Of a stretch of 64,000 nucleotides of DNA, positions 1 through 64,000 are shown piece by piece. The stretch comes from an uncultured archaeon (lineage in GTDB: Archaea > Asgardarchaeota > Lokiarchaeia > Sigyniarchaeales > SOKP01): contig CAZDTP010000008.1 in NCBI GenBank assembly GCA_964508365.1, positions 35,513 through 99,512 of the forward strand, written 5' to 3'. Numbering within the stretch: position 1 is the first letter of the stretch; every line of letters begins with the position of its first letter. The notes beneath the pieces were generated by a model that was given only the letters and a program-made list of their open reading frames with translations, ran no database searches and was not told where the DNA came from. The translations under genes and the position numbers were made by a program.

Positions 1-286
1 TTATTTTTTTCTTTCCGCATTCTTCTGCTATAGGATTAACAATCTCACTGGGAACTACAAATATGGCTATCTCGATTTTTTCTGGAACATCAAGGACGCT
101 CTTATATGATTTGTATCCAAGGATTTTTTCTGCTTTTGGATTAATAGGGAATAATTTGCCTTCATACTTTGATTCAACAATATTTCTCAATACATTATAT
201 CCTACTTTTCCCGGTTTTGAACTCGCACCTATGATTGCAATGCTTTTAGGATCAAAGAAATAAGAAATATCGTTATTTTTTGGCAT
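1..286 (-). CDS. acdA: ADP-forming acetate/acyl-CoA ligase alpha subunit, N-terminal CoA-binding domain (runs off the window edge)
   Basis: Manual translation of the minus strand from ATG 286 gives MPKNNDISYFFDPKSIAIIGASSKPGKVGYNVLRNIVESKYEGKLFPINPK..., the typical P.SIAIIGAS..PGKVG / YPINP CoA-binding motif. It is absent from the ORF track because it is truncated. Confidence 0.85.
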   Translation of the reverse strand, partial: MPKNNDISYFFDPKSIAIIGASSKPGKVGYNVLRNIVESKYEGKLFPINPKAEKILGYKSYKSVLDVPEKIEIAIFVVPSEIVNPIAEECGKKKI

Positions 287-442
287 ACTAATTAGGCAGT
301 TTCTGATCTTTTAATGTATTCTAAAACTGTTTTATCTCTAGTAAGTTAAAAGCTTTTATATTTTGTTGCGCTCATCTACAGTTTCCAGAGGATAATAATT
401 TTTTAAAAATGCTTTTTTATAATACCGCATTAGACAAGTATT

Positions 443-919
443 ATGACTAAAGTAAAAATAATAACGACTAAAGGAGATATCAATCTTACCTTATTCGACG
501 AGGATGCTCCACTGACAGTCTCAAGTTTCTTGTTTTTAGCAAAACAAGGTTTCTATAACGGAATAAGCTTTCATCGAGTAATCGCTGACTTTATGATTCA
601 AGGGGGCGATCCTCTTGGTAACGGTATGGGTGGTCCAAGCGCAGTAGGTATAAAATCTTTTCCATTTCAAGGAAGAGAAGTGTCGTATCCTTTTGCAGAC
701 GAATTTCAATCAGGAAAAGTCTTCACTAAGTCAGGAATATTAGCTATGGCAAATGCTGGACCTGCAACGAATGGTTCGCAATTTTTCATAACTCACGTCC
801 CTACTCCTCATTTAAATAACAAGCACACGATTTTTGGAGAATTAGTAAGTTCTGTGGATGAGAAAGTAGTTAACGAGATTAAGCAAGGAGATAAAATAAA
901 GACAATTGAAATTCTATAA
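443..919 (+). CDS. Cyclophilin-type peptidyl-prolyl cis-trans isomerase
   Basis: FHRVIADFMIQGGDP, LAMANAGPATNGSQFFIT and HLNNKHTIFG cyclophilin signatures. Confidence 0.96.
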   Translation: MTKVKIITTKGDINLTLFDEDAPLTVSSFLFLAKQGFYNGISFHRVIADFMIQGGDPLGNGMGGPSAVGIKSFPFQGREVSYPFADEFQSGKVFTKSGILAMANAGPATNGSQFFITHVPTPHLNNKHTIFGELVSSVDEKVVNEIKQGDKIKTIEIL

Positions 920-1000
920 CTTTATAAAGCAAATTTCATCCAACAAACTTTTTTATTTTTCCATTTTCTATTTTTTCACTAACATAACGAGTACTACATT

Positions 1001-1168
1001 TTAGAGATCTTCATCATCCCATTCTCCATCGTTGTAGTCGTCAGAATCTTCATCATCATTATAAATATCATCTTCATCATCATCTTCAAAATCGTCATCC
1101 TTGAGATCAAAATTCTCTTTGAAGTCATCTCTATCTGTATACTCATTACATAAATCTTCATTTCCCAT
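1001..1168 (-). CDS. 55-aa highly acidic microprotein (unannotated)
   Basis: ATG at 1168 preceded by AGGAGG 8 nt upstream. Translates MGNEDLCNEYTDRDDFKENFDLKDDDFEDDDEDDIYNDDEDSDDYNDGEWDDEDL-stop(TAA 1003-1001), with mixed GAT/GAC/GAA codons. Confidence 0.7.
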   Translation of the reverse strand: MGNEDLCNEYTDRDDFKENFDLKDDDFEDDDEDDIYNDDEDSDDYNDGEWDDEDL

Positions 1169-1339
1169 ATAATAAACCTCCTTTTTGAATGTTTATGTAA
1201 TTTTAATTACCCTAGTTAAATAGATACTGTATTATTTGAAATACAAATCTTGAATGTTTTTTAAAATTTACGATCAGAAAGATTTATTAGCATATAGCCT
1301 TATTAATAATTCAAATTAGATTATTAATTTGCGTTTAAA

Positions 1340-2803
1340 ATGAGTAAAGAACTAAAAAACTTGATTGATTCGGTTGATTCGGCTAATCAAGCTCATTCTG
1401 ACTTAGAAACAACGATTAGATATCTAAAAGAAGAAGTTCAGAAATTGAATTTCACTATCGGTGAACAGAGAACAATAATTCAAGACCAAAAATCAAAGCT
1501 TTCTAATCTTCAAGTCGAAAATATACCTAAAGATGTCTCTGTGCTAAAAGATTTGGTAACACAACAACGGCAAGATATAATAAAAAAAGATAAAGATATT
1601 GAAATTCTTCAACATACGATCGCAGAAATTACTGTAGAATTAGAAAATGTTCAAAAGTTTGAAGGAGAAAGCGAAAAATTAATCTATGCTAATAAGGAAA
1701 TAGTCCAATTAACAGAAGAAAACGAAAATTTTCGATTAAAAGTTAAAGAAGTAAATAATACCTTAGCAGATCTCCAGAAAGAATTAGATAATTATAAAGA
1801 AGATCCAGGCGAAGAAAATCCAGATTTATTAGATGCAAAAAAATTGATTATCAAATTAACTGAAGAGAACGGGATATATCGAGTTCAAATTGAAACTTTG
1901 AAGCAGGAGATCGAATATCTAAAACAAAAAAATCATGAGAACGAAGCTTTAAAGAATCAATTCTCATACGAATTGAATGAAGCAAATAAAATTCTAGACC
2001 AATTAACTTACGATAACGATCAATATCATGAAAAGATAAATTACCTGCAACAAAAATTAGAAGAAACAGCAAAACATCAAGAAGAATTACCTAAAGATAA
2101 TGGAGATAACAATGAGATTGAAGAATTAAATAAGATCTTATTTGAATTAGAGATTGAGAATAACGATTTGAAAAACCTCGTTAACACTAATATTTCCATT
2201 ATAGAGAATTTAAAACAAAGAAATACCGAAATGGAAAAGGAATTAGGAAAAAAAATAGCTTTTGAAAATCCAAAAATCAGTGATTTGCAGGATAGGGTTT
2301 TTGAAAAAGATGAAGAATTAAACAAGGTAACTCTTAAATTGCAGAAGTTTGAGAATGCTAACAAACAACTTAGTGATTTGATCGTCGAATTAAAAGTACA
2401 ACAAAATCAAAGAGGTGAAAGTATAGAGTTCGAAAGCTCCCCTAAGAGTTTTTCCTATGAAGGCCTTCCACCTAATCTTTTCTTCAGAATGTATAAACTT
2501 TTAAGAGAAGATGATAAAACTACAATCATCAACCTATTGATCGACGATTTAAGTAGTGAGATCAGGGATGTTAGAACTTATGCTATAAAAATATTAAGTG
2601 TTATTAAAGGAGATCGCATTCTTGAAATATTAAAAGATATAATTAATGATGACGATTGGATAGTAAAACTATATCTTATTAAAGCATTTCGGAACTTTGA
2701 TAAAGATGATACCATTCCAATATTAAAGAAGCTGCAAGAGGATAAAGATATTGATGTCCGCGAAGCTGCAATTAGCATGCTTTCAGAACTAAAGCAATCA
2801 TAA
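1340..2803 (+). CDS. Long coiled-coil protein with C-terminal HEAT (PBS-lyase-like) repeats
   Basis: About 360 aa of heptad-like E/K/L/Q/N sequence, then RTYAIKILS...DDDWIVKLYLIKAF...DKDIDVREAAISML HEAT-like repeats. Confidence 0.8.
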   Translation: MSKELKNLIDSVDSANQAHSDLETTIRYLKEEVQKLNFTIGEQRTIIQDQKSKLSNLQVENIPKDVSVLKDLVTQQRQDIIKKDKDIEILQHTIAEITVELENVQKFEGESEKLIYANKEIVQLTEENENFRLKVKEVNNTLADLQKELDNYKEDPGEENPDLLDAKKLIIKLTEENGIYRVQIETLKQEIEYLKQKNHENEALKNQFSYELNEANKILDQLTYDNDQYHEKINYLQQKLEETAKHQEELPKDNGDNNEIEELNKILFELEIENNDLKNLVNTNISIIENLKQRNTEMEKELGKKIAFENPKISDLQDRVFEKDEELNKVTLKLQKFENANKQLSDLIVELKVQQNQRGESIEFESSPKSFSYEGLPPNLFFRMYKLLREDDKTTIINLLIDDLSSEIRDVRTYAIKILSVIKGDRILEILKDIINDDDWIVKLYLIKAFRNFDKDDTIPILKKLQEDKDIDVREAAISMLSELKQS

Positions 2804-2943
2804 AAATGATATATTTCCTCGTTAATATCTTTTTTTCTAAAAAAAATAAATATCATTTCGAATAAATCATTAAATAATAAACAGGATTAAGCTTTTGAAT
2901 AATCAATTCTCTGCATTTATTAATTCACGAAAGTTTTTTCGAT

Positions 2944-3210
2944 ATGATACGAAAATTAACTCAAAATAGATGGAACTGGTCTCAGAGAGATCAAATGTGG
3001 GTATTTATTGAGTGCGATGTTAAAGGAGAGCTAATTTACCATTATCAAGTAAAACCTCCTAAAGAATTCACAGAATTAACCATGAAAATTAAAATTCTGA
3101 ACGATAAATTAATTGTTTGTAAAGATTTAGAAGAAAACTCCAAAATTTTCGATGAGATGATGAAAATCTCAAAAAGAATGCAAAATATGGGTAAAAATTC
3201 TTATTCTTAA
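2944..3210 (+). CDS. Hypothetical protein, possibly truncated by a premature TAA
   Basis: 88-aa ORF with ATG start. The same frame stays open for 33 more codons after the TAA, to TAG at 3312. Confidence 0.55.
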   Translation: MIRKLTQNRWNWSQRDQMWVFIECDVKGELIYHYQVKPPKEFTELTMKIKILNDKLIVCKDLEENSKIFDEMMKISKRMQNMGKNSYS

Positions 3211-3477
3211 ACTAAGAAAGAAAAAAACTATTTGATGGGAATCGATTGTATTGTTGTTGATTACCAAAAAATCATTTTGAAATTAACGGAAGTCATCAAA
3301 AATACTAATTAGATAAAATAGAAATCTTTTAATTCTACTTTTGGTTGAGATTTTTCATCTTTATTATAGGTATTGCATAAAATAGAGTGTAATTAAATCG
3401 ATGTAATTTAGCATATATTTTTATATGATTATGGTCATATTTAAGAATAGTTTCTAAATATTAGAGGTTTAAAAAAA

Positions 3478-4560
3478 ATGAAAAGAAATTTAACTTATTT
3501 AGTTTTAATTTTAATTACATCTCTTGCTCTGATTTCGACATTAAACATATATTCTCAGGTCAATTATGTTTCGGAAAATCAAGATTCAGTTTCGATTATT
3601 CCGCATGCATCATCTACCTATAATACTACGATAGAGATAAATGAATTGCCTGGAAACCCTCACAATTGGACTTGGGCGAAAGATCAAGGTATTTGCACTG
3701 GTACAGGTACTAATAGTGATCCTTTTGTAATCAAGAATCATTTCTTTGACACGAGGAGTTCTTCTACTACGGGCCTAACAATATTGAATTCAAGAAAGCA
3801 TTTTAGGATTGAGAATTGTCTTTTCAACATAAGTGTAAGTTACGCGGGTATTAGGTTATTAAACACTACAAATGGGTATATTACTGAAAATATGAATACT
3901 CCCCTTACAGGTGCTCTTGTTTGGCTCCTCAATTGTAGTTATAATACCGTTTTCAACAATAATGCATCCTATTGTTCTTTTTATGGAATATATATAGACC
4001 AAACATCTCATCATAATATAATCTCGAATAATCTCGCATCTTTTAATGTTCAAATAGGGATTCTTCTTCGGAACGACGCTAACCTCAATACTATTCAAGA
4101 CAATATTATTCATTTAAATCCTCAAGGTATTGCTTTGGAATCACATTCTGATAATAACACTATAAAAGGAAATCATATTTCGAATAATACAATAGTAGGG
4201 GTTAATCTTGCATCATTGACAACATATAACATTTTATACACAAATTGCTTCATGAATAATTCACTTCATGCAAGAGATAACGGAGCTAATAATATATGGG
4301 ACTTTGGCAGTAAAGGAAACTACTGGGATAATTATACAGGAGCAGATCTTAATATGGATGGGATTGGAGATATCCCCTATAATATAACCGGTAGTAGTGG
4401 AAGCATGGATAATTTTCCATTAATGCAATGTCCATCTCCCAGTGGTTCTGATGGGATTCCGGGGTATGAACTATCCATCTTAATTAGTGGTATGCTAATA
4501 GGCATGGTAAGTCTAATTTGTTTAACTTACAAGAAAAAAAATAAAATTTTAAAATATTAG
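3478..4560 (+). CDS. Secreted right-handed beta-helix (NosD/pectin-lyase-like) surface protein with Loki-CTERM-type anchor
   Basis: N-terminal signal/TM segment, Asn/Ile-rich beta-helix repeats, GNYWDNYTG.D.N.DGIGD.PY motif, and C-terminal IPGY + TM + Lys-rich tail. Confidence 0.85.
   Translation: MKRNLTYLVLILITSLALISTLNIYSQVNYVSENQDSVSIIPHASSTYNTTIEINELPGNPHNWTWAKDQGICTGTGTNSDPFVIKNHFFDTRSSSTTGLTILNSRKHFRIENCLFNISVSYAGIRLLNTTNGYITENMNTPLTGALVWLLNCSYNTVFNNNASYCSFYGIYIDQTSHHNIISNNLASFNVQIGILLRNDANLNTIQDNIIHLNPQGIALESHSDNNTIKGNHISNNTIVGVNLASLTTYNILYTNCFMNNSLHARDNGANNIWDFGSKGNYWDNYTGADLNMDGIGDIPYNITGSSGSMDNFPLMQCPSPSGSDGIPGYELSILISGMLIGMVSLICLTYKKKNKILKY
4456..4560 (+). other. C-terminal sorting signal (IPGY-TM-basic; Loki-CTERM-like)
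   Basis: IPGYELSILISGMLIGMVSLICLTYKKKNK at the end of the 3478..4560 ORF. Confidence 0.7.
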
Positions 4561-4691
4561 CATCATCTCTTTTTTTCATTTTTTTTAAAAACTGTTCTTA
4601 TTAGGTATTTATAGGATCAAATCTCAAGCTTTTATAATTATAACCAAATTATTATATATATAAGGTCGCAATTAATTTAAGGGGAAAAATA

Positions 4692-5495
4692 ATAAAAATC
4701 GCAATATCAGGCAAGGGTGGGGTTGGTAAAACATTAGTCGCTGGAACGATTGCTCGACTTTTTGCTAAGGATGGATTTAATGTTTTAGCAATAGACAACG
4801 ATTCGGCAATGAATCTGAGTTACACTTTGGGAATTGAAGACGAAGTAAAATCGAAGATAGTCCCGATTTCTGAGATGAAGACCATGATTGAGGAACGGAC
4901 ATCTGTTAAGGGAGCTGGTACTGGCGTTTATAACATTAATCCTGAGGTAGCGGACATTCCAGATAGATTTAAGGTTACAGGTCCAGACAACTTACAGCTT
5001 CTAGTTTTAGGAGGTATAGAAGAACCTGCATCTGGGTGTTTATGTCCCGAAAATGCACTTATCAGAACTTTGCTTTTCAATTTGCTTGTAAAAAGAAATG
5101 AAGTAATCGTTGTAGATTTCGAAGCAGGATTGGAGCATTTAGGTCGTGGAACTGCTAAAGGAATTGATGTTATGCTAGTAGTTACCGAACCTTCTCGAAA
5201 ATCATTAGATTTATGTTCAAAAATAATTGATCTATCGAAAAAGTTAGGCATCATTAACATTTTCCTTATTGCCAATAAAGTTATTGACGATTCTCAATTA
5301 TCAATAATTAACGATAGAATTAAAAATTGGGAAATCCCGCTATATCATTATATTCCTTTTGATCTTGAAATTGGAAAAGCCGATTTAAATGGAACTTCAC
5401 CCTTAGATTATAATAATAAATCAGAAGCAATTCAATCTATTGGAAGGCTTTATGATAAATTAAAGAAACTAAAACAAGAACTGTTTGATTTATAA
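4692..5495 (+). CDS. cooC: CooC/AcsF-type nickel-insertion ATPase (CODH/ACS maturation); probable ATA start
   Basis: The frame upstream of ATG 4809 encodes (I)KIAISGKGGVGKT...LAIDNDSAMNL (deviant Walker A). The GCLC metal motif and VVDFEAGLEHLGRGTA are present. There is no ATG/GTG/TTG in frame between TAA 4641-4643 and the P-loop. Confidence 0.88.
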   Translation: MKIAISGKGGVGKTLVAGTIARLFAKDGFNVLAIDNDSAMNLSYTLGIEDEVKSKIVPISEMKTMIEERTSVKGAGTGVYNINPEVADIPDRFKVTGPDNLQLLVLGGIEEPASGCLCPENALIRTLLFNLLVKRNEVIVVDFEAGLEHLGRGTAKGIDVMLVVTEPSRKSLDLCSKIIDLSKKLGIINIFLIANKVIDDSQLSIINDRIKNWEIPLYHYIPFDLEIGKADLNGTSPLDYNNKSEAIQSIGRLYDKLKKLKQELFDL

Positions 5496-5644
5496 ACAAA
5501 AAAAAAGTTCTCTGCATACCTTGTTCTATCAATTGTTCAACATATATAGTCTATATATGAGATCAATAAATATGCAAATCTGATCTTCTGGATTGGAGCA
5601 ATCCAAAAATTATTAAAATTAATAAAAGGAGGGATGAGATCAAG

Positions 5645-5830
5645 ATGGTTAAGAAAAAAGAGAACCTACTAGTTTTAGGGATGTTCTGTTTGATAGCTGC
5701 ATTTATCTTTGAAATGTTTGGAAATGCGAATATAATTCTTGATGTGATAAGTTTATTTTTTATTGGTATCGCTATATTTTCAAACGCAAAATACTTAGTT
5801 CTGTCAACAATAGATAAGAAGAAGAAGTAG
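5645..5830 (+). CDS. Small two-TM membrane protein
   Basis: 61-aa ORF with two hydrophobic stretches and basic termini. Confidence 0.55.
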   Translation: MVKKKENLLVLGMFCLIAAFIFEMFGNANIILDVISLFFIGIAIFSNAKYLVLSTIDKKKK

Positions 5831-5854
5831 TTTCTTTGAGTTATGATTCCGTTT

Positions 5855-6097
5855 TCATAACATGTCGGATAAATCGAGGCTCTGATCCTCAGCGATTTCT
5901 TTCCATTGTTCTATCGCTTCCAAAGCATCTTTCTCTTCCATTTGCTCAATTGCGTAACCAGCGTGAACAATGATATACTTACCTACTTCCGGATTTAATA
6001 TTAACGCTATAATGACTTCTTGTTCAATTCCATCGAAGTCGACTAACGCGGTATTCCCATCAATTCTAACGATTTTACCTGGAATCGCGAGACACAT
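5855..6097 (-). CDS. hypC: [NiFe]-hydrogenase maturation chaperone HypC
   Basis: MCLAIPG N-terminus and YIIVHAGYAI motif. Confidence 0.97.
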   Translation of the reverse strand: MCLAIPGKIVRIDGNTALVDFDGIEQEVIIALILNPEVGKYIIVHAGYAIEQMEEKDALEAIEQWKEIAEDQSLDLSDML

Positions 6098-6259
6098 GAG
6101 TAATTTAACGAAGTGATTTTAACTATATTAGGTAATATTAGGGTCTAAAAAAAACTATTGATTATAACAGGATCATTTCCTCACTAAATCATTCGCGAAT
6201 TCTTTATATTGCTTACTGTAATAATTAAATTTAATATCACAACAATGTGAGTAAATAGA

Positions 6260-6802
6260 ATGATTTTAGAAAAATTAAAAAAAAGCCCAAGTGATTTAAT
6301 TTTATTAATAATCGCCGCAATAGGCGTCATTATTCTTCTAGTTATAAATATCCTTGTTTTTGAACCCTTAACAAACTCAATCTATGGAATACTTGATTTC
6401 GAATTTGCTTGGACTAAGGAACAAATTTTAATTATTTTTGCGGAGTGGGAGAGCGCCGCGGTAATGTCATTACAAGCTAATGGAGTGTATTGGGACTTTC
6501 TCTATATCATAGGATACACAGTGCCTTTGTTTGCATTAATTTTACTATTTACTCGAAAATTAAGCGGTAAAGTAGTAGACATTGGTCTTTACATTAGTCT
6601 TACGCCTTTCATCGCAGGAATTTTCGATTTGATAGAAAATATTAACCTCCTAATCATGCTTAACGATTATCCAGATTTTGAATCTTTCGTGCCCTTGACA
6701 GCTTCGATAACTGCATTTATTAAATTTAGTTTTCTATTGGTAGGAGCAATCTTCTTTTTAGTTGTTTTAGTTCTGACCTTAATTAAACGATTTAAAAAAT
6801 AA
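6260..6802 (+). CDS. Hypothetical 4-TM membrane protein
   Basis: Four hydrophobic segments, with WDFLY and FDLIEN motifs. Function not recognised. Confidence 0.7.
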   Translation: MILEKLKKSPSDLILLIIAAIGVIILLVINILVFEPLTNSIYGILDFEFAWTKEQILIIFAEWESAAVMSLQANGVYWDFLYIIGYTVPLFALILLFTRKLSGKVVDIGLYISLTPFIAGIFDLIENINLLIMLNDYPDFESFVPLTASITAFIKFSFLLVGAIFFLVVLVLTLIKRFKK

Positions 6803-6869
6803 ATGTAATAAATTCTCTTTTTTTCTTTTGAACTAACTGATAAAAATAACCCTTTAAATTCAGAACCAG

Positions 6870-7652
6870 CTAGATCTTTTCACTGTACGAGGCTAATAAA
6901 TCATTCAGCCAATTATAGATTTCTTCTTTCGATAAGTTATCGAGGTTAAATTTCAATCTTTCTATTTCCTTGAGAAGATTTATCATCTCTAAGGGAATCG
7001 ATCTTTCGCATAATTCAAACAATAACTCGTTAGTTTTTGAAATTATCATTTTAATTTTTGTAACTAGAGGCTCAACATCAGGGATATCCTCAAGTCGCAC
7101 GAGGAGATTAATAAGGCTGAATAGAAATTCTGTTTTGTTTCCTTTAAAAGAACTATCGAATTGGTAATAATATCTATCAAAATACTCCATCGGAATGATT
7201 TCCTCGTATTTATTGGATATTTTTATTACAGACTTTATATTTTTAAAAAGTAGAGAAGGAGTCCACGTAAAAGTTTGATAGTTTGAAACAACATTTCCAC
7301 TACGAATCACTGGGATAAATTTATGGTCTCCTTTAAAATGTCCAAATGGAATGATTATAAAATCTAACGATTCCGAAGAAGAATAATCTTTTACATTAAT
7401 ATACAAATCTTTTATAGTGTGAATCATTTCGGCTCTATGGTCAAGGATATCGAATTCAATTCTATTGAATGATGGCTTGTAAATATAAAAAATTAAACCC
7501 TCAAATCCTTGGATTTCTAAATCAAGCGAGAAGTTTAACATTTCTTGAGATAATTTGTCGGTCTTAAATCTCAAATCTAACATGATGTGAGAATAATTTT
7601 CAATATATTGGAAAAACCAAGGTGGATTTCTCTCTGCTTCAAACGATATCAT
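6870..7652 (-). CDS. Hypothetical protein
   Basis: 260-aa ORF with protein-like composition and no clear family motif. Confidence 0.7.
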   Translation of the reverse strand: MISFEAERNPPWFFQYIENYSHIMLDLRFKTDKLSQEMLNFSLDLEIQGFEGLIFYIYKPSFNRIEFDILDHRAEMIHTIKDLYINVKDYSSSESLDFIIIPFGHFKGDHKFIPVIRSGNVVSNYQTFTWTPSLLFKNIKSVIKISNKYEEIIPMEYFDRYYYQFDSSFKGNKTEFLFSLINLLVRLEDIPDVEPLVTKIKMIISKTNELLFELCERSIPLEMINLLKEIERLKFNLDNLSKEEIYNWLNDLLASYSEKI

Positions 7653-8024
7653 TTAATCTCTACTCATAATATTTCTCATTAAGATGAATTATATATATTT
7701 TATACCTAATTTATATTTCTTCACTTGAAGAAATGAATTGCACATAATTAAACGTCACCACTATTTTTATTTTTTGTGATTTGAACATTTGACAGACAAT
7801 ATAAATATAACATATCTATTAGGAAAAACAATATCAATAATTGCATGATTCTGTTCGCAGCTTAACATTTTTTGACTAAATATAAAATTTACAATAGATT
7901 TCTTCTTTTTTTTTGGAATTTGCTCAAATCTTCCTAATTTTATACTAACATAAATTATTTAAATTAAGTGCTATGTTACAAAATTGTCAAAGTCAAAAAT
8001 TGTATATAGAGGTTAAATTTAAAG

Positions 8025-8705
8025 ATGGAATTACAGTCAATAAATAGTATGGAGGAATATTTGAAACCAACAGAATTTTGTGATTGTAACAATCAAGAAA
8101 TAATTGCTAAGGCAAAAAAACTTACTAAGCATGATAAAACTCCTAAAGAGATGGCGTTAAGTATTTTTCATTTTGTAAGAGATCAGATCGCTTTCATGAT
8201 GAGTGAGAGTGATAAAGCATCTGAAACTCTTAAAAAAAGATTTGGTGATTGTGGTACCAAAACAAATCTTCAAGTTGCATTGTTACGAGCTGTCAATATC
8301 CCAGCTAAATATCATATTGCTTCTTTATGTAAAGAATCTATTAAAGGCATAGTTTCAGAATCATTTTATAACTTGTCCCCAGATGTAATATCAAATCATC
8401 CTTGGTGTGAATGTTTCCTCTCTGAAAAATGGATCTCTTGCGATACTTTGTTAGATATAGTATTAACAGAAGGTATTTATAAGAAGGGTATTCACACTAA
8501 AGAAGAAATTCCAACAATCGAATGGGATGGTGAAAATGATTTAAACACTATGATCACATGGATGATAGAAGATAAGGGAACTATTTCTTCTCTTGATGAT
8601 TTATTTATAGAAACTCAAAAGGAATTTGAAAAAATTCCAATTAAACTAAGAAATAATTTAATTTATCAAGCAAATAAATGTGCTGATAATGTACGAAAAC
8701 AATAA
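8025..8705 (+). CDS. Transglutaminase-like (papain-fold) domain protein
   Basis: GDCGTKTNLQVALLRAVNIPA, HPWCECF and WISCD provide the Cys-His-Asp triad pattern. Confidence 0.88.
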   Translation: MELQSINSMEEYLKPTEFCDCNNQEIIAKAKKLTKHDKTPKEMALSIFHFVRDQIAFMMSESDKASETLKKRFGDCGTKTNLQVALLRAVNIPAKYHIASLCKESIKGIVSESFYNLSPDVISNHPWCECFLSEKWISCDTLLDIVLTEGIYKKGIHTKEEIPTIEWDGENDLNTMITWMIEDKGTISSLDDLFIETQKEFEKIPIKLRNNLIYQANKCADNVRKQ

Positions 8706-8843
8706 CTAAACAGCTTTTTTAAATTCTTTTAATGAGAAGAAGGAACTCAATCTAAATACTACTATTTTTCTTAAATTAAATTTTAGTTTAAAGAAAAAAT
8801 ATATTAAAAAAATAAAAAAAAATAAAGTTATAAATTTGTTTAA

Positions 8844-9716
8844 TTATAAACCAAGTTTTTCTAATACGGGTTTTAATCGAACTCTGTGAAATTTCAAACC
8901 GATATCGTCTGGAGTGAAGCCCATCGCTAAAGCGTAAAGTTCTGTGATATACATCACGGGAGTATCGTATTCAGTTTCGTATGTCTTACCTAAATCTCGC
9001 TGTCTCGTGTCGAATTGTTGATAACACGCAGGACAATTTACAACGATCACATCTGCGCCAGATTTTTTGATGGCGTCCATCTTAATCTTTAGGTTAGCAA
9101 ACCCGTGTTCTTCGTAAGCGTTCGTCACAGCACTCCCGCAGCATAAAACTTCCTCTCCATAATCGACAACGGTTGCTCCACTTGCTTCTACGAGTTTCTT
9201 TAGCGTGGTTGGTCTCATAGGATCGTCGGATTCCATCCATTCAGCGGGTCGCATATAGTGACACCCTGGATGGACAGCAACTTTTAGACCGTCGAGCGGT
9301 TTAGTAATTGCTCCTTTGACCTTGTCTAAATTATCGCTGAGCACATCGACAAAATGTTTAATATCTATCGTGCCTTTATATTCTTTGCCGATCTTAGCGA
9401 GTTCTTTATTGACCTTATCCATTTTCCATGAATCGTGCTTTAATTGATGTTGAACGCCTCTGAGCGTGTTGGTGCAACCATTACATAAAGAGATTATGTC
9501 TTTTCCTTCAGCTTCAGCTAAACATAAATTTCTCGCACCAATTGCTAGCCAGGCGTCGTTGTCAAACGATTTCATGCCAGTGGGATCAGGACAACAAGAA
9601 AAGTTTGTTTGTGAAGTCTCAATTCCTACCTTATCAAAAACTTTTCTGGATGCGGCTTCTATGAAAGGAATACGATTTCCAATAGTACAACCTTCAAACA
9701 TTTTATATTCTGTCAT
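8844..9716 (-). CDS. hdrB: Heterodisulfide reductase subunit B (paralog 1)
   Basis: Two CCG domains: SCCPDP...CNGC and HPGCHY...LCCGS...NCPAC. Confidence 0.93.
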   Translation of the reverse strand: MTEYKMFEGCTIGNRIPFIEAASRKVFDKVGIETSQTNFSCCPDPTGMKSFDNDAWLAIGARNLCLAEAEGKDIISLCNGCTNTLRGVQHQLKHDSWKMDKVNKELAKIGKEYKGTIDIKHFVDVLSDNLDKVKGAITKPLDGLKVAVHPGCHYMRPAEWMESDDPMRPTTLKKLVEASGATVVDYGEEVLCCGSAVTNAYEEHGFANLKIKMDAIKKSGADVIVVNCPACYQQFDTRQRDLGKTYETEYDTPVMYITELYALAMGFTPDDIGLKFHRVRLKPVLEKLGL

Positions 9717-9731
9717 TTTTTATTATTCCTC

Positions 9732-10259
9732 CTATTTTAGCTTTTTATCTGCTCCAATATTTTTTAATAAAGTTTGGAATTCACTGACATCTGGTTGCAT
9801 GACAAGTGGTATACCTAATTGTTCTCGTCTACGCTCGATAGGATCCTTCCCAGTTTTTGATGGAGGGATTGCTTTTCCACTTTCAAAGATCGCTCTTGCT
9901 TGCGAAAAAATGAAATCTGGTCCCTTTCCATTCGCGATGCTCTGATTCTTTAAAAATGTAAAGACTTCAGTCAATTCGATGTTCTGTGGACACACTTCAT
10001 CGCAAGTGTCGCACACTGTACAACCCCATATTGTTAGAGGGTCAGCGTTAAATATCGCATCTTTGTATCCTAACAAGGCATTAAGAATATTACTTCTTGG
10101 ATTGTATCCTGTAGTCGTATAGAAATCGGTCGTTACCTTAGTAACTGGACAATTATCTGCACAACGGCTACACTGATAGCAGTATTTAATTAAATCAGAC
10201 CCGATATGATAATCCATAACTTGTTTTCGAAATTCAAAATCTACTGTCATTTTTTTCAC
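9732..10259 (-). CDS. hdrC: Heterodisulfide reductase subunit C (paralog 1)
   Basis: CYQCSRCADNCP and CTVCDTCDEVCP [4Fe-4S] motifs; adjacent to hdrB. Confidence 0.92.
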   Translation of the reverse strand: MKKMTVDFEFRKQVMDYHIGSDLIKYCYQCSRCADNCPVTKVTTDFYTTTGYNPRSNILNALLGYKDAIFNADPLTIWGCTVCDTCDEVCPQNIELTEVFTFLKNQSIANGKGPDFIFSQARAIFESGKAIPPSKTGKDPIERRREQLGIPLVMQPDVSEFQTLLKNIGADKKLK

Positions 10260-10300
10260 ATCTTTTTCAATTTTTCATTTCCATTTATTTTATATATTTA

Positions 10301-10371
10301 TTGGCTTTTACCCCGGGCAGGGGGCGTTATATCCAATCTATTGTTTTTATTGGATATTCATCCTAAGCCAA
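10301..10371 (-). promoter_or_regulatory. Candidate SECIS-like element 3' of vhuU, overlapping its UGA stop
   Basis: Minus strand reads AUGA-AUAUCCAAU-AAAAACAAUAG-AUUGGAUAU-AAC: a perfect 9-bp helix with an A-rich loop. It is followed by a GCCCC/GGGGU hairpin, and both are enclosed by UUGGCUU/AAGCCAA. Confidence 0.55.
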
Positions 10372-10510
10372 CATTCAACTTGCGAGAGTAAACCTCTTCA
10401 CCGTTTTCTTTAACAACGGTTATGTGGGCTGCACACGATAGTCAACAATCGAAGCAACGCACAATCATTTCTAAAAGGTTTACTACTCCTTCTGGTATTT
10501 CTTCGCTCAT
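10358..10510 (-). CDS. vhuU: VhuU: selenocysteine-containing C-terminal peptide of the split [NiFe(Se)]-hydrogenase large subunit
   Basis: MSEEIPEGVVNLLEMIVRCFDC-U(TGA 10444-10442)-LSCAAHITVVKENGEEVYSRKLNVGLG-stop. It supplies the L2 motif that is missing from the upstream large subunit. Confidence 0.9.
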
Positions 10511-10537
10511 TTTTTAATCACGGTTTCCTCTTTTTTT

Positions 10538-11842
10538 TTAATTAATCCAAGGGTCTGGTAATTTTAATCCTTCTAATGCCTTATCTTCAAACACTTGTTT
10601 TGCTACGTGCATTAGTGTTTTCTCAATCCCAGCAATGTTGTGATTCGTCGCAACTAAGAGATTCGCTTTCTTACATATTCCTTCAGCATCAGACCATATA
10701 TTGTATAACAATAGCCCTCTTGGAGCTTCAGTTACTCCTACGCCACTTCCTTCTCTTGGTTGCACATCTAAGGTTTTGCAATCAGGGTTTACTACATCTG
10801 GATCTTGTAAGAGTGTAGCAATCATTTCGATCGACTCAACTAATTCAATTAATCGAGCCCAGTGATATGCGAAAGTATGATGGGAAATTGGTCCAACTTT
10901 ATCTCTAAAGGCTTTAAGCGCACCGTCAGCCAAAGGAGTTGCCATCTTATCAGCACAATTAATCATCGCTAATGTATTAGCACGATAAATACCATCAGGA
11001 TACCCTGCAGGCTTGTAATACATATGAGTTGCATATGAATGCTCTGGAATATGTTCACCAAGAGCGTCCAAATAGTCATGAACATCGTAGTCAATCTTCT
11101 TGCCATCAGGCGTAACTATTCTGATATCTCCTTCGTAAATATCGTGTACACCATTTTTAGTCATCCCCAGATAATAAGTAGGAACAACACCTACGTTAGC
11201 AACAACATCCCAATAATCTTCTACTACTTTTAATCCGATCTCAACAGTCTTCTTTGAAAATTCAACTTGTTCGTTAATTTGTGCTAAGAATTTATCCCGA
11301 GACGCTTCGCTCATTGGTTTTTTCATGCCTCCAACAATTGCAGAAATAGGATGAACTGATTTTCCTCCAATATCCGCACAGAGTTTTTGACCGAAATCCA
11401 TCATTTTTAAAGCCATTGCTCCAACATCAGGCATTTTGCTAATTACATGAACAACATTCCTTAACGCAGGATCCGCAAAAGGGCCTAATAAGAAATCAGG
11501 TGCAGCGAGTGCATAAAAGTGTAGTGCGTGACTGGAATATTGTTTCGCATTTTGTAGCAAAATTCGCAATTTTCGAGCTGGCTCTGGAATAGTAACCCCC
11601 CAAGCATCCTCAACTGCTTTAGTAGGAGTTAAATGATGTGGGATTGGACAAATTCCGCAAATTCGAGGCGTGATTCTAGGTATATGCTCACAATAGCGAC
11701 CTTCAAGAAACTTCTCGAAGAATCGTGTGGAAGCTATGTTAAATTGAGCGTCTTTTACCTTGCCATCGTCTCCGATGACAAATCTTAATCCACCATGTCC
11801 CTCTAACCGAGTGACTGGTTCTACTGTTATTTCTTTTACCAT
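10538..11842 (-). CDS. mvhA: Group 3c [NiFe]-hydrogenase large subunit lacking the C-terminal L2 motif (VhuA type)
   Basis: EPVTRLEGHG, RICGICPIPH (L1) and EAPRGLL. It ends at LPDPWIN without DPCxxCxxH. Confidence 0.94.
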   Translation of the reverse strand: MVKEITVEPVTRLEGHGGLRFVIGDDGKVKDAQFNIASTRFFEKFLEGRYCEHIPRITPRICGICPIPHHLTPTKAVEDAWGVTIPEPARKLRILLQNAKQYSSHALHFYALAAPDFLLGPFADPALRNVVHVISKMPDVGAMALKMMDFGQKLCADIGGKSVHPISAIVGGMKKPMSEASRDKFLAQINEQVEFSKKTVEIGLKVVEDYWDVVANVGVVPTYYLGMTKNGVHDIYEGDIRIVTPDGKKIDYDVHDYLDALGEHIPEHSYATHMYYKPAGYPDGIYRANTLAMINCADKMATPLADGALKAFRDKVGPISHHTFAYHWARLIELVESIEMIATLLQDPDVVNPDCKTLDVQPREGSGVGVTEAPRGLLLYNIWSDAEGICKKANLLVATNHNIAGIEKTLMHVAKQVFEDKALEGLKLPDPWIN

Positions 11843-11852
11843 CTTTTTCCAC

Positions 11853-13169
11853 CTACCTATAGTTTTTGTTTGTGGCTAACGTAAACTTCTCACTAAAGCC
11901 GAGCTTGTCCTTCATCTGGGCAAGTAGTTCTTCTTTTGATAAAGCTACGTTAAAGCCCTTTGTTACTACATCAGCAAAGCGTTCAGCTTGGTTAACTCCC
12001 CAAGCTGTTTGGCCAAAGCAGCCGGAACATGGTGCATTAACTCTCATACACAGTCCTCCACATCCTGCTCTAGTTATCGGACCTGCACACAAGTATCCTT
12101 GTTCTATTAAACAATCATTCATGTTTGGGAGTCCTTCGTAATCTCTTTTCACTCTCGTCATTTGGGATTTGCTTCCAATTTGAAGGTCGCATTGATCGCA
12201 CACGGTTGAAATTTTAATAAATTCCCTATGATTCTTCAGAAATCTCAGGATATTAGAATAGATATCTCCTGTGTCCGCAGGTACGTTGGCTAAAGCTGTC
12301 TTAGGCTCTCCAGTTCTTCTGACTTGCTTTAAGATGTCCCCCGCTAGATCAAATCCAGACATTAAAGGTACATTTAAAAACAATGTCAAGAACTCGTGCA
12401 AATTCTTCTTGTCACCAGAACTAAGTTGGTCAATATTCTGAGTCATTGCTTTCAATTTTTCTGCTCTTGATGAAACTGTTTTTGCTGGCCCGAGACATCC
12501 AACGCATGGGTCACCATTATCAGTACACTTAAGTGTACAGCCCATACTAGTAATCGACCCAAAACATAATTCATATTTTTCTAATAAACAGTTTTCGTTA
12601 TTTAGAGAGCAATCATTACAGAAAGATAAATCTGCCATCGGTTGTGGCTTTTGACCAAGTAGAAATTGAACTGAACTTATGATAGCTTCTGGTTTCGGTG
12701 GACATCCAGCCATATATACGTCAACGCTAATAACCTCATCCAATGGAACGATTTTATTGGTGAATCCAGGCATATGTTCTTTTGGTTCGTGTGGAGATTC
12801 GTTAGTGATCGATTCTACTTGTTCGAACTTCCGTTTGATGCTATCTTCTATGTCCCACTCATTAGCTAATCCGTGAACATTACCGTAGCAAGAACAACTG
12901 CCAAAAGCAATTATGAGTTGGCATTTAGCCCTCATGAGCTTGGCGTTTTCTACATCTGCGTTTGTTCTTAAACTACCTTCCACGAAGCCTACAAGAATGT
13001 CTCCGTCTGGTCGCGCTACTAGTGAATCGTGTTTGAAATCTACAACTGCTGGCCAATATACAATATCAAGCGCTGGGAGAACTGGCAACAATCCTAAATG
13101 TGCGTTCAATAAGGATTGATGACATCCCCAACAATCGCTATTTTGCATAAAAGCTACTTTTACTGCCAT
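11853..13169 (-). CDS. mvhG: Group 3c hydrogenase small subunit (MvhG/VhuG) with a duplicated C-terminal Fe-S module
   Basis: DCWGCHQS, GSCSCYG and AGCPP proximal cluster, followed by two 8-Cys modules. Confidence 0.92.
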   Translation of the reverse strand: MAVKVAFMQNSDCWGCHQSLLNAHLGLLPVLPALDIVYWPAVVDFKHDSLVARPDGDILVGFVEGSLRTNADVENAKLMRAKCQLIIAFGSCSCYGNVHGLANEWDIEDSIKRKFEQVESITNESPHEPKEHMPGFTNKIVPLDEVISVDVYMAGCPPKPEAIISSVQFLLGQKPQPMADLSFCNDCSLNNENCLLEKYELCFGSITSMGCTLKCTDNGDPCVGCLGPAKTVSSRAEKLKAMTQNIDQLSSGDKKNLHEFLTLFLNVPLMSGFDLAGDILKQVRRTGEPKTALANVPADTGDIYSNILRFLKNHREFIKISTVCDQCDLQIGSKSQMTRVKRDYEGLPNMNDCLIEQGYLCAGPITRAGCGGLCMRVNAPCSGCFGQTAWGVNQAERFADVVTKGFNVALSKEELLAQMKDKLGFSEKFTLATNKNYR

Positions 13170-13447
13170 TTTTCATCTTCTATTTTTTGTTTTTTTTTTT
13201 TATTTTTAAAATTAGCCAATTTGTTTATAAAAATTAGTTGTGTTAAATAAATCATAATTTAATAAAAAGACTTCTGCTTTTAAACTATAGATTGCGATAA
13301 AGTTTCAAATAGTAGTAATAAAAAAAATGTGCTATAGCAAAACAATCCTTATTTGGGAAAAGAATTTCTGAATAATCATTCTTAAAACTTGGGAGTTCAA
13401 TAAAAAGTGTTTTTCTTTGGTTTAACTTTGATCAATAATGTTGACAA

Positions 13448-13537
13448 AATATCAAATTCGGCAGAAAAGAAACAATTCTTCATATATTTTATGTTTTTTT
13501 TGAATAATTATTAATATCAAATTCGACAGAAGAGAAA
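13448..13537. repeat. Pair of 25-nt direct repeats in the divergent mvhG/tusA promoter region
   Basis: AATATCAAATTCGGCAGAAAAGAAA (13448-13472) and AATATCAAATTCGACAGAAGAGAAA (13513-13537), 23/25 identical. Confidence 0.75.
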
Positions 13538-13672
13538 GAGGTTTTTGTACATTTTATGTTATATTTGAACGATTATTAATAAATTTTAAATAAGTCGGAA
13601 AATAATAAGAATTATCTATTTTAATTGAATAGATATTCAAAAAAATAACACAAACATCTTGGTTTATTAAAA

Positions 13673-13906
13673 ATGGTTGACATAACTGAAACGTTGGATT
13701 GTACGGGCGAAGTGTGCCCATATCCAGATGTGAAAAGTAAAAGGAAAGTAAAAAAAATGAAATCAGGGGAGATTTTAAAGATTTTAGTCGATTATCCTCT
13801 CTCAGCTGAGAGGATTCCTGAAACGATGGAATCTCTTGGCCATGAAGTAATCTCGTCGGAAAAAACGGGAGCATCTGCATGGGAAATCCTGATTAAAATA
13901 AAATAG
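13673..13906 (+). CDS. tusA: TusA/SirA/YeeD-family sulfur carrier
   Basis: LDCTGEVCPYP (CPxP motif) and ILVD. Confidence 0.93.
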   Translation: MVDITETLDCTGEVCPYPDVKSKRKVKKMKSGEILKILVDYPLSAERIPETMESLGHEVISSEKTGASAWEILIKIK

Positions 13907-13916
13907 GTGAAACAAA

Positions 13917-14972
13917 ATGGCAATGGAATTTTTATATATGTTAGTAGTTGGACTTATAATTGGAGCCATATTTGGTTTTATATTGCAAAGTGGAAGATTC
14001 TGCATGAATTCTGCCTTTAGAGATATTATTCTCTTGAAGGAGTTTAAACTCGCAAAGGCCGTTGCAGTGTCTCTAGCAGTGCTAGCGGTTGGATTCTCTA
14101 TTTTTGCTTTCGCGGGAATAATAAACCTCTCTCCTAAACCTTTTGCGCCATGGGCAGCAATTGTTGGTGGCCTTATCTTTGGGATGGGGATGGTTTTTGC
14201 CGGCGGATGTGCGAGTGGAACAACTTATCGAGTCGGAGAAGGAATGATGGGATCATTTGTTGCTGCTGTTGGACTAACAGTTGGTGCCTTAATGACAGCT
14301 GGTGGAGTTTTAAGCGATGTTTCAATTTGGTTAAAAAGCTTCAATTATGGGCAAATAACTCTTGTTGGTGCATTTGACGCTTTTATTCTCCCAATCTTCA
14401 TGCTAATTCTCGGTATTGTTGGAATAGCTTTGATGTTATTCTTCTGGTCGTGGCCAGTAATAAAGAGAAAGATAGATGCTAAGGAACCTTTTATAAAGTT
14501 TGATAACTTTGTTGAAGTAAGCTTTAAAAAGGCATATCCATGGTGGGTAACTGGAATTTTAATTGGTCTTATTCTAACAGCTGGATATGTAGCTAGTGGT
14601 AGCGTTATTGGTATAACTGGAGGCTGGATGAACATTAGTGGCTGGTTAACTGCTGGTGAATTTTCAGCAACAAGTAGCTTAGCTTGGACTGGATTCATCA
14701 TCTTCGGCATTCTAATTGGAGCAATGGTGAGTGCAATTCTTAAGAAAGAGTTCAAATTTAGAGTTCCAAAAGATGGTTTTACATTGCTAAAACAATTCTT
14801 TGGTGGAATTTTAATGGGATTTGGCGCAGTAACCGCTATGGGTTGTAACATTACCAACATCTTAGGTGGAATACCACAGCTATCCTTACATAGCATCATA
14901 GTTGGTGTTTGCATAATGTTAGGTTCTTGGATAATGGCTTATCTTCTCTTCATGAGAGGAGACAAAGAATAA
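13917..14972 (+). CDS. yeeE: YeeE/YedE (TsuA)-family thiosulfate/sulfur-compound transporter
   Basis: Multi-TM protein with the three conserved Cys motifs RFCM, GGCASG and MGCNI. Confidence 0.92.
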   Translation: MAMEFLYMLVVGLIIGAIFGFILQSGRFCMNSAFRDIILLKEFKLAKAVAVSLAVLAVGFSIFAFAGIINLSPKPFAPWAAIVGGLIFGMGMVFAGGCASGTTYRVGEGMMGSFVAAVGLTVGALMTAGGVLSDVSIWLKSFNYGQITLVGAFDAFILPIFMLILGIVGIALMLFFWSWPVIKRKIDAKEPFIKFDNFVEVSFKKAYPWWVTGILIGLILTAGYVASGSVIGITGGWMNISGWLTAGEFSATSSLAWTGFIIFGILIGAMVSAILKKEFKFRVPKDGFTLLKQFFGGILMGFGAVTAMGCNITNILGGIPQLSLHSIIVGVCIMLGSWIMAYLLFMRGDKE

Positions 14973-14991
14973 ATTGAGTTGATATCAAAAA

Positions 14992-15354
14992 ATGCCTCGA
15001 TTAGGAATTCTTTTCTTTGATGGCCCATACCAAACGCAAGCCGCTGAAACTGTGGTCAAGCTTTCTAGCGCAGCTTTAGACAAAGGACACGAAGTTCGTA
15101 TCTTTTGTTATATGGATGCCGTAAATGCACTCTTAGAGAATCAGAAAAAGATTGAAGGGATTTTCAATATTGAAGAGGGTTTCAGAGAAATACTAGATAA
15201 AGGAGCCACTATTAGATTGTGTAATCTATGTCTCTTAGTTAGGGGTACCATGAAAAACTGTCTAGAGAAAGAATGCGGCGATATAAAACGAGCAGGGACT
15301 CCCGATCTAGCTAAAATAATAGAAGAAACTGATAAACTTATAGTAATTTGTTAA
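14992..15354 (+). CDS. dsrE: DsrE/TusD-like sulfurtransferase
   Basis: GPYQTQAA, FCYMDAV and LCNLCLLVRG (persulfide-forming Cys position). Confidence 0.85.
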   Translation: MPRLGILFFDGPYQTQAAETVVKLSSAALDKGHEVRIFCYMDAVNALLENQKKIEGIFNIEEGFREILDKGATIRLCNLCLLVRGTMKNCLEKECGDIKRAGTPDLAKIIEETDKLIVIC

Positions 15355-15365
15355 GGTGATAAAAA

Positions 15366-15710
15366 ATGGCAGAAGAAAAAAATGTGGTTATACTTTTACG
15401 GCAACCTCCTCATGGAACTTTGTATCCTGTTGAAGGATTAAGAATGACGGTTGCTGTTAGTGCTGATTTCGATCCTATTACAATAGCAATTAACGACGCA
15501 GTTTACACCTTTACAAAAGACGTTGACAAAACCATGTACGCTATGCACATTGAATTTATTAAAAATATTGATTTAGATATATTTGTTGATAAAAAATCTC
15601 TTGACGAGCGTGGCTTAAAAAAAGAGGATCTAATAGATCAAATTGAAGTTAAAGAACATGGAGAAATATTAAAAATGATTGCGGATTCAACCGTAACCAT
15701 TCCGTTCTAG
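15366..15710 (+). CDS. dsrF: DsrF/TusC-like protein
   Basis: LRQPPHGT..PVEGLRM, DAVY and SLDERGL motifs; gene order E-F-H. Confidence 0.82.
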   Translation: MAEEKNVVILLRQPPHGTLYPVEGLRMTVAVSADFDPITIAINDAVYTFTKDVDKTMYAMHIEFIKNIDLDIFVDKKSLDERGLKKEDLIDQIEVKEHGEILKMIADSTVTIPF

Positions 15711-15722
15711 GAGGAGATAAAA

Positions 15723-16022
15723 ATGGGCAAAAAAGTGTTGTATTTTATAACAAGTGAAGATATTACAGGAGTAGAACTTGCAATGGAGCACACAGACGAC
15801 GATGACGTCACGATTCTTTTACTTCAAAACGCGGTCTATTTTGCAAATAAATCTAATAAAGCGATTTCACAAGCGCTTAATCAAAACAAAAAGGTTACTG
15901 CTTGTAAAGAACACGTAGATACTCGGGGAATAAATAAGTTTATTTCTGATAAGATCAGACTGGTTGCTTCTGATGAGGTAATTGACTTAATTTTTGAGAA
16001 CGATACCATTATAAATATGTAA
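15723..16022 (+). CDS. dsrH: DsrH/TusB-like protein
   Basis: LLLQNAVY and HVDTRG motifs; third gene of the triad. Confidence 0.8.
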   Translation: MGKKVLYFITSEDITGVELAMEHTDDDDVTILLLQNAVYFANKSNKAISQALNQNKKVTACKEHVDTRGINKFISDKIRLVASDEVIDLIFENDTIINM

Positions 16023-16050
16023 TCAAGAAATTGAAAGAAGCTAAACTCAA

Positions 16051-16076
16051 TTTTTTTTTTAATTTTTTTTTTTTTT
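16051..16076 (+). terminator. Oligo-T intrinsic terminator candidate for the tusA-yeeE-dsrEFH operon
   Basis: T10-AA-T14 about 30 nt after the dsrH stop. Confidence 0.55.
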
Positions 16077-16157
16077 GAAAGCGAACCAAATGAATTTTAA
16101 ATCTTCTAAGATTTTTAGGAGTTAATTCTTTCAAAAAATAATTTTTCTATATGAATA

Positions 16158-16970
16158 GTGATTTATGTGGTATTTAATCCGTTTGATAGTAGTTTAGCTT
16201 TTGTTTGGGATTTAATTGCGACAGTCATATCTATTGTTATATTGTTAGCTTTGGTACAAATCAATGCTTTAATGCAAAAAAAGGGAAAAGTTTCACAAAT
16301 TATTACAAGAAAATTCGTGCATATATTTGCGGGTCCCATATTCGTAGTTACATGGATGCTCTTTTCAGGTGAAATTATTAGTCACTATATAGCTGTAATA
16401 GTTCCACTGTTATTCGTGTTACAGTTCGTAGCTATTGGTACTGGTCTTATGAAGAACGAGAGTTTTGTGGCATCAATGTCGAGATCGGGAGACCCTAAAG
16501 AACTTCTTCAAGGAACGCTCTATTATGCAATTGTTATGGTGTTAATGACTTTTTTCTGGTTTTACGTACCTTCTACCGGCATAAATAATGCAAATCCTAC
16601 CGCACTACTTATTATTGGGTGTGTTTCGGGTGGAGATGGGTTAGCGGATATAATAGGTCGTAAATTTGGTGGAGAAAAAAAGTTTGGAATTAAAGGAAGC
16701 GAAAAGACCATTATAGGGAGTATAGGTATGCTGGTTGGATCAATATTAGTTAGCTCTATTCTCGTCTTGATCTTTTCTCTAGAAGTTCCGCATTTTAATA
16801 TCATTACACTCATTTTACCGATAATTGTTGTTAGTATAGTTGCCACTATAGTAGAAGCGTTATCACCTAAGGGTACTGATAACTTCACAATTTTTCTTGC
16901 GGTCATAATCGTTATCTTGATATTTGAGTTAGGATTTCCAGACTTTTGGCCTTATTCTTTTAGTTTCTAA
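16158..16970 (+). CDS. CTP-dependent polyprenol kinase (phytol/dolichol/DGK1-like, cytidylyltransferase family)
   Basis: Multi-TM protein with RKFVHI, GDGLADIIGRKFG, KTIIGS and DNFTI motifs. Confidence 0.85.
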   Translation: MIYVVFNPFDSSLAFVWDLIATVISIVILLALVQINALMQKKGKVSQIITRKFVHIFAGPIFVVTWMLFSGEIISHYIAVIVPLLFVLQFVAIGTGLMKNESFVASMSRSGDPKELLQGTLYYAIVMVLMTFFWFYVPSTGINNANPTALLIIGCVSGGDGLADIIGRKFGGEKKFGIKGSEKTIIGSIGMLVGSILVSSILVLIFSLEVPHFNIITLILPIIVVSIVATIVEALSPKGTDNFTIFLAVIIVILIFELGFPDFWPYSFSF

Positions 16971-16990
16971 TACAATATTTAGGAGTATAA

Positions 16991-17812
16991 ATGACGGCAG
17001 AAGAAGTATTAGTTATAAAGCTTGGCGGTTCATTGCTTACGGACAAATCAACGGAATACAAATTAAGAGAAGATGTTATAAAAGCAGTTGCTGCGGAAAT
17101 AAAAGAATGTATTGATTTAGGTCTAATCAAAAGTCTTGTAATTATCCACGGAGTAGGTTCTTTCGGCCATCCCCCCGTGTTAAAATACAATCTTCATAAA
17201 GGCTTTAGAAATAAGGATCAATTAATTTCAATGTCAAAAACGCAGCAAATCGTGAATGAGTTTCGAAACACGATTGCCACTACATTTCTGGAGGAAGGGG
17301 TTCCTATTAACTTGATGCACGCCTCTTCGATGGTTGTGGGTAATAAGATGGTGATAGCTGATCTTGCATTTAATTCTTTAAAAGGCTTTTTATCTTTGGG
17401 GATGGTCCCATTGATAGGAGGCGACATGATGTACGATACCAATATGGGTTTTAGCGTTTGTAGCGGAGATCAATTAGCTGTAGTTCTTTCACGCGTATTA
17501 CACGCTAAACAACTATTATTTGCAACAGATGTGCCTGGTGTGTTCGATAAAGACCCAAAATCGGGAGAGCATGCACAACTGCTTAGAGAAATAAATATCA
17601 ATAAGATTGAAAAAGTATTAAGCAAAACGAACGAAACAAGTAAAACCGATGCGTCTGGTAAAATGCAAGGTAAATTGCTTTCACTGGTTTCGATTAAGGA
17701 TCGAATACAAGAGGGTCTTGAAGTAATTATTCTCTCAATGAACAAGAAGGGTGTTCTCAAGAATTATCTTAAAGGAGAAGAAAGTGAACTGACAAAAATA
17801 ATTTGTAATTAA
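16991..17812 (+). CDS. ipk: Isopentenyl phosphate kinase (amino-acid-kinase fold)
   Basis: IKLGGSLLTDK, IHGVGSFGH (IPK signature), SGD and DASGKMQGK. Confidence 0.9.
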   Translation: MTAEEVLVIKLGGSLLTDKSTEYKLREDVIKAVAAEIKECIDLGLIKSLVIIHGVGSFGHPPVLKYNLHKGFRNKDQLISMSKTQQIVNEFRNTIATTFLEEGVPINLMHASSMVVGNKMVIADLAFNSLKGFLSLGMVPLIGGDMMYDTNMGFSVCSGDQLAVVLSRVLHAKQLLFATDVPGVFDKDPKSGEHAQLLREININKIEKVLSKTNETSKTDASGKMQGKLLSLVSIKDRIQEGLEVIILSMNKKGVLKNYLKGEESELTKIICN

Positions 17813-17853
17813 CAGAGCAGAACTAGTAAGATTCAGGCAAAATTCTGGACTTC

Positions 17854-18189
17854 TTATTTACCTAAATTTTCTTTTTTTTTCATTTTTTTATATAAGTGCC
17901 GAAATCCCATAATCGGATGCGAGTATATCATCCGAGGTCCAGCATATCGCATTACTGTTCTTATCTTTTCCCTCATGTCATGTTTATAACAATGAATTGG
18001 ACATGTATTGCATGTAGGTTTTTCTTCGCCGAATCGACAATTTTTTAATCGTTCCTCAGCGTAGTGAAAAAGATCTGAGCATTGTTGACATAAATCATCT
18101 TCACAGTCATGAAAATGTCTACAGTACATCCGAATCATAGTGTTAATTGTGTTGTGTTCTTGTTCTAAAGGACTTTTAGAAGGAGACAT
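17854..18189 (-). CDS. YgbA / nitrous-oxide-stimulated-promoter family protein
   Basis: E..TI..MIRMYC..H, C..L..YA..RL..C.FGEEKP.C..CPIHCY and YAGPRM..HP. Confidence 0.88.
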   Translation of the reverse strand: MSPSKSPLEQEHNTINTMIRMYCRHFHDCEDDLCQQCSDLFHYAEERLKNCRFGEEKPTCNTCPIHCYKHDMREKIRTVMRYAGPRMIYSHPIMGFRHLYKKMKKKENLGK

Positions 18190-18388
18190 ATTAAAACCAC
18201 ATAAGGTAATTAGATTTAAAATTTAAAATAATCTAAATTAAAAAAAAGTATTTTGTTGATCAAAAATTTCATTCCTTAAATTTATAGACAGTATTCATAT
18301 ATATTATAATATAAAATATATCTATCTCTCATAACTGAATATCAATAAAGTAAAAAATAATAAAATTATTGTATTCAATTAGATTCAG

Positions 18389-19615
18389 GTGAGAAAACAG
18401 ATTTCACAGAACTCTTTAGATGAAATAGAAGGGAAAAAACAAAAAAATTTGACAATTGGAAGAAAACACATTTTCTTAGTGCTTACATTGTCATTTATGG
18501 TCAATTTCGACAGCAACGCAGCAATTCCGATAATTGCTACCTACGCGGGAAAATTAGGAGCCTCGATAATATTCGCAGGATTTATTGTAGGAATTTACTC
18601 CATGGTCCATATTCCTTCAAACATAATTTTTGGAAGGTTAGTTGACAAAATCGGCAGAAAAAGCTTAATATCTTTAGGAGTATTTTTAGATGGGTTATCA
18701 CTGCTTATATATGCGTTAGCTCAAGATCCTATTTTCCTATTATTTGGAAGAATAATTCACGGAATAGGAGGTGGTTTTGGAGGACCTGCTACAATGGCTT
18801 ATATCGCTGATGCTACATCCCAAAGGCGTAGCGGAAGGGGGATGGCACTATATGGAATGTCCATCGGATTTTCAAATTTGATAGGATTCTTGTTAGGTGG
18901 CCTAGTTGCTCAAATAATTGGAGAAAGCAATTTGTTTTTCATAATTGCAATTGTTTTATTCGTCATGTCATTTACATCACTATTTCTTCCTTCGATTTAT
19001 CAACCATCCAAAGAGAAATTCAACCTCCGCAAGGAAATCAAACAATTTAGAGAAGTAGTCTTTAGAAAATCTATGATAAGTCCTTACTTTTCGATTCTAG
19101 CAATGATGTTTAACATGGGAATTGTTACAGCAGCATATACGGTAATGTTAGAGTCTGCAACATATACAGTTGGTCAAACAGGGATGATTCTTAGCATTAT
19201 GGTTATCTTTTCGATACTAATTCATTATCCCGCCGGAATTTTAAGCGATAAAATAGGCTACATTAAGGTAATGCTAATTGGATTATTTCTGATTGCGTTT
19301 TCATTTGGAGTTTTTATAATATCTTTAGAAGCCCCATTTCCTATGATCGGAATGGCTCTTCTCGGCGTAGGCCATGGATTGATATTTCCCTCCTCAGCTG
19401 GAATGATTAAAGAGAAAACTAAAGATTCTGAAAGTGGAGTAGCGACAGGAACATTCTACGCCTTGATTGTAGCAGGTGTGGCTATTGGAGCGCCGGTCTC
19501 TGGTTTTGTATACGAAATTTATAACGCCCAATTTACTTTGGCATTAGGAATCATCATTCCTTTAATCATGGCTATCGTTCTCGCAGTTCTTTTAAAATAT
19601 CTTAAAAAGGATTAA
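18389..19615 (+). CDS. Major facilitator superfamily transporter
   Basis: 12 TM segments, with motif A (GRLVDKIGRK) repeated (GILSDKIGY). Confidence 0.92.
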   Translation: MRKQISQNSLDEIEGKKQKNLTIGRKHIFLVLTLSFMVNFDSNAAIPIIATYAGKLGASIIFAGFIVGIYSMVHIPSNIIFGRLVDKIGRKSLISLGVFLDGLSLLIYALAQDPIFLLFGRIIHGIGGGFGGPATMAYIADATSQRRSGRGMALYGMSIGFSNLIGFLLGGLVAQIIGESNLFFIIAIVLFVMSFTSLFLPSIYQPSKEKFNLRKEIKQFREVVFRKSMISPYFSILAMMFNMGIVTAAYTVMLESATYTVGQTGMILSIMVIFSILIHYPAGILSDKIGYIKVMLIGLFLIAFSFGVFIISLEAPFPMIGMALLGVGHGLIFPSSAGMIKEKTKDSESGVATGTFYALIVAGVAIGAPVSGFVYEIYNAQFTLALGIIIPLIMAIVLAVLLKYLKKD

Positions 19616-19632
19616 TTTTATTTGGACTGTTT

Positions 19633-20084
19633 ATGTTGCTTGACTTTTTAAAAAACAAAAAGCATTATCACTTATTTTGGCGATAGCATTTATAGTGCTA
19701 TTCGTAGCGGGTATAGTGCTTGTATCTATCGAAGATTATTCGTTATTACTATCTCCTTTAGTGTCAACAGTAGCTAGCCCTAGTGCTTCTGCAACCGTCA
19801 TGGTTGCCCACATTCCAAGTAGCCTCTCGATTATATTACTTCCATTGTATACAATATTCAAAATTAAAAAAACCAATTGGAAAGCTTTATTAATGTCAAT
19901 TGGAGGTCTGGTTGTTAGTCTTGCTGGTGTACTTCTGGCATTTTTTACTCTTAATCCTATTGACATCCCATTATTGATTTTGATATTAACTGTTCTGCCA
20001 ATTATGTTAGTTATTACGGCTGTATTTTTTGTATTTGGAATGCTACTTCCAGAAATATGGAGTTTCGCAATCCCTGGCTTATAA
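19633..20084 (+). pseudogene. Frameshifted or truncated membrane-protein gene
   Basis: MLLDFLKNKKHYHLFW (from ATG 19633) continues naturally into AIAFIVLFVAG... only through a -1 shift near 19650-19680. There is no room for its own promoter after the MFS stop. Confidence 0.45.
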
Positions 20085-20184
20085 AAGAAAGAATAAACGG
20101 TTATTTTAAACTTCCTATTTTTCTTTTTCCCTTTTCCAAAAATATTAAATTCTTTAACAATATTAACAATTATAAATTGCAATT

Positions 20185-20760
20185 TTGAAAATTAACCAAA
20201 TTATTATGTCAAGAAAAAATATTTTTTATATTTTGTGCATCTTTTTGATTATCGGTTTGAATTTGAGCGCTTTTAGTGTGAAAGCGCATAGTCCTATAAC
20301 TATGGATATGGAATACGATCTAGATGCACAAGAACTTAGTATTAAAATTACGCACGGAGTTACGGACCCTACTTATCACTATGTATACTTAATGGAAGTT
20401 TGGGTTAATAGTAGTGATCCTTATCATCCTCCCGAAGCTCCTGATTATTCGTTCCACTTCACTGAACAACCAGCTCACAACATAAATAATTATATCCTAA
20501 GTTTTCCAGCCGGAGATAAGGCTAATATTACTGTAACAGCCTATTGTTCCCTCGGTGGAAGTTTAACAGAACATTTTTACATTGGACAACCCTACTATAA
20601 CCCACATGGAACCTTCTCTTTAGCAGTAATTCCTACAATTGTCTCGACGATCATAGTATTTGGGTTGCTTTTTATCTTACCTATGTTAGGACAAAAAAAC
20701 GCACCAAAAATAGAAGGTAAGAATAGGTATCAAGTAAATGATAAACAAAAGATATTTTAA
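20185..20760 (+). CDS. Exported, C-terminally anchored protein with a desulfoferrodoxin/SOR-like His-His-His-Cys pattern
   Basis: Signal peptide ending VKA|H, then H35, H57, H65 (HY) and C121 (AYCSLGG), plus a C-terminal TM. The start may be ATG 20206. Confidence 0.7.
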   Translation: MKINQIIMSRKNIFYILCIFLIIGLNLSAFSVKAHSPITMDMEYDLDAQELSIKITHGVTDPTYHYVYLMEVWVNSSDPYHPPEAPDYSFHFTEQPAHNINNYILSFPAGDKANITVTAYCSLGGSLTEHFYIGQPYYNPHGTFSLAVIPTIVSTIIVFGLLFILPMLGQKNAPKIEGKNRYQVNDKQKIF

Positions 20761-20805
20761 TCAATAGGGTTTTTAAAAAATATTTATTAATCTATAAAAC
20801 AAACA

Positions 20806-22296
20806 ATGGTGTTAAAAATAGAAACAGAAACAATCCCAATCGAATCAGGTCTAGAAACCTCAATGGAAACGCAGGAGATGAAAGTTGAACCAGAAACGAG
20901 TTTCAAGAAGATACATTATGTCATGTTTTTATTCGTATTTGTTCAAGTACTTTGGTATCTGACTTTTTCCGAACCTTTGACTGTCCTAATTGGGGGAGAG
21001 CCGATCTTTCCTTTCTTCCTTAGCGACGACATAATATCAAGGACAGCTCGAATTGTCATGATATATCACTCGTTAGCTTTACCCTTTTTAATTGCGAACA
21101 CATTCTGGGTATTAGAACACTATGAAATCCGTCAGAAGTGGTTGCCAACTCTAAAGATCCTGTTAATACCTAGTGCGTTTCTTGTAGGTATAAATGGAAT
21201 GATTTTTGCGTATACACGTCTTAGACTTTTCCACGAACTTTTCACTTTTGGTATGCTACTTTGTTTCATTGGTGGAATTGTATTTGTTATAGCAGCGTGG
21301 CCAGTAAAGGGTAGATTTCCAAAAGTTAACCCTAGAGGTTCCACATTCAGAGGGATTAATTTGGAATATTTTAATCTCGTAATTTTAGCGATATGCATAA
21401 TGGTTTCGGCAATATATGGCGCTCTTGCAGCTATTGAAAACTTTACGAATAGTATTTGGGGTCTAAACCGCGAACCTATAGCATTTTTAGCAGAAGCAAT
21501 CATTAGACACGGGATAACTTTCGGACACGAACACGATATCGTCCAAGACATGATAGTTGGTCACCTTCACATACAGCTTGCTCAATCAGCAGCTATGGTT
21601 ATGCTGGTTGCCTTCCGTACGAGTAAATTGTCAGGTAAGCTTTATACTTATTTGTTATTGTTTACTCCGATTGGCGTTATAACATTATCTTATGGTGCTT
21701 GGGTTCTAAACCATTACGTAATATGGGTGGGCGCTGGGCTATTGATACTAGTAACTATAATTATGTCAATAGTTGGCATGAAGACCACTATTAAGGAACA
21801 TTTAGGAGACGATTACAGATCAGCATCACATTCAGAAAGGCTTAAAGCTTTGTTTAGGGAACCTGTAAAATTGACATATTATTACCTTCTTTTTATTGCA
21901 GAACTTATAGTTTTCCCTCAAATCTATGTTGGGCTTGTTACTGATGATATTTATAGATTACATTCATATGTACAACTGGAGTATAATTTTAACGTTGCAC
22001 ATTGGCACCAATTGGCAGTGATGATCGCTGTGGCTTTGATGATACATGCTATCGACTTTTTCAAAGTTGAAGGTCGATTAAAAAAATTATTGGGTTGGAT
22101 TTTTTTTATCGGAGTTAATTTAACATTTCCTTTCGCAATGGCACATATGGTACGTCCAGTAGAATGGGAAAGTGTTGAGATCTTTCTGACTATTACATTT
22201 CTGGGAGTATGGTTTCTCTTGGCAGGCTTTGTACTCGGATTATACGCGCTAGGTAAAAATCTAAAACCTAACCCATTAACTTCTAAACTAACGTAA
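20806..22296 (+). CDS. Divergent heme-copper oxidase superfamily subunit-I-like protein (12 TM)
   Basis: H88 (TM2), GH253LH255IQ (TM6), NH303, VAH399WH401 (TM10) and FIGVNLTF (TM11). The His spacing parallels Cox1. Confidence 0.72.
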   Translation: MVLKIETETIPIESGLETSMETQEMKVEPETSFKKIHYVMFLFVFVQVLWYLTFSEPLTVLIGGEPIFPFFLSDDIISRTARIVMIYHSLALPFLIANTFWVLEHYEIRQKWLPTLKILLIPSAFLVGINGMIFAYTRLRLFHELFTFGMLLCFIGGIVFVIAAWPVKGRFPKVNPRGSTFRGINLEYFNLVILAICIMVSAIYGALAAIENFTNSIWGLNREPIAFLAEAIIRHGITFGHEHDIVQDMIVGHLHIQLAQSAAMVMLVAFRTSKLSGKLYTYLLLFTPIGVITLSYGAWVLNHYVIWVGAGLLILVTIIMSIVGMKTTIKEHLGDDYRSASHSERLKALFREPVKLTYYYLLFIAELIVFPQIYVGLVTDDIYRLHSYVQLEYNFNVAHWHQLAVMIAVALMIHAIDFFKVEGRLKKLLGWIFFIGVNLTFPFAMAHMVRPVEWESVEIFLTITFLGVWFLLAGFVLGLYALGKNLKPNPLTSKLT

Positions 22297-22312
22297 TAAT
22301 AATTAATTAACT

Positions 22313-23206
22313 ATGAGGATGGTCTTGGACTTAAAAAATATGTTATCTCTCTTTGGAGAGTTAATAAAAGCTAAACAAACCATACTTTTGCTTTATACTG
22401 GAGTTTTATCTTATTTAATTACCGCCTTCAGTTTAGTAATTGAAATAAACTGGCTCAATTTACTATCTCTGGTAATCTCATTATACCTCACAGTCTCAGG
22501 TACTACCGTACTGAATATGTATATAGATAGAGATATTGACGCAATCATGGAGCGCACAAAAGATCGCCCGTTACCAAGTGGTAAAGTTACAACATCTACT
22601 GTTCTTACAATTGGAACCGTGTTAACTGTTACAGGTATCGTTCTTGCATTTCTAACTCTCAATTGGTTAACTGCATTAATTATTTTTTTAGGCTTTTTCT
22701 TTGATATCGTAATTTATAGTATTCTATTGAAAAGAAGAACTAAGTATAGCATAATCTTTGGAGGGATTGCTGGTGGTCTTCCGGCATGGGCTGGTAGGAC
22801 CGCTATAATGGGAAGTTTAGACTGGATTGGATTCTTATTTCTTATCTTCATTCTAGCTTGGATTCCCGTCCATATTCTTACAATAGCTTTAATACCCAAA
22901 AATTATAAAGGATATAAAGATGCGGGAATCCCTATGTGGCCAATTGTAAGTTCAAGAACACAAACAATGCGAGTTATAACCATAGGGGCATTGATTAGTA
23001 GTTTAGCGCTCTACGAGGCTGCTAGGATTTTAGGGGCAAATGCGATTATAAGAATCATCTGGGGGGTCTGTTGTCTAATAATTTTAGTTTTAGTAATAAA
23101 AAACTTAATAAAACCTTCAAATAAGCTCACTTTCCTCATTTTTAAGATTGCGTCTCTTTACATGATCCTAGGATTTTTATTACTCTTATTCGTAGTTATC
23201 CTATAA
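22313..23206 (+). CDS. cyoE: Protoheme IX farnesyltransferase (heme O synthase, UbiA family)
   Basis: LIKAKQT.LL, NMYIDRDIDAIMERTKDRPLPSG, YSILLKRRT, GGIAGGLP.WAG, WIPVHI and YKDAGIPMWP. Confidence 0.93.
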   Translation: MRMVLDLKNMLSLFGELIKAKQTILLLYTGVLSYLITAFSLVIEINWLNLLSLVISLYLTVSGTTVLNMYIDRDIDAIMERTKDRPLPSGKVTTSTVLTIGTVLTVTGIVLAFLTLNWLTALIIFLGFFFDIVIYSILLKRRTKYSIIFGGIAGGLPAWAGRTAIMGSLDWIGFLFLIFILAWIPVHILTIALIPKNYKGYKDAGIPMWPIVSSRTQTMRVITIGALISSLALYEAARILGANAIIRIIWGVCCLIILVLVIKNLIKPSNKLTFLIFKIASLYMILGFLLLLFVVIL

Positions 23207-23291
23207 TAAGAACCAAAATTTAGCAAAATAAATGATTAAATAAAATATTAAAAATTTAACAAAAAATAAATTAAAAAAAAAGGTAAGATAT

Positions 23292-23873
23292 ATGGAACCT
23301 GAGATACAAATATTACTATCTTTTATAGCTGTTGCGATCTTTGTAGCACTGATTTTAACATTGAATTTTAGAAAAAAAGGGACACTAAAAGTTCTGATTT
23401 GGATTTGGATTATCTTATTCGGAATTTTGATGACTGTAATAGTCGTATTGAACGGTATTGAAATCCTTGCGCCTAGACCAACAGCGTTGATGATTGATGA
23501 ATATGATGTTTTTACTAGTTGGCATATCGGTGTAATCCTAGGTCTACCGGCATTAATTTCGCTATCAATTGGAACTATTCTCGTTTTATACAACGAGCAA
23601 AAATACGTATTATGGCATGGATATACGGCAGGAGGAGCTCTAATTGTTACGATTATAAATATTATTTTATTAATATTCTTAACTCCAACAGAAATACTTA
23701 ATTATTCCGGAATGATCCACGCACTCCATATAATGCTTGGAGCAATAGGTTTAATGACGGGTAGTGCAAGCTTTTTATTTGGTGCTTCTGGACAGCGAAA
23801 TCTCGCTAGAATGACAGGATATTTTACATTAGCAGGATGGTGGGGAGCCTTTCTATTGGGGCTTTTTCTTTAA
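23292..23873 (+). CDS. His-containing membrane protein, DUF420(CtaM)/cytochrome-b561-like
   Basis: About 6 TM with in-membrane His residues: SWHIG, LWHGY and IHALHIMLG. Confidence 0.6.
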   Translation: MEPEIQILLSFIAVAIFVALILTLNFRKKGTLKVLIWIWIILFGILMTVIVVLNGIEILAPRPTALMIDEYDVFTSWHIGVILGLPALISLSIGTILVLYNEQKYVLWHGYTAGGALIVTIINIILLIFLTPTEILNYSGMIHALHIMLGAIGLMTGSASFLFGASGQRNLARMTGYFTLAGWWGAFLLGLFL

Positions 23874-23896
23874 TAGAAAATGAGGTAAAAAAGATA

Positions 23897-25363
23897 ATGA
23901 ATGAAGTAAAAGTTGAAGAAAAACAAGAAAATGGAAAGACTAAATTTACATACGAAATAGAAGAATTCATATCATCTCCACATGTAAGTACAGATAGGTA
24001 CGAAATTGAAGCAACTTCCGGTGATCTTTCATTGTTATCTAAGTATCACTATAAGTTTAAAGAAGAATATCAGGCTACTCATGTAGTTCGTCCTGGTAAC
24101 ACCGAAGAACTTTCTAAATTAATGCAAAAATGCTATGAATATTCAATGCCTGTAACCCTACGAGCCGCAGGAACTTCGTGTTATTCAGCTTCTACACCTA
24201 CTAAAGGTGGTGTTATAATTGATGTGCGACGAATGAACAAGGTACACAAAATTGACAAGGAAAACATGACTGTCAAATGCGATGCGGGAATTGCGTGGCA
24301 AAAACTCATTGAAGAACTTCTCGACTACGGATTAGCTCCAAAATGTTATCCTACTAGCTATAGGGCTAGTTGTGTTAGCGGATTTGTCGCTACTTCTGGT
24401 AAAGTAGGAATTGGTGTCTTGAAAAATGGAATATTGAAGGATGCATTACAATCTGTTGTTTTTGTGAAACCAGATGGCTCTACAGAGACAATATCTAGAG
24501 ATTCTCAAGGAGATTTATCGCTTGATGACATCATAGGCTCTTTTGGTATATTTGGCGCTGTTGCTGAAGTAGAATTAGAAGTAACTACTCTTACAACTTC
24601 AATAGAAATGATAGGATACAGTTTTAATACATCTAAAATGGCGATTGAGTTTTTTCGAACTTTGAAAAATAGCAAGGCAAATAAACCGCTTTTCCTTTCG
24701 CTTTCGGATAAACATTTTGAGAAGTATGCTCACTGGACTTATCCATCCCGAGATTATTTTGTCTTTGCGGTATATTCTGACGATCCTAATGTGACCTCTC
24801 AGAATGTTTCGTTTGCTAAAGAAACTGCTTCAAAGTTAGATGGACTTAGTGTTGAGGAATGGTATCTAAAGGAAAAATGGCGCGACATAACTGAAACTGA
24901 ATTAAATCTAGGACGATGGTGTCAAAATCTAATTTTTCAAGAATATTGGGTTTCAGATGAGAGAGTTGAAGATTTTTATAACTTTTACATGGAAAAGACT
25001 TCTAAGCAACGGTATCGACACGCATTTTACTTGATGTCTGGAGCTAAAGGAGGGAACAGAGTCAAACTTTTCGGTCTTTCTGATATTAAGAACTCTCGAG
25101 AATTTTTCGGAATTAAAGCAGTTTTTAACGATATTACAATAAACAACTACGAACATAAAGACAGTTTATACTCGTTAGGGGTTGTAAATACATTCTACTT
25201 TCTTAGGTTTAACCCTGAAAAAGCAGCGTACTTACGAAATTTGAAAAACAAATTAGACCCAAAAGATCTCGTTAATTCTTATAGATTAGTGAAAGCAAAA
25301 ATGAGACCTTGGCGCGTTGGACTCCTTTTTTGGATAGCAAAACGACTCTACAGAACAGCCTAA
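23897..25363 (+). CDS. FAD-binding (PCMH-type) oxidoreductase, GlcD/D-2-hydroxyacid dehydrogenase-like
   Basis: VVRPGNTEEL, RAAGTS, GGVIIDVRRMNKV and C-terminal LDPKDLVN. The probable start is ATG 23897 after GAGGT; the track start at 23837 overlaps the upstream gene. Confidence 0.88.
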   Translation: MNEVKVEEKQENGKTKFTYEIEEFISSPHVSTDRYEIEATSGDLSLLSKYHYKFKEEYQATHVVRPGNTEELSKLMQKCYEYSMPVTLRAAGTSCYSASTPTKGGVIIDVRRMNKVHKIDKENMTVKCDAGIAWQKLIEELLDYGLAPKCYPTSYRASCVSGFVATSGKVGIGVLKNGILKDALQSVVFVKPDGSTETISRDSQGDLSLDDIIGSFGIFGAVAEVELEVTTLTTSIEMIGYSFNTSKMAIEFFRTLKNSKANKPLFLSLSDKHFEKYAHWTYPSRDYFVFAVYSDDPNVTSQNVSFAKETASKLDGLSVEEWYLKEKWRDITETELNLGRWCQNLIFQEYWVSDERVEDFYNFYMEKTSKQRYRHAFYLMSGAKGGNRVKLFGLSDIKNSREFFGIKAVFNDITINNYEHKDSLYSLGVVNTFYFLRFNPEKAAYLRNLKNKLDPKDLVNSYRLVKAKMRPWRVGLLFWIAKRLYRTA

Positions 25364-25397
25364 AATGAACTAAAATTAAAAAGAGGTAAAACTAAAA

Positions 25398-26756
25398 ATG
25401 AGTGATGAAAAAGTAAGTGAAGATGTAAAAAAACTAGTAACGACTGGTCCTACCGTTTCTTCCATGTTTGCACCAGACAAAGAGAACTTAGTTGAACCTG
25501 GATCTCACAAAGACAACGATTTTGAGCGATGTATACAATGCGGTTATTGCCGCAATGTTTGTAGGGTGTATAGTATAACCTTTTCCGAAAGGGATTATGC
25601 CGGGGGACGAAATAGAATCCTCAAAGCTTTGTCTAAAAAGGAGCTTGATTTCAATAAAGAAGAGATCATTCCTTCAATCTTTCAGTGTATGCTTTGTGGC
25701 CATTGCAGGACCGTTTGCCCCGTAGGAATCGATTTGTTAGAAGTTTTTCAAAATTACAGAAGAACTGCCGTGCGTAAAGGGGTTCTACCTGAAAAACTAG
25801 GAATCTTAAAAAACTCTATACTAACAAACAAAAATCCATTTCTCGAAAGTGGAACTGATAGATATAATTGGTGTGATTCGGAAACTTGTAAAGAAGGGTA
25901 CGATGCATTACAACGTGGAATAGAACGTACTAGAAAAATTGAATCTGGGGAATTAAAACCGAGCGATATTGATGAACATTTAGTAGGTTATTTCGTTGGT
26001 TGTACTAGTTCGTATCGAAATAACGAGTTAAGTACAGCAACAGCTCGAATTTTAGAGAAACTAGGCGTGAAGTTCATTTTGTTTCCCGATGAATATTGTT
26101 GTGGGTCGGTCATGTTCCGAACTGGGTTAGAAGACGATGCTATTCAATTAGTTAAATATAACGTTGATATGATTCGAAAGTTAGGAGTTAACGAACTCGT
26201 CTTTTCTTGCGCTGGCTGTTTTTCTACATTTAATAATGAATATCCTAAGTTTGTGGGGGGCCTTGACTTCGAGCTTTCTCACTTGGTTCAATTTGTACCT
26301 AAAATCGTAAAACAAAAGGGACTTAGAATAAGATACACGAAGCGAACAAAAGAAGACCCAATGATTATTACGTATCACGATCCATGCCACTTAGGACGAT
26401 ATTGTGGTGTGTACGACGAACCAAGAGAGCTAATGAACATGATTGAAGGCGTTAAGTTTATAGAGATGAAACATAACAGAGAAATGTCTTTATGCTGTGG
26501 TGCGGGTGGAGGAGTAAGAGCTTTATATGGAGAAATTTCGCTTGATATTGCTAGTAATCGGTTAGATGAAACTGTAGCGTGTTGGGAGAACATTAACGAA
26601 GACCGTTTAAAGGAAGCAATCGAATCAAAGGCAGAGGTATTAGTTAGCGCTTGTGTCTTTTGTAAAAATAATCTACATCTCGCAGCTAGTCAGACAAAAC
26701 CTGATTTACCAATGATAGATTTATCTCAAATCCTTTCTGAATGCGAATTTTATTAA
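25398..26756 (+). CDS. Fe-S oxidoreductase, GlcF/HdrD-like (2x[4Fe-4S] plus two CCG domains)
   Basis: CIQCGYCRNVC, CMLCGHCRTVCP, YCCGS...SCAGC and YHDPCHLGR...LCCGAGGG...SACVFC. Confidence 0.92.
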   Translation: MSDEKVSEDVKKLVTTGPTVSSMFAPDKENLVEPGSHKDNDFERCIQCGYCRNVCRVYSITFSERDYAGGRNRILKALSKKELDFNKEEIIPSIFQCMLCGHCRTVCPVGIDLLEVFQNYRRTAVRKGVLPEKLGILKNSILTNKNPFLESGTDRYNWCDSETCKEGYDALQRGIERTRKIESGELKPSDIDEHLVGYFVGCTSSYRNNELSTATARILEKLGVKFILFPDEYCCGSVMFRTGLEDDAIQLVKYNVDMIRKLGVNELVFSCAGCFSTFNNEYPKFVGGLDFELSHLVQFVPKIVKQKGLRIRYTKRTKEDPMIITYHDPCHLGRYCGVYDEPRELMNMIEGVKFIEMKHNREMSLCCGAGGGVRALYGEISLDIASNRLDETVACWENINEDRLKEAIESKAEVLVSACVFCKNNLHLAASQTKPDLPMIDLSQILSECEFY

Positions 26757-26758
26757 TA

Positions 26759-26790
26759 TTTTTTTATACTAATTTAAATTTTTATTTTCT
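26759..26790 (+). terminator. T-rich terminator candidate closing the 20.2-26.8 kb gene run
   Basis: T7 immediately after the stop, followed by further T-rich tracts. Confidence 0.4.
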
Positions 26791-26982
26791 AAATTTTATT
26801 TCATTCTAAAGTATTCTTATAAATTTTCTTCATGCTTTGACATATCTAAATTAGAAGCTAAATTAGACAAGGTCTTAATAAACTAGGTTTTTAATACGAA
26901 AAGATAATAAATTTACAGTATTTATTTCTAATAAGTGTTTAAATAAAATTTAATTACGATTAAATTTACGGTATGAAAAATT

Positions 26983-28587
26983 ATGGAATTAAAGAATTAC
27001 AGAATTTTGATTTCTGACGGTTTAGCTCAAGAGGGAGTTGAGATATTAAAGAAATTCAAAAATTTTGAACTTACGATTAATGATAATACAAGAAGAGAAG
27101 AACTTCTTGAAATTATTGAGCAATTCGATGGAATCATAGTTAGGAGCGCTACTAAACTCACTCCGGATATAATTAGCGCGGGGAAAAAATTAAAAGTGAT
27201 TGTTCGAGCAGGTACGGGTTATGATAACATCAATATTGAAGAATGTAATAAACATGGAATTGTAGTGTTAATAACTCCATTAGGCAATACTAATGCAGTT
27301 GTTGAGCTAACAGTAGGTCTTATGCTGAATTTCGCGCGAAATATTTATAAAGCGAATAGTTCTATGCGTGAGGGTAAATGGGATAAACAATTCTTAAAAG
27401 GCTCTGAATTACAAGGAAAGACCATAGGAGTTATTGGATTAGGAAATATTGGAGCCGCTGTTGTAAAAAAGTGTCACGCATTTAACATGAATGTTGTTGC
27501 TTTCGATAATTTTGTTCCAAAAAAACGGGGTCAGGATTTAGGTCTTGAGTTATTAGATAATTTTGACGAATTTTTAGCTCGATCAGATTATATTACGATT
27601 CATGTTCCCTTAACCCCCCAAACGAAGGATTTAATTAGTTATTCTGAGATAGAGAAAATGAAATCTACTGCGATTATTATCAATGTTGCCAGAGGAGGAG
27701 TTGTAAATGAGCAAGCATTATACAACGCTCTAAAAAACAATAAAATTGGGGGAGCTTGTATTGATGTTTTTTCTAAAGAACCAGCAGATCCTAAAGATGC
27801 ACCTTTTATCGGATTAGATAATTGTATTACAACGCCTCACTTAGGTGCTAGCACAATTGAGGCTCAAATTGAGGTAGCGAAATTAGCAGCAGAAAGAATA
27901 GTCCAAGCTCTTAATTCCAAAATATTCATAGATGCAATTAATATTTCTTTCAACATATCAGAAGAAATGGCTGATTTATATAGACCTTATATAGAATTAG
28001 GGGCTTCTTTAAGTAAATTCATTACACAGTTTAACTTATCAAAAATTATTAGTGTGAAAATTAAGTATAAAGGAGAGATATTTACTGACTTTGAACCAAT
28101 TAAAGCAGTGATATTGCAATCTCTTTTTGATGGTAGATTAGTTGAAATAATAACATATATTAACTTAGAAGAGATTTTAAAGGAAAATGACATAAAGGTT
28201 GTTGTAGAAAAGTATGTTAAACCAATTAATTACGAAAATTACATAAAAATTTCTATCATGACTGAAGATGGAGCTTTAACTAAAATTGCGGGAACTGTTT
28301 TTTCAGAAAAACCTAGAATAGTTGAGATAGATGGATTATTTTACGATCTTGCTCCCACCAACTACATGCTAGCTCTGAGAAATAACGATGTCCCAGGAGT
28401 AATCGGAAGTATTGGGACCTTTTTAGGAAATAAAGGAATAAACATAGCAGGGTTACAATGCGGAAGAAAAGAAAAAGGTGATATCGCAATTTCAATCGTT
28501 ATCCTAGACGAAGCGGTATCTAACGAAGATATCGATGAACTCAAGAAATTTCCCGATATAATTGATGCTTATGGAATAAAATTGTAA
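26983..28587 (+). CDS. serA: D-3-phosphoglycerate dehydrogenase (with ASB and ACT domains)
   Basis: RAGTGYDNI, GVIGLGNIG, INVARGG, TPHLGAST and C-terminal DVPGVIG ACT domain. Confidence 0.95.
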   Translation: MELKNYRILISDGLAQEGVEILKKFKNFELTINDNTRREELLEIIEQFDGIIVRSATKLTPDIISAGKKLKVIVRAGTGYDNINIEECNKHGIVVLITPLGNTNAVVELTVGLMLNFARNIYKANSSMREGKWDKQFLKGSELQGKTIGVIGLGNIGAAVVKKCHAFNMNVVAFDNFVPKKRGQDLGLELLDNFDEFLARSDYITIHVPLTPQTKDLISYSEIEKMKSTAIIINVARGGVVNEQALYNALKNNKIGGACIDVFSKEPADPKDAPFIGLDNCITTPHLGASTIEAQIEVAKLAAERIVQALNSKIFIDAINISFNISEEMADLYRPYIELGASLSKFITQFNLSKIISVKIKYKGEIFTDFEPIKAVILQSLFDGRLVEIITYINLEEILKENDIKVVVEKYVKPINYENYIKISIMTEDGALTKIAGTVFSEKPRIVEIDGLFYDLAPTNYMLALRNNDVPGVIGSIGTFLGNKGINIAGLQCGRKEKGDIAISIVILDEAVSNEDIDELKKFPDIIDAYGIKL

Positions 28588-28651
28588 TTCTTATGGAACG
28601 CAACGATTTTATAATCTAAATGCTTTTAATTTTTATTTCTTATTTTCTAGT

Positions 28652-29704
28652 ATGAGTATGAAAAAAGTGAGCTCAAATGTAATTACATTAGCTCATGGTG
28701 CCGGCGGAGTATTGCAAGAAGAGCTTATCTCCTTTATTACGAAAAATATTACGTTCAAAAATGTGAATAAGGGTATAGGAGTAAAAGAGCTTGATGATGG
28801 AGCAACAATTCCTTTAGATGATTATGAAAAAGAAATCGTAATTACAGCCGATGGACATACTGTTTATCCGCTTTTTTTCCCTGGGGGCAATTTAGGGACA
28901 TTGAGTGTTTGTGGCACTATAAATGATTTAATAATGATGGGTGCGCAACCTATAGCATTAACATCGATAGTCATCATAGAGGAGGGTTTTAAGTTCGAGC
29001 AGCTAAACAAAATCCTCAATTCTTTTAATAACAAAGCTAAAGAGGCGAATGTAGCAATTATAGCTGGAGACACCAAGGTAATGCCTAAGGGAACTCTGAA
29101 CGAAATGATAATTGCAACAACGGGAATTGGAATCAAGGATAAAAACATAAAAATTTTGGATGCCAATTTAAAAACTGGGGATAAAATTATTGTAACGGGG
29201 AGTATTGGGGATCATGGAACATCATTAATTGGGAGCCGTGAAGGGTTGAATATCTCTACAGACTTGAATTCTGATGTAGATCACTTACTTGAGATTTATA
29301 ATGTTCTTAAAGAAGAAATTGAAAATAATCACATTCACGCAATGAAAGATCCAACAAGAGGTGGGATAGCAGCGGCTCTCAACGATTGGGCAAACAAATC
29401 AGATATAAGTATACTACTCGAAGAAGACAAAATTCCCATCAAAAAGCAAGTTAATGCTATCTGTGAAATGCTGGGATTAGATCCCTATGCGATTGCTTGT
29501 GAGGGAAGAGCTCTAATGTCTGTAGATCCTATTAAAGCTGAAGAAATCTTATATAAAATAAAATCAACATCTATTGGAAAAGATGCTGAGATAATTGGGG
29601 TTGTCAAATCAGAAAATCCAAAAAGAGTTTTGTTAAATACGATAGTAGGGGGAACTAGGTTCGTAGATATGCCTTTAGGAGAACCTATTCCTCGTATTTG
29701 CTAA
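28652..29704 (+). CDS. hypE: Hydrogenase maturation carbamoyl dehydratase HypE
   Basis: LAHGAGG, DDGA, MKDPTRGG, CEGR and C-terminal PRIC. Confidence 0.97.
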   Translation: MSMKKVSSNVITLAHGAGGVLQEELISFITKNITFKNVNKGIGVKELDDGATIPLDDYEKEIVITADGHTVYPLFFPGGNLGTLSVCGTINDLIMMGAQPIALTSIVIIEEGFKFEQLNKILNSFNNKAKEANVAIIAGDTKVMPKGTLNEMIIATTGIGIKDKNIKILDANLKTGDKIIVTGSIGDHGTSLIGSREGLNISTDLNSDVDHLLEIYNVLKEEIENNHIHAMKDPTRGGIAAALNDWANKSDISILLEEDKIPIKKQVNAICEMLGLDPYAIACEGRALMSVDPIKAEEILYKIKSTSIGKDAEIIGVVKSENPKRVLLNTIVGGTRFVDMPLGEPIPRIC

Positions 29705-30043
29705 TTAACTTTTCGTTAATATTTTCTCAATTTCTCTTTTAAGTATAGATATGTCCTTCTTAGCAGTATTCCATACTTCCTCAAGATCAACTGTAAAATA
29801 TTTATGAATTAATTTATCTCTCATTCCAGCAATATCTTTCCAAGGAATCTTAACATTTTCTTTTTTGAAGTCTTCAGAAAGTTGTTTTGTAGCTTCTCCG
29901 ATAATTTCCAGTCTTCTAATAATAGCATCTTGAATAATATCTTCCTTCATGAACCTATTATAATTAGTTTTTTTAAGATACTTGTCAATTTTTGCAATGG
30001 CTTTAAAAATATGATCTAAATAAGTAATATCTTCCTTATTCAC
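29705..30043 (-). CDS. HEPN/HepT (DUF86) RNase toxin
   Basis: RRLEIIGEA, IPWKDIAGMRDKLIHKY (R-x4-H HEPN motif) and VW. Confidence 0.93.
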   Translation of the reverse strand: MNKEDITYLDHIFKAIAKIDKYLKKTNYNRFMKEDIIQDAIIRRLEIIGEATKQLSEDFKKENVKIPWKDIAGMRDKLIHKYFTVDLEEVWNTAKKDISILKREIEKILTKS

Positions 30044-30339
30044 TCCAGTATCACTATGGCTTCTTTCATAATATTATCTATTAAATAAGGACTAATTCCG
30101 TTTTTGGATAATAAATCAATCTTAATTTTTAATGTTTCAGATAATTCATTTTCAATTCTTATATGGTCAAGCAAACTTGTTCCTCTAGGAAATTCCGCAA
30201 TTAAATCTAAATCGCTTTCTGATGTTGCTTCTCCACGCGCATATGATCCAAAGACTAAAATTCGTTTGATACCATGCTTCTCCAAAATAGAAATGACTTT
30301 TTTATATAATTCCTCGTAATTACTTTTACTATAACTCAT
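30040..30339 (-). CDS. MNT minimal nucleotidyltransferase antitoxin
   Basis: FGSYARGEATSESDLDL motif; GTGA overlap with the HEPN gene. Confidence 0.93.
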   Translation of the reverse strand: MSYSKSNYEELYKKVISILEKHGIKRILVFGSYARGEATSESDLDLIAEFPRGTSLLDHIRIENELSETLKIKIDLLSKNGISPYLIDNIMKEAIVILE

Positions 30340-30554
30340 AAACTTATCATTTTTTTTTTATTGTAGGAACATTTTTATTTGAATTTAATAAATTTAAGTT
30401 AATTCTAATTATTTAATATACTACTCTGTGTTATATTTTTTTTGATTTAGAACCCTAATTAATAGGAGAACCCATAATGAGAATTTGTTAAAATATTTAT
30501 AGAAATTTAAATTTAAATAGTAAATGAAAAAAAACATAACAATTTAAGAAAAAT

Positions 30555-31223
30555 ATGGATATAAGAAAGGAAGAATATCAAAAAGTTCTTGATAAATTTC
30601 CAGATGTTATTTCTATTGGCGGAAATAACTTTCTCTTGCATTTTGAAATCAATAATGAAATTTTGTTAGAAGTTGATTTTAGAAAATATCCAAAAAAAAT
30701 GAAAGCTTATTTAATTAAAAATAAAACAGATAAATTCAAACTCAGTCGTATCGTCTCCTCACTGCGGTATTGGAACAAACATTCAGCAGGCTCAGTTTTA
30801 GAAATAATCGATGAAATTTTATTATTAATTGATAATGTGAAATTAAATCAAATTATGATTAAAAAAGAATTTCTTGAGGGCTTAGTTGATATGTGTCAAA
30901 AAAATCATCCACAAAAAATGAGAGGGATATTGGGAGTACATAAAGGAGTTGTATCTGAATATATTGTACCATCAAGAGCTTGTACTGATAGTAAAAAAGA
31001 TTTTGAAATATTCAGAACAACTTGTACTATTCCATTAGACTTCTCATATGAGGGAACTTTCATATCACGCCCATCAGGTAGTCTCTCAACTAATGAGAAA
31101 TTAAACCAGATTTTCAAAAGACGAAGATTTACTATGTTAATGGCGCATCCTTATAATCTTTCTGATAACATAAAGTGTTTTGATACTTCTGGTCAAATTT
31201 TAGAACATATAATTATTGATTAA
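30555..31223 (+). CDS. Fusion of an E2/UBC(RWD)-like N-terminal domain and a degenerate JAB/MPN domain
   Basis: N-terminal LEVDF..YP...LRYW...VLEIIDEI. C-terminal HPQKMRGILG...EGTFISRPSG...AHPY...FDTSG aligns to archaeal JAMM, but the E and HxH ligands are lost. Confidence 0.6.
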   Translation: MDIRKEEYQKVLDKFPDVISIGGNNFLLHFEINNEILLEVDFRKYPKKMKAYLIKNKTDKFKLSRIVSSLRYWNKHSAGSVLEIIDEILLLIDNVKLNQIMIKKEFLEGLVDMCQKNHPQKMRGILGVHKGVVSEYIVPSRACTDSKKDFEIFRTTCTIPLDFSYEGTFISRPSGSLSTNEKLNQIFKRRRFTMLMAHPYNLSDNIKCFDTSGQILEHIIID

Positions 31224-31229
31224 AATAGA

Positions 31230-32327
31230 ATGAAAAAGATGGAAATTCCCGGAACCCAACATCTAAGAAATAAAGATTTTACTGTAAAAGTTATACGAGC
31301 AATAAATAACTTACTAAAAGAGATCAATAAACCTATTAAGTTTATGCATGTATGCGGTACACATGAGCATACTATTTCCAAATATGGGCTAAGGTCATTA
31401 TTACCGAAAAGCTTAGAGATCTTATCAGGTCCTGGTTGTCCAGTTTGTGTTTGTCCCGCCGCAGATATAGATAAAGCTATTGAATTAGGAAAAAGAGAGA
31501 ATACTATTATAACCACATTCGGAGATATGATACGCGTCCCTGCATCTAATCTTTCACTTGCAGAATTAAAGGCGAAGGGCGCAGATGTGAGAATAGTTTA
31601 CGGTCCGCACGATGCAGTAAAAATCGCGAAAGAAAATCCTGATAAAGAAGTAATTTTTTTTGCCATAGGGTTTGAAACGACAGCTCCATTAATCGGATAC
31701 GAAATTCAAAGTGGACCTCCTTCTAATTTCTCAGTAATTTGCGCATATAAATTAATTCCTGCAGCATTAGAGCTTTTAATCAGTCAATCTCAACTTAGAA
31801 TTGATGGGTTTATTTCACCAGGTCATGTTTCTACAATAATTGGTTTACAACCATTTAAGATATTTTCAGACGCTTATAGAGTTCCAAATGTTATCGCTGG
31901 TTTTGAACCTAATGACGTACTATTGAGCATCTTAATGCTCCTTCGACAAATAAAAAATAAAAAATTTGAGACATTAAATGAATACTCTAGAGTTGTAAAA
32001 CCTGAAGGAAATATAATCGCACAAAAAATTATTGCCGATGTTTTTGAATCCGTTTCAAGCCCTTGGAGAGGGATAGGGCGAATTCTCGATGGAGGATTAG
32101 CTATACGAGAGAAATACGAAAAATTTGACGCGGATAAGAAATTTGATATAAAAATTGAAAAATCACAAGATATTCCTCCAGGATGTTCCTGTCATTTAGT
32201 TATGGTCGGCAAAATTTATCCGACGGAATGTGAATTATTTAGAACATCTTGCACTCCACTTAATCCTATTGGGCCTTGTATGGTTTCTATGGAAGGAACT
32301 TGTAGTATTTACTATAAATATCACTAG
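31230..32327 (+). CDS. hypD: Hydrogenase maturation protein HypD
   Basis: MHVCGTHE, GPGCPVCV, GFETT, PGHVS and GPCMVSMEGTC. Confidence 0.97.
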   Translation: MKKMEIPGTQHLRNKDFTVKVIRAINNLLKEINKPIKFMHVCGTHEHTISKYGLRSLLPKSLEILSGPGCPVCVCPAADIDKAIELGKRENTIITTFGDMIRVPASNLSLAELKAKGADVRIVYGPHDAVKIAKENPDKEVIFFAIGFETTAPLIGYEIQSGPPSNFSVICAYKLIPAALELLISQSQLRIDGFISPGHVSTIIGLQPFKIFSDAYRVPNVIAGFEPNDVLLSILMLLRQIKNKKFETLNEYSRVVKPEGNIIAQKIIADVFESVSSPWRGIGRILDGGLAIREKYEKFDADKKFDIKIEKSQDIPPGCSCHLVMVGKIYPTECELFRTSCTPLNPIGPCMVSMEGTCSIYYKYH

Positions 32328-32545
32328 CAGTTTTTGCAGACTTGATAATTTTTTATACAATTTTTTTAATTAAATTAAAATTAATTATAACAGATCGGCA
32401 ATAAGCGTATTTTTTTACTAATATTTATATAATGGATTTGATTAATTAACACTAATTTAATCTCCACAATTTCGTAAAAAATCGAAATTTTTATAGTTAA
32501 GGAGATCATTTCATAAATTGGTGATATTTTATTACACTTTCTTTA

Positions 32546-33565
32546 ATGGGTTGGCTAAATGGACTAGTTGCCTTGTTTGTTGTTTTGTTTTATTTAATAG
32601 CTGGATTGTTTTTTTTATATAAATCAAAAAAAACCAAAGCTAAGCTTCTTTTTTATATGGGATTAGTTATTATATTTGATGGTCTTATCTGGTCGGCTGG
32701 AATTTTCGATTTCTTAACGATTCTTGCCACGGGTAATAATTTAAATCCAGTCTATTTATTTGCTATTTTTGCCCAAGGGTGGATCGGTCCTGTTATAATA
32801 TGCGGGTTTTATCTCGTTTTTGAACTTTTACTCTCTAATAGAAAAAAGAAAATAATATTAACAACTGTTTATGGTATTTTAGCTATTATTTATGAGTTAT
32901 TTTTAATTTTTGACACACAAAATAACTATAATATTATAACACCAGCTAATCCTGGCGAAGATTTACTTGATCTCACCCTGGTTATACTATCTCCGAATTT
33001 CATAATATTTAATTTTTTCCAAATTTCCGTGGTGATTTTTTATGTATTTGGTTTTTTATATAAGAGTTTTCAAACAACAGGAGTATTAAGAAAAAAATAT
33101 CGATACTTATCAATAGGATTTTTTATTTTCGTTAGTTGTGGTGTTTTTGATTCCTTCTTTTCCCAGGGGAGTGGTTATTTTTTGCCTATCGTTAGAATAG
33201 CTTTGATAAGTAGCGTTCCGTTTTGGTATTTAGGTTTGAGGGAGGAACCTGAAAAAAAGATTTCTGCTGAAAAGGAGGTTAAAATTAAAGATTCATTATT
33301 TAGAATAACAAAAAGGCCTGATCATATTACTGAAGAAGAAGTTAATTTTCACCGGGAAAGAAAAATATGTTTGGTATGTAAAGGAAATGTGTCGGGAATC
33401 AGCTATATTTGTCCAAGTTGTGATGCATTGTATTGTATAAAATGTTCGGAAGGATTGAGTGATTTAGAAAATATGTGTTGGGTTTGTAACGAACCTTTCG
33501 ACGATTATAAACCTATAAAACCGTTTAGAAGGGAAGAAGAAGGAGAAATACAAAAAAAAAATTAA
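32546..33565 (+). CDS. 7-TM membrane protein with a C-terminal C4C4 zinc finger
   Basis: Seven hydrophobic segments, then C-x2-C-x10-C-x2-C-x4-C-x2-C-x10-C-x2-C. Confidence 0.8.
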   Translation: MGWLNGLVALFVVLFYLIAGLFFLYKSKKTKAKLLFYMGLVIIFDGLIWSAGIFDFLTILATGNNLNPVYLFAIFAQGWIGPVIICGFYLVFELLLSNRKKKIILTTVYGILAIIYELFLIFDTQNNYNIITPANPGEDLLDLTLVILSPNFIIFNFFQISVVIFYVFGFLYKSFQTTGVLRKKYRYLSIGFFIFVSCGVFDSFFSQGSGYFLPIVRIALISSVPFWYLGLREEPEKKISAEKEVKIKDSLFRITKRPDHITEEEVNFHRERKICLVCKGNVSGISYICPSCDALYCIKCSEGLSDLENMCWVCNEPFDDYKPIKPFRREEEGEIQKKN

Positions 33566-33615
33566 AGAGAAAATAGAATAATTAAAATAACTAAGGAATT
33601 AAAAATAGCTTTAAA

Positions 33616-34488
33616 CTATATCGACCAAGGAAAAGTCTTGTCGTACTCCTCCTCAGCCCAAGAATCTGTAGGAAAAAAGTTGGCTCTAAAACCACTTTCA
33701 TAATTTTTTTCGTAAAAAGTTTTTACATGACGCCCCATCCTTATTTTATCGTAATCAACTCTTGTGGGCCGTTGTAGCTTTAAATTCTCTTTATAATGTT
33801 TTGTGCTAAATTCTATGCTGCATTTCCAAAATGTGGCTTTTTCCTTCATATATAATTTTTGTTCCCCACGATCTTCTTCGATCCATGCTACAAAGCAAAC
33901 ATCATCCTCACCTTTCAGACAATTGTTTAAATAGTGTAAACGGGATTCGAATCCTCCTTCACTTGAAGCCCAGTAGCCGCCCCAATAACTGGTTAATACA
34001 ATAATTACGCGCCCTTTTAATTCCCTTACAGTTGGCCATTGGTTTTTGTTCTTCTTGAAGTCAGAATAAGAATAAAGGTAATTAGGTGATAATGCATCAA
34101 CTATCACTTTATTTAGCCTTTTAATTCCATATAATTCGCTTGGTTCGTTATTCGCATCGATAATACAATCTTTTAATTCTATGAAAAGAGTTATCGGTGC
34201 GTGATCATTATTCTGTTCATCTGACCAGTCCTTCAATAATGTGAGCCAGTTCGATAGCAATAAATCTCCAGGATTTCCATCGACATTGATTGCAGCGTCA
34301 ACATGGTTGGGCAAGTGATAAACTTCAAAATCGTCAACTTCTTGAATTCTATCGTCATGAATATCGTATTCTAGGCCTCTTACGCCTTGATTAAGTTGTT
34401 TCCGAATTGACATATTAAAAGAATTGTGACTCGTCTTAAAAAAAGCTTTATGATAAGAAATATCCCATGTAGTTTCTTTAAAATTCAT
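33616..34488 (-). CDS. PI-PLC X-domain (phosphoinositide phospholipase C-like phosphodiesterase)
   Basis: SHNSF, QLNQGVRGLEYDIH, HAPITLFIELK and LKGRVIIV. Confidence 0.8.
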   Translation of the reverse strand: MNFKETTWDISYHKAFFKTSHNSFNMSIRKQLNQGVRGLEYDIHDDRIQEVDDFEVYHLPNHVDAAINVDGNPGDLLLSNWLTLLKDWSDEQNNDHAPITLFIELKDCIIDANNEPSELYGIKRLNKVIVDALSPNYLYSYSDFKKNKNQWPTVRELKGRVIIVLTSYWGGYWASSEGGFESRLHYLNNCLKGEDDVCFVAWIEEDRGEQKLYMKEKATFWKCSIEFSTKHYKENLKLQRPTRVDYDKIRMGRHVKTFYEKNYESGFRANFFPTDSWAEEEYDKTFPWSI

Positions 34489-35011
34489 CTATGTTTTCGC
34501 TCATTCTAGAATGATATAGTAAGTAATGATATATACTCCAATTCTATATATTCTTTTCTGAGGTATTTCCAGATTCTAACATATATTTATATTAGGAGCG
34601 TAATAAAAATTCTTTCTATGGTAAATCTATTGCACCATGTTTACAAAAAAAAGGAAGAAAATATGGTTTTCCCGCGTATAGGGTTAGTATTTAACCCTAA
34701 GCGAGAGATTCATTTAGGGAATTGAATCAGCACATCCTGGCATTTTAGCCTTACCTCAATTTATTTTGATGAAATATAAAGTGTTTATTGAATACAGACC
34801 TGCTATCTTCAACCAATGGGGTCTAATAGCTCACACTATCTCACAATATTTATTCAATTATAGATATAAAAACATAGAGAAAAAGTAAAAGAAAAGTGTG
34901 GATTTTTTAATTCTAACGTGTTTTTATTCACATAAACTATATTACTATTTTTGCGTAATAATAAAATGATTTAAACTAAAATTAAATGAGTAAAATAAAC
35001 ATCTTATTCCA

Positions 35012-37420
35012 TTGAAAACACAGAGAACTGTAGAAATTAATATAACTGGCATTGTTCAAGGCGTAGGTTTCAGACCTTTTCTGTTCAATCTAGCTCGTTC
35101 TTTGAATCTAAACGGGATTATATTAAACAGAGGAAATGCAGGTGTTAGATTAATTCTTCAAGGGAATTCAAACGGAATTAACAAATTTCTTGAAGATATC
35201 AAACTCAAGAAACCAACAATATCATACATAGAAAACCTTATTGTTAAAGAAATAGAAACTTCCAAGAAATTTATAAATTTAAGAATAGAAAAAAGTGAAG
35301 AAGGGAGGGGTATCAGCTTAACATTGCCTCCTGATATCGCCATTTGCGATAGTTGTTTAATGGATATGCGCAATAAAGATTTAAAAAAGTATTATAATTA
35401 TCCTTTTATCGCTTGTGCTGTTTGCGGACCTCGATATACAACAGTAAAAGAATTACCATATGATAGAGAACGCAGCACCATGGTACAATTCCCTCTTTGC
35501 AAAAATGCGGAACCAGAATCGTGTGTTAAAGAGTATACTGATTTTCAAAACAGAAGATTTCACGCTCAAACATTTGGTTGTTCAGTATGTGGTCCAAATT
35601 ATAAACTATACGATAAGAGAAAGAATTTAATTAATAGCGCTAATATTGTTTCAATACTAGAAGAAACTGCTAAAAGGATAAATGAGGGAGAAGTAGCCGC
35701 CATTAAGGGGATAGGTGGGGTTCATTTGGTGTGCCTTGCTAACGATGACAAAACAATATTAAAACTACGTAGAAGAAAAGGAAAAAGAAAAAACAAACCG
35801 TTTGCCTTGATGATTCCAAATCTTAAGACTGTCGGTGAGTATCTGAATATATCAGAAGAAGAAAAAGAACTCGTAACTTCTTTTCGTAGACCTATTGTAT
35901 TATTAGAAAAAAGTAATAATTTCGATAAATCAATGATAAGTTCGTTTGTAGCTCCGGGATTAAACAATATAGGGATAATGCTACCATATTCCGGTATTCA
36001 TTATATGTTGTTCGATTATGTTGGGAACCAACCGTTAGTTTATACAAGCGGTAACAAGTCAAATATTCCTATGGCAATCGAAAATGACAAAATTTTTGAC
36101 CAACTTTACAATTTAGCAGATTTCTTTCTACTTCATAATCGAACTATTTACCAAAGGGCTGATGATAGTGTTATAAGAATGCATAATAATAAAGTAAAAC
36201 TTATTAGACGATCACGAGGTTATGTTCCAGAATATTTTGCATTACCATTTGAAGTAGAAACACCAGCAGCCATATCAACTGGTCCGGAATTAGCTGTCAC
36301 CGGAGCATTACTGAGAAAAAATCGAATTTTTCCAACTCAGCATATTGGAAATGTAACTAACCTAGAGACCTACGAATTCTTAAACGAATCTCTACAACAT
36401 ATGAAAAAATTGCTACAGATAAAAGATTCTGAGATAAAGTTTATTGCTTGCGACGCTCATCCAAGCTTCACAACCACCAAACTAGCTCAAGAATTATCTA
36501 CTCAGTACAATATTAAAGCTTATAAGATTCAACATCATTATGCTCATACCTTAAGTTTGATGGCAGAAAACAATATAATTCTGGATGAAAAAATCGTTGG
36601 AATTAGCGTTGATGGAATTGGATATGGCGACGATGGAAATATTTGGGGAGGAGAGATTTTTTTGAGTGGATACAAAGACTACGAACGATTAGGTCAATTA
36701 CAATACCAACCCATGATTGGAGGTGATCGCTGTACTAAGTTTCCTGCTCGGATGGCAGCTTCCATCATCTTAAATTCTATAGAAAATGAAGAAAGCATAA
36801 GAATATTTGAAAGAATTAGATTAGCTAGTGACTTGGAGTACGAAAATGTGGAATTAACCGCCATTATTTCTCAATTTGAGCATTATACACAATCGTCCTA
36901 TAACCAAAACATACCATTAACGAGTTCTGCCGGAAGGATATTTGATACAGTAAGTTATCTCTTAGGGGTATCAAACCTTAAAACCTATAGGGGTGAACCT
37001 GCTATGAAGCTTGAAGGGTTCGCTTCAAAAGGGAATCCAGATAATATTGACTTAGAAGTTAAATATTACAAAAAAGAGGGAATGTACTACATTAATACTT
37101 CGGATTTAATTGTAAATATCTTAACCCTCCTTGAAAATCCAAAAATTAGTCGAAACGATATCGCAGCAAAATTTCATATGGTCTTCGCTGAAGCTTTTGC
37201 AGATATAGCCATAATAGTTGCTGATCTTAACAAGATTGATAAAATTGGTTTAACTGGAGGAGTGGCTTATAATAGTTTATTTTCAAATGCAATTAAAGAT
37301 ACAGTTTTAAGAAATGGATTGACATTTTTAGAACATGATAAAATTCCTCCAGGAGACGCAGGAATTAGCACAGGTCAATTAATTGGAGGGCTTTTCAAAT
37401 ATTCGCCTTTCTTAAAATAA
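35012..37420 (+). CDS. hypF: Carbamoyltransferase HypF
   Basis: Acylphosphatase GIVQGVGFRPF, Zn fingers, KGIGG, QHHYAH and PPGDAGISTGQ. Confidence 0.97.
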   Translation: MKTQRTVEINITGIVQGVGFRPFLFNLARSLNLNGIILNRGNAGVRLILQGNSNGINKFLEDIKLKKPTISYIENLIVKEIETSKKFINLRIEKSEEGRGISLTLPPDIAICDSCLMDMRNKDLKKYYNYPFIACAVCGPRYTTVKELPYDRERSTMVQFPLCKNAEPESCVKEYTDFQNRRFHAQTFGCSVCGPNYKLYDKRKNLINSANIVSILEETAKRINEGEVAAIKGIGGVHLVCLANDDKTILKLRRRKGKRKNKPFALMIPNLKTVGEYLNISEEEKELVTSFRRPIVLLEKSNNFDKSMISSFVAPGLNNIGIMLPYSGIHYMLFDYVGNQPLVYTSGNKSNIPMAIENDKIFDQLYNLADFFLLHNRTIYQRADDSVIRMHNNKVKLIRRSRGYVPEYFALPFEVETPAAISTGPELAVTGALLRKNRIFPTQHIGNVTNLETYEFLNESLQHMKKLLQIKDSEIKFIACDAHPSFTTTKLAQELSTQYNIKAYKIQHHYAHTLSLMAENNIILDEKIVGISVDGIGYGDDGNIWGGEIFLSGYKDYERLGQLQYQPMIGGDRCTKFPARMAASIILNSIENEESIRIFERIRLASDLEYENVELTAIISQFEHYTQSSYNQNIPLTSSAGRIFDTVSYLLGVSNLKTYRGEPAMKLEGFASKGNPDNIDLEVKYYKKEGMYYINTSDLIVNILTLLENPKISRNDIAAKFHMVFAEAFADIAIIVADLNKIDKIGLTGGVAYNSLFSNAIKDTVLRNGLTFLEHDKIPPGDAGISTGQLIGGLFKYSPFLK

Positions 37421-37583
37421 TTTCCATCGTAAAATTCACTAAACAAGCAAGTATGGATAAAGAAGCCCTTTTGGACAAGATTGTCAATCCGTTATAAGAG
37501 TTGGAAGAATACAAGACTAGTTTTAAATATTAAACGAACATATCCAATACTAACATAAATTTATTATGAAATCTAATTAAAAA

Positions 37584-40500
37584 GTGATAAATTTGAAATC
37601 AAAAAGAAAACAAACGGTTGTACATATTTTACTTTTACTAACTTTATTTTTCATTGGAAATTATTATCTGGGCAATCTAATTAATCACAATTTGAATCAT
37701 GAAATTAATAGCTACACATTTACTAAAGTAGATATTCTAGGAACCTCTGGACACTGGAGTCTACTACCTATCGTTATAGACGACTCAGCTACAGGGGTAG
37801 GAGCTCATAATTGGACTTGGGCAGAAACTCAACCATGGTGCTCTGGTTCTGGAACTTTTGCAGTTCCATATCTTATTGAAAATCTTACAATCGATGGTGG
37901 ATTCTCAGAGAGTTGCTTCACAATCAAAAATTCAAACAAATATTTTGAAATAAAAAATTGTACTTTTTATAATGCAGGATCTTTGATGCCAAATGCAGGA
38001 ATTAGGCTTAACAATACACAGAATGGCAAAATATTATACACTAATTGTACCGAAAATATTCATGGAATTACAATGTTAGATAATTGTAGAAATATTTTAA
38101 TATCTGGGAATAATTTGAATGACAATATTCTTTCAGGGATTTTCTTTCAAAACAATTGTAGTTATAATATTATTGAGAATAATGAAATAAACGCAGGAAC
38201 AATTCATACATTTATAGGTATTTGGTTTTATCAGAATAATTCCTACAATGTCATTAATATGAATAATGTAACATACAATGATCGAGGTATTAGGTTATGG
38301 GATAACGAGGATAGTAATATAATTACAAACAATAACATAAGTTATAGTAGATATCAAGGTCTAGAAATTCGGACTGACAGTGATAAAACTGAGATTCTAA
38401 ATAATATAATACATGAAAATGGACACACTGGTTCAGAACCAGGGATATATATTGATGATCTGTGTGAGGATACTATTATTTTAAATAACAGTGTTTATCA
38501 TAACGGTGAAGATGGAATATATTTAATAAGTTTTTGCCATAATACCTTAATTTCTAACAATACTATTAGTGATAACTTAAGATACGGAATTCTTTTTACA
38601 GTACATAACAAAAATGTCACTATTTCAAATAATATAATTAATGACAATGATGATCATGGAATTTATTTTAATGGATTTGAAGCAGAAAATGTTAAAATCT
38701 TAAATAACAATGTTTCCAATAATTTAGGGATTGGTATTCATATATCTCATGATTGTGATGATGCACAGGTTATAGGAAACAATGTTATTAATAACCTAGA
38801 AGACGGTATCACTCTAAGAGACACTAATGGAGGTTTAGTTTCTGATAATTACGTTTATCTATCTGGAGCTTACGGAATTCGATTATATGATGTTTGTGAT
38901 AACACTAATGTTACAGGAAATACTATTATAAAAAGTAACAATGATGGCATTTATATAGCTGATAGTGAAAATTGTACAGTTGATTCTAACTTGGTATTTG
39001 AAAATCTAAGGGGAATAGAAATATACACATCAGATAATACAAACATCACAAATAATGTTGTAAAGTATAATTCATTAACTGGCATAGCTATAGGAACAAT
39101 AACTAATGTTTTATTAGCACAGAATATAATTGAGGAGCATTCTAATTATGGATTGCGAATAGGTTCTTGTACTAGTTGTAGAATCTCGGAAAATGTGATA
39201 ATTAATAGTTTTGAAGGAATATCCCTTTATTCTAACAGCGATAATAATAGTTTTACATATAATTACATTGAAGATTGTATTAACTATGGAGTAAATATTG
39301 GTGTGGGTAATGATTTTAATTTATTTTATGAAAATTACTTTGTGATTAATCAGATTAATGCATTAGACGACGGAACATCGAATTCTTGGAATAATTCCTA
39401 TATCGGAAATTTCTGGTCCAATTACACTGGTGTAGATTTAGATAATGATGGTATTGGTGACCTCCCTCATGACATCAATGGTTTAAGTATTGCTAAAGAT
39501 TTTCTACCGATATATAATAATCTTCCTTCAATTTATATTGATGAATATACTCAATATAACTGGCAATGGGTCAGTCAATTTTATTGGTGTGATGGTTTAG
39601 GCACAGCTGAAGATCCGTACATAATTGAAAATAAAATAATAGATTTAAGATGGCCTTCTAATAGAATTGAAATTCGAAATTCGAATAAATATTTCATTAT
39701 TAAGAACTGTACTCTTTTAAATAATAGATCTGGATATTCTGGAATTTTATTACATAATACTATGAATGGCAAAATTATTGATTGCAGTAGTGAGTATAAT
39801 GAAATTGGAATAAAAATGGAAAGTTGCTATAATATTAATGTTTCAGGAAATGATGCTAGCAACAATCTTAGGGGGATAAGTTTAGCTAACAGTGATGATA
39901 ATGATATTTTAGGAAATATTATCAATCAAAATGGAATAGGATTAGAATTATGGCAGAGCGACTATAATATAATTAAAGATAACATTTTATATTATAATGA
40001 GCTATGCATCTTAGAACTCGATTGTATAATTAATACTTTTGAAAATAATGATTGCGGTCCAAAACCATTAGAAGATTTATTCATTACAATAATCGATCAA
40101 ATATTTTCGAGTAAAGGATTCAATATTACATTTTATGTTACTAATTCTACTTTAGATCCTATTGATACTGCTATATTTCAAATGTGGTGGGATGGAGTAA
40201 ATGTTTCTAGTGATGTTCAAAACCTTGGAAGCGGGACATATTTTGCATCTTTAGATCCAATTACAGTTGATGTTGGAGATGTTCCGATTTTACTTAATAT
40301 GACATTATCCTCAACGGGTTATTTAGATAAATACTTTGATACATATCTTAGTGTAAGACCATGCGACTTGATAGATTTATTATTTATTGGAATTGTGGAT
40401 CAATTATATACTGAAGATTATTTTAATATCACATTTTATATAACTAATGCTACAGGTTACGGGATAGACTCTGCAATCATTCAAATGTGGTGGAATGGAA

Positions 40501-40823
40501 CTGACGAATCATCAAACATAGTAAATCTCGGTTCTGGATTTTACAAAATTTCTTTAACACCAATATTAGTGAGTCCAGATGAAGATCCAATTATTTTGGA
40601 GATAACCGTAATTTCTGCGGGATATCAAGATTTGAATTATCAAATAGATATTGCTATAGATCCAGAAAGTGTTACTAAAGGAGAGATAGTTCCATCTCCT
40701 GGAGAATTTCCAATCCTTATTCCAATAATAATAGGTTCTTCAATTGGAGGCGCTTTGGGGGCTGCTGCAATTTATGTTTTCTTAAGAAAGAGAAAAGCGG
40801 GAAAAGAAGTTATAAATCCTTAA
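37584..40823 (+). CDS. Large surface protein: tandem parallel beta-helix modules, two Ig-like repeats and a C-terminal TM anchor
   Basis: Two NW.W....WC.G.GT...PY.IEN caps, many N-x-I-x-x-N repeats, a duplicated FNITFY.TN...ID.A..QMWW.G...SS...NLGSG.Y unit, and TM + RKRK. Confidence 0.88.
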   Translation: MINLKSKRKQTVVHILLLLTLFFIGNYYLGNLINHNLNHEINSYTFTKVDILGTSGHWSLLPIVIDDSATGVGAHNWTWAETQPWCSGSGTFAVPYLIENLTIDGGFSESCFTIKNSNKYFEIKNCTFYNAGSLMPNAGIRLNNTQNGKILYTNCTENIHGITMLDNCRNILISGNNLNDNILSGIFFQNNCSYNIIENNEINAGTIHTFIGIWFYQNNSYNVINMNNVTYNDRGIRLWDNEDSNIITNNNISYSRYQGLEIRTDSDKTEILNNIIHENGHTGSEPGIYIDDLCEDTIILNNSVYHNGEDGIYLISFCHNTLISNNTISDNLRYGILFTVHNKNVTISNNIINDNDDHGIYFNGFEAENVKILNNNVSNNLGIGIHISHDCDDAQVIGNNVINNLEDGITLRDTNGGLVSDNYVYLSGAYGIRLYDVCDNTNVTGNTIIKSNNDGIYIADSENCTVDSNLVFENLRGIEIYTSDNTNITNNVVKYNSLTGIAIGTITNVLLAQNIIEEHSNYGLRIGSCTSCRISENVIINSFEGISLYSNSDNNSFTYNYIEDCINYGVNIGVGNDFNLFYENYFVINQINALDDGTSNSWNNSYIGNFWSNYTGVDLDNDGIGDLPHDINGLSIAKDFLPIYNNLPSIYIDEYTQYNWQWVSQFYWCDGLGTAEDPYIIENKIIDLRWPSNRIEIRNSNKYFIIKNCTLLNNRSGYSGILLHNTMNGKIIDCSSEYNEIGIKMESCYNINVSGNDASNNLRGISLANSDDNDILGNIINQNGIGLELWQSDYNIIKDNILYYNELCILELDCIINTFENNDCGPKPLEDLFITIIDQIFSSKGFNITFYVTNSTLDPIDTAIFQMWWDGVNVSSDVQNLGSGTYFASLDPITVDVGDVPILLNMTLSSTGYLDKYFDTYLSVRPCDLIDLLFIGIVDQLYTEDYFNITFYITNATGYGIDSAIIQMWWNGTDESSNIVNLGSGFYKISLTPILVSPDEDPIILEITVISAGYQDLNYQIDIAIDPESVTKGEIVPSPGEFPILIPIIIGSSIGGALGAAAIYVFLRKRKAGKEVINP

Positions 40824-41043
40824 TTAAATTTTTTTTTATTCTTTACTTACTTAAAAATAAAGATTTATTAGACTTTCATAGTTTTTGTAGAAAATAATAA
40901 TGTAACTTCGATTTTCAGAAATAAATTCGGTGATTTCTGATATTTTATTTCTCGGTTTTTAGCTTTTTCGAATCATATCAGATTAATAATGTTATTTAAT
41001 AATTTTATTCAGATTAAATATATAGTGGATGTGATTTAAAAAA

Positions 41044-42441
41044 ATGGGAGGATTATTCGGAGTTTTTTCAAATAGAGATTGTGTTGATGATCTTTTTTAT
41101 GGTACAGATTATCATTCCCATTTAGGGACCAAAAGAGGGGGTTTAGCGGTAAAAAACTCTGGTGGTTTTCAAAGATTCATCAAGAATATAACGAAGAGCC
41201 AATTTAGATCTAAGTTCGATAAAGATATCAAGAAAATGCATGGTAATAAAGGAATAGGCGTAATAAGCGATTATGAAGATCAACCCTTAATAATAAGTTC
41301 ACGACTAGGTGTTTTTGCCATTTCAACAGTAGGTAAAATTAATAACATAGAAGAACTCGCAAGCGAAGCGTTACAAAATGGAACTCATTTCTCAGAAATG
41401 CATGGGGGTGAAATTAATCCTACTGAAATGGTAGCTACAATTATCAGTCAAGGTAATACTTTTAAAGAAGGAATTCAAAAAGTCCAAAACATGATTGATG
41501 GTTCATGTACAATGTTAATCCTAACAGATGGAGGTATCTATGCTGCTAGAGACAAATTCGGTAGGACTCCTCTCATTATAGGGGAAAAACTAGGATCTTT
41601 TGCCGTTGCTATGGAGTCTTGTGCTTTCCCAAACCTTGGATATGAAATAACAAAATACATGGGACCCGGTGAAATTATCTTCATAGATGAAACCGGAATA
41701 AAACAAATAGGTCCTCAAGGTGATAGATTACAAATCTGTGCTTTCTTGTGGGTCTATTATGGATATCCTGCGTCTAATTATGAGGGTATAAATGTTGAAT
41801 CTGTTCGATATAAATGTGGTGCTTATCTAAGAAGAGAAGATGATCTGGAAATTGATCTCGTAGCAGGTATCCCTGATTCTGGTACTGCTCATGGATTAGG
41901 TTATGCTAATGAAGCACATATTCCTTATGTCCGACCCTTTGTAAAGTATACGCCAACTTGGCCTCGAAGTTTCATGCCTCAAGAACAATCCATTAGAGAT
42001 ACAGTCGCAAGGATGAAACTTATACCGATTAAAGAACTTATCTTGAACAAGCGTCTTCTTTTTTGCGAGGACTCAATCGTGAGAGGTACTCAATTGAGAA
42101 GGCAAGTTGAGAGATTGTTTGAATCGGGTGCAAAAGAAGTTCATATGAGACCCGCGTGTCCTCCACTTGTATACGGTTGTAAATTTCTTAACTTTTCTCG
42201 ATCCCGCTCAGAATTGGATTTAGCAGGAAGATGGGCTATCAAAGAATTAATCGGCAGAGATTTAAAGAACCCAACAGAATATATAAATCCAGAGTCTGAT
42301 AATTATAAAGCAATGGTTGAAGTTATTCGAAAACGATTACATCTAACAACCTTAAAGTATCAACGACTTGAAAACTTGGTTAAAGCTATTGGATTGCCAA
42401 AGGAAAGATTATGCACTTATTGTTGGGATGGAGTAGAATAG
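41044..42441 (+). CDS. purF: Amidophosphoribosyltransferase paralog lacking the N-terminal nucleophile Cys
   Basis: Starts MGGLFG. PRPP motif EDSIVRGT and Fe-S Cys residues (QICAF, PACPP, LCTYC) are retained. Confidence 0.88.
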   Translation: MGGLFGVFSNRDCVDDLFYGTDYHSHLGTKRGGLAVKNSGGFQRFIKNITKSQFRSKFDKDIKKMHGNKGIGVISDYEDQPLIISSRLGVFAISTVGKINNIEELASEALQNGTHFSEMHGGEINPTEMVATIISQGNTFKEGIQKVQNMIDGSCTMLILTDGGIYAARDKFGRTPLIIGEKLGSFAVAMESCAFPNLGYEITKYMGPGEIIFIDETGIKQIGPQGDRLQICAFLWVYYGYPASNYEGINVESVRYKCGAYLRREDDLEIDLVAGIPDSGTAHGLGYANEAHIPYVRPFVKYTPTWPRSFMPQEQSIRDTVARMKLIPIKELILNKRLLFCEDSIVRGTQLRRQVERLFESGAKEVHMRPACPPLVYGCKFLNFSRSRSELDLAGRWAIKELIGRDLKNPTEYINPESDNYKAMVEVIRKRLHLTTLKYQRLENLVKAIGLPKERLCTYCWDGVE

Positions 42442-42460
42442 CATTTGTAAAGTTGATCAG

Positions 42461-43984
42461 TTAATTTCTATCAGATGATATAGCCTTTTCTAATTCTATA
42501 ATTTTGTTTACAGATTTTAAAGGATAGATTCCTGTTAGGCACGCCATACATAGCTGATCTTTTCCCTTTCCTATAGCATTCATTAAATCCTCAATATTTT
42601 GATATCTTAGAGAATCTGCTCCGATTTTTTTCCTAATTTCATCGATATATGCCTCATTTCCGTATAATTCTTTAAAACGCCCTGCTATTAATTCAGAAGT
42701 TGTAGGAAAATCGATACCCATATAACACGGTCTTATTACAGGAGGGCAACTTATCCTTACATTTACTGATAAAGCACCTGCTTCTCTAATTAAGTTAATA
42801 ATCTTTTCTGTTGTGGTGCCTCTTACAATCGAATCATCTAAAAGAATTACATTCTTCCCTTCAATAAAATTTTTTATAGGGTTTAATTTCTCTCGGACTG
42901 CCGCTTCTCTTTTTTTTTGACCAGGCATTATAAATGTGCGCCATGCATATCTGTTTTTCATTAAACCTTCTATATATGGTAAATTTGCTTCCTGTGCATA
43001 ACCCAAGGCAACACTTCGTCCAGAATCGGGTACTGGAACCACGATTGCATTTTCTCTAAAATGAGGATCTGTCAGAATTGGATCGTTTTTAGCAAGGTTA
43101 ATCCCTAATTGCAGTCTAGCTTGAGCAACAGAGACTCCATCTATAATGGAATCAGGACGAGCGAAATAAACAAATTCAAACTGACAAAACGCAGTTCTTT
43201 CGCTTTTTATAACCATTTCTGAATGAATTCCCTTCTCACTACTTAGATGAATTATTTCTCCCGGTCTTACATCCCTAAGCAAATTGCCTCCGATAACATC
43301 AATGCCACAGGATTCAGAAGAGACTATGTAATGTTTTCTATCTTTAGTTATCACTTCTCCAATGCTTAAGGGCTTAAAACCCAGAGGATCTCTAACAGCA
43401 TAAATATCACTTTCGCTCGTCAATATTAATAGTGAATAGGACCCATCTAAAGACTTACTCGCCCTCTTTAAGATTTCGGGCCAGTTATCAGTTTCATTTG
43501 CAGTATAAGCTAGCAATTGGGCGATAACTTCAGTATCAGTGTTAGTTATGAAAATTCGACCCTTCGCCTCTAACTTTTGTTTTATTTCATGGTAATTCGG
43601 TATTGTTCCATTGAAAGCTAATGAAAATTCTATTTCATTGTTTTTAAAATGATAGGGTTGAATATAATCCAGTGAACTATATTCTTGAGCTCCAGTTGTA
43701 GCGTACCTGTTATGACCAATCCCTATATTTCCCCACAACTTAGAGAGCGCGTTATCATCTAGTACTGTAGAAACTAATCCTTTTTTTTTATAAGTAACAA
43801 TGGAACCACCCGTTTTAAGGATAGATATTCCAGTGGATTCTTGACCGCGGTGTTGTTGAGAAATCAGCCCAAGATAAAGTAGTCTTGAAATAGTAAAAGT
43901 TTTATCGTTGCAAGCAACACCAAACACAGCACAATGTTCAATAGGTTTATCTATACTAAGATTTTTTTTACAATTAAAAGCCAT
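42461..43984 (-). CDS. purF: Amidophosphoribosyltransferase (canonical, propeptide + Cys1)
   Basis: Propeptide then EH|CAVFG, QQHRGQES, GHNRYAT, DDSIVRGTT and CMACLTG. Confidence 0.95.
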   Translation of the reverse strand: MAFNCKKNLSIDKPIEHCAVFGVACNDKTFTISRLLYLGLISQQHRGQESTGISILKTGGSIVTYKKKGLVSTVLDDNALSKLWGNIGIGHNRYATTGAQEYSSLDYIQPYHFKNNEIEFSLAFNGTIPNYHEIKQKLEAKGRIFITNTDTEVIAQLLAYTANETDNWPEILKRASKSLDGSYSLLILTSESDIYAVRDPLGFKPLSIGEVITKDRKHYIVSSESCGIDVIGGNLLRDVRPGEIIHLSSEKGIHSEMVIKSERTAFCQFEFVYFARPDSIIDGVSVAQARLQLGINLAKNDPILTDPHFRENAIVVPVPDSGRSVALGYAQEANLPYIEGLMKNRYAWRTFIMPGQKKREAAVREKLNPIKNFIEGKNVILLDDSIVRGTTTEKIINLIREAGALSVNVRISCPPVIRPCYMGIDFPTTSELIAGRFKELYGNEAYIDEIRKKIGADSLRYQNIEDLMNAIGKGKDQLCMACLTGIYPLKSVNKIIELEKAISSDRN

Positions 43985-44109
43985 TTTATTGCTATACGGT
44001 ATAATGCGAATTAAAAATCTAGTTCATATGCTATAAATTTAAATGATTTATTATTTTTATTACTTGATTTAATAGATTATTAGTGATTTTTTAAGATAGT
44101 TGGTAAGAA

Positions 44110-44781
44110 ATTAACGATAAAAATAAATATCTTGCTTTTGCAATACTTATCGGGGGTAATAGTAAACGATTCGGTTCGGATAAAGGACTTTTTAAATTTC
44201 GAGGAAAACCTTTAATTGCTTACCAATTAGAAACGCTCTCTCGCTTTAAACAAGATATTTTTTTGATTGCTAATTCTAAACAACAGGTTCAAAACTATAT
44301 TGACAATATCGATATTAAAAGAATTATGGGTTTTATTGTTGACGAAGTAGATTTCGCTCTAAATCGAGGATCGCATTTACCGTTGATTGGATTATATTCT
44401 GCTTTTAAAGAATTAAGAAAATTAGGATATAAAAAAGTGTTAGTACTTCCATGCGATACTCCGCTCGTAAAGTTTGAAGTTATCGATTTTTTAATACATC
44501 AATGTAATAAATTTGATTGCTGTATCCCAAAATGGCAAAATAATTTATTAGAACCATTAATCGCTATTTACTCAATTAAGAATGCTTATGAATCATCAAT
44601 TAGAAATATAAAGCAGAATCAATACAAGTTGACAAAATTAATTAACAAAGATTGGAAAGTTAACTACATCTCAATTGAACAAGACATTACAAAAATAGAT
44701 CCCAACCTCTTATCCTTTAAAAATATTAACAAGCTTGAAGACATTAAAATATTAAAGTCTCTTTTAAACGAAACTCAATAA
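44110..44781 (+). CDS. mobA: Molybdenum/tungsten cofactor guanylyltransferase; probable ATT start
   Basis: The frame upstream of TTG 44263 encodes AILIGGNSKRFGSDKG (LAGGxSxRxG motif), and PCDTP, EPLIAIY and NIN follow. Stop TAA at 44104-44106 leaves ATT 44110 as the only near-cognate start before the motif. Confidence 0.85.
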   Translation: MNDKNKYLAFAILIGGNSKRFGSDKGLFKFRGKPLIAYQLETLSRFKQDIFLIANSKQQVQNYIDNIDIKRIMGFIVDEVDFALNRGSHLPLIGLYSAFKELRKLGYKKVLVLPCDTPLVKFEVIDFLIHQCNKFDCCIPKWQNNLLEPLIAIYSIKNAYESSIRNIKQNQYKLTKLINKDWKVNYISIEQDITKIDPNLLSFKNINKLEDIKILKSLLNETQ

Positions 44782-44808
44782 AAAAAAAAAGAAAATTTAT
44801 AACTTCTA

Positions 44809-45291
44809 TTATTCTTTTGGCAAACTTGATCCTATTATTCCTAAAACGCCCCCGGCAAGCAGGAAATAAACACCTAAGCCCATACCGAAAATTTCTATAA
44901 GCATTGGAATTACGCCTGCGAATACTTCACCTGAGGTTAGAAGGAAGAAAATTGCGGTCATTATTCCTAAGATTTCTGTGTATACTAACAAAATAAACAT
45001 TATTCCTATAGCCAGCGGAACAAGCGAAAAGATAATGCCAACGATTCTAGATTTTAACCCAATAAGTTGTAGTGCTCCAGACGCAAGCCAAACTATAAAA
45101 AGAACCAACAGAAAATAAAAAGGAAGAGCGTCAGCGCCAGGATCTATTGTTATAATCGTAGGTAGGTTCATAGCAAAACCAAGTCCAGACCCTACCAATG
45201 GAGGAAAGGAGGGGAAAAGAGCAAAAACATATGTTCCCAAGAGAGTTAAAACCGCAGCTATTACTATAAGTAAAACTCTAGCTACTCCCAA
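44809..45291 (-). CDS. Hypothetical 4-TM membrane protein
   Basis: Gly/Leu-rich hydrophobic ORF with a TTG start. Confidence 0.72.
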   Translation of the reverse strand: MGVARVLLIVIAAVLTLLGTYVFALFPSFPPLVGSGLGFAMNLPTIITIDPGADALPFYFLLVLFIVWLASGALQLIGLKSRIVGIIFSLVPLAIGIMFILLVYTEILGIMTAIFFLLTSGEVFAGVIPMLIEIFGMGLGVYFLLAGGVLGIIGSSLPKE

Positions 45292-45462
45292 AATTTAATC
45301 ACTTAATTTATTTTTTATTTTTTTTTAATTAAAATGAAATTTAATTATGATTATAATGCTTTTTTATCCTTATATAGATTTAGATATTTTTTAAATGAAT
45401 AATTATCAAAATTTTGATCCTTAAACTTTTTTTTTATTTTGATGTTGAAGCTACGAAACCTC

Positions 45463-45483
45463 AAATCTTTAAGTTTAAGATTT
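45463..45483. promoter_or_regulatory. Inverted repeat upstream of fwdA (possible operator)
   Basis: AAATCTT-TAAGTTT-AAGATTT, perfect 7-bp arms. The AT-rich context makes chance occurrence plausible. Confidence 0.25.
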
Positions 45484-45898
45484 AATGATGAGTAATTTTT
45501 ACATGTTACTAATATTTTGAAGTGAGTGGATTATTTTTAAGTCATAAGTTATTCAAATAATTTAGCAAATATCTAAAAATAGATTTGAAGTGAAATCTTA
45601 TGCTGCGACAAGAATCAAAAGTATTTGAGCCTCGATTAATCAAAGAAGACGATTTATATGGAGAAAAAGAGGGGTTCAGCAAATAATTGACTCCTTTTTT
45701 ATACCTATGTAAATTAATTACATGATATTATTAATAGATTTTCATAACCATTACAATATATTCTCTTTTTTAAATTCCAAATTAACCAACTTACATTTCA
45801 TAAAAATTGAATTTATAATATAGAAAGAGTTTATTAAAATAGCAAATTTTTAATAATAATAGATTTTTGAACAAAATAAATTATAAGGGATACTTACG

Positions 45899-47620
45899 AT
45901 GAGTGATTTAATAATCAAAAACGGTTTGGTTTATGATCCTTTAAACAATCTCAACGGTGAAAAGAAAGATATCTTCATTAAAGACGGCGTTATCGTCGAT
46001 AAGGTAAACAGTGATACCAAAGTTATCAATGCTGCGGGGATGATAGTTATGCCTGGAGGTGTAGATATTCATTCTCACATCGCGGGAGCGAAGGTAAACA
46101 CGGGACGATCACTTAGACCCGATGATAAACCCCCAGAATATAATGATAAGAAAACCAAGATAAGGCGTTCAGGATCAGGATTTAGCGTACCCAGTACGTG
46201 GTCTACGGGTTATAGATATGCTAAAATGGGATATACAACTGTATGCGAGCCAGCAATGCCTATGTTGGAAGCTCGACACACCCACGAAGAGTTTTTAGAA
46301 ATTCCGATTATCGATAAAATCGCTATGCCAATTTTTGGAAACAATTGGTTCGTATTGGAATTTATAAGAGCCAACGAAATCGAAAAGTTAGCAGCCTATG
46401 TTAATTGGATTTTAAAGGCTACAAAAGGGTACGCAATTAAACTTGTTAATCCTGGAGGCGTAGAAAACTGGGCTTGGGGTAAAAATTGCGACAATGTAGA
46501 TACACCCGTCTTATATTGGGATGTCACTCCTAGACAAATTGTTGAAAGTTTAGCGAAAGCAAATGAATTACTAAATTTACCACATTCCATTCATGTCCAT
46601 TGTAATAATTTAGGACACCCTGGAAATTATAAGCACTCAATTGAAACATTCAAGATTTGCGAAGGAATTAAACCAGCAGGCGACAGAAATAGTTCATTCC
46701 ATGTTACTCACTGCCAATTCAACGCATATGCAGGTACTAATTGGGGAGATATGAATTCAGGAGCAGCAGAGATCGCTGATTATGTTAACTCACACAAACA
46801 TATGACTTTAGATAGTGGTCAAGTTGTTTTCACAAAATACGCAACCACAACGATGACCGGAGATGGTCCATGGGAGTTTGCTCTCCATCATTTAGGTGGA
46901 GTGTCTGCGTGGGGCTCAAAACCAGGAATTAAATGGGTTAACGGTCAAGTAGAGGCAGAATCTGGATCAGGAGTAGTACCTTACTTCTTCTCACCAAAGA
47001 TTGGCGTTAATGCCATCCAATGGGCGATTGCTCTTGAGTTAATGCTATTGATAAAAGATCCTTGGCAGATCAGTCACACAACAGACCATCCTAATGGAGC
47101 ACCATTTACTACCTATCCTATTGTATTCAAATGGTTAATGGATAGCAAATCCCGAAAAGATATGTTAGAAAATGTAGTTTCAAAGAAAGCCAGTACGGCA
47201 ACATCGCTTCCAGACTTAGATCGAGAATATACATTAAGCGATTTGTGTATTGTAACGAGGGCAGGAACCGCTAAGACCTTAGGACTGAAAGATAGAGGCC
47301 ATCTTGGGGTCGGAGCGGTGGGCGACGTAGCGGTATATAAGTTAGATCAAAAGACGATGGATGGGAAAGCAATCGAGAAAGCGTTTTCAAGTGCTGCTTA
47401 CACCATAAAGGACGGTAAGATTGTAGTGAAAGACGGTGAAATAACAGCTACAACTTTAGGAACCTTACTCCGAGCGGAGGGTATAGTTAAAGATCATGTT
47501 CACGAGGAAATGATGGAAGAAGTAAAAACACGCTGGCGCGACCATTACAGCATAAACTTTAATAATTACGCGGTTCAAGACGTGTATGCTCCCAAAGAAA
47601 AAGTGATCAAAGGGGCATGA
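45899..47620 (+). CDS. fwdA: Formylmethanofuran dehydrogenase subunit A
   Basis: MPGGVDIHSHIAG, GYTTVCEPA, KLVNPGG, HVHCNNLG and TDHPNG. Confidence 0.96.
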   Translation: MSDLIIKNGLVYDPLNNLNGEKKDIFIKDGVIVDKVNSDTKVINAAGMIVMPGGVDIHSHIAGAKVNTGRSLRPDDKPPEYNDKKTKIRRSGSGFSVPSTWSTGYRYAKMGYTTVCEPAMPMLEARHTHEEFLEIPIIDKIAMPIFGNNWFVLEFIRANEIEKLAAYVNWILKATKGYAIKLVNPGGVENWAWGKNCDNVDTPVLYWDVTPRQIVESLAKANELLNLPHSIHVHCNNLGHPGNYKHSIETFKICEGIKPAGDRNSSFHVTHCQFNAYAGTNWGDMNSGAAEIADYVNSHKHMTLDSGQVVFTKYATTTMTGDGPWEFALHHLGGVSAWGSKPGIKWVNGQVEAESGSGVVPYFFSPKIGVNAIQWAIALELMLLIKDPWQISHTTDHPNGAPFTTYPIVFKWLMDSKSRKDMLENVVSKKASTATSLPDLDREYTLSDLCIVTRAGTAKTLGLKDRGHLGVGAVGDVAVYKLDQKTMDGKAIEKAFSSAAYTIKDGKIVVKDGEITATTLGTLLRAEGIVKDHVHEEMMEEVKTRWRDHYSINFNNYAVQDVYAPKEKVIKGA

Positions 47621-47817
47621 AATCTACTTAATTTTTTTACAAAAATTCTAAACATTTTCAGTTTTCTCTCTATAATATTCTTGCATCCAGCTTATGATGT
47701 ATATTAGGTAGATATTAAGAATATGTACTAAAATTTATATTATAAAGTCTCCTTTTTAAGCACTAAAGGTATTATATATATTTAAGCGTCTAATAATTTC
47801 TATAAAATTCTTGTGTA

Positions 47818-48222
47818 ATGAAAGGGTTAAAGAAAAGGAGAGTTTTTAAAACTTCTTTAGAGGAACTGTTAAAGGATATCATGGACAATGTCGAAGGAGT
47901 AAAAGCAGCTCAACTTTCGGCAGATACAGGTCAACCTCTTGCCTCAGTTCTACCATCCACTACGGATGATATGCGATTAGCTGCAATAACAGCTGCACTA
48001 TGTTCATTAAGCGAACGCGCAATTGGAGAAATGGGATTAGGGGAGTTTGAGCAATCCTATATTCAAGCTAAAAATGGATATCTTTTAGTGCTACACGCGG
48101 GAGAAGATCAAGTTTTAACCGTTTCTACTACTAAAGATGTTAAGCTTGCCCCAATTCTTTATAAACATTATAAAAATCTCGAAGACGGCGAGGAAATAGT
48201 AAGTAATACCCCAAATCTTTAA
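47818..48222 (+). CDS. Roadblock/LC7 domain protein
   Basis: VEGVKAAQL..DTGQPLAS, LAAITAAL.SLSERA..E and IQAKNGYLL. Confidence 0.88.
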   Translation: MKGLKKRRVFKTSLEELLKDIMDNVEGVKAAQLSADTGQPLASVLPSTTDDMRLAAITAALCSLSERAIGEMGLGEFEQSYIQAKNGYLLVLHAGEDQVLTVSTTKDVKLAPILYKHYKNLEDGEEIVSNTPNL

Positions 48223-48268
48223 TCTTAAATATTAAAGGAGATTATTTTATATTAGAATAAAAAGTTGT

Positions 48269-49714
48269 TTATTTTACCTTTTTATCTTCGATATCGAGAC
48301 CTAATTCTTTTAAGCGATCTCGAATTAAATCGCTTATATCATAGAGATTCTTTTCTCTCAATTTGGTTCTCGTTTCAATAATTAAATTAATGAGATTTTT
48401 TATGAGGTTATCTTTCTCGTCGATGCCAACCGTTGAGAAAGGTAGCGTTTTTGATTTTAAAAAAGGAAAAATCCCGAAAATTTCCTCAATAAACTTGATA
48501 TAATTTAAGAATTGATCTTTGAACGATTCATTAATCTTTAACCCATCTTGTAATATAGCTTTATTTATTTCCCTAAATAGGGTTAATAGCTCAGCTAAAG
48601 CTACGGGAGTATCAAAATCATCGTCCATAGCTTCAATTATTTTACCTTTAGATTCCATAATTTTATTATTCAAAATAGTAAGCTTTTTAGACGGTTTTTC
48701 GCTAAACTCAGCATCGTTAACTTTCTTGATCGTATTAATTAAGCGGTTATATGTTTTCTTTGCTGGTTCCATGCTGTCAGGAGTGTAATTATTTGAACTT
48801 CGATAATGACTCGATATCAGATACCAGCGGATAACCATCGGATCGAAATCTTTTGCAATATCAGATACGGTAAAAAAATTATTTAGGCTTTTTGACATTT
48901 TTTCGTTGTTTACATTCACGTAACCATTATGTAAGAAATATTTAGCAAAAGGTTTTCCTGAATAAGATTCTGATTGGGCAATCTCGTTTCTATGATGAGG
49001 AAATCTTAGATCTTGCCCTCCTCCATGGATATCAATCGTTTCTCCTAAGTAATTTAGAATCATAACTGAACATTCGATGTGCCATCCAGGGCGTCCCTTA
49101 CCCCACGGACTTTCCCAATAAGGCTCTCCTTCTTTCATTTTCTTCCACAAAGCAAAATCACGCTTATCGAGCTTATCCTCGCCAAAAGCAGTATCTTGAT
49201 CGACTATATAATCCTTTTCTTCGCTTTCATTATTATGATCTTTTTTTCTTTGAAGTATTGAAGAATATTTGGGGAATGACTCAACCGAAAAATATACTGA
49301 TCCATTTCGTTCATAAGCGTGACCTTTTGAAATTAATTTTTGGGTGAATTTAATAATTAGATCAATTACTTCCGTTGCTCGAGGATTTCGAGTGTCTTTT
49401 TCAACATTCAACATCTCCATGATTTCTTTGTATTCGCTTATATAGCGATTGCTTATTGTTCTATAATCTTCATTGCTTTCTTGCGAGCTCTTGATAATTT
49501 TATCGTCTATATCAGTGTAATTTTTTACAATGTTTACTTCGTATCCTTTATACTTTAAATATCTATGAATTAAATCAAAAGCGACAGCAGACTTTACATG
49601 GCCTAGATGCGGACTTCCATAAACTGTAACTCCGCAAACGTACATCTTGACTTTTCCAGGCTCTAGTGGCACAAATTCTTCTTTTTGGAATGTTAGACTA
49701 TTGTATATTTTCAT
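48269..49714 (-). CDS. cysS: Cysteinyl-tRNA synthetase (class I)
   Basis: YVCGVTVY..PHLGH, GRPGWHIECS, DIHGGGQDL.FPHH and KMSKS. The true start is ATG 49714; the track ORF extends into the tRNA gene. Confidence 0.97.
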   Translation of the reverse strand: MKIYNSLTFQKEEFVPLEPGKVKMYVCGVTVYGSPHLGHVKSAVAFDLIHRYLKYKGYEVNIVKNYTDIDDKIIKSSQESNEDYRTISNRYISEYKEIMEMLNVEKDTRNPRATEVIDLIIKFTQKLISKGHAYERNGSVYFSVESFPKYSSILQRKKDHNNESEEKDYIVDQDTAFGEDKLDKRDFALWKKMKEGEPYWESPWGKGRPGWHIECSVMILNYLGETIDIHGGGQDLRFPHHRNEIAQSESYSGKPFAKYFLHNGYVNVNNEKMSKSLNNFFTVSDIAKDFDPMVIRWYLISSHYRSSNNYTPDSMEPAKKTYNRLINTIKKVNDAEFSEKPSKKLTILNNKIMESKGKIIEAMDDDFDTPVALAELLTLFREINKAILQDGLKINESFKDQFLNYIKFIEEIFGIFPFLKSKTLPFSTVGIDEKDNLIKNLINLIIETRTKLREKNLYDISDLIRDRLKELGLDIEDKKVK

Positions 49715-49759
49715 GATTGTTGATACACCCAAATTAAATGATTGAGAAGATGGTTTAAG

Positions 49760-49840
49760 AGCCAGTGGAGGGATTTGCACCCTCGATGCTGAAAGCAACG
49801 GCTCTGCAGGCCGCCTCCTTAACTACTCGGATACGCTGGC
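49760..49840 (-). tRNA. tRNA-Cys(GCA) with a long variable arm, 81 nt, no encoded CCA
   Basis: GCCAGCG/CACTGGC acceptor stem + U73; TCCG..AGGA D arm; GCGGC-CTGCAGA-GCCGT anticodon arm; TGCT-TTC-AGCA-TC variable arm; GAGGG-TGCAAAT-CCCTC T arm. Confidence 0.9.
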
Positions 49841-50016
49841 TAGTTAGATTATTATATAATGATAAATGATTTGTTAAATTTGATTTTTTGATTAAATAAA
49901 TATCACTATCTAATTCTAAAAAAGTAGAATATGCTAAAAATTTGTTGTTAATGAAATAAAAATGTTTGTCCTATTATGATAATCGATGTTATCCAATTTT
50001 AAATTTTATTGGAATC

Positions 50017-50529
50017 TTAATTAATACATTTTTCGCAACATTGATTATTTGAAGTTAAACCACAATCCTCGAAATTAAAATCAAATGGGAGGACAAAATC
50101 ATTTGTGACATCAGTTATAATATCCATAGAGACCTCTAATATGTTAGGATCTTTTCTAAAATGATGGTTTACAATCTCATCAAGATGCGCGAGTTTATTA
50201 CTTACTATTAGAATACTAAGATTCGAAGTACCGCTTAATCTAAATGCGTTGAGCATGTAAGGACAATTTTTCACTAATTTAACTATTTCATCTGGTTTTA
50301 ATGTCTGAATTTCAACTCTTGCTAAGAGTAAATCCATAGTTTTTACATTTATACCTGCTTGAAATTTTAGGACGCCTGATTTCTCAAGTTTACGAATTCT
50401 CATTCCAATTGTAGGCTGGCTTCGATTAACTTTCTTAGCGATCTCGGTATGGGTAAGCATTGGCTCTTTTTGGATTATCTCAATTATATTCTTGTCTATT
50501 TCATCGATTTTAAAGACTTCACTTTCCAT
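50017..50529 (-). CDS. Lrp/AsnC-family transcriptional regulator with a C-terminal Cys cluster
   Basis: DEIDKNII..IQ, HTH and RIRKLEKSGV, then a RAM domain and C..CCEKC tail. Confidence 0.9.
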   Translation of the reverse strand: MESEVFKIDEIDKNIIEIIQKEPMLTHTEIAKKVNRSQPTIGMRIRKLEKSGVLKFQAGINVKTMDLLLARVEIQTLKPDEIVKLVKNCPYMLNAFRLSGTSNLSILIVSNKLAHLDEIVNHHFRKDPNILEVSMDIITDVTNDFVLPFDFNFEDCGLTSNNQCCEKCIN

Positions 50530-50695
50530 AATTTTTTGTCTTAAAAGTTTTTTATATATTCATTAATAACGATATGCCGATATTTAAATATTACGGTGAT
50601 CTTATATTTATATATAAACGTTTAATAAATAATTAAAAATACTTTTAAAAGCGATTAAAACCAATAATCCCAAAATATAACAGAATAGAATTTAT

Positions 50696-51031
50696 ATGAG
50701 TGAATTTAAAAAAAATATCGTCGAGTTTTTAAAAGTATTAGCGGATCAAACTCGATTAGAGATACTAGATTTACTAAATCATGAGAAGAAAGTCTCTTCT
50801 GAAATTCAATCTGCCCTGAACAAATCGCAATCTACAATTTCTCAACATTTAAAGGTTTTAACTAGTAGGAACCTCATTATTTTTGAAAGAATTAATAATA
50901 TTAAGTATTATCAAATCAAGAATTTAGAGATCTTTAAACTCCTAGTAGAAATTAAGGATTTTGTTGCAAAAATAAATCAAGAAAAACTCAAAGATTTAAG
51001 AGATTTAGATGTTATTGATACATTATCATAA
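50696..51031 (+). CDS. ArsR/SmtB-family transcriptional regulator
   Basis: LKVLADQTRLEIL and SQSTISQHLKVL. Confidence 0.92.
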   Translation: MSEFKKNIVEFLKVLADQTRLEILDLLNHEKKVSSEIQSALNKSQSTISQHLKVLTSRNLIIFERINNIKYYQIKNLEIFKLLVEIKDFVAKINQEKLKDLRDLDVIDTLS

Positions 51032-51058
51032 TTTGGTTATTTTAAATCCCTTGATTAA

Positions 51059-51610
51059 ATGAATTCAACAATGACAGAAGACACATCTAATAACTCAAAA
51101 AAAGTATTGTTAATGGGTTTAGATAATTCCGGTAAAACATCTATCGTATTGTGTTTGAGGGGTGTGAAGAATTTATCGTCGTTTTCCTCGCTAAATCCCA
51201 CGAGAGGGGTCAGGATCAATAAATTCCAAGCTTTAGGCTCAGAATATAGCATTTGGGATTTTGGTGGCCAACAACAGTTCCGAAATGGCTATTTAAACGA
51301 CTTTCAAACACATATAAAAGGAACTAAGAAATTTATTTATGTCTTAGACATCCAGGATCGGGAGCGGTATGACATTTCATTAGAATACTTAAGTAAAATC
51401 CTAGCTCTCTTAAGGAAACATAAGATGACTATCGATTTTTCTATATTTTTACATAAATATGATCCCGATTTGGAATTCACATCTTCCAAATTTGATGAAA
51501 GCGTAATTTCTGATTTGATCAGAAATATTAAAAAATTAATTCCATACGATTTCGCGCACCAAATTTACAAAACATCAATTTATACTGTTTTTCAGAAATT
51601 AGCAATATAA
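51059..51610 (+). CDS. Small GTPase, Rag/Gtr- or Arf-like (eukaryotic signature protein)
   Basis: G1 GLDNSGKTS, G2 PT, G3 WDFGGQ, G4 HKYD and G5 TSIY. Confidence 0.9.
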   Translation: MNSTMTEDTSNNSKKVLLMGLDNSGKTSIVLCLRGVKNLSSFSSLNPTRGVRINKFQALGSEYSIWDFGGQQQFRNGYLNDFQTHIKGTKKFIYVLDIQDRERYDISLEYLSKILALLRKHKMTIDFSIFLHKYDPDLEFTSSKFDESVISDLIRNIKKLIPYDFAHQIYKTSIYTVFQKLAI

Positions 51611-51636
51611 AAAATAGGAAAAGGAAGTGAATTTGC

Positions 51637-53817
51637 TTGCTTAATAATGTAAATGATTCAAAAGCATCGATGTTTCAGCGTGATTTAATTGAATATATTA
51701 TTTTAGGAATAGGACTATTTCTTACATTTTTACTAAGCACTTATAGCTATTTACTTTTTCACTCTATCGCTGAAGTAATTAGCATAGTTATATCGGGGGG
51801 GATTTTTTTTATTGGCTGGAACTCACGAAAGTACATGAATAGCTCATTTTTTTTAATTATTGGGATTTCTTTTCTTTTTATTAGCCTAATAGATTTAATT
51901 CACACATTATCTTACTCTGGAATGAGCATTTTTCTAGAATTCGATGCGAATCTTCCAACACAATTGTGGATCGCTGCTAGATATTGGCAATCCATTTCTT
52001 ATTTTCTTGCTTTAATTGCGATAAAAAAGAAAATTAACGCAGGTTACCTAATGCTCAGTGGAGTAGTAATAATTTCGATTCTTTTAGCTACGATTTTTTA
52101 TCGTATATTTCCAACATGTTATATAGTAGGTATAGGGTTAACACCTTTCAAAATTATAAGTGAATATATAATTGATTTAATCCTTTTAGTTTCAATAATA
52201 TTATTGTGCAAATTTCGAAGCGAATTTAATAAGAAGATATTTCTTTTAGTTATAACATCCATTAGCACTACGATCATTTCTGAATTGGCATTTACATTCT
52301 ATGTGAGCGTATTTGACTTTTCAAATTTGATTGGTCATATTTTAAAAATAATTGCTTTTTTTTTCATATATAAGGCAATAATCGAAAAAGGTTTGCAGGA
52401 TCCCTTTGGATTGCTACTTAGGAAGTTAAAGTCGAGTGAAGAAAAATATAGAACTTTAGTCGAAGATTCACTAGAGGGTATATGGGCATTTGATGATAAA
52501 ACCAACACTACTTTTGTTAATCAAAGCATGGCAAACATATTCGGCTATGAGGTAGATGAGATGATGGGAAAAAATCTTTATCAATTCATAGAGGATGATA
52601 GTAAAAAAATCGCTAAAATAAATTTTGAACGAAGTAAGCTAGGGATAATAGAAGATCATGAGTTTGAATTTATCCACAAATCTGGAAGAGAGGTATTTGC
52701 AACTGTAAGAACTTCTCCAATATTCAATGAAAATGGAAATTTCAACGGTGCTATGGCGTTTGTAACTGATATTTCTGAGCAAAAAATTGCACGAGAAAAA
52801 ATAGCAGATATGGCAAGGTTTTATACTGAGAATCCTAATCCCGTGCTAAGATTAAGTAATAAATATGTCCTTTTAGCTAATAAGGTTAGCCAAACTTTAT
52901 TCAGAATAGGGGAAGGTAGTAGAATTCCTGATGTTATTACAAAATTTGTTGACGAAGCTTTTTCTATGGATAAGAATATTGAAATGGAATTAAAAATCAA
53001 GGATCGAATCTACAACCTATTCATTGTGCCGATTAAAGAAAAAGGGTATGCGAATATATATGGCATGGATATAACCGCTCGGAAAGAAGCTGAAGATAAC
53101 TTGGGTCGTTTTGTTTCTACGGTTTCTCACGAATTAAGAACACCAGTTAGCGTATTAATAATGTCAATTGAATTTTTAGAAAACCACTCTGATAAAATTA
53201 CTCCAGAAATCAATAAAAAATTGAGAGAAGGAATCTCAAGAAATATCTACCTCCTAAAAGACTTAATTGAAGATATTTTAACGCTTTCAAGAATTGATGA
53301 GGGGAAAGCTGAAATGGAATGGAACGAATATAAACCATCCCTAGTAATTAAAGATATTTTAAATTTGATGGAACTAATTGGCAACGAGAAAAATGTAACT
53401 TTTAAGGTAGATATTAGCGAAGAAATCAAATTATACGGAGACAATAAAAAAGTTGATCAAATATTTCGTATTTTTGTTGACAATGCTATAAAATATTCAA
53501 AGGAAAGAAATAATATAGAGATAAAAGCAATTGATCATTACAAAGGTGAATATAATGCTAATGAAAGGGACGGAGTATTATTCCAATTTAAAGATAGTGG
53601 TATAGGAATTTCGAAAAGCGATATCTCTTCTATTTTTGAAAGATTTTATAGGTCAGAACAAGTTACTGATATACCCGGAACGGGATTAGGATTATCTATT
53701 GCGAAAGAATTGATTATACTTCATTCTGGAGAAGTTTATGTTGAGAGCGAATATGGTAAAGGAACAACTTTTTACATTTTCCTTCCGAGAATTGAAAAAG
53801 AAATATATACTAACTAA
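51637..53817 (+). CDS. Membrane sensor histidine kinase (MASE3-like TM region, PAS, HisKA, HATPase)
   Basis: 7 TM, PAS (YRTLVE...TTFVN), SHELRTP, DNAIKY, DSGIGI and GTGLGL. Confidence 0.93.
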   Translation: MLNNVNDSKASMFQRDLIEYIILGIGLFLTFLLSTYSYLLFHSIAEVISIVISGGIFFIGWNSRKYMNSSFFLIIGISFLFISLIDLIHTLSYSGMSIFLEFDANLPTQLWIAARYWQSISYFLALIAIKKKINAGYLMLSGVVIISILLATIFYRIFPTCYIVGIGLTPFKIISEYIIDLILLVSIILLCKFRSEFNKKIFLLVITSISTTIISELAFTFYVSVFDFSNLIGHILKIIAFFFIYKAIIEKGLQDPFGLLLRKLKSSEEKYRTLVEDSLEGIWAFDDKTNTTFVNQSMANIFGYEVDEMMGKNLYQFIEDDSKKIAKINFERSKLGIIEDHEFEFIHKSGREVFATVRTSPIFNENGNFNGAMAFVTDISEQKIAREKIADMARFYTENPNPVLRLSNKYVLLANKVSQTLFRIGEGSRIPDVITKFVDEAFSMDKNIEMELKIKDRIYNLFIVPIKEKGYANIYGMDITARKEAEDNLGRFVSTVSHELRTPVSVLIMSIEFLENHSDKITPEINKKLREGISRNIYLLKDLIEDILTLSRIDEGKAEMEWNEYKPSLVIKDILNLMELIGNEKNVTFKVDISEEIKLYGDNKKVDQIFRIFVDNAIKYSKERNNIEIKAIDHYKGEYNANERDGVLFQFKDSGIGISKSDISSIFERFYRSEQVTDIPGTGLGLSIAKELIILHSGEVYVESEYGKGTTFYIFLPRIEKEIYTN

Positions 53818-53868
53818 CCCTAATTCTATTGTACTCGAAATTTAAAAAAAAATTCAGTTAGATTCCCC

Positions 53869-54765
53869 TTGAAACCTCTTATTCTTGTTGTTGAGGATAA
53901 CCTTGATTTATTGTATAATTTAAAAATATTATTAGAATCTAATAACTACAAACCCGTAACTGCGAGAAATGGAAAAGAAGCTATAGAAATTCTCTCTAAC
54001 CTTGAGGAAATTCCTGATGTTATTATTAGCGATATTATGATGCCTGAAATGGATGGGTATGAATTTTTTAAAATAATCTCAAACGAGCCGCGATGGAATA
54101 GAATTCCATTCGTATTTCTTTCAGCGCTCATTAATCCTAAAGATATAAGATATGGAAGGCTGCTTGGGGTGGATGATTATTTAACTAAGCCATTTGACGA
54201 GAGAGATTTACTCGCAATATTATCAGGTAGAATTGCTCGTAATAAAAGAATTAATGCATTAAACAAAAAAATTAACGAATCGTTTTCAACTACGAATTTA
54301 AAAATGAATATCCCGATTGAGGATCAAAGAGAACTTTTTATCCTTTTATTTTTAGCATTTTGGGATGATAAAACCGGTCCAGAATTAAATCAATATTTCC
54401 CTGAGGAAAAAAATTTTCCAATTCCCTTAGATGACATTGTAAATCAATTATTTACGGTAGCAACTTCAATTTATGGTCACGATAAGATTACAAAGGCTGA
54501 AGGGGTATTATTGGATATAAAAAATCTAAATAATCGTGGTTATCTCTTTTTTGATTCATATCCTGACAAAAAAGAAAGATTTGGAGAAAAACAATATATG
54601 ATTGCAGTTATCGCACCATCAATTAACTATTTTCACACATTAGAGATAAAAGAGATATTTATTGATTTATCTGAAAAAATAAAAAAAAAAACTAATTGGA
54701 ACATTGAAGAATATTGGAAGAAAATTTATGATATAATGTTAATAGATCCAATAAAAATTGAATAA
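53869..54765 (+). CDS. Response-regulator receiver fused to a longin/uDENN-like domain
   Basis: VVEDN, ISDIMMPEMDG and YLTKPF. The C-terminal LFLAFWDDKTGPELNQYFP pattern resembles the FD..GP....YP start of longin/uDENN domains. Confidence 0.75.
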   Translation: MKPLILVVEDNLDLLYNLKILLESNNYKPVTARNGKEAIEILSNLEEIPDVIISDIMMPEMDGYEFFKIISNEPRWNRIPFVFLSALINPKDIRYGRLLGVDDYLTKPFDERDLLAILSGRIARNKRINALNKKINESFSTTNLKMNIPIEDQRELFILLFLAFWDDKTGPELNQYFPEEKNFPIPLDDIVNQLFTVATSIYGHDKITKAEGVLLDIKNLNNRGYLFFDSYPDKKERFGEKQYMIAVIAPSINYFHTLEIKEIFIDLSEKIKKKTNWNIEEYWKKIYDIMLIDPIKIE

Positions 54766-54803
54766 ATTTTATTGATATTTGAGTTATTACCTGATCCTTG
54801 CCA

Positions 54804-55754
54804 CTAAAAACGAAATAAATCAGTAGAGAGATATTTTTCTCCACCATCAGGTAGTAAAGCTACAAGATTTTCTCCTTCTTCGAAATCTTTTGAAGCTTCA
54901 TAAATAGCAGCCCAAGCACACGCTCCTGCAGAAATTCCCACAAATATTCCTTCTAATTTAGCTAATTTTCTTGCTGTTGCGACGGCATCACTATAATCTA
55001 CAGTAATAATTTTATCGTATATTTCGGTGTTTAGCACTTCTGGTATAAATCCCGCACCTATACCTTGAATTTTATGTGGTCCAGGTTCTTCTCCTGATAA
55101 AATCGCAGACCCTTTAGGTTCCACAGCATAAACTTTAAACCTTGCTCCTACCCTATCTTTTAATATTTCACCTACACCAGTTATAGTTCCTCCTGTTCCA
55201 ATTCCAGCAATAAATCCTTCGACTTGACCATCTAAGTCGTTAAATATTTCTTTAGCTGTGGTTCTTCTGTGGATATCTGGATTAGCAAGATTCCTAAATT
55301 GTTGAGGGATATACACCTTTCCTCTCTCCTCTGCAATTTCTTCTGCTTTCGTTATAGAACCTTTCATACCTTCCTCTTTTGGCGTGAAAATGACTTCGGC
55401 GCCATAAGCTCGAAGAATTTGCGTTCTTTCAATAGTTACACTTTCAGGCATAGTAAGGATTAATTTATAGCCTTTTACAGCACATGTAATCGCAAGACCA
55501 ATCCCTGTATTTCCCGATGTGGGCTCAACGATTATAGTGTCGCTATCAATTATGCCTTCTTCTTCAGCTTTAAGGATCATGTTCATACCAATTCTGTCTT
55601 TAACGCTACCACCAGGATTAAAAGATTCTAACTTAACAAATATATTCGGTTTAACATCACTAGTAATTCGATTAAGCTTTACTAATGGAGTCTTTCCTAT
55701 TGTTTCTAAAATACTATTATAATAATTAGCCATAATTTTTTCCTCTTTATTCAT
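54804..55754 (-). CDS. cysK: Cysteine synthase (O-acetylserine sulfhydrylase)
   Basis: NPGGSVKDR (PLP Lys), EPTSGNTGIGLA, GTGGT and HKIQGIG. Confidence 0.96.
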   Translation of the reverse strand: MNKEEKIMANYYNSILETIGKTPLVKLNRITSDVKPNIFVKLESFNPGGSVKDRIGMNMILKAEEEGIIDSDTIIVEPTSGNTGIGLAITCAVKGYKLILTMPESVTIERTQILRAYGAEVIFTPKEEGMKGSITKAEEIAEERGKVYIPQQFRNLANPDIHRRTTAKEIFNDLDGQVEGFIAGIGTGGTITGVGEILKDRVGARFKVYAVEPKGSAILSGEEPGPHKIQGIGAGFIPEVLNTEIYDKIITVDYSDAVATARKLAKLEGIFVGISAGACAWAAIYEASKDFEEGENLVALLPDGGEKYLSTDLFRF

Positions 55755-55775
55755 TTTAAAAAAAAATCGTCAAGC

Positions 55776-56615
55776 TCAAATTCCTTCACCATATTCTCCG
55801 TAAAAGATTTCAATATTGTCATCTTTGGATTTATTTGTGTCTGGGAAATGTTCTTCTAATTCTTTAATTCGCTTATCTAAATGTGCTATGGCAATTGAAA
55901 TTGGATCTGGTAGATCACCGTGCCGTAAATCTATTTTTTCTATTTTTTCTCCCTTTTTAGAAACGATTTTCGCAGGTACACCAACAACAACACAATGTGG
56001 AGGAACATCGTTAACAACAACAGAGTTAGCACCAACTCTAACATTATCACCGATAGTGATAGGTCCTAAGATTTTTGCACCAGTACCAACAACTACGTTA
56101 TCACCTAATGTCGGGTGTCTCTTTATTTGTTCTAAATTAGTACCTCCTAAGACTACTCCAGAGTAAAATGTTACATTATTGCCAATTTCAGCAGTTTCGC
56201 CTATTACAACTCCTGCTCCGTGATCAATAAAAAATTCAGAACCAATTTCGGCACCAGGATGAATATCAATTGCTGTCAACTCTCTAGCAATATCCGAAAT
56301 ATATCTTGGAATATACGGAACATTCAATTTCCAAAAAAAGTGAGCAATACGATATATCAATACAGCTTTTATACCGGGATAACTCGTTAACACTTCAATC
56401 AAAGTACATGCAGCGGGATCTTTATTAAATGCTGCGTTTACATCAGATACAAAGAAATCTAAAATACCTTGCAGATATTTTTGAATGAATTCATAATTTA
56501 TATCTTCTATATTAAATTCTAGTTTCAAAAGGCATTCTGTGCATTGTCCATTGCTATTCTTAGATTTTGAACCTAATCTCTTACCACATGACAAACAACT
56601 TAAAAATTCATCCAT
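55776..56615 (-). CDS. cysE: Serine O-acetyltransferase with an N-terminal Cys-rich extension
   Basis: DPAA, IDIHPGA, FIDHGAGVVIGET and RHPTLG. The N-terminus has C..C...C..C. Confidence 0.95.
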   Translation of the reverse strand: MDEFLSCLSCGKRLGSKSKNSNGQCTECLLKLEFNIEDINYEFIQKYLQGILDFFVSDVNAAFNKDPAACTLIEVLTSYPGIKAVLIYRIAHFFWKLNVPYIPRYISDIARELTAIDIHPGAEIGSEFFIDHGAGVVIGETAEIGNNVTFYSGVVLGGTNLEQIKRHPTLGDNVVVGTGAKILGPITIGDNVRVGANSVVVNDVPPHCVVVGVPAKIVSKKGEKIEKIDLRHGDLPDPISIAIAHLDKRIKELEEHFPDTNKSKDDNIEIFYGEYGEGI

Positions 56616-56881
56616 AGATACTTAACGCACTCCAATAATCTTTTAGAAACTTCCCTATTGTTATAAATTTAGATAATCTGTTATTATCTAATAATTTTTG
56701 TAAGAATAAAATTTTAGTGTTATTAAGTTATAAGATACTTTACATGATCTTAAGCAATATCTCGATACTAATATAGTTAGAAAATTATACTATATATATA
56801 AATAAAAGTATCTTTACTTGTTTAATTAGGAGACACACGAAAGTTAGAAAAAAAAATAGTATTAAATAAGGATGTAAGAAA

Positions 56882-59746
56882 ATGATTTCTGACGACAATA
56901 AACAAGATAACATCAAAACTCAATTTCAAATTTTTATGGAAATTGTTAACGATCTGGTTATCGTCATTAATCAAAATAAAAATTTCGACATAGAACTCAT
57001 TAATCAATGCCCTTTATTAGATAAACTTGGATATTTTGAAATTGACCTAACAGGGATGCCTTTTTTAACAATTTTTTTTTCTGATGATGTCAAAAAAATC
57101 GCTAAATTTTTAAAAAAGGGTGTTGAAACTTTTGGTCATTTCCAAGAAATAAGGCTACTGTCAAAGAAGGGCGAAATTATTTGGGCAGAAATTAAAGCAA
57201 AAAAATTTACTGATGAGAATAAGAACAATAAGATTTTAGTAATTCTGAAAGATATTTCAAAGCAGAAAAAAATAGAAGTTAATCTGAAAGTTACTGAAGA
57301 ACGCTTTAAAAAAATAACTGAAACCATCCCTGAAATACGATTTTGGAAATTGTTCAATCCTAAAAAATACGAAGAAGCCCTCCAAAGTTCATACGAAATG
57401 CTCCAAATGGTTATGGCGAATATACCACAATATATCATCTGGAAAGATATTGATTTAAGTTATTTAGGGTGTAACGATAATTATGCAAATTTAATAGGAA
57501 TTGAACACCCTGAAAATATTATTGATAAAAAGGACGAAGAATTACTATGGGACAGCAATCAGATTAAGTATAATAGACAAAAAGAGAATAAAGTTATAGA
57601 ATCAAATCAAGCGGTTTTTCATTCAGATGAATATTGGACTCGTAGAGATGGACAAAAGACTTGGATCGATGTTAATAGAATACCGTTGCTTAACTCCGAT
57701 GGTAAAGTCGCAGGACTCTTAATTACATTTGAAGATATAACAGAACGAAAAAATGCTGAAGAGAACTTACGTCGTCAACATGACAAGCTAGAACGAATTA
57801 TGGAGACTAATCCCGCAGGGATAATGTCTGTAAACACAGAGGGGCATATCATTTACGTTAATTCTCAAGCAGAAAAAGTCATGCGCTTCACAAAAGAAGA
57901 ACTATTAAAAAAATCCTTTATAGCATCAAAGTTCAAACTTTTAGACTTAGAAGGCAATCCCATACCAAAAGACGAGCTTCCTTTTCAAATTATAATGCAA
58001 ACGAAAAAGCCATTATTTGACTATCACGCAACCTTTAACTTAGCTAAGGATAAGAATATTCTACTTTCAATTAATGGTACACCTCTTATTGGAAGCAACG
58101 GGAACATAGAAAATATAATTTTTACCGTAGATGACATAACAGAAAAAGTTTTAACGGAGCAAAAAATTAAGGATTCAGAGGAAAAACTCAGGGATTTATT
58201 AGAGACTTCGACAATTGGTATTTTGGAAATTGAGTTAGTTAACAATAGTATCTCTTACATTAACCCTAAATTGTTAGAATTCATTGGTTATCAAGATATC
58301 AATATTGTGAATAAAAAGTTAATGGATGAAATTATCCATCCCGACGACCTGAAAAGATTATTAAATTCTGAAGAAGGAAAGGAGATAGAGTTTAGAATTT
58401 TTACCAATGAAGGCAAGATGAAGTGGTTACAAGGTAAAAGATTAAACCAACACGACGAAAAAGGCAATTTAATAAGTTTTCGATTATGGTTAGAGGATGT
58501 AACCGAAAAGAAGATTTATGAAGAATTAATTTATGAACTGAATATAAACTTTTTAAACTACACGACGGATACTCAACAAAACATAGAATTATTACTCAAA
58601 ACTTGCCTTAAATTACTTAATTGCGATGTTGTTTTGTATATCAATAAAAGTATTTATGAAGAAAAAGAACAATACAGAGTAATGTCTGATAGAGGGGATG
58701 TTAGATTATATAGCTCAGAAGAGTTCAAAAATAATTTATTTGTAAGTCAAGTGTTTTTAGAAAACCACGATTTCACTCAAGAATTTTATGATATCGATAA
58801 GTCACAATATAGGAAAATTGATAGATACATAATCAATAATAATATAAAAGCGTGTTACGGAAAATTAATTTTATCTGAAAATGATTTAAATGATTTGTTA
58901 TGCGTTTTGTTTAAGGAAAATCCAAAGATTACTAACCAAAATAAATTAGTACTTTTCTTAATTTGCGATGCTTTGGAAATAGAACAGAGAAGGTGGCGAT
59001 CCCAACAACATTTAGAAGAACAAAACAGGATGCTAAGCGAAATAAATAAGTTAAAAAGTGATCTCTTCTCAAGAACATCTCATGAATTAAAAACACCTTT
59101 AATTTCCATTAAAGGATTCACTGAATTATTACTGAGACTACATTCAGAAAAGTTAGACGATGATGTTATCTCAATTATAGAAGAAATTAAGAGCGGAAGC
59201 AAACGACTTGAGAATTACATTAATTCACTTGTGGAAAGTTCGCAGCTAGATCAAGGTTTAATGAAACTGCATAAAGTAAAAGATAACCTTACCTTTCTAA
59301 TTAAATACTGTGTTAAACAACTGCAAGCAATTGCTGATTTAAGAGAACAAGTTATTAGTGTGAATGTTAAGGACAATCTATTTACGGAATTCGATAAAGA
59401 AAAAATATACGAAGTGATTACGAATTTATTGATAAATGCTATAAAATACACTCCTGTGGGTGGCCAAATCATAATCGAATCTAATAAAGAAGACAGCCAC
59501 TACATAATTTCGATAAAGGATACGGGTATTGGATTAACTCAAAAAGAAATTACACAACTATTTACGCAATTTGGTAAAATAGAAAGATATGGACAAGGCT
59601 GGGATGTAGGAATCGAAGGTACTGGATTAGGATTGTACATCTCAAAAGAATTAATGAAGCTTCACAATGGTAAAATTTGGGTTGAATCCGAAGGTAGAAA
59701 TAAAGGAAGTACTTTTTTCTTTTCATTACCTATTATAAAAAACTAA
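56882..59746 (+). CDS. Cytoplasmic multi-PAS (+GAF-like) histidine kinase
   Basis: Four PAS-like repeats, SHELKTP, NLLINAIKY, DTGIG and GTGLGL. Confidence 0.92.
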   Translation: MISDDNKQDNIKTQFQIFMEIVNDLVIVINQNKNFDIELINQCPLLDKLGYFEIDLTGMPFLTIFFSDDVKKIAKFLKKGVETFGHFQEIRLLSKKGEIIWAEIKAKKFTDENKNNKILVILKDISKQKKIEVNLKVTEERFKKITETIPEIRFWKLFNPKKYEEALQSSYEMLQMVMANIPQYIIWKDIDLSYLGCNDNYANLIGIEHPENIIDKKDEELLWDSNQIKYNRQKENKVIESNQAVFHSDEYWTRRDGQKTWIDVNRIPLLNSDGKVAGLLITFEDITERKNAEENLRRQHDKLERIMETNPAGIMSVNTEGHIIYVNSQAEKVMRFTKEELLKKSFIASKFKLLDLEGNPIPKDELPFQIIMQTKKPLFDYHATFNLAKDKNILLSINGTPLIGSNGNIENIIFTVDDITEKVLTEQKIKDSEEKLRDLLETSTIGILEIELVNNSISYINPKLLEFIGYQDINIVNKKLMDEIIHPDDLKRLLNSEEGKEIEFRIFTNEGKMKWLQGKRLNQHDEKGNLISFRLWLEDVTEKKIYEELIYELNINFLNYTTDTQQNIELLLKTCLKLLNCDVVLYINKSIYEEKEQYRVMSDRGDVRLYSSEEFKNNLFVSQVFLENHDFTQEFYDIDKSQYRKIDRYIINNNIKACYGKLILSENDLNDLLCVLFKENPKITNQNKLVLFLICDALEIEQRRWRSQQHLEEQNRMLSEINKLKSDLFSRTSHELKTPLISIKGFTELLLRLHSEKLDDDVISIIEEIKSGSKRLENYINSLVESSQLDQGLMKLHKVKDNLTFLIKYCVKQLQAIADLREQVISVNVKDNLFTEFDKEKIYEVITNLLINAIKYTPVGGQIIIESNKEDSHYIISIKDTGIGLTQKEITQLFTQFGKIERYGQGWDVGIEGTGLGLYISKELMKLHNGKIWVESEGRNKGSTFFFSLPIIKN

Positions 59747-59828
59747 AATATGGACTCCACATTTTTTAATAACGCCCATTCTATTTCTTTATTAAATAAT
59801 ACTTTTAATTTTAAATATTGCATTAAAT

Positions 59829-60065
59829 TTGCATTTGGTGAGTCTAATAAGTAGCGATGAAAATCATGCAGGATTTGAGAAATTAGAGGTTGTGAAAAAA
59901 TATTTCCATAGAATCTTTACAATATTATCCAAAGAAGTCAAAGAAGAATTAAGTAAATTAAACCTTTCAACAGATGAGCTAAAGGAAATCAAGAAAGAAT
60001 TAGCTTTTTTACCAGAAGAAAAACAGATAGAATTTCTAAAAGAATTAACTAAAAATAACGAGTAG
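59829..60065 (+). CDS. Small helical hypothetical protein or gene remnant
   Basis: 78-aa E/K/L-rich ORF with a weak TTG start. Confidence 0.45.
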   Translation: MHLVSLISSDENHAGFEKLEVVKKYFHRIFTILSKEVKEELSKLNLSTDELKEIKKELAFLPEEKQIEFLKELTKNNE

Positions 60066-60344
60066 TATCTTTTTAGAACAGTTATTGATCACTCGTCTTT
60101 TGTCAAAAAGGTATGTGTCTAGCTATTTTTAAACATTATCTTATAAAAATATTCGATATATCAAATAGCAAATATTAAAAATTTGGTTATTTTATATTCA
60201 TAATAAATTTTTTTAAGAAAATTACTTTTTCAAACTTAAGATTATCAATTGAGTTGTTTGATCAAACTTTTTTAAGTAAAAACTTAGGTTTTTTTACTTT
60301 TTATAAAATCTTATTGGAAATGATATTAGGGATCTGATGTAAAC

Positions 60345-60968
60345 ATGAGTGAAAATGTAGATAAATATATCAAAAGAAATGTCTATAAATCCACGAGTTC
60401 TGCGATAGCCCAAAAATTTGTTGACGCTGGTTTAGAGAAGCTTAGGGCGTGTATTAATTGTGGAACGTGTACTGGCTCTTGTCCATCTGGGAGACGTACA
60501 GCAATTAGAACACGCTCGGTTCTTCGACGAGCGTTAATTGGTGATGAATCTGTTTTAGAAGATATCGATATTTGGCTTTGTAGTACCTGTTATACTTGTT
60601 ATGAGCGATGTCCCCGAGATATTCCAGTAACAGATATGATTATTAAGCTAAGAAATATTGCTGTTGAAGAAGGACATATTTTAGACAATCATTTCGTATT
60701 AGCTAATAAAATATTTTACGAAACTGGACACGGGGTACCCGCCAACGGAGAAGCAAATCAAAAATGGCGAGATTTAAGGGTATCCTATGGATTACCTCCA
60801 TTGCCTCCAACCGTACACACGCATCCCGAAGCTGTCAAAGAATGTCAAGAATTAATGAAATCGGTAGGTTTTAGAGATTTGATGGATAATGTCGAAAAGA
60901 TAAAGGAGAAAGAAAAAGCTGAGGCAGAAAAAGCTGAAGCTGAAAAAAACAAAGTAGAGGAAAAGTAA
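60345..60968 (+). CDS. hdrC: Heterodisulfide reductase subunit C (paralog 2)
   Basis: CINCGTCTGSCPSG and WLCSTCYTCYERCPR. Confidence 0.95.
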   Translation: MSENVDKYIKRNVYKSTSSAIAQKFVDAGLEKLRACINCGTCTGSCPSGRRTAIRTRSVLRRALIGDESVLEDIDIWLCSTCYTCYERCPRDIPVTDMIIKLRNIAVEEGHILDNHFVLANKIFYETGHGVPANGEANQKWRDLRVSYGLPPLPPTVHTHPEAVKECQELMKSVGFRDLMDNVEKIKEKEKAEAEKAEAEKNKVEEK

Positions 60969-60982
60969 GGTGATATAAAATA

Positions 60983-61933
60983 ATGAGTGAAGAAAATAAA
61001 TGGAAATATGCGTTTTTTCTTGGTTGCGTAGCCCCTAATCGCTATCCCATGATTGAGACGTCTATCAGGGCTGTATTTGATCACTTAGGTGCTGAAATCC
61101 TCGAATTGGAGGGAGCATCGTGTTGTCCTGCTCCAGGAGTTTTTCGAGCGTTTCACATTCCTACTTGGTTAGTAATTGCTGCTCGAAACATTACAATTGC
61201 AGAAGAATTGGGAGTTGATATCATAACTGGGTGTAATGGATGCTATGGTACGCTTAGAGACGCTTGGTTTGAGTTAGAACACGAACCAGAGTTAAAAAAA
61301 ATGGTTAATGAACATCTCGCCAAAGTTGGAAGAGAATATAAAGGATTAATTGAACCTAAGCACATCGTTCAAGTCTTCTATCAAGATATGGGTTTAGATT
61401 ACTTACGAGGATTTGTAAAACATAAATTTAAGGATTTGAAAGTTGCGGTACATTATGGCTGTCACATTATCAAACCAAGCGATAAAAGACCCTGGGGTGG
61501 AGAGAGCGAAGATCCAACATTTCTTGATGAACTTGTTGAGATTACAGGAGCTAAAAGCATTAATTATGAGGATAAGCTCCAATGTTGCGGAGCAGGTGGC
61601 GCAGTAAGAACGGCTGTCAAAGAAGTAGCAGCAGACTTTTCACGAGAAAAATTAGAGAATATAAGGGATGTTGGTGCCGACATCATTATCGATTGCTGTC
61701 CATTTTGTCATTTACAGTTAGATTTAGGCCAAATGGAGGCCAATACTTATTATAAAGATATGATTGGCGAACCCTACAAAATTCCAGTAATTTACATAAC
61801 TCAATTATTAGGATTAGCATTTGGAATTGATCCAAATCTTTTAGGATTAATAAAAAATCACGACTTAAAAGGAGTTCCTCCCTTCATACCTATAGAACCG
61901 TTTTTAGAAAAAGTAAAAAGCCAGTTAACTTAG
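60983..61933 (+). CDS. hdrB: Heterodisulfide reductase subunit B (paralog 2)
   Basis: FLGC, SCCPAPG, CNGC, HYGCH, CCGAGG and CPFCHLQLD. Confidence 0.96.
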   Translation: MSEENKWKYAFFLGCVAPNRYPMIETSIRAVFDHLGAEILELEGASCCPAPGVFRAFHIPTWLVIAARNITIAEELGVDIITGCNGCYGTLRDAWFELEHEPELKKMVNEHLAKVGREYKGLIEPKHIVQVFYQDMGLDYLRGFVKHKFKDLKVAVHYGCHIIKPSDKRPWGGESEDPTFLDELVEITGAKSINYEDKLQCCGAGGAVRTAVKEVAADFSREKLENIRDVGADIIIDCCPFCHLQLDLGQMEANTYYKDMIGEPYKIPVIYITQLLGLAFGIDPNLLGLIKNHDLKGVPPFIPIEPFLEKVKSQLT

Positions 61934-61946
61934 GAGGATCGGTAAA

Positions 61947-63947
61947 TTGACAGAAACAGATAAAAAAATGAATATCACGGGAAATGAAAGACCTAAAATT
62001 GGAGTATATGTTTGCCACTGTGGTGTTAACATTGGTGGTGTAGTTTCAGTTCCCGATTTAGTGGAATATGCTAAAACGCTACCGAATGTTGAGGTGGGTC
62101 GCGAATACAAATTCTTTTGTTCAGATGTCGGGCAGAAAATGATTAAAGAAGATATCGAAGCGGGACTTGTTAACCGTGTTGTAGTTGCAGCTTGTTCCCC
62201 GAGAATGCACGAACCTACATTTCGAATAGCGTGTAAAGAAGCAGGATTAAACCAGTTTTTGTTTGAAATGGCAAATATTCGAGAACATTCTACTTGGGTT
62301 CACATGAAAGAACCTGAAGGTGCTTATGAAGTAGCAAAAGACCACATAAGATTAGCAATCTCAAAAGCAAGAGAACTGATGCCCTTAGCAGTACAAAAAG
62401 TAAATGTAGAACCAACAAGTTTAATAATAGGAGCTGGGATTACCGGAATGAACGCTGCTTTAGATCTTTCCTCAGCAGGATATAAGGTTTATTTAGTTGA
62501 TCGATCTGCCACGATAGGTGGTCATATGGCGCAACTTGATAAGACTTTTCCTACTATGGATTGTTCTTCTTGTATTTTAACACCCAAAATGTCTGAAATA
62601 GCACGCGACAAAAATATTGAGTTGTTAACATATTCTGAAGTGACAGATGTAACTGGCTATGTAGGGAACTTTGAAGTTACCATTAAAAAGAAACCCCATT
62701 ATGTAGACCAAGTGAAGTGTACCGGGTGTGGAATTTGCATTGATTCGTGTCCTATTACGGTTGCAAACGAATTCGACTTAGGTTTATCTACGAGAAAAGC
62801 TATATACATTCCTTTCCCTCAAGCAATTCCCAGTCAATATACTATCGATATGGATAGCTGTGTTAAATGCGGAATTTGCGCAAGAGAAAATGTTTGTGAG
62901 CCCTTGGCTATAAATTATGATGACGAACCTGAATATGTTAATATTAAAATAGGCACTATAATAGTAGCAACTGGATACGATGAATACGATCCTTCAGAAC
63001 TAAAGCAATATGGTTATGGTAAGTACCCAAATGTCATTACAGGACTTCAAATGGAACGATTACTAAGTTCGTTTGGTCCAGTTCTGGGAAAACCTGTAAA
63101 ACCTTCAGATCTTAAGGATCCACATAGCATTGCTTTTCTACAATGTGTAGGTAGTAGAAATTTCAGAGAAGGAGGAAACAAATATTGTTCTCGCGTGTGC
63201 TGTATGTATGCTACCAAGCAGGCTAGGCAGTATAAAGAAAAGCACCCAGAAGCGGATATCTACATATTTTACATGGATATTCGAGCGTTTGGAAAAGGAT
63301 ATGAAGAGTTTTACGAATCCGCAGCAAGAGATTATGGGATTAATTATGTGAGAGGACGAATTGCTGAAGTAAGAGAAAATCCTCTTAATCACAATATAAT
63401 TATACGGTCAGAAGATACATTACTCCAACAACCAATTGAAGTAGAAGTTGAATTGTTTGTCCTTTCGACGGGTATAGAGCCTAGAGCAGACTCAGATTCC
63501 ATTACTAGCCTTTTAAGAATTCAAAAATCAGCTGATGGATTCTTTTTAGAAGCGCATCCTAAATTAAGACCAGTAGATACTCTCACCGAAGGTATTTTCA
63601 TAGCAGGAGTTGCTCAGGGTCCCAAAGATATACCTGATTCAGTTGCTCAAGCTAAAGCAGCTGCTTCTAGCGCAATTGCGTTAATGGCGAAGGGAGAAGT
63701 AGAAATTGAGCCATTTTTTGCTTTTGTTCATGCTGATCGATGTGTAGGTTGTGGAATGTGTATTGAAAATTGCGCTTATGGTGCGATTGAATTTGTTGAA
63801 GATAGAAGGTTTGGAAAGATTGCTTCGATTAATAATGCACTCTGTAAAGGATGTGGCGCTTGCTCCGGTAATTGTAGAAGTTCAGCAATCGATATAATAG
63901 GCTTTTCTTCTGAACAATTACATTCAATGATAACTAAGAGGAAATAA
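61947..63947 (+). CDS. hdrA: Heterodisulfide reductase subunit A (Cys form, no in-frame UGA)
   Basis: GVYVCHCG, AACSP, NIREH, IGAGITG, FPTMDCSSCILTPKM, ferredoxin motifs and CSRVCCM. Confidence 0.96.
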   Translation: MTETDKKMNITGNERPKIGVYVCHCGVNIGGVVSVPDLVEYAKTLPNVEVGREYKFFCSDVGQKMIKEDIEAGLVNRVVVAACSPRMHEPTFRIACKEAGLNQFLFEMANIREHSTWVHMKEPEGAYEVAKDHIRLAISKARELMPLAVQKVNVEPTSLIIGAGITGMNAALDLSSAGYKVYLVDRSATIGGHMAQLDKTFPTMDCSSCILTPKMSEIARDKNIELLTYSEVTDVTGYVGNFEVTIKKKPHYVDQVKCTGCGICIDSCPITVANEFDLGLSTRKAIYIPFPQAIPSQYTIDMDSCVKCGICARENVCEPLAINYDDEPEYVNIKIGTIIVATGYDEYDPSELKQYGYGKYPNVITGLQMERLLSSFGPVLGKPVKPSDLKDPHSIAFLQCVGSRNFREGGNKYCSRVCCMYATKQARQYKEKHPEADIYIFYMDIRAFGKGYEEFYESAARDYGINYVRGRIAEVRENPLNHNIIIRSEDTLLQQPIEVEVELFVLSTGIEPRADSDSITSLLRIQKSADGFFLEAHPKLRPVDTLTEGIFIAGVAQGPKDIPDSVAQAKAAASSAIALMAKGEVEIEPFFAFVHADRCVGCGMCIENCAYGAIEFVEDRRFGKIASINNALCKGCGACSGNCRSSAIDIIGFSSEQLHSMITKRK

Positions 63948-63948
63948 A

Positions 63949-64000
63949 ATGACAGAAGAAGTTGTTGAAATGAAAAAAGATGGAAGTAAGAAATGGGAAC
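63949..64000 (+). CDS. mvhD: Probable start of MvhD/VhuD (truncated by the window edge)
   Basis: ATG 1 nt after the hdrA stop: MTEEVVEMKKDGSKKWE(P). Position and the WEP start are typical of MvhD, but only 17 codons are visible. Confidence 0.5.
   Translation, partial: MTEEVVEMKKDGSKKWE

Follow-up and report, generated by a model that had tools for sequence, protein, structure and literature searches.

Six co-oriented genes on the plus strand of an Asgard archaeal contig form a conserved operon that, with about an even chance in our estimate, specifies a membrane redox complex of non-canonical type that depends on haem O and whose core has the fold of haem-copper oxidase (HCO) subunit I. It is probably an undescribed system that reduces oxygen, nitric oxide or reactive oxygen species (ROS). 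The operon is carried by a Loki-type Asgard archaeon without a recognizable terminal oxidase.

The operon occupies positions 20185-26756 of the window, i.e. the whole stretch of 64,000 nucleotides analyzed here, in which all six reading frames are present (Table 1). The spacings of 45, 16, 85, 23 and 34 nucleotides given in the initial annotation are matched exactly after refinement of the starts. The frame of gene 5 is open from 23837, and its start is the ATG at 23897, because this choice brings its N-terminus into register with the Thor and Hod homologs and places a GAGGT upstream; for gene 1 the ATG at 20206 is most likely the true start, as its nearest database homolog is 184 residues long. 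SD-like GAGGT or AAGGT motifs lie 5' of genes 4, 5 and 6. The T-rich end noted earlier is also present, with a T7 run directly 3' of the gene 6 stop codon; given that runs of at least six T occur about 1.7 times per kb on the plus strand (genome G+C about 33%), it constitutes weak evidence for a terminator.

Table 1. Features of the operon and its flanks (positions in the window)
Feature	Open reading frame	Coordinates	Strand	Description
YgbA_NO-family gene		17854..18189	-	PF11756 E 6.3e-42; divergent from the MFS gene
MFS transporter		18389..19615	+	MFS_1 E 1.3e-53; conserved upstream neighbor
135-aa hydrophobic ORF		19677..20084	+	Likeness to Hod contig; no Pfam match
Gene 1	20185-20760	20185..20760	+	N-terminal signal sequence, C-terminal TM anchor, invariant 3His+Cys site
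Gene 2	20806-22296	20806..22296	+	496 aa, 12 TM; modeled fold of haem-copper oxidase/NOR subunit I
Gene 3	22313-23206	22313..23206	+	Haem O synthase-like UbiA prenyltransferase; PF01040 E 2.3e-44
Gene 4	23292-23873	23292..23873	+	193 aa, 6-TM His-rich membrane protein (2 TM + 4-helix bundle)
Gene 5	23837-25363	23897..25363	+	FAD-linked oxidase/dehydrogenase, VAO/PCMH superfamily; FAD_binding_4 E 2.8e-29
Gene 6	25398-26756	25398..26756	+	Two [4Fe-4S] motifs and two CCG domains (HdrD/GlpC/EtfD-like)
T-rich tract (T7, T5)		26757..26815	+	Directly 3' of gene 6 stop; possible archaeal oligo-T terminator

Upstream of the module, the MFS transporter, for which NCBIfam yields generic efflux-type matches below their cut-offs, is syntenic in four loci; the ygbA-MFS pair precedes the module in the window, in G202 and G247, and on one Thor contig. 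The YgbA_NO-family gene is probably context outside the operon; ygbA belongs to an NO-stimulated family, and we counted its position upstream in four loci as redox context on the side of an oxidase-like reading. Catalase and Fur genes adjoin a Loki homolog of the module. The 135-residue ORF shows 35% identity (E 1.8e-8) to the C-terminal half of a 268-residue membrane protein encoded directly 5' of the oxidase-fold gene on the Hod-labelled contig, and weaker relatives adjoin gene 2 in several other Asgard loci, making it possibly a seventh, membrane-protein gene of the module.

The product of gene 2 has no Pfam, NCBIfam or PDB profile match, with PF00115 being absent even at E 0.01, and we found no paper describing its family. 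Its AF2 model (pLDDT 78, pTM 0.81) nevertheless retrieved only members of the HCO superfamily as the top ten VIA-align matches (Z 21.5 to 13.9; next fold 10.7), led by CcoN of the cbb3 oxidase (3mk7_A; Z 21.5, rmsd 3.8, 391 residues aligned) and NorB of cNOR (4xyd_A; Z 19.9), with 378-391 residues aligned across both. This match stands 9-11 Z units above those with other 12-TM or helical proteins, and all but four of the 46 Foldseek matches shown are HCO subunit I (COX1, CyoB, CcoN and qNOR). An alignment of 23 sequences reaching down to 18% identity, one of two with invariant histidines, revealed H88, H253, H399 and H401 as invariant, and H255, H303 and E392 as conserved in at least 90%. A histidine in TM2 and an H-x-H in TM10 hold both haems in all oxidases and NO reductases, and these ligands are retained as H88 and H399/H401. 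The non-haem metal site is rewired, comprising H253-x-H255 on TM6 and the single H303; the TM6 histidine and the one at the TM7/8 border are about 50 residues apart, like CuB ligands, with this distance ranging over 50-65 residues in the family versus 49 in COX1. The alignment lacks both the canonical CuB His-His pair and a conserved (cross-link) tyrosine, which makes the canonical mechanism of O2 reduction unlikely; a second bis-His haem might occupy what would be the 'active site'. Global hhalign places the NVGHWH of gene 2 on the VVGHFH of Asgard COX1 (P 0.0035); sequence methods establish no link between the two, so that homology rests on the predicted fold and the motifs. The earlier description of an HCO-like 496-residue protein is accordingly supported at the level of the modeled fold, together with the invariance of the haem-ligand histidines.

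Gene 1 likewise fits its earlier description as a metal-site exoprotein, being exported and having invariant H28, P30, H50, H58 and C114 (184-residue numbering). It has no Pfam or NCBIfam match; among its 99 homologs, all 13 with a source name are from Asgard archaea. Prediction of its complex with gene 2 gave an ipSAE of 0.70 (best of three controls 0.00), with a partner pLDDT of at least 72 and at least 58% of contacts common to three runs; 58 of 80 solved complexes attain the corresponding mark, as do 2 of 110 mismatched pairs; these counts hold only roughly here, as our own alignments were used and haem was included. In the modeled interface gene 1 rests with its metal-site face against the TM9-10 loop of gene 2, as a predicted partner analogous to oxidase subunit II. 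Its motifs align with those of superoxide reductases (SORs) as AHSP/KHVP, HYI..IEVW/HYI.WIEL and YCSLGG/YCN.HG; the hhalign comparison with 18 Loki SORs falls short of significance (P 0.07), and weak leads to SOR came from Atlas (0.76) and Pfam (1 of 17 members, E 0.058).

Gene 3 scores 196.7 bits with TIGR01473 (cyoE_ctaB; cut-off 210.3) over positions 3-278 of 281 and at most 47 bits with the next UbiA family, which agrees with its initial assignment as a haem O synthase, and of the six UbiA paralogs that the genome encodes it alone is cyoE-like. As its score falls just under the cut-off and the module-linked cyoE genes group apart from the COX1-linked Asgard cyoE (support 90/98) as a sister clade, it could use a different substrate or prenyl donor. 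The genome lacks CtaA, and neither HemB and HemC nor MqnA was found there, so the haem must be scavenged. These gaps leave the 'self-contained chain' proposed earlier unsupported; haem, and any quinone, must by this gene content come from outside or via uncharacterized pathways. Despite lacking HemB and HemC the genome still has a gene for a haem catalase (659 bits), and in the family f16 COX1 occurs in 9 of 22 genomes and HemB in 1 of 22.

The assignment of genes 5 and 6 as an FAD dehydrogenase and an Fe-S/CCG protein was upheld by their domains. Gene 5 is nearest to LctD/GlcD, with GlcD reaching 80 bits, far under its cut-off; its best solved relatives, LctD (2e-16) and alkyl-DHAP synthase, match the FAD domain only, matches to p-cresol methylhydroxylase are weak (1.4e-4), and its C-terminal, substrate half has no family match in Pfam or NCBIfam. 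Gene 6 contains CCG in two stretches (E 9.4e-34) and Fer4_8 (E 1.5e-13); its nearest NCBIfam families, TfrB, LdhH and GlpC, are all under cut-off, and its best solved relative is residues 409-700 of the mycobacterial EtfD (E 4.7e-35). The DUF420 label given to gene 4 was not sustained: it has no Pfam match, only 1 of 14 family members matches DUF420, at E 3.6, and a language-model lead to it was weak (score 0.81; family on 19% of cluster members). Named homologs of gene 4 are all from Asgard archaea, with H78, H109, H143, H146 and an SGQR motif invariant; its model (pLDDT 79) retrieves generic helical bundles only (Z at most 12), with several oxidase subunit III entries in the noise range. It is a putative auxiliary subunit, which may connect the dehydrogenase through bound haem or metal.

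Gene 2 homologs almost always co-occur with cyoE. A cyoE-like gene, usually adjacent, is found in 58 of the 60 Asgard genomes holding the gene 2 family; canonical COX1 is missing from 45 holders, 43 of which have cyoE, and within the window's genus the same 12 of 41 genomes hold both genes. Among 80 bacterial loci, most of them from Anaerolineae, 75 have a cyoE-like gene in the same orientation some 1 kb further downstream, and 33 have a Crp/Fnr regulator no more than 3 kb upstream. The synteny suggested by the initial annotation is also found elsewhere: the six-gene form recurs on contigs of Loki and Thor MAGs and five of the genes on a contig of a Hodarchaeota-labelled MAG, with the order partly shuffled, and the module genes are together in 6 of 20 Asgard genome regions examined. 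Such recurrence across contigs indicates that the gene order is not due to chance. The only universal part is the pair of gene 2 and cyoE, the latter drawn in Asgard archaea and bacteria alike from a single clade dedicated to the module. The extracytoplasmic partner varies: it is the SOR-like gene 1 product in this locus and an FGE-domain protein in bacteria, and it is missing from a minimal Asgard form. In Anaerolineae and other bacteria the family occurs in a three-gene operon coding for the oxidase-fold protein, an FGE-sulfatase-domain protein and the cyoE-like protein, on which we found no publication. Genes 1, 4, 5 and 6 occur in neither the bacterial nor the minimal Asgard form; hence the link to the dehydrogenase is clade-specific, and these genes are, judging from their distribution, an add-on of one Asgard clade.

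Under our preferred reading, gene 3 would supply gene 2 with haem O by farnesylating scavenged haem B. Gene 2 would be the catalytic reductase, since it is the sole universal partner of cyoE and the extracytoplasmic partner varies. Gene 1 would cover the TM9-10 loop on the outside of gene 2, in the manner of subunit II, and exchange electrons through its 3His+Cys metal site. In the cytoplasm, genes 5 and 6 may oxidize a 2-hydroxy acid (e.g. D-lactate or glycolate) and feed in electrons via the His-rich gene 4 or a membrane carrier. The oxidant would be O2, NO or a species derived from O2, and its removal would serve protection, not growth. Against this scheme, the HCO fold has both haems near the outer face whereas gene 6 is cytoplasmic.

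The rewired metal site also admits another interpretation, to which we accord a clearly smaller, if appreciable, probability: both haems of gene 2 would be six-coordinate electron carriers, H253 or H255 would close what was once the active site, and catalysis would occur outside at the partner, i.e. a membrane-anchored SOR-like iron site in Asgard archaea or, in bacteria, an FGE-type metal domain. In that case the module would act as a superoxide/ROS reductase facing outward or as an electron outlet. The absence of the His-His pair and the tyrosine, the extra TM6 histidine (H255), the alignment of the three histidines and cysteine of gene 1 with SOR iron ligands, the weak SOR leads, the predicted placement of the metal-site face, and an FGE-domain partner that is always present and sometimes fused in bacterial relatives all fit such a conduit. 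However, it is gene 2 and cyoE rather than the partner that are conserved family-wide, haems that simply transfer electrons leave the dedicated supply of haem O harder to account for, the SOR likeness is not significant and loses the fifth ligand (His to Gly), and a cytoplasmic SOR is already present in 34 of 40 relatives, including the window's genome.

That genes 1-4 form a haem O unit merely neighboring an independent, ordinary membrane-associated D-lactate/glycolate dehydrogenase of general catabolism (genes 5-6) appears unlikely. GlcD-like and HdrD/GlpC-like pairs are indeed common as stand-alone dehydrogenases, the nearest solved proteins here being LctD and EtfD, and this pair does not occur in the bacterial or the minimal Asgard version; yet genes 4-5-6 accompany gene 2 at all nine type A loci (eight and the window) despite order changes, one Loki MAG has cyoE after gene 6, and a second copy in G142 keeps genes 1, 2, 4, 5 and 6 together without cyoE. 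The short gaps and SD-like motifs also speak for a single unit. Still less probable is that no haem is involved, with gene 3 prenylating another substrate and gene 2 being a His-rich oxidase-fold lookalike, e.g. a transporter or a protein for metal handling. The missing haem synthesis genes, the sub-threshold score of gene 3 and the want of a sequence-level link to COX1 would suit this view, but the invariant residues of gene 2 are the exact HCO haem-ligand set on the corresponding helices, and its fold margin, the margin of roughly 150 bits that favors cyoE over every other UbiA family for gene 3, and the retained haem catalase count against it. Finally, genes 5-6 might be an anaerobic equivalent of haem A synthase that oxidizes a haem O side group without using O2. 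CtaA is absent, some VAO/PCMH superfamily members hydroxylate methyl groups using water, and gene 5 has weak p-cresol methylhydroxylase matches and an unmatched substrate domain. We nonetheless regard this as very improbable: gene 5 is nearer to lactate/glycolate dehydrogenases than to PCMH, bacterial and minimal Asgard forms work without genes 5-6, and we know of no precedent for it.

Returning to the oxidase-like complex that we favor, its parts can be compared with several known systems. With HCO subunit I (cbb3 CcoN, 3mk7; cNOR NorB, 4xyd) gene 2 shares the 12-TM fold, the TM2 histidine, the TM10 H-x-H and the TM6 histidine with another about 50 residues on; as in HCO operons, the extracytoplasmic partner gene precedes that of the large subunit. 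The genetic tie to haem O synthase is that of A- and B-type oxidases; cbb3 and cNOR use haem B, not haem O. In contrast to HCO subunit I, gene 2 has an H-x-H on TM6 instead of the TM7 His-His pair and neither a conserved cross-link tyrosine nor a PF00115 match, and its family partners SOR-like or FGE-domain proteins, not a CuA cupredoxin or cytochrome c. Gene 3 resembles CyoE/CtaB/Cox10 in its UbiA fold, full-length alignment and location beside its presumed client, and differs in its score, in its separate clade shared with the Anaerolineae-type operons, and in having no CtaA partner in a host without de novo haem synthesis. Gene 1 has the 3His+Cys order, spacing and local motifs of one-iron superoxide reductase/desulfoferrodoxin (PF01880), with no significant likeness by HMM or profile comparison; unlike SOR, it is exported, anchored by a C-terminal TM helix and bears lineage-specific insertions of up to about 100 residues, and glycine replaces the histidine of the C-x-x-H. 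Genes 5-6 share their FAD_binding_4 and [4Fe-4S]-CCG domains with GlcDEF, LctD, Dld-II/HdrD-like and EtfD/HdrD/GlpC systems, from which they are set apart by missing every equivalog cut-off widely, by the unmatched C-terminal half of gene 5, by the lack of the fused cytochrome b domain of EtfD and by being embedded in an oxidase-like operon. The bacterial three-gene operon has an FGE-domain partner in place of genes 1, 4, 5 and 6 and often a Crp/Fnr regulator upstream; its large subunit is homologous to gene 2 (24% identity in the alignment), with the same invariant histidines, and its cyoE clade is sister to that of gene 3.

The product of gene 2 of the six-gene module is a protein of 496 residues with 109 close homologs, the named ones all from metagenome-assembled genomes (MAGs) of Asgard archaea (Loki, Thor, Hod, Promethearchaeota and Harpocratesius), where every one is annotated as hypothetical and lacks Pfam domains. 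An AF2 model derived from 26 input sequences (pLDDT 78, pTM 0.81) displays 12 TM helices, and an exhaustive structural search with this model recovered only subunit I chains of the haem-copper oxidoreductases (HCOs) in the top ten: cbb3 CcoN (Z 21.5), NorB (19.9) and then CyoB, ba3, caa3 and qNOR down to 13.9, with the next, unrelated fold at Z 10.7. Likewise, nearly all the rows of a Foldseek search were subunit I chains (E ~2e-3, TM ~0.5). As modelled, gene 2 has the 12-TM core fold of HCO subunit I in its pseudo-threefold arrangement. Thus, the initial annotation of this protein as HCO-like holds for the fold, as these Z-scores indicate, and fails at the level of the sequence profile: PF00115 (COX1) found neither gene 2 at E 0.01 nor ten of its distant relatives at E 1. 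A search of the whole genome with PF00115 also returned no match, and a PDB sequence search with the family profile gave chance hits only. The third row of the Atlas fold search is a Methanobacteriota cluster of 433 residues, with a COX1 match in only 13% of its members, that resembles the gene 2 model (TM 0.62/0.70); it may be another divergent oxidase-fold lineage.

Examination of a 23-sequence alignment, which includes bacterial relatives and reaches 18% identity, revealed four invariant histidines, namely H88 in helix 2, H253 in helix 6, and H399 and H401 in helix 10 (motif GHWH), along with H255, H303 and E392, which are at least 90% conserved. By position on model helices 2 and 10, gene 2 displays the haem-ligand pattern of the HCOs (a histidine on TM2 and H-x-H on TM10), and a global profile alignment places its NVGHWH on the VVGHFH of Asgard COX1 (P 0.0035). 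Based on helix position, spacing and motif alignment, H88, H399 and H401 are the haem-ligand set of all HCOs, and two further conserved histidines are candidate ligands of a non-haem metal. H253 and H303 have a COX1-like spacing: they are 50 residues apart (50-65 across the family), and in Asgard COX1 the TM6 histidine and the His-His pair are 49 residues apart. The CuB/FeB His-His pair of TM7 is itself absent from gene 2, position 304 never being histidine, and TM6 bears an extra histidine, H255, two residues past H253. Also absent is the cross-link tyrosine of the O2 reductases, with none at H253+4 and none conserved on TM7 across the alignment.

To our surveyed set of 399 Asgard genomes the gene 2 family contributes 60 holders and the cyoE-like gene 72, with 58 genomes coding for both. 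Canonical COX1 is found in 24 genomes from four families only; 45 genomes have the gene 2 family without COX1, and 43 have it with the cyoE-like gene and without COX1. Within the window's genus, the family has a patchy distribution (12 of 41 genomes), and cyoE is present in the same 12. The window's own genome, which is rated 100% complete, lacks COX1, CtaA and cytochrome bd. Examination of 23 fetched loci revealed a full form (genes 1-2-3-4-5-6) within the family and the order of the window as well as in a Thor MAG, its gene order being partly shuffled (cyoE is last in one Loki MAG); a version in a Hodarchaeota-labelled MAG with genes 2 to 6 and a 268-aa membrane protein instead of gene 1; and a minimal form, with gene 2 and cyoE only, in four other Asgard families. 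Hence, the co-occurrence with cyoE and the synteny, which the initial annotation had proposed to check, are both borne out: the former in 58 of the 60 Asgard holders, the two others having a fragment only (G016) and a partial copy (G073), and the latter by recurrence of the module in Loki, Thor and, for genes 2-6, Hodarchaeota-labelled loci. One genome of the same genus has, between the MFS gene and the main module, a second, very divergent oxidase-fold copy (25% identity) together with a gene 1 homolog. A single-contig, 4.32-Mb genome of the Loki order has two copies, one comprising genes 1-2-4-5-6 without cyoE and the other an HTH_10 regulator, gene 2 and cyoE; hence, one cyoE may serve both.

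A pattern scan of bacterial species genomes, with a narrower alignment (A7) as the locus query, recovered at least 573 loci, the best 80 of which were analysed. These are mostly from Anaerolineae of the Chloroflexota, and also from Ignavibacteriota, Calditrichota, Aminicenantes, Neomarinimicrobiota and others. Among these best 80, a cyoE-like gene lies about 1 kb downstream in 75, the FGE-sulfatase domain is matched downstream in 79, on the same strand (within ~520 nt in 74), and a Crp/Fnr regulator is encoded at most 3 kb upstream in 33; homologs of genes 1, 4, 5 and 6 were found in none of them. Some gene 2 relatives occur as fusions with the FGE domain or with beta-propellers.

Gene 3 codes for a full-length UbiA-fold protein (PF01040, E 2.3e-44, profile positions 15-247 of 250). 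Its earlier designation as a haem O synthase is favored by TIGR01473 (cyoE_ctaB) being by far its best family (196.7 bits, against 47 bits for the next), and is qualified by a score below the curated equivalog cut-off of 210.3. With this model, module-linked homologs score 174-225 bits and COX1-linked ones up to 272. In a phylogenetic tree, computed without canonical bacterial cyoE and rooted on very long outgroup branches, the module-linked versions (Asgard full, Asgard minimal and bacterial) group together, apart from the COX1-linked Asgard cyoE (support 90/98), with the bacterial clade at 100/98. We also considered the archaeal lipid prenyltransferase DGGGP synthase as an identity for gene 3 and rejected it: the genome codes for five other UbiA paralogs, and gene 3 is the sole cyoE-like one. 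In six genomes (G285-G289 of family f24, and G396), a cyoE scores above the curated cut-off in the absence of both canonical COX1 and the oxidase-fold family, an orphan haem O synthase lacking any visible client.

The initial annotation had further proposed looking for haem and quinone synthesis in the genome, and neither came to light: this genome, which is rated 100% complete, lacks HemB and HemC, and it also lacks MqnA, so that no quinone route is evident. Among the 399 Asgard genomes, just 20 code for HemB; for the 60 module holders the figure is 7. The same genome, outside the window, codes for a full-length haem catalase (659 bits), which, being encoded without HemB or HemC, would imply haem uptake. 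In one Asgard family (f16), 9 of 22 genomes code for canonical COX1 and only 1 of 22 for HemB; oxidase-bearing Asgard lineages too appear to be haem auxotrophs. Moreover, haem B has been measured in cultures of a Hodarchaeales strain (bioRxiv 10.1101/2025.02.26.640444). Given the scarcity of HemB, the catalase, the COX1 of f16 without HemB and the haem B of these cultures, haem scavenging is likely to be the rule in this phylum. The absent haem pathway therefore weakens the haem O reading and does not overturn it.

At the locus itself, the six ORFs and the T-rich tract described earlier are confirmed, with intergenic gaps of 45, 16, 85, 23 and 34 nt upon correction of the starts, and a T7 run after the gene 6 stop. 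SD-like motifs precede genes 4, 5 and 6. The G+C content is about 33% across the whole window, and the module shows no compositional break. The features and starts, along with loci used for comparison, are collected in the table.

Positions of the module, its corrected starts, flanking features and comparison loci
Feature	Location	Position	Remark
270-aa protein gene (function not known), then amino-acid kinase gene	window	16158-17812	
YgbA_NO-family gene and divergent MFS transporter gene	window	17854-19615	YgbA_NO gene on minus strand; pair upstream of module
135-aa hydrophobic ORF	window	19677-20084	between MFS gene and gene 1
Module, genes 1-6	window	20185-26756	plus strand
Gene 1, frame open from TTG	window	20185	
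Gene 1, ATG	window	20206	start of nearest database homolog, 184 aa
Gene 5, frame open from	window	23837	
Gene 5, ATG	window	23897	N-terminus matches homologs only from here; GAGGT 5' of it
Haem catalase gene	own genome, G000:C59	16038-17183	outside window
270-aa protein gene, then amino-acid kinase gene	L001, distant Loki MAG	14802-16470	
HTH_10-type regulator and ~265-aa protein	L001	14056-14796	
HTH_10-type regulator and ~265-aa protein	L003	11520-12170	
HTH_10-type regulator and ~265-aa protein	L114	8489-9115	
Second oxidase-fold copy and gene 1 homolog	L127 (G247:C18)	13603-15771	same-genus genome
First of two copies	L113 (G142:C1)	633-653 kb	Loki-order genome
Second of two copies	L114 (G142:C1)	2716-2736 kb	Loki-order genome

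Genes linked to redox stress are recurrent neighbours of the module. The pair formed by ygbA, of an NO-stimulated family, and the MFS gene lies 5' of the module in four loci (the window, two related Loki genomes and a Thor contig), which hints at NO-linked regulation or transport. The 135-aa ORF is similar to the C-terminal half of the 268-aa membrane protein encoded ahead of the oxidase-fold gene of the Hodarchaeota-labelled MAG, and may represent either a seventh subunit or a remnant. The pair of genes for the 270-aa protein and the kinase flanks the module on opposite sides in the window and in a distant Loki MAG (53% identity). In two Loki-order genomes and one Hodarchaeota-labelled MAG, genes for an HTH_10-type regulator and for a conserved, functionally unassigned protein of ~265 residues occur alongside the module, neither of which is present in the window, and one Loki homolog is adjoined by catalase, Fur and HpaB.

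Among the remaining cytoplasmic and membrane components, gene 5 has an FAD_binding_4 domain, its best solved relative being LctD (2e-16), and gene 6 has two [4Fe-4S] motifs (2xFer4) and two CCG domains, its best solved relative being the soluble part of mycobacterial EtfD (4.7e-35). These profile matches uphold the FAD dehydrogenase and Fe-S/CCG assignments; the scores against GlcD and GlcF are 80 bits (cut-off 568) and 88 bits (cut-off 333), respectively, and no family could be assigned to the C-terminal domain of gene 5. The DUF420 assignment of the 193-aa gene 4 product did not survive: PF04238 (DUF420/CtaM) does not match it and matches just 1 of 14 family members, at E 3.6, and we accordingly rejected it. 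The Atlas feature score of gene 4 is 0.81, to a cluster with DUF420 on 19% of its members; Pfam and NCBIfam scans returned nothing useful. The gene 4 model (pLDDT 79) contains two TM helices and a four-helix bundle, with H78, H109, H143, H146 and an SGQR motif invariant across the family. Its structural matches are generic bundles (Z at most 12), amid which the CyoC/COX3 rows (Foldseek E at least 0.26, VIA Z 10.5-11.3) lie within noise. A relationship to oxidase subunit I was likewise rejected, as hhalign comparisons with COX1 and with the gene 2 family (E 0.19-0.26) revealed no relation; hence, the UniRef label "Cytochrome oxidase subunit I profile" of one gene 4 homolog is not backed up.

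In the product of gene 1, a signal sequence and a C-terminal TM helix flank a beta-rich domain that bears lineage-specific insertions; H28, H50, H58 and C114 are invariant across the family. Pfam and NCBIfam scans gave no hit, and a PDB sequence search with the family profile only chance hits. Its motifs AHSP, HYI..IEVW and YCSLGG align with KHVP, HYI.WIEL and YCN.HG of superoxide reductase (SOR), though an hhalign comparison of the family with 18 canonical Loki SORs is not significant (P 0.07). PF01880 does not match gene 1, and in the genome as a whole it recovers the canonical SOR only, on another contig; its match to 1 of 17 family members (E 0.058) is among two weak leads that also point to SOR. 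Judged by sequence comparison, gene 1 is probably SOR-like. A predicted complex of gene 2, two haems and gene 1 reaches an ipSAE of 0.70 (the best of three controls scores 0.00), with a partner pLDDT of at least 72 and at least 58% of contacts shared between runs. Of 80 solved complexes, 58 attain this ipSAE mark, as do 2 of 110 mismatched pairs, a calibration that holds only roughly for this prediction, in which our own alignments were used and haem rode along. In the model, the gene 1 TM helix packs on residues 285-309 of gene 2, and its histidine-bearing face rests against the outer loops of that protein, among them residues 380-393, which immediately precede the haem ligands of TM10. The prediction supports binding of gene 1 to gene 2.

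At the core of this system stands a predicted haem protein of oxidase fold, together with its own putative haem O synthase. Given that only gene 2 and cyoE are universal, we place catalysis in gene 2, with the outer partners as putative electron-transfer or accessory subunits. Genes 5 and 6 would be the electron donor, a role supported by their tight synteny, and the His-rich gene 4 product is the obvious candidate for a link between cytoplasmic Fe-S clusters and the P-side haems. The loss of the His-His pair and the tyrosine argues against canonical four-electron O2 reduction; candidate substrates are NO, O2 by another route, and superoxide or peroxide. A rival, less likely reading makes gene 2 a di-haem conduit to an outward-facing SOR-like site: the motifs of gene 1 and its modelled seat before the TM10 ligands are consistent with this, and the minimal Asgard form, with gene 2 and cyoE only, speaks against it. 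Tentatively, and with somewhat less than an even chance of being right, we propose for this catalytic gene 2 that its family is an unrecognised deep branch of the HCOs, in which the active site has been rewired (TM6 H-x-H and one further histidine, no His-His pair and no tyrosine) and operates with haem O. It would genuinely equip supposedly oxidase-free strict anaerobes (Lokiarchaeia, Thorarchaeia, Hodarchaeales and hundreds of Anaerolineae-type bacteria) for the reduction of O2, NO or superoxide. In Asgard archaea it would run on scavenged haem and be connected to an SOR-like iron subunit that faces outward and to a cytoplasmic 2-hydroxyacid dehydrogenase.

We found no paper describing the gene 2 family, which has no Pfam or NCBIfam model and is therefore invisible to annotation. 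To our knowledge, canonical COX1 and cytochrome bd are the only oxidases tallied in current surveys, in which Lokiarchaeia and Thorarchaeia are scored as oxidase-free. A central question for models of eukaryogenesis is whether archaea related to eukaryotes were able to handle O2 or NO; if gene 2 reduces O2, NO or reactive oxygen species, the aerotolerance maps of Asgard archaea and Anaerolineae need revision. The module would also represent use of haem O in haem auxotrophs, and a concrete, clonable target for biochemistry. The superfamily tree of the oxidases would, under the same condition, gain a branch with a different metal site. On the outer face of gene 2, the modelled gene 1 takes the position that subunit II takes in oxidases. 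Unlike SOR, whose iron site comprises four histidines and a cysteine with a C-x-x-H motif, gene 1 has a glycine at the C-x-x-H histidine; like SOR, it aligns three of the four histidine ligands and the cysteine ligand.

Follow-up and report, generated by a model that had tools for sequence, protein, structure and literature searches.

A divergent oxidase-like membrane protein with seven invariant histidines, encoded beside a haem O synthase-like gene in a Loki-type Asgard archaeon

The ORF at positions 20806 to 22296 (+ strand) of the window, i.e. the whole stretch of 64,000 nucleotides that was analysed, encodes an oxidase-like protein (here called HCOL) of 496 aa with 12 helices, seven invariant His residues and a predicted haem-copper oxidase (HCO) subunit I fold. 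HCOL is probably the core subunit of an HCO superfamily branch that uses haem O, has diverged very far and has gone unannotated. NO, O2 and reactive oxygen species are the candidates for its substrate.

Predicted structure of HCOL

The frame was open throughout, and its translation gave all 496 aa. Placing the residues by script on this translation located H88, H253, H255, Q257, N302-H303, H399 and H401, the motifs DIYRLH (381–386) and FIGVNLTF (434–441), and a spacing of exactly 50 residues from H253 to H303. The residues were all found at the numbers given in the original prediction, which had been made from the sequence alone. It had also noted 12 hydrophobic segments, and the AlphaFold model (pLDDT 86.7, pTM 0.87) has 12 long helices.

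In this model, H88 lies nine residues into helix 2 (79–105), on the outer side, while H253 and H255 are both located in helix 6 (245–273). H303 forms part of the turn joining helix 7 to helix 8. Helix 10 (386–418) contains H399 and H401. The charges of the HCOL loops agree with the oxidase topology, with both termini inside, and all seven invariant His residues are found in the outer half of the membrane.

Conserved residues and the metal site

Conservation was assessed with an alignment of 206 archaeal and bacterial homologues, many of which are only 23–30% identical to HCOL. The original prediction depended on the His residues being conserved, and seven His of the protein (H88, H143, H253, H255, H303, H399 and H401) proved to be invariant. 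Fourteen columns of the alignment were conserved to at least 99%, and half of these (7/14) were His, in a protein with a His content of 3.4%; our own binomial estimate for this enrichment was ~1e-7. Besides the seven His, the residues R82, Y87, E230, R384, E392 and W400 were also conserved to 98–100%. The three His residues expected to ligate haem (H88, H399 and H401) had been described as intact, and this held for all 206 homologues (100% conservation), with the HxH of helix 10 aligning with that of the oxidases.

The canonical CuB/FeB set of three His was incomplete among the 206 homologues, in which only H253 and H303 were present. The oxygen-reducing families A, B and C have a cross-linked Tyr in the active site, placed one turn past the helix 6 His or, in the C family, in helix 7. 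It was missing here, as position 257 is Gln or Met and no Tyr of helix 7 was conserved to 85% or more. Likewise, the FeB Glu of the cNOR and qNOR type was missing, Gln or Met being found in its place at position 257.

The original prediction described the site as one in which HH had become NH and Tyr had become Gln. Both descriptions are valid for the Loki/Thor subclade, which has Asn at position 302 and Gln at position 257, but neither applies to the family as a whole. Family-wide there is a single His at position 303, preceded by Ala in 80 of 80 bacterial members, and position 257 is Met in the same 80 of 80 and in the other Asgard members sampled. Y304 was also limited to the Loki/Thor subclade. 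Seven positions (140, 144, 257, 302, 304, 396 and 450) were found to covary, with two states that switch together.

Neighbouring genes and an exported partner

The ORF at positions 22313 to 23206 (+ strand) encodes a haem O synthase-like prenyltransferase of 297 aa (TIGR01473, 196.7 bits, E 6.8e-58, with a cut-off of 210.3). The second-ranked model for this protein, an unrelated UbiA model, reached 47 bits. Of 34 Asgard genomes, about 26 have a strong haem O synthase gene adjoining that for HCOL, and a haem O synthase gene has the same place in 74 of 80 bacterial loci.

Upstream of HCOL, positions 19677 to 20084 (+ strand) encode u135, a small polytopic membrane protein of 135 aa without a Pfam family. 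Its homologues adjoin the HCOL gene in four Asgard loci (L014, L018, L019 and L020), and profile comparison related it to a bacterial cluster of 206-aa proteins (probability 98.3%, E 2.5e-14), which is encoded directly upstream of the HCOL gene in 42 of 80 bacterial loci. Judged from these relationships, u135 is a candidate accessory subunit or assembly factor common to the bacterial operons.

The next ORF, at positions 20185 to 20760 (+ strand), encodes u191, an exported, membrane-anchored beta-sandwich protein of 191 aa. Its family comprised 99 proteins, all from Asgard archaea, with six invariant His residues (H35, H57, H65, H98, H130 and H141) and one invariant Cys (C121); H35 is the first residue past the likely signal cleavage site (A34). 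The model of u191 (pLDDT 77.8) shows a signal/TM helix, seven strands (39–132) and a C-terminal TM helix. The best Foldseek matches were archaeal superoxide reductases (6gq8, 1do6 and 4brj; E 1.5e-4 to 4.2e-4, TM-score by target 0.45), and VIA-align returned only generic Ig/FnIII folds (Z ~10). No Pfam family matched u191, PF01880 included, and a genome-wide search of the host with PF01880 detected only a cytoplasmic superoxide reductase on contig C3. The ligand set of superoxide reductase (neelaredoxin) is Fe(His)4Cys. By Foldseek only, u191 shares with this enzyme a predicted beta sandwich, in which several His and a single Cys are invariant, but it differs in being exported and membrane-anchored, in a mature chain that probably begins with His, and in the lack of a PF01880 match.

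Complex prediction for u191 and HCOL gave a score of 0.62, compared with 0.00 for the best of three controls. Of 80 solved complexes 58 scored this high, as did 2 of 110 mismatched pairs; these counts hold only roughly here because our own alignments were used and two haems were included. The runs agreed on at least 74% of the contacts, with a pLDDT of at least 79 for u191. The beta sandwich was predicted to sit on the outer loops 66–80, 223–235 and 386–393 of HCOL, with the invariant H35, H65 and H98 of u191 at the interface. These models make u191 a candidate outer-face partner subunit of HCOL.

Downstream, positions 23292 to 23873 (+ strand) encode d193, a small membrane protein of 193 aa without a Pfam family, which is kept downstream of the HCOL gene in loci L012, L013, L016 and L017. 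Two of its His residues (H78 and H109) were invariant in five of five sequences, and two more (H143 and H145) in the four sequences that reach that far. From its sequence, d193 could be a b-type cytochrome or an assembly factor. It is followed by a gene for a dehydrogenase of 508 aa that binds FAD and is of the GlcD / D-lactate dehydrogenase type (positions 23837 to 25363, + strand; PF01565, E 2.8e-29), an arrangement also found in L013 and L017, and this enzyme is a candidate electron donor. The ORF at positions 25398 to 26756 (+ strand) encodes an iron-sulfur protein of the HdrD/GlpC/TfrB type (452 aa), which has a pair of CCG domains and one 4Fe-4S dicluster domain (PF02754, E 9.4e-34; PF13183). 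Its best NCBIfam match, TfrB (186.8 bits), was under the cut-off, and the protein is tied to the cluster by its position only.

The bacterial loci had a different set of neighbours. A gene for an FGE-fold lipoprotein lies directly downstream of the HCOL gene in 79 of 80 loci, and in one bacterial protein (P0136) HCOL is fused to this partner; fused forms longer than 887 aa were not found, which is weak evidence. Genes for two multihaem c cytochromes and for a regulator of the Crp/Fnr family are frequent additions in bacteria; Rrf2 regulators were present in only 4 of the 80 loci. No nir, nor, nos or oxidative-stress genes were detected among the recurrent neighbours of the 80 loci, and the lack of any enrichment of denitrification or oxygen-defence genes speaks against the enzyme proposed here. 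Neither d193 nor u191 had a detectable counterpart among the bacterial accessory proteins, and d193 is unrelated to a bacterial protein of 229 aa.

These partners bear on a second explanation, in which HCOL would be a haem-carrying electron relay without a catalytic site of its own, which would receive electrons from donors in the membrane or periplasm and feed them to an outer metalloenzyme (u191 in Loki/Thor genomes, the FGE lipoprotein in bacteria). The incomplete three-His metal site is consistent with such a role, as is the finding that each lineage has a different extracytoplasmic partner with a metal-enzyme fold. The predicted seat of u191 over loops 386–393, which lead to helix 10, with three invariant His of u191 at the interface, also fits a relay. 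However, H253 and H303 occupy binuclear-site positions and are invariant across both domains despite the differing partners, and many Asgard members (loci L018–L022) have no u191 gene nearby. In addition, the strict link to haem O suits a catalytic haem in the high-spin state, an argument drawn from oxidases such as bo3 and aa3, which carry one. A relay function is considered unlikely, and a catalytic core subunit is preferred.

Distribution and haem supply

Members of the HCOL family were found in Asgard genomes of the Loki, Thor and Hod types. Bacteria contributed species genomes numbering at least 586, Anaerolineae for the most part. The original prediction had placed the family in a lineage regarded as anaerobic. 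With this bacterial range, it is not special to Asgard archaea.

The host genome, which is 100% complete by marker genes, encodes no canonical COX1 and no cytochrome bd, in agreement with the view that the lineage is anaerobic; PF00115 was silent genome-wide, whereas it was detected in nine control genomes. A complete Anaerolineaceae chromosome with the HCOL operon also had no COX1. Since neither the host nor this chromosome has a canonical oxidase, HCOL is the only visible client for haem O. Within the host genus, a strong haem O synthase was limited to the five genomes that carry HCOL. Because HCOL adjoins its own haem O synthase, 'oxidase-free' anaerobes of this kind probably hold an undescribed haem enzyme.

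Among the genes of tetrapyrrole synthesis, neither HemB (ALAD) nor HemC was detected in the host genome, so haem must be scavenged. ALAD was missing in the host and in all 40 sampled genomes of its family, and in four of five bacterial HCOL carriers. The inability to make tetrapyrroles tells against a haem enzyme; however, another Asgard family (f22) has canonical COX1 and is also without ALAD.

This lack of haem synthesis, together with the position of the HCOL gene beside the synthase gene in both archaea and bacteria, would also be expected if HCOL were a non-catalytic haem importer, chaperone or store that, in haem auxotrophs, hands scavenged haem B to the synthase or takes up haem O from it. 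No known haem transporter has the HCOL fold, however, and the strong structural matches are all redox enzymes. Haem O would moreover be left without a user in genomes that lack a canonical oxidase, and the neighbours of HCOL (multihaem cytochromes, FAD and iron-sulfur dehydrogenases) are of a redox type. A role in haem handling is regarded as quite improbable.

Relation to the haem-copper oxidase superfamily

The original prediction of an HCO subunit I fold was borne out by two structural searches. With VIA-align, the HCOL model was compared with 48,161 chains, and the top ten matches were all subunit I of oxidases or NO reductases (Z 14.5–21.7), the first unrelated fold having a Z below 10. 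The best match was the cbb3 oxidase (3mk7_A; Z 21.7, 394 residues aligned, 3.8 Å, 8% identity), and others were cNOR (4xyd_A, Z 20.2), bo3 (Z 18.7) and ba3 (Z 18.1). Nearly all of the Foldseek matches listed, the best 35 included, were also subunit I of oxidases or NO reductases with a probability of 0.99–1.00, at E values of only ~3e-3 and TM-scores of 0.45–0.58.

By profile comparison, a three-fold internal repeat of four-helix units was detected in HCOL (unit 2 vs. unit 3, 96.7%, E 4.3e-10; unit 1 vs. unit 3, 65.6%). A three-fold fold of 12 TM helices had been anticipated, and the 12 helices, the detectable repeat and the subunit I matches all conform to it. The repeat within the sequence itself and H143 were both absent from the original prediction.

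A profile alignment of HCOL with oxidases placed FNVGHWH on the helix 10 motif VVGHFH, and IGVNLTF on the motif of helix 11 (probability 79%, E 1.6e-5). The motif DIYRLH had been equated with the oxidase stretch that precedes helix 10 (HDT), but this assignment was not upheld, as the profile alignment gives the invariant E392 instead, seven residues before H399. When a larger alignment of the HCOL family was compared with 14 oxidases, the probability was lower and the HxH of helix 6 was misplaced onto the HxH of helix 10. No alignment was obtained by global hhalign of HCOL with Asgard COX1.

Sequence and profile searches of Pfam, NCBIfam and the PDB gave no match to HCOL, in line with the claim that the family is unclassified. 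The best match of the library searches, SieB (E 0.029), was at chance level and was rejected. NnrS is a 12-helix haem-copper protein; it was also rejected as an identity for HCOL, which no Pfam family matches. PF00115 (COX1) detected nothing in HCOL and 25 relatives, even at E 1–10. As no sequence model of the superfamily detects HCOL, even at E 10, the case for common descent with the superfamily depends on the fold together with a single local profile match, whose probability is moderate. Fold searches of the ESM Atlas returned only a cluster of fragments of the same family and unrelated folds, and feature searches returned Chloroflexota clusters without names, plus one from archaea ('TVG1190485').

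It is highly improbable that the likeness to oxidases is convergent or a modelling artefact, and that HCOL is an unrelated 12-helix protein (e.g. a transporter) in which the His residues have a ligand different from haem: the silence of the sequence libraries, the Foldseek E values and TM-scores, and the middling Z scores that are common for helical bundles would allow it, but Z 21.7 over ~390 residues far exceeds the helical background of ~14 quoted for VIA-align, one superfamily supplies all ten top matches, the helix 10 HxH was aligned by sequence profile, and the haem O synthase neighbour is kept in two domains of life.

Compared with CcoN, the cbb3 subunit (3mk7), HCOL has the same number of helices, a His in helix 2, a His in helix 6 and the HxH in helix 10. 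The spacing between the His of helix 6 and that of helix 7 is also alike, at ~50 residues. In contrast to CcoN, helix 7 of HCOL ends with a single His rather than His-His and lacks a conserved Tyr, helix 6 carries an additional His at +2 from the shared one, and helix 4 begins with an invariant His. Identity between the two is 8%, HCOL has no Pfam COX1 match, and the archaeal cluster is without cytochrome c subunits.

NorB of cNOR (4xyd), the second-best structural match, shares with HCOL the absence of a cross-linked Tyr, and the conserved acidic residues of HCOL are mostly on the outer side, a further likeness. cNOR uses haem b, and the link to haem O synthase seen for HCOL is not known as a feature of cNOR. 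A recent survey gives three His and a Glu one turn past the helix 6 His as the FeB ligands of cNOR (Murali et al. 2024, PMC11214002). HCOL differs in having two His, with Gln or Met in place of the Glu, and in the lack of a NorC-like subunit.

HCOL also resembles the recently defined gNOR, eNOR, bNOR, sNOR, nNOR and NOD, families of environmental origin whose active sites are non-canonical and lack the Tyr. These six are understood to be sequence-recognisable relatives of the B or C families, whereas PF00115 fails on HCOL altogether. The survey takes a missing cross-linked Tyr to indicate non-oxygen chemistry and names gNOR as the earliest case of a family with one active-site His replaced (by Asp); it makes no mention of Asgard archaea, and no family like HCOL is described in the parts that were available (Murali et al. 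2024, PMC11214002). The original prediction referred to a Tyr-to-Gln change in eNOR, which was not found in the text of the available parts of that paper or its preprint. Our literature search found no paper that describes the HCOL family.

Proposed function

If HCOL is a haem O-dependent core subunit, H88 (helix 2) and H401 (helix 10) would hold the low-spin haem, and H399 would hold the high-spin haem O provided by the adjacent synthase. A second metal, opposite the haem of H399, would be held by H253 and H303. Residue 257, one helix turn past H253, may act as a weak third ligand to this metal; its position would correspond to the site of the cross-linked Tyr in A- and B-type oxidases, and to that of the FeB Glu in cNOR. 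H255 would lie at the site of the gating Glu of A-type oxidases. H143, in the turn between helices 3 and 4, would lie where the Ca2+ that bridges the haem propionates is found in cbb3 and cNOR. Another possibility considered is that H143 and H255 bind a third cofactor inside the first pore of HCOL.

HCOL probably forms a complex with u135 and, in this lineage, with the superoxide reductase-like u191 on the outer face. Electrons may reach it from the pair of FAD and iron-sulfur dehydrogenases through the four-His protein d193. The reaction to be expected is a two-electron reduction of a small oxidant, since the Tyr of the active site is absent and one of the three canonical His is missing. This reaction, with NO or an O2-derived species as the oxidant, would take place on the outer side of the membrane and would serve protection rather than energy conservation.

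A broader proposal, possible but rather doubtful, is that the HCOL family is a surviving early offshoot of the superfamily, in whose sequence the ancestral triplicated four-helix unit can still be read, and that its binuclear centre is of a third kind (haem O with a metal held by two His and Met or Gln). With such a centre and lineage-specific outer partners, Asgard archaea of the Loki, Thor and Heimdall types, along with hundreds of 'anaerobic' bacteria, would have a hidden ability to reduce O2-derived species or NO.

The usual view of Loki-type Asgard archaea is that they are strict anaerobes and have no terminal oxidase, and it underlies arguments on the role of oxygen in eukaryote origins. 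A conserved membrane system with an oxidase fold and a dependence on haem O would escape every annotation pipeline. With HCOL present in Asgard genomes of the Loki, Thor and Hod types, as well as in so many bacterial species, gene-based maps of O2 and NO metabolism would be incomplete. The readable three-fold repeat, and a metal site of two His plus Met or Gln, bear on how the active sites of oxidases and NO reductases evolved. The family is open to bench testing. No RNA dataset was among the listed carriers of the cluster, and its DNA was found in metagenomes from salt marsh, soil and sediment.

Predicted fold of HCOL

Translation of the forward strand at 20806-22296 gave an open frame of 496 residues, the oxidase-like protein HCOL, in a window of about 33% G+C. 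Its named residues lay where the original prediction had placed them, namely H88, H253-L-H255-I-Q257, N302-H303, H399-W-H401, DIYRLH (381-386) and FIGVNLTF (434-441). The start codon is uncertain because M20, which opens a conserved METQ motif (window 20806-20865), is 90% conserved and is the start of several homologues, and the 19 residues before it are likewise conserved in many homologues (I-E-x-E-x-x-P). The nearest database relatives carry the labels Lokiarchaeota or Promethearchaeota. Searches of Pfam and NCBIfam gave no match to HCOL, even at E 10; comparison of the single protein with PDB sequences gave chance-level matches only (E 1 or worse), and a PDB search with a 36-sequence HCOL profile gave zero matches.

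An AlphaFold model, for which 36 homologues served as input, contained 12 long helices (pLDDT 86.7, pTM 0.87). When this model was compared exhaustively with 48,161 representative chains, the top ten were subunit I of haem-copper oxidases and NO reductases, led by the cbb3 oxidase 3mk7_A (Z 21.7, 394 residues aligned, 3.8 A) and including cNOR (4xyd_A, Z 20.2), bo3 (1fft, Z 18.7), ba3 (3eh3, Z 18.1) and qNOR (3ayg, Z 15.1); the first unrelated chain thereafter scored Z <10. Almost every Foldseek hit listed was again subunit I, as were the 35 best without exception; their probabilities were 0.99-1.00, but their E values were weak (about 3e-3) and their TM-scores 0.45-0.58. At the level of the model, these top matches bear out the oxidase-type 12-helix fold that had been proposed. 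The placement of loop Lys and Arg residues, read from the sequence, agrees with the oxidase topology, with the N and C termini on the inner side; the conserved His residues (7/7) all fall within the outer membrane half.

Gene neighbourhood and candidate partner proteins

The gene following HCOL (22313-23206, +) encodes a haem O synthase-like protein that scored 196.7 bits against a cut-off of 210.3, other UbiA subfamilies scoring far lower. A synthase of comparable strength directly adjoins the HCOL gene in about 26 of 34 Asgard genomes, and in the host's genus it occurs only in the five HCOL-carrying genomes. One Asgard genome has a tandem pair of haem O synthase genes beside the HCOL gene (G193:C13:26838-30446). 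In bacteria HCOL is followed by a lipoprotein of FGE fold (79/80 loci) and then by the synthase (198.3 bits; 74/80 loci), and contig ends interrupt most of the loci that lack a synthase hit. In one bacterial protein cluster, P0136, HCOL is fused to the FGE domain. A Crp/Fnr-family regulator lies ahead of the operon in 49/80 loci, and a pair of multihaem c cytochromes is close by in 18/80, one with a clear match to the Pfam cytochrome c7/c3 models and the other with a weak one. The protein u135 (19677-20084, +) is homologous (probability 98.3%) to one encoded directly upstream of HCOL in 42/80 bacterial loci. Since this homologue, HCOL and the synthase are found in both, the core is common to both domains of life. 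The bacterial operons (L023:11421-14185 and 41 more loci) also contain unnamed conserved membrane proteins, in clusters of about 229, 264 and 144 aa.

Other partners are specific to the archaeal lineage. The protein u191 (20185-20760, +), from an Asgard-only family, is exported and has a C-terminal membrane anchor. Its invariant residues are H35, immediately after the likely signal cleavage site, and H57, H65, H98, C121, H130 and H141. It was modelled as a sandwich of seven strands, for which Foldseek ranked archaeal superoxide reductases first (E 1.5e-4) and VIA-align returned generic Ig-like folds only. A PF01880 search missed u191, yet detected the one cytoplasmic superoxide reductase of the genome, an ordinary protein (G000:C3:109016-109279, 83.5 bits); a conventional oxygen-stress defence is therefore encoded besides the HCOL cluster.

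Complex prediction for u191 with HCOL gave a score of 0.62, compared with 0.00 for the best of three controls. The mark used was reached by 58/80 solved complexes and 2/110 mismatched pairs, a benchmark that is only rough for this pair, as custom alignments were supplied and two haems were included. The runs shared at least 74% of contacts, with partner pLDDT of at least 79. The sandwich was placed over HCOL outer loops 66-80, 223-235 and 386-393, and the anchor helix against helices 7 and 8; known enzymes have subunit II or NorC at this site. The prediction supports, rather than demonstrates, binding of u191 to HCOL.

Downstream lies the membrane protein d193 (23292-23873, +), with two invariant histidines (H78 and H109) and two more (H143 and H145) that are retained in every sequence long enough to include them. 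Next come a GlcD-type FAD dehydrogenase and an iron-sulfur protein carrying CCG domains; d193 and the FAD dehydrogenase are also found downstream of the HCOL gene in a sister family. Immediately upstream of the cluster is an ordinary-looking MFS transporter of the drug-efflux type (18389-19615) and, farther away, an equally ordinary-looking archaeal isopentenyl phosphate kinase (16991-17812).

Conserved residues and proposed reaction

Conservation was assessed in 206 HCOL members (126 protein-database sequences and 80 bacterial species genomes). H88, H253, H255, H303, H399 and H401, the histidines on which the original prediction relied, were 99-100% conserved, as was H143, and R82, Y87, E230, R384, E392, W400, L403, G149 and G290 were 98-100% conserved. 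Positions 140, 144, 257, 302, 304, 396 and 450 changed jointly between two states: R, E, Q, N, Y, N, R in 82 sequences, and F/W, G, M, A, x, L, K in bacteria and Heimdall-like archaeal members. Q257 and N302 were limited to the Loki/Thor subclade, and all 80 bacterial members had M257 and A302. The earlier reading of an NH pair and of Gln in place of Tyr thus holds for that subclade and fails family-wide, these being lineage traits; what characterises the whole family, judged from the alignment, is a lone His at the turn between helices 7 and 8.

The parsimonious reading is that each invariant His maps onto a known subunit I position. H88 and H401 would hold a low-spin haem and H399 a high-spin haem, probably haem O, with H253 and H303 as two of the three ligands of a putative second metal. 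H255 would stand in place of the A-family gating Glu, and H143, at the helix 3-4 turn, would occupy the site of the Ca2+ ligand in cbb3 and cNOR. One turn after H253, position 257 is Met or Gln, where A- and B-type oxidases have the cross-linked Tyr and cNOR has the FeB Glu. In type 1 copper sites, Met and Gln are the two weak ligands that classically replace one another, a precedent which hints that position 257 touches a metal. By the criteria of Murali et al. 2024 (PMC11214002), reduction of O2 to water is not expected of a site that lacks the Tyr. A two-electron reaction is more likely for HCOL. Candidates are reduction of NO to N2O, or of peroxide or superoxide jointly with the outer partner. 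The strongest rival explanation, that HCOL is a pure electron relay to an outer-face partner, would suit the predicted placement of u191.

Haem supply

In the host genome, for which marker genes indicate 100% completeness, neither HemB, HemC nor cytochrome bd was found. Taken alone, this speaks against a haem enzyme, and would suit a second rival, that HCOL is a haem-handling protein in haem auxotrophs. In Asgard family f22, however, ALAD (HemB) was found in 0/10 sampled genomes, canonical COX1 in 5/10 and the HCOL family in 9/10, so even oxidase-encoding Asgard lineages look like haem auxotrophs. ALAD was also missing in four of five bacterial HCOL carriers, one of which encodes canonical COX1 twice. 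Reliance on scavenged haem thus seems to be the norm among these organisms. Across the sampled Asgard genomes PF00490 (porphobilinogen synthase) was detected in only 11/201, in families f4, f14 and f25.

Sequence links to the superfamily

Local profile-profile alignment of HCOL with ten Asgard COX1 sequences (probability 79%, E 1.6e-5) aligned FNVGHWH with VVGHFH in oxidase helix 10, IGVNLTF with the motif of helix 11, and the invariant E392 with a conserved Asp 7 residues before the first His, an Asp that serves as the Mg/Mn ligand in the A family. As judged by profile comparison, this is the sole direct sequence bridge to the superfamily; global alignment of HCOL and oxidase profiles was unsuccessful, and larger alignments came out worse. 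The three-fold repeat is still visible when four-helix units of HCOL are compared as profiles. Helices 5-8 matched 9-12 (96.7%, E 4.3e-10) with HLH on HWH, helices 1-4 matched 9-12 (65.6%) with H88 on H401, and a weak alignment of helices 1-4 with 5-8 put H143 on H303. The weakest of the rivals is a convergent fold, against which the alignment of the helix 10 HxH speaks.

Distribution

The HCOL family, for which a narrow range had been expected, proved much wider, being present in 34/201 sampled Asgard genomes of several families and giving at least 586 confirmed matches in a scan that took one genome for each prokaryotic species. Among the matches listed, most were Anaerolineae and other Chloroflexota; the rest included Ignavibacteria, Melioribacteraceae, Neomarinimicrobiota, Aminicenantes, Caldithrix and others. 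An exhaustive search of representatives recovered relatives down to 23% identity. Canonical COX1 was detected in 13/201 sampled Asgard genomes, from three families only, and in 0/40 genomes of the host's family. No published description of the HCOL family was found; the accessible text of Murali et al. 2024 (PMC11214002) does not mention Asgard archaea, and nothing resembling the family was found in it. A preprint on Asgard oxygen metabolism describes mainly A-type oxidases, in Heimdallarchaeia.

Three genomes of Asgard family f20 (G042, G066, G072) encode a haem O synthase above the curated cut-off without COX1. They gave only a weak HCOL match (E 1e-8 to 1e-11, residues 354-470), in open frames of 462-472 aa that may represent an even more divergent branch. 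When Atlas clusters were ranked by language-model features, the second closest to HCOL was the archaeal 'TVG1190485 protein family' (461 aa, commonest phylum Nitrososphaerota), which could be another branch.

Follow-up and report, generated by a model that had tools for sequence, protein, structure and literature searches.

A long, base-paired variable arm is by textbook account reserved for the tRNAs for leucine, serine and selenocysteine and for bacterial tRNA-Tyr, in which it serves as an identity element. The tRNA for selenocysteine is recognized by a 13-bp acceptor/T domain (9/4 or 8/5), a long D stem, a UCA anticodon and G73. For CysRS the GCA anticodon and U73 are the universal determinants, and this class I enzyme docks on the side of the tRNA that lies away from the variable region. 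SepRS belongs to class II, the synthetase class that faces the tRNA from its variable-region side.

Long arms on tRNAs for cysteine are known from anaerobic bacteria, where the selC* tRNA-Cys species have a tRNA-Sec-like body in which the acceptor/T domain is 8/4 and the anticodon stem is longer (Mukai et al. 2017, PMC5389517; PMC7609411); many lie in linkage with selB*/cysS* copies, and they exist in addition to a normal tRNA-Cys (PMC5389517, PMC7609411). The nematode nev-tRNAs are extra copies with a V-arm that switches charging to leucine (PMC3333845). A census of Asgard tRNA introns, which counts insertions of at least 10 nt and gives medians of 22–23 nt, makes no mention of tRNA-Cys (bioRxiv 10.64898/2026.10.13.758758). 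No mention of a variable arm on tRNA-Cys was found in the accessible reviews and surveys of Asgard Cys-tRNA formation and, as far as the literature could be searched, no published description of an armed archaeal tRNA-Cys was found.

A tRNA-Cys gene with a paired variable region adjoins cysS

The window analyzed here is a 64-kb stretch of DNA from the draft genome of an uncultured archaeon (the host). The sole tRNA that ARAGORN detected in the window was a tRNA-Cys(gca) at 49759-49840 (−), next to the gene for CysRS. The features of the locus are as follows.

49760..49840, minus strand: tRNA-Cys(GCA) gene, 81 nt excluding CCA, with a 7-bp acceptor and a 5-bp T stem (ARAGORN, Rfam RF00005, covariance model R1)
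49760..49760, minus strand: discriminator U73, invariant in all tRNA-Cys genes read in the order
49766..49766, minus strand: A67, mismatched to C6 (49835), found in the host genome only
49778..49778, minus strand: G55 in the T loop UGCAAAU, with an AG-for-GG D loop (sequence)
49785..49797, minus strand: 13-nt variable region UGCUUUCAGCAUC, with a helix of U-A, G-C, C-G and U-A, a UUC loop, then unpaired UC
49805..49807, minus strand: anticodon GCA, followed by G37 (ARAGORN, Rfam)
49715..49759, minus strand: tRNA–cysS spacer, 45 nt, with no oligo-T run and with an A/T-rich box AUUUAAUU ~ 25–30 nt before the ATG
48269..49714, minus strand: cysS, canonical cysteine--tRNA ligase, 481 aa plus stop (TIGR00435)

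The interval 49760-49840 (−) matched RF00005 at 50.3 bits (E 8e-8; gathering score 29 bits) with model positions 1–71 covered, and R1, a covariance model purpose-built from 20 tRNA-Cys genes of the host's order, scored the gene at 89.5 bits, its best match in the host genome. Reading of the sequence gave an acceptor stem of GCCAGCG/CACUGGC with C6 facing A67, a D arm of UCCG-AGUAGUUA-AGGA with G13.A22 and with AG replacing GG (G18-G19) in the loop, an anticodon arm of GCGGC-CUGCAGA-GCCGU, and a T arm of GAGGG-UGCAAAU-CCCUC in which position 55 is G. The original prediction had drawn attention to U73, C6.A67, the T loop UGCAAAU and a 13-nt variable region of the form UGCU-UUC-AGCA plus two unpaired nt, and each of these was found in the sequence, the two unpaired nt being UC. 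With 13 nt, the variable region departs from the 4–5 nt of a class I tRNA, and it has the class II form, that is, more than 10 nt folding into a paired arm. The GCA anticodon, like U73, was invariant in all relatives read. Position 55 is nearly universal among tRNAs and G55 departs from it; all other host tRNAs with a readable T loop carry UUC, so that G55 is peculiar to tRNA-Cys within this genome. In the alignments, every relative read has C6-G67 or U6-A67. The host C6.A67 lies between these two states, both of which occur within the genus, and is either an intermediate of a compensatory change or an assembly consensus error; if not an error, it could be a slightly impaired allele.

The hairpin-bearing stretch within the gene is UGCUUUCAGCA. 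When folded alone, the variable region formed a 4-bp hairpin with a 3-nt loop at −2.0 kcal/mol, which 1 of 200 shuffles equaled. The minimum free energy structure of the whole molecule, a measure that is uninformative for a tRNA, had a non-cloverleaf pairing in which the hairpin was absent (z-score −0.77), and the case for the hairpin therefore rests on comparative evidence and not on energy. The exact insert sequence was found nowhere else in the host genome, and the idea of a mobile mini-element was set aside since the sequence is confined to the tRNA-Cys locus.

The cysS product scored 494.8 bits on TIGR00435 (cut-off 340 bits), covering profile positions 1–458 of 466; cysS is canonical by this family, and it lies where it had been placed, 45 nt downstream of the tRNA gene. 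Its start was taken as the ATG at 49714, picked by its match to the MK(I/V)YNSL starts of relatives. A mechanically called open reading frame of 509 aa (48269-49798, minus strand) runs cysS back to a TTG within the tRNA gene, and this TTG was rejected in favor of the ATG. No terminator-like site (hairpin plus T-run) was found in the spacer downstream of the tRNA gene. The promoter and terminator scans are of the bacterial type and inapplicable to an archaeon, and they were kept only for this absence. The A/T-rich box of the spacer suggests a promoter element and, together with the missing oligo-T run, would fit either a leaderless cysS transcript or co-transcription. Two short-arm relatives (L024, L025) have a T-run and a GGTGA ribosome-binding site in this spacer instead.

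The tRNA set of the host genome

The host draft genome comprises 4.07 Mb in 149 contigs and is rated 100% complete. Homologues of its CysRS are carried by metagenome-assembled genomes (MAGs) titled Promethearchaeota or Promethearchaeia archaeon (e.g., Loki_b31), by which the host is a Loki-type Asgard archaeon. ARAGORN counted 14 tRNAs in the genome without an intron search and 29 with one, and Rfam counted 31; the tRNA genes of the host are heavily interrupted by introns, and tRNA detection in this intron-rich draft is incomplete at ~ 31–37 matches. No second tRNA-Cys was found by ARAGORN with and without introns, by Rfam tRNA, by R1 (the runner-up of which was a tRNA-Arg(GCG) with a T-loop intron) or by BLAST with the canonical type B gene of relatives, described below. 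Whether the gene is the sole tRNA-Cys of the genome had been posed as a check on the original prediction, and ARAGORN, R1 and BLAST agree on one copy; it is the only detected tRNA-Cys in a genome in which a heavily interrupted second copy could escape detection.

The supposition that the host uses selenocysteine was borne out by a SepSecS gene at 477 bits (C19:8273-9574). A full-length PSTK-like gene was also present, at 154 bits and under the cut-off (C7:22050-22790). A search of the host assembly for tRNA-Sec (RF01852) returned only ordinary tRNAs, below cut-off, and the tRNA-Sec of the host may be interrupted by an intron or unassembled. Neither SepRS nor SepCysS was found in the host genome: the best TIGR00470 match reached 77 bits against a cut-off of 381, and the best TIGR02539 match 27 bits against a cut-off of 365.

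Distribution, covariation and inheritance of the arm

A tRNA-Cys gene could be located and typed in 119 of the 150 genomes sampled from the host's order. A hairpin-bearing variable region of 12–14 nt was present in 55 of these: 23 of 37 typed genomes of the host genus, 23 of 37 of the largest sister genus, 4 of 8 and 1 of 4 in two further genera, and all 4 genomes of another family of the order. The other 64 have a 5-nt variable loop (UAUUC, UUAUC, UUUAC and similar), and at the level of the order the distribution is patchy. A survey of variable arms had been suggested alongside the original prediction; by its outcome the long arm is ordinary in the genomes of this lineage, but no description of it was found in the literature as far as this could be searched. 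Armed tRNA-Cys is likewise common in public MAGs. Matches of 83 nt to R1 in one family (f2) were discarded as long-arm tRNA-Cys candidates, being tRNA-Ser(GCU/GGA). In two genomes, a third and divergent short type of tRNA-Cys was observed beside the cysS-linked gene (L119, G121:C22:33015-33087; L136, G147:C215:6678-6749), with an acceptor of GCAUGCG or GCACGCG and a T loop of UGCAAGU.

The arm stems of the relatives are GCU/AGC, GCC/GGC, GUC/GAC, GGC/GCC or GC/GC, with U before and A or G after, and their loops are UUC, UUU, UUUC, AUUA, AUUC, AUCA, AUCC, GAAA or GCAA. Across 29 distinct sequences, the four pairs of the arm gave standard pairs in 112 of 112 cells. Two of the four showed double changes (C-G/U-A/G-C and U-A/C-G) and the other two varied to G-U only. 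No shuffle and no slid register matched this degree of pairing, and the T stem of the same alignment behaved alike. Complete pairing combined with compensatory change indicates that the arm is a helix kept by selection.

A maximum-likelihood tree was built from 28 CysRS proteins encoded beside tRNA-Cys in the host genus and two outgroup genera. The state of the arm required 2 changes on this tree, compared with a mean of 9.4 after shuffling, and none of 500 shuffles was as low. Fourteen long-arm species, the host among them, formed one CysRS clade with 100/99 support. Within the host genus, the arm stayed while compensatory changes took place in two other helices of the gene, the T stem and the anticodon stem. 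From so few changes on the CysRS tree, the arm is taken to be inherited stably within the host genus and to follow the clade.

The D arm, the A18/G55 elbow and the adjacency to cysS all recur in near-identical relatives of 73 nt with a 5-nt variable loop, and so they are not class II adaptations tied to the arm. Moreover, many long-arm genes of the sister genus g18 have U13-A22 and hence a 4-bp D stem. The proposal that a class II-like D arm goes together with the variable arm was consequently dropped. The D arm resembling those of Ser, Leu and Tyr tRNAs, with AG in its loop, is present as predicted, but as a feature it belongs to this lineage of tRNA-Cys and not to the arm.

The arm and the SepRS route

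Many relatives carry another tRNA-Cys, here termed type B, with a GG D loop, a UUC T loop and a 5-nt variable loop (examples are L138, G060:C27:5198-5270; L145, G020:C2:86649-86721; and L146, G041:C126:11068-11139). Most of these relatives encode SepRS, and type B was not found in the host genome. Within the host genus, type B was present in 12 genomes, of which 11 were among the 13 with SepRS, and neither type B nor SepRS was found in the 23 long-arm genomes of the genus.

In the order as a whole, a SepRS match was obtained in 7 of 55 long-arm genomes and in 36 of 64 short-arm genomes. Among the seven long-arm genomes with a SepRS match, four carry a class I tRNA-Cys as an additional copy, and in two, with completeness ratings of 72% and 78%, no additional copy was found. 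Candidates for a second copy in G043 and G010 were identified as genes for tRNA-Phe, Thr and Ser. One of the seven has no more of SepRS than a fragment: in the long-arm genome G134, a SepRS fragment of 276 bits (C13:4-870) has an in-frame TAG and meets a contig end, and is possibly a decaying gene. Order-wide, therefore, genomes in which no tRNA-Cys but the armed one was detected are almost exclusively genomes without a SepRS match. Note, however, that this is an association and not a rule, with few independent events (about one contrast in each of three genera), with exceptions in the incomplete genomes G115 and G043, and with many short-arm genomes that also lack a SepRS match.

Interpretation and alternative explanations

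The most probable interpretation of these data is that the host gene is the working tRNA-Cys of the genome and a member of a tRNA-Cys lineage linked to cysS, type A, in Loki-type Asgard archaea (Promethearchaeota). This lineage is characterized by an unusual elbow, A18/G55 in place of G18/U55, and in many clades by an extra insertion of 8–9 nt that forms a 3–4-bp hairpin in the variable region. The hairpin is most likely kept in the mature tRNA, which would be charged directly with cysteine, most likely by the ordinary CysRS encoded 45 nt downstream and by way of GCA and U73. The arm would be tolerated because class I CysRS docks away from the variable region. Docking geometry also offers a plausible reason for the link to SepRS: the arm would be selected against as long as SepRS must use the tRNA and would be free to persist afterwards. 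The arm seems to be able to become the sole form of tRNA-Cys mainly where the SepRS route is missing, and genomes that have SepRS usually carry a canonical class I gene (type B) as well. Taken together, we consider it probable that the host tRNA-Cys is an ordinary CysRS substrate with an inherited, maintained and probably tolerated arm, and that it is the only detected tRNA-Cys of a lineage without the SepRS route. The weakness of the host arm, at −2.0 kcal/mol, counts against this explanation, as do the other pairing preferred by the whole-molecule fold, the C6.A67 mismatch, the incomplete detection of tRNAs in the draft and the few independent events behind the link to SepRS.

The original prediction offered a co-evolved CysRS/tRNA pair. 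In such a pair the arm, with the G55 elbow, would be a positive element for CysRS or a negative one against SepRS, SepCysS or SerRS. The gene does adjoin cysS, and the long arm is seldom seen alongside SepRS except in genomes with a further tRNA-Cys of class I; but many genomes combine SepRS with a type A gene of the short-arm form, and adjacency is equally common without the arm, as tRNA-Cys lies directly upstream of cysS at 47 of 75 Asgard loci gathered by protein similarity, 21 of them long-arm and 26 short-arm. In long-arm and short-arm species alike, complete CysRS proteins have 479–483 aa and equal domain coverage, and alignment of the two groups revealed no insertion, deletion or domain change that tracks the arm. 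Six CysRS columns do separate them (for example, K/R vs N at 156 and Y vs F at 298), but with the long-arm species falling into just one or two clades, their effect is confounded with that of phylogeny. The enzyme thus shows no clear mark of co-evolution with the arm, and this explanation is judged unlikely. Beyond the Asgard archaea, the CysRS relatives nearest in sequence (L237-L241), at 43–45% identity, are bacterial, from Desulfarculus and Clostridium. A gene copy that is decaying or unused, as the acceptor mismatch and odd loops might suggest, is scarcely credible: C6.A67 is confined to the host genome and G55 breaks a nearly universal position, but no other tRNA-Cys was detected in this genome, which is rated complete, G55 is kept with A18 throughout the order and every stem shows compensatory changes there, and the C.A mismatch falls between two pairs that are both seen in the genus.

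It could also be that the insert is excised, as a very short intron or by other processing, to leave a class I mature tRNA. The tRNA-Cys genes of the order are indeed hot spots for introns, which occur in the D loop, near 9/10, at 32/33 and 37/38, in the T stem and in the T loop and diverge fast; six or more positions are used in orthologous genes, sometimes two at once (L013, L015, L023, L024, L098, L109, L116 and others), which makes the locus a good one for the study of intron gain and loss. Like an intron, the insert occurs in some close relatives and is missing from others, and a fit to splicing motifs has been reported for some insertions in the variable region of Asgard tRNAs (bioRxiv 10.64898/2026.10.13.758758). 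At 8–10 nt, however, it is shorter than the introns of the same gene (20–41 nt) and than the median Asgard intervening sequence of 22–23 nt. Bulge-helix-bulge (BHB) structure, that is, two 3-nt bulges around a 4-bp helix, was judged by eye on the sequence and alignment: the helix starts right after the anticodon stem with no unpaired base 5′ of it, there are no 3-nt bulges and no flanking exon–exon helix, and neither a bulge-helix-bulge nor a bulge-helix-loop could be drawn. The insert is also far more conserved than the true introns, GNRA tetraloops recur in it, and its size and flanks (U ... UC) are those of the host tRNA-Ser arms. Excision is thus very unlikely, and the earlier view that the 8–9-nt insert is too short for an intron and lacks a BHB holds. 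The other half of the original prediction, a dual-identity tRNA that receives serine from SerRS through its arm (or carries phosphoserine), with later conversion of the amino acid to Cys or Sec, could draw on the likeness of the arm to local tRNA-Ser arms in size and flanks, on the presence of SepSecS and a PSTK-like gene, and on the absence of a detected tRNA-Sec from the host assembly. The gene differs from tRNA-Ser in having U73 with its long arm, as all tRNA-Ser genes read in the host and relatives have G73, and from tRNA-Sec in its 7/5 fold, short D stem of 3–4 bp, GCA anticodon and U73, and it gave no match to RF01852. GCA reads the Cys codons and, being the only detected tRNA for UGU/UGC, this tRNA must deliver cysteine; a full CysRS adjoins it, and SepRS and SepCysS, which a substrate of that route would need in the genome, were both not found. 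Dual identity is accordingly judged extremely improbable.

An anti-determinant role is a further and, on balance, doubtful elaboration. The arm, perhaps together with A18/G55, might hide type A from SepRS (or from SepCysS/SepCysE), in which case ancestral Loki-type archaea would have had two insulated pools of Cys-tRNA, type A with CysRS and type B with SepRS, and host-like lineages would later have lost SepRS and type B and retained the armed tRNA alone. If true, the two types would be naturally occurring tRNAs for the same amino acid that are mutually orthogonal.

Implications

A whole group of Asgard archaea with an arm on its only detected tRNA-Cys, and with that arm paired over a long divergence, shows the split between class I and class II tRNAs to be looser than had been assumed. 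With the armed tRNA-Cys, nature provides a test of whether and how an arm matters to CysRS, SerRS and SepRS, and its lineage is a source of candidate orthogonal CysRS/tRNA pairs. Tools are affected as well, since tRNA finders and intron censuses with a threshold of at least 10 nt will mis-score or miss the Asgard arm. Should the link to the loss of the SepRS route hold, it would be relevant to the way in which the two routes to Cys-tRNA coexisted in the archaeal relatives of eukaryotes.

Comparison with known systems

Short archaeal BHB introns are, like the arm, present or absent among close relatives and found in an intron-rich gene, but the host-type insert of 8–10 nt has no bulges and no flanking helix and instead has a conserved, covarying stem. 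The nematode nev-tRNAs likewise place a long arm on a tRNA with an anticodon of a class I family, whereas in the host no other tRNA was detected for the codons of the armed tRNA, which has retained the discriminator of tRNA-Cys. With the bacterial selC* tRNA-Cys, the host gene shares Cys marks (U73, and GCA in some) and a long variable arm. It differs from selC* in being archaeal, with relatives in Promethearchaeota MAGs, in having a 7/5 fold in place of 8/4 and a tRNA-Sec-like body, in being the sole detected tRNA-Cys and in its linkage to the only cysS examined.

The closest likeness of the arm itself is to the tRNA-Ser genes of the host, in which the variable region also consists of U, a short G-C-rich helix and UC before the T stem, and the arms of tRNA-Cys in relatives often have the same GNRA tetraloops as host tRNA-Ser. 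The tRNA-Ser arm (U, 4 bp, GNRA, UC) folds at −7.1 kcal/mol, compared with −2.0 for tRNA-Cys, and the rest of tRNA-Ser is unlike tRNA-Cys, with G73, another acceptor stem and a normal GG/UUC elbow. In its other parts the host gene resembles the canonical class I tRNA-Cys(GCA) of archaea, with which it has in common GCA, U73, G1-C72, G37, the 7/5 fold and G15 with C48, and from which it departs in G55, in AG for GG and in a paired variable region of 13 nt instead of 4–5 nt. The canonical archaeal tRNA-Cys is a substrate of CysRS (and of SepRS where present), and the host gene adjoins a canonical cysS.

Follow-up and report, generated by a model that had tools for sequence, protein, structure and literature searches.

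A receiver-longin response regulator encoded with a Rag-like GTPase in a conserved cassette of a Loki-type Asgard archaeon

In the window, the whole 64,000-nucleotide stretch of DNA analyzed here, a bacterial-style histidine kinase and response regulator are encoded together with a small Rag-like GTPase in one conserved cassette of a Loki-type Asgard archaeon. The output domain of the response regulator is a longin domain, apparently of the type that switches Rag-like GTPases off in human cells. We propose that this receiver-longin protein is a phosphorylation-gated GAP for the neighboring Rag-like GTPase and forms the output of a His-Asp phosphorelay that is not aimed at DNA, a reading to which we give about an even chance.

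Layout and components of the cassette

The cassette comprises four co-oriented plus-strand ORFs, and the ORF listing matched exactly the coordinates of the first-pass annotation, including intergenic gaps of 27, 26 (from the GTPase stop codon to the start of the kinase gene), and 51 nt (from the end of the kinase gene to the response regulator), in gene order. No T5+ run was present in any of the three internal gaps. The genes and domains are as follows.

50017..50529, minus strand: AsnC/Lrp-type regulator with a C-terminal Cys cluster (C..CCxKC) (Pfam HTH_24 5.6e-13, HTH_AsnC 2e-10)
50696..51031, plus strand: ArsR/SmtB-family winged-helix regulator, 111 aa, cassette gene 1 (Pfam HTH_5 3e-12; NCBIfam HTH_metalloreg 9e-18)
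51059..51610, plus strand: Rag/Gtr-like small GTPase, 183 aa, G domain only (Pfam Gtr1_RagA 1.1e-20, Arf 1.1e-18)
51637..53817, plus strand: membrane sensor histidine kinase, 726 aa (Pfam MASE3 3.8e-79, PAS, HisKA, HATPase_c; NCBIfam MASE3_PAS_HK 2e-106)
53869..54765, plus strand: receiver::longin response regulator, 298 aa (Pfam Response_reg 6e-23, residues 5-118)
53869..54228, plus strand: receiver domain, residues 1-120 (Response_reg 6e-23), with phospho-acceptor D55 at 54031-54033
54343..54741, plus strand: longin domain, residues 159-291 (AF2 model, VIA and Foldseek matches)
54361-54366, 54376-54381, and 54577-54579, plus strand: longin motifs W165-D166, G170-P171, and R237 (candidate arginine finger), respectively

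The ArsR protein contains no cysteine and is therefore no obvious metal sensor; it probably controls transcription of the cassette itself, or else may be an output of the cassette. The divergently transcribed AsnC gene is a conserved neighbor, located directly upstream of ArsR in orthologous loci with flank, and its Cys tail is also conserved. A roadblock gene about 3 kb upstream had been noted at first pass. Such a gene does exist (Robl_LC7, 9e-16; 47818-48222), 2.5 kb upstream of the cassette, but cysS on the opposite strand, a tRNA gene, and the AsnC gene lie between the two. Its synteny with the cassette extends only to close relatives, and the genome has six genes of this kind. With this separation, narrow synteny, and copy number, the roadblock gene is not supported as a part of the cassette.

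The motifs of the GTPase (G20LDNSGKT27, T48, W66DFGGQ71, H132KYD135, and T172SI174) were read from the sequence and are conserved across 38 orthologues plus paralogues, and its Pfam score was higher for Gtr1_RagA (74.5 bits; cut-off, 22) than for Arf (67.8 bits), which upholds the HKxD and TSI motifs and the Rag/Gtr-like character noted at first pass. Among solved structures, its closest relatives are 8yl2_A (1.5e-27) and 8zla_A/9m28 (9e-22; titled Rag-like GTPase of Lokiarchaeota, "LokiRagM"), and with these Lokiarchaeal proteins it has HKxD, TSI, WDxGGQ, and the Gtr1_RagA match in common. However, the defining feature of Rag/Gtr proteins, a C-terminal roadblock domain that mediates dimerization, is present in the solved proteins (342 and 385 aa), whereas the 183-aa GTPase of the window and all 38 homologues (150 to 200 aa) consist of the G domain only, and it is therefore called Rag-like here rather than a Rag. 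Q71 is retained in this GTPase, whose P-loop shows no obvious intrinsic arginine.

The histidine kinase has a MASE3 (34-256), PAS (269-383), HisKA (489-556), and HATPase_c (601-718) architecture, is the sole MASE3 protein found in a genome-wide count, and adjoins the receiver-longin gene in most loci of the family. The receiver domain scored 81.6 bits for Response_reg (cut-off, 30.2), was modeled by AF2 with a pLDDT of 95 to 98, and matched receiver domains in VIA with a Z of 19.5. All of its switch residues are present (E9-D10, D55, S85, Y104, and K107), and across 68 homologues D10, D55, Y104, and K107 hardly vary, so the receiver is intact, with phospho-Asp and Lys, as previously described. 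In the AF2 model, receiver helix alpha5 (residues 111 to 141) runs on beyond the receiver domain to form a long stalk.

Fold and motifs of the output domain

Pfam detected no domain on residues ~140 to 298 of the response regulator, and a eukaryotic longin was not found by sequence profile, either with Pfam or in a profile search of PDB sequences, with only faint Folliculin/Afi1 matches obtained (E 0.08 to 0.14). The longin-type fold suggested by the first-pass annotation is supported by the AF2 model, VIA, and Foldseek, and the domain begins with the motif noted there (F164-W-D-D-K-T-G-P-E-L...Y176-F-P178). Modeled alone, the C-terminal domain reached a pLDDT of 89.3 and adopted a longin topology, beta-beta-alpha-beta-beta-beta-alpha-alpha with no N-terminal helix (DSSP of AF2 models); an N-terminal helix would mark a roadblock rather than a longin.

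The best 30 VIA matches were all longin or roadblock GTPase platforms. They included a Lokiarchaeal longin (8yqg_B; Z 13.2 over 133 residues), the Lst4 longin (Z 12.8), the FLCN-FNIP2 and C9orf72-SMCR8 complexes (Z 11.2 each), and GATOR1 (Z 10.3), and the best Foldseek matches of the domain (6ulg_N, 8yqg_B, and 4zy8) agree with VIA. In general, GAP-type longin chains (FLCN-FNIP2, Lst4, C9orf72-SMCR8, and GATOR1/SEAC; Z 10 to 13) scored above TRAPP, DENND1A, and roadblocks (Z 8 to 9.8). The earlier uDENN/DENN label was not sustained: a DENN module would comprise a uDENN longin, core DENN, and dDENN and no GP motif, whereas in this protein the longin is the last domain and carries a GP motif, and DENND1A (Z 9.5) falls below the FLCN-type matches.

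The motif W165-D166-x-x-x-G170-P171, with a nearly invariant W, has a spacing identical to that of human C9orf72 (W33-D34...G38-P39; residue numbers of PMC12290439). G170-P171 opens strand 2 (residues 170 to 177; DSSP) and is >90% conserved. R237 sits in the strand 4-5 loop and is kept in 28 of 28 orthologous copies and most of the family; the conserved Arg in this loop occurs in nearly all GTPase-linked copies and is the candidate equivalent of FLCN R164, NPRL2 R78, and SMCR8 R147. A GP motif located in the loop that precedes strand 2 or at the beginning of that strand, together with the Arg, has been reported as specific to GAP-type longins and missing from DENND and TRAPP longins (PMC12290439). 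The domain is thus better read, from its modeled fold and these motifs, as a longin of the FLCN/NPRL2/SMCR8/C9orf72 type than of the DENND type, and the WD, GP, and Arg motifs along with the FLCN-type matches point to a GAP rather than to a generic GEF/GAP platform. Since the response regulator ends 7 residues past the longin, lacks a DENN or NPRL2 C-terminal domain, and carries an N-terminal receiver instead, we do not classify it as an FLCN or NPRL2 orthologue but only as having the same kind of longin.

A longin of this sort might alternatively be a nucleotide-exchange factor or platform, as in DENN, Mon1-Ccz1, and TRAPP, in which case phosphorylation would turn the GTPase on. Most longin and roadblock platforms are GEFs (PMC10933270), the TRAPP, DENND1A, and Mon1-Ccz1 longins also match the domain (Z 8.7 to 9.8, with roadblocks at about Z 8), and the linkage and fusion data presented below fit a GAP and a GEF alike. 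However, the best structural matches are GAP-type longins, and both the reported GAP specificity of the GP and Arg motifs and the strong conservation of the Arg make an exchange factor unlikely.

Longin platforms are mostly GEFs or scaffolds rather than GAPs, which counts against the GAP reading.

Linkage to GTPases and fusions

The circuit first proposed presupposed a conserved gene order, and this was found: the order ArsR-GTPase-kinase-regulator is kept in all orthologous loci whose flanks are long enough, in different Promethearchaeota MAGs, down to 45 to 53% GTPase identity. Some loci have the order GTPase-regulator with no kinase in between, and the ArsR gene precedes the GTPase gene in all loci of either order. 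In a paralogue group, the regulator lies directly beside another Gtr1/RagA-like G domain gene in regulator-GTPase order, and in a distant Asgard family it lies beside a 456- to 462-aa Gtr1/RagA-like protein and a Ras-like GTPase. Overall, a GTPase gene was present within three genes in 15 of the 18 informative 60%-identity clusters of Arg-bearing receiver-longins, compared with a chance expectation of ~10% of genes (65 GTPase ORFs in a 4.07-Mb genome), although linkage across relatives is largely inherited and therefore represents few independent events (3 changes on the tree). The cassette arrangement is more than chance. Counting against the GAP reading, some Arg-bearing copies (L041, L068, and L073) lack a nearby GTPase.

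Genomic context is the sole tie between regulator and GTPase, and the two proteins might have no direct contact, with the longin binding another partner or a small ligand, as PAS and GAF folds do, and the GTPase acting elsewhere, e.g., on the kinase or ArsR. PAS and LOV domains are among the lower-ranking Foldseek matches (E 0.03 to 0.05), and the kinase is the sole neighbor in several family members (L042, L067, and L073). We consider this improbable, as the same longin is directly fused to G domains, both Ras-like (Ras::longin, P0142) and Arf-like (Arf::longin, P0260), the adjacency outlasts several gene-order changes, and GTPase platforms account for all 30 of the best structural matches. 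An Arf::longin::PAS::HATPase fusion is 1129 aa long.

Arg-less paralogues persist, and they imply noncatalytic roles within the family. The receiver-longin of the window could likewise be an effector or scaffold for one nucleotide state of the GTPase, localizing or assembling other proteins in the manner now proposed for RomR-RomX with MglA-GTP in Myxococcus; RomRX, a receiver-containing complex, has been re-assigned from a GEF to an MglA-GTP effector (PMC13408092). In contrast to the Arg-less copies, which mostly lack a GTPase neighbor, the copy in the window and every one of its orthologues retain WD, GP, and Arg, and we regard a noncatalytic role as quite unlikely here. Loss of the Arg appeared to go together with absence of a GTPase neighbor, but not significantly so, with only 3 independent contrasts.

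Proposed mechanism and relation to known systems

For the phosphorylation-gated GAP that we favor, we infer binding, the GAP direction, the dimer mechanism, and phosphorylation control from the computed anatomy, fold, motifs, linkage, and fusions. The MASE3-PAS membrane kinase would sense a signal and phosphorylate D55 of the receiver, which the long helical stalk would couple to the FLCN/NPRL2/SMCR8/C9orf72-kind longin. Phosphorylation would most likely alter the dimer state of the regulator, such that two longins form or re-register a paired-longin cradle, the arrangement used by eukaryotic longin GAPs. This cradle would bind the Rag-like GTPase whose gene lies two positions upstream, with W165-D166 and G170-P171 holding it in position and R237 inserted as an arginine finger, and the stimulated GTP hydrolysis would turn the switch off.

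The eukaryotic longin GAP complexes act on RagC/D (FLCN-FNIP2, or Lst7-Lst4), RagA/B (GATOR1 NPRL2-NPRL3), and Arf (C9orf72-SMCR8) (PMC8213707, PMC12290439). The window's regulator has in common with them the longin fold (Z 10 to 12.8), the WDxxxGP/GP motifs, a conserved Arg, and a likely Rag/Arf-like client, but it lacks their DENN/NPRL2 C-terminal domain and any significant sequence similarity, and its GAP activity is a prediction. Unlike these heterodimers, it is probably homodimeric and receiver controlled. The GP motif and Arg are also found in FLCN/SMCR8-type Asgard longins (Traffic 2025, PMC12290439), for which the examples are mainly heimdallarchaeial stand-alone longins, whereas the present Loki-type longin is fused to a receiver and has a gene context that suggests G-domain-only Rag-like GTPases as partners. 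In the Myxococcus MglA/MglB/RomR-RomX system, as proposed here, a small GTPase is under a roadblock/longin-superfamily protein (the roadblock GAP MglB) with a receiver in the circuit, but receiver and platform are separate proteins, the GTPase belongs to the MglA type, and the operon has no known cognate kinase for RomR.

The novelty first attached to this hybrid of bacterial and eukaryotic signaling was overstated, as NPRL2-like longins fused to two-component domains in Asgard archaea are already in print (Liu et al. 2020/2021, bioRxiv 10.1101/2020.10.19.343400, Fig. 5c). Those fusions belong to the same architecture class (receiver or kinase plus NPRL2/FLCN-like longin) and embody the same idea of eukaryote-like regulators driven by two-component systems, but the preprint states that most such genes lie outside conserved neighborhoods, and the part of it consulted names no conserved Rag-like-GTPase operon, whereas the partner GTPase here is fixed by synteny and fusions. 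The receiver-longin is therefore no new kind of protein, and its value lies in the testable regulator-GTPase pair.

In a 2024 structural survey, the small-GTPase genes of the cultured Asgard archaeon MK-D1 were generally not in operons with regulators, so regulator-GTPase pairs were not predictable there (PMC10933270), and a 2025 paper that detected the GP and Arg motifs specific to GAPs among Asgard longins asks which Asgard GTPase family is the partner (PMC12290439). The cassette supplies one fixed candidate pair (183 and 298 aa) plus an upstream kinase. It bears on three questions: whether GAP chemistry by longins is older than eukaryotes, whether the earliest clients of that chemistry were Rag-like G domains, and in what way a receiver may gate it.

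Rag GTPases and longin-domain GAPs (GATOR1 and folliculin) run eukaryotic growth control, and the related C9orf72-SMCR8 controls Arf. We speculate, tentatively and with more doubt than conviction, that the Rag-GATOR1/FLCN nutrient switch may have a living prokaryotic forerunner in this cassette, a signal-gated longin GAP on a Rag-like GTPase that retains the ancestral state before duplication gave rise to the eukaryotic heterodimers. If so, a His-Asp phosphorelay, perhaps together with the adjacent Lrp/AsnC-type regulator, would stand in place of the eukaryotic amino-acid sensors.

Anatomy and conservation of the cassette

With a GC content of ~30% and Promethearchaeota MAGs as its nearest records, the window belongs to a Loki-type Asgard archaeon. 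Its ORF listing confirmed the four co-oriented genes of the first-pass annotation, which are separated by gaps of 27, 26, and 51 nt; the gaps contain no T5+ run, which at 30% GC is weak evidence.

Genes of the cassette (domain assignments from Pfam)
50696-51031, (+), ArsR-type winged-helix protein
51059-51610, (+), 183-aa GTPase (Gtr1_RagA, 1.1e-20; Arf, 1.1e-18)
51637-53817, (+), MASE3-PAS-HisKA-HATPase_c kinase
53869-54765, (+), 298-aa regulator (receiver domain on residues 5 to 118, remainder without a match)

The sequence features on which a link between two-component signaling and a GTPase switch had been proposed are present. The GTPase carries GLDNSGKT, T48, WDFGGQ, HKYD, and TSI motifs, all kept across 38 homologues, and the receiver retains D10, the phospho-acceptor D55, S85, Y104, and K107. 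True Rag/Gtr proteins have a C-terminal roadblock domain, as do the best solved relatives, 8yl2 (342 aa) and 8zla/9m28 (385 aa; titled as a Rag-like GTPase of Lokiarchaeota). Because the window GTPase lacks this domain, we call it Rag-like rather than Rag.

A one-genome-per-species scan yielded 33 loci, and a phylum survey added 40 regions. In every orthologous locus with enough flanking sequence, a reverse-strand AsnC gene is followed by ArsR, GTPase, MASE3 kinase, and regulator genes, and this order, which the first-pass annotation had proposed to survey, persists down to 45 to 53% identity for the GTPase and 51 to 58% for the regulator. The closest public copy (DATKTW010000054.1; regulator 94% identical) is labeled as the actinobacterial "Candidatus Nanopelagicaceae bacterium" and is probably a mis-binned or mislabeled Asgard contig; its kinase is broken into two ORFs of 272 and 523 aa.

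An upstream roadblock gene (47818-48222), pointed out in the first-pass annotation, encodes a stand-alone MglB-like protein, one of six such genes in the genome. It was rejected as a component because an opposite-strand cysS gene, a tRNA-Cys gene, and the AsnC gene separate it from the cassette and its synteny is limited to close relatives. The same limit applies to cysS and tRNA-Cys upstream (48269-49840) and cysK-cysE downstream (54804-56615), and a cysteine theme was likewise discarded, as it is not kept in more distant orthologous loci. Downstream of cysK and cysE, closer relatives also conserve a 954-aa kinase (56882-59746, +) for which Pfam reports four PAS domains but no membrane domain; since it has no response regulator of its own nearby, it could feed the receiver of the cassette.

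The divergent AsnC/Lrp-type regulator (50017-50529, -) carries a conserved cysteine cluster (C..CCxKC) at its C terminus and may represent an Lrp variant that senses redox state or metals. Counterparts occur in loci L002 to L028, and nearly every orthologous locus keeps one beside the cassette; in some loci there are two or three paralogues, whose tails have a related CGxxC motif.

A longin fold in the C-terminal half of the regulator

No Pfam or NCBIfam family covers the C-terminal half of the regulator, and faint Pfam matches appeared in single homologues only (Afi1, 0.076; Folliculin, 0.14). A profile built from 22 domain sequences matched no PDB sequence at an E value of ≤10, and a nearby ESM Atlas cluster with NPR2 on 19% of its members (score, 0.75) is a lead only. 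The longin kinship is invisible to profile and family searches. Among 1.84 billion cluster representatives, the domain occurs in 168 families, most of them receiver fusions of ~295 aa.

The AlphaFold2 model of the whole regulator (68 full-length homologues; pLDDT, 86.3; pTM, 0.80) places after the receiver a long helix (residues 111 to 141), strands 159-166 and 170-177, a helix (187 to 202), three further strands, and two closing helices (254 to 272 and 279 to 291), and this predicted order is that of a longin and not of a roadblock protein. Because receiver domains took up the matches when the whole regulator was used as the structural query, the C-terminal domain was modeled alone (109 sequences; pLDDT, 89.3). 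Its top 30 matches in an all-against-all structural search were exclusively longin and roadblock proteins, and the top Foldseek matches fell in the same families, bearing out the longin-type domain of the first-pass annotation.

Structural matches of the C-terminal domain
8yqg_B, Lokiarchaeal Roadblock-Longin protein (longin domain): Z 13.2 (133 residues)
Kluyveromyces lactis Lst4 longin: Z 12.8
FLCN-FNIP2 complex chains: Z 11.2 and 10.0
C9orf72-SMCR8: Z 11.2 and 10.7
GATOR1/SEAC: Z 10.3 and 9.9
TRAPP: Z 9.8
DENND1A: Z 9.5
Roadblock proteins: Z ~8

GAP-type motifs and GTPase neighbors

According to a 2025 survey (PMC12290439), strand 2 of GAP longins opens with a GP motif, which the DENND, TRAPP, FNIP2, and NPRL3 longins lack. 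The survey also describes an arginine finger, present in FLCN, NPRL2, and SMCR8, and, in C9orf72, a WD motif (W33-D34) with GP at positions 38 and 39. The regulator reads W165-D166-x-x-x-G170-P171, with the WD-to-GP spacing of C9orf72 and with GP beginning strand 2. A candidate arginine finger, R237, sits in the loop between strands 4 and 5; all 28 orthologous copies retain this Arg, as do most other family members. That the regulator instead acts as a GEF on its neighbor is, in our view, unlikely.

In the phylum survey, the longin domain was found in 89 of 300 Asgard genomes and was concentrated in two families (59 of 68 and 21 of 21 genomes). In a paralogue group, the regulator is followed after 20 to 35 nt by another G-domain-only Gtr1/RagA-like GTPase; upstream of this pair, L030 (4104-6017) and L033 (3313-6351) encode a conserved winged-helix and TPR protein of ~640 aa, the L033 version being a start-to-stop ORF of 1012 aa with an N-terminal 4Fe-4S ferredoxin-like part. 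Some loci have ArsR-GTPase-regulator without the intervening kinase. In a distant family, the regulator, sometimes as a tandem pair, adjoins a Gtr1/RagA-like protein of 456 to 462 aa, a kinase, and a Ras-like GTPase. Tandem pairs of receiver-longin genes in a distant Asgard family (L037, 5552-7423; L063, 1168-3042) lie between two kinases and keep WD, GP, and Arg in both copies, which may act as heterodimers.

Fusions of the same longin with a Ras-like G domain (P0142) and with an Arf-like one (P0260) also occur, and one protein of 1129 aa combines it with an Arf-like G domain, PAS, and a kinase ATPase domain. Giant proteins of 840 to 1130 aa (L049, 3862-7251, -; L052, 5114-7648; L053, 4290-7193; P0260) join Arf-like G domain, longin, PAS domains, and histidine-kinase ATPase domain, so that a single chain unites the GTPase, the longin, and two-component parts. 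Other loci (L045, L046 to L048, L050, and L051) encode proteins of 600 to 690 aa with an N-terminal GP-type longin followed by TPR repeats, often in tandem or beside a similar-sized protein; one of a pair may lack the Arg (L050), recalling the catalytic and noncatalytic pairs of eukaryotic longin GAP complexes.

Among informative 60%-identity clusters of receiver-longins, a GTPase lies within three genes in 15 of the 18 that keep the Arg and in one of the four that lack it; the chance expectation is ~10%, given 65 GTPase ORFs in the window's genome. The link between the Arg and a GTPase neighbor is suggestive but not significant, because on a tree of the 73 domains the GTPase neighborhood changes only three times (the Arg five times), and with three independent contrasts a sign test cannot reach significance. 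We consider it improbable that regulator and GTPase make no direct contact.

A putative kinase-gated GAP

As the best reading, about evenly balanced in our judgment, we infer a kinase-gated longin GAP. Once the kinase had phosphorylated D55, the receiver, together with its helical stalk, would shift the dimer state of the regulator; the paired longins would cradle the GTPase, and R237 would complete its active site. In the solved C9orf72-SMCR8-ARF1 complex, one longin grips the GTPase through its WD face, and the Arg comes from the second longin (PMC8213707), whereas the window regulator holds both features in one chain, which, on that model, would fit a homodimer. A noncatalytic effector, the role now proposed for RomR-RomX (PMC13408092), seems a poor prospect for a regulator that carries this motif set.

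The proposed two-component control of a GTPase through a longin is less novel than the first-pass annotation held, although its observation was confirmed and its reading is largely right in this refined form. A preprint by Liu et al. (bioRxiv 10.1101/2020.10.19.343400) already describes Asgard NPRL2-like longins joined to two-component domains and proposes such systems as the route of growth control in Asgard archaea. In the cultured Asgard archaeon MK-D1, GTPase genes generally lie outside operons with longin or roadblock genes (PMC10933270), and in the literature searched we found no description of a conserved cassette with a Rag-like GTPase. The value of the cassette is that it offers a concrete, testable pair of regulator and target.
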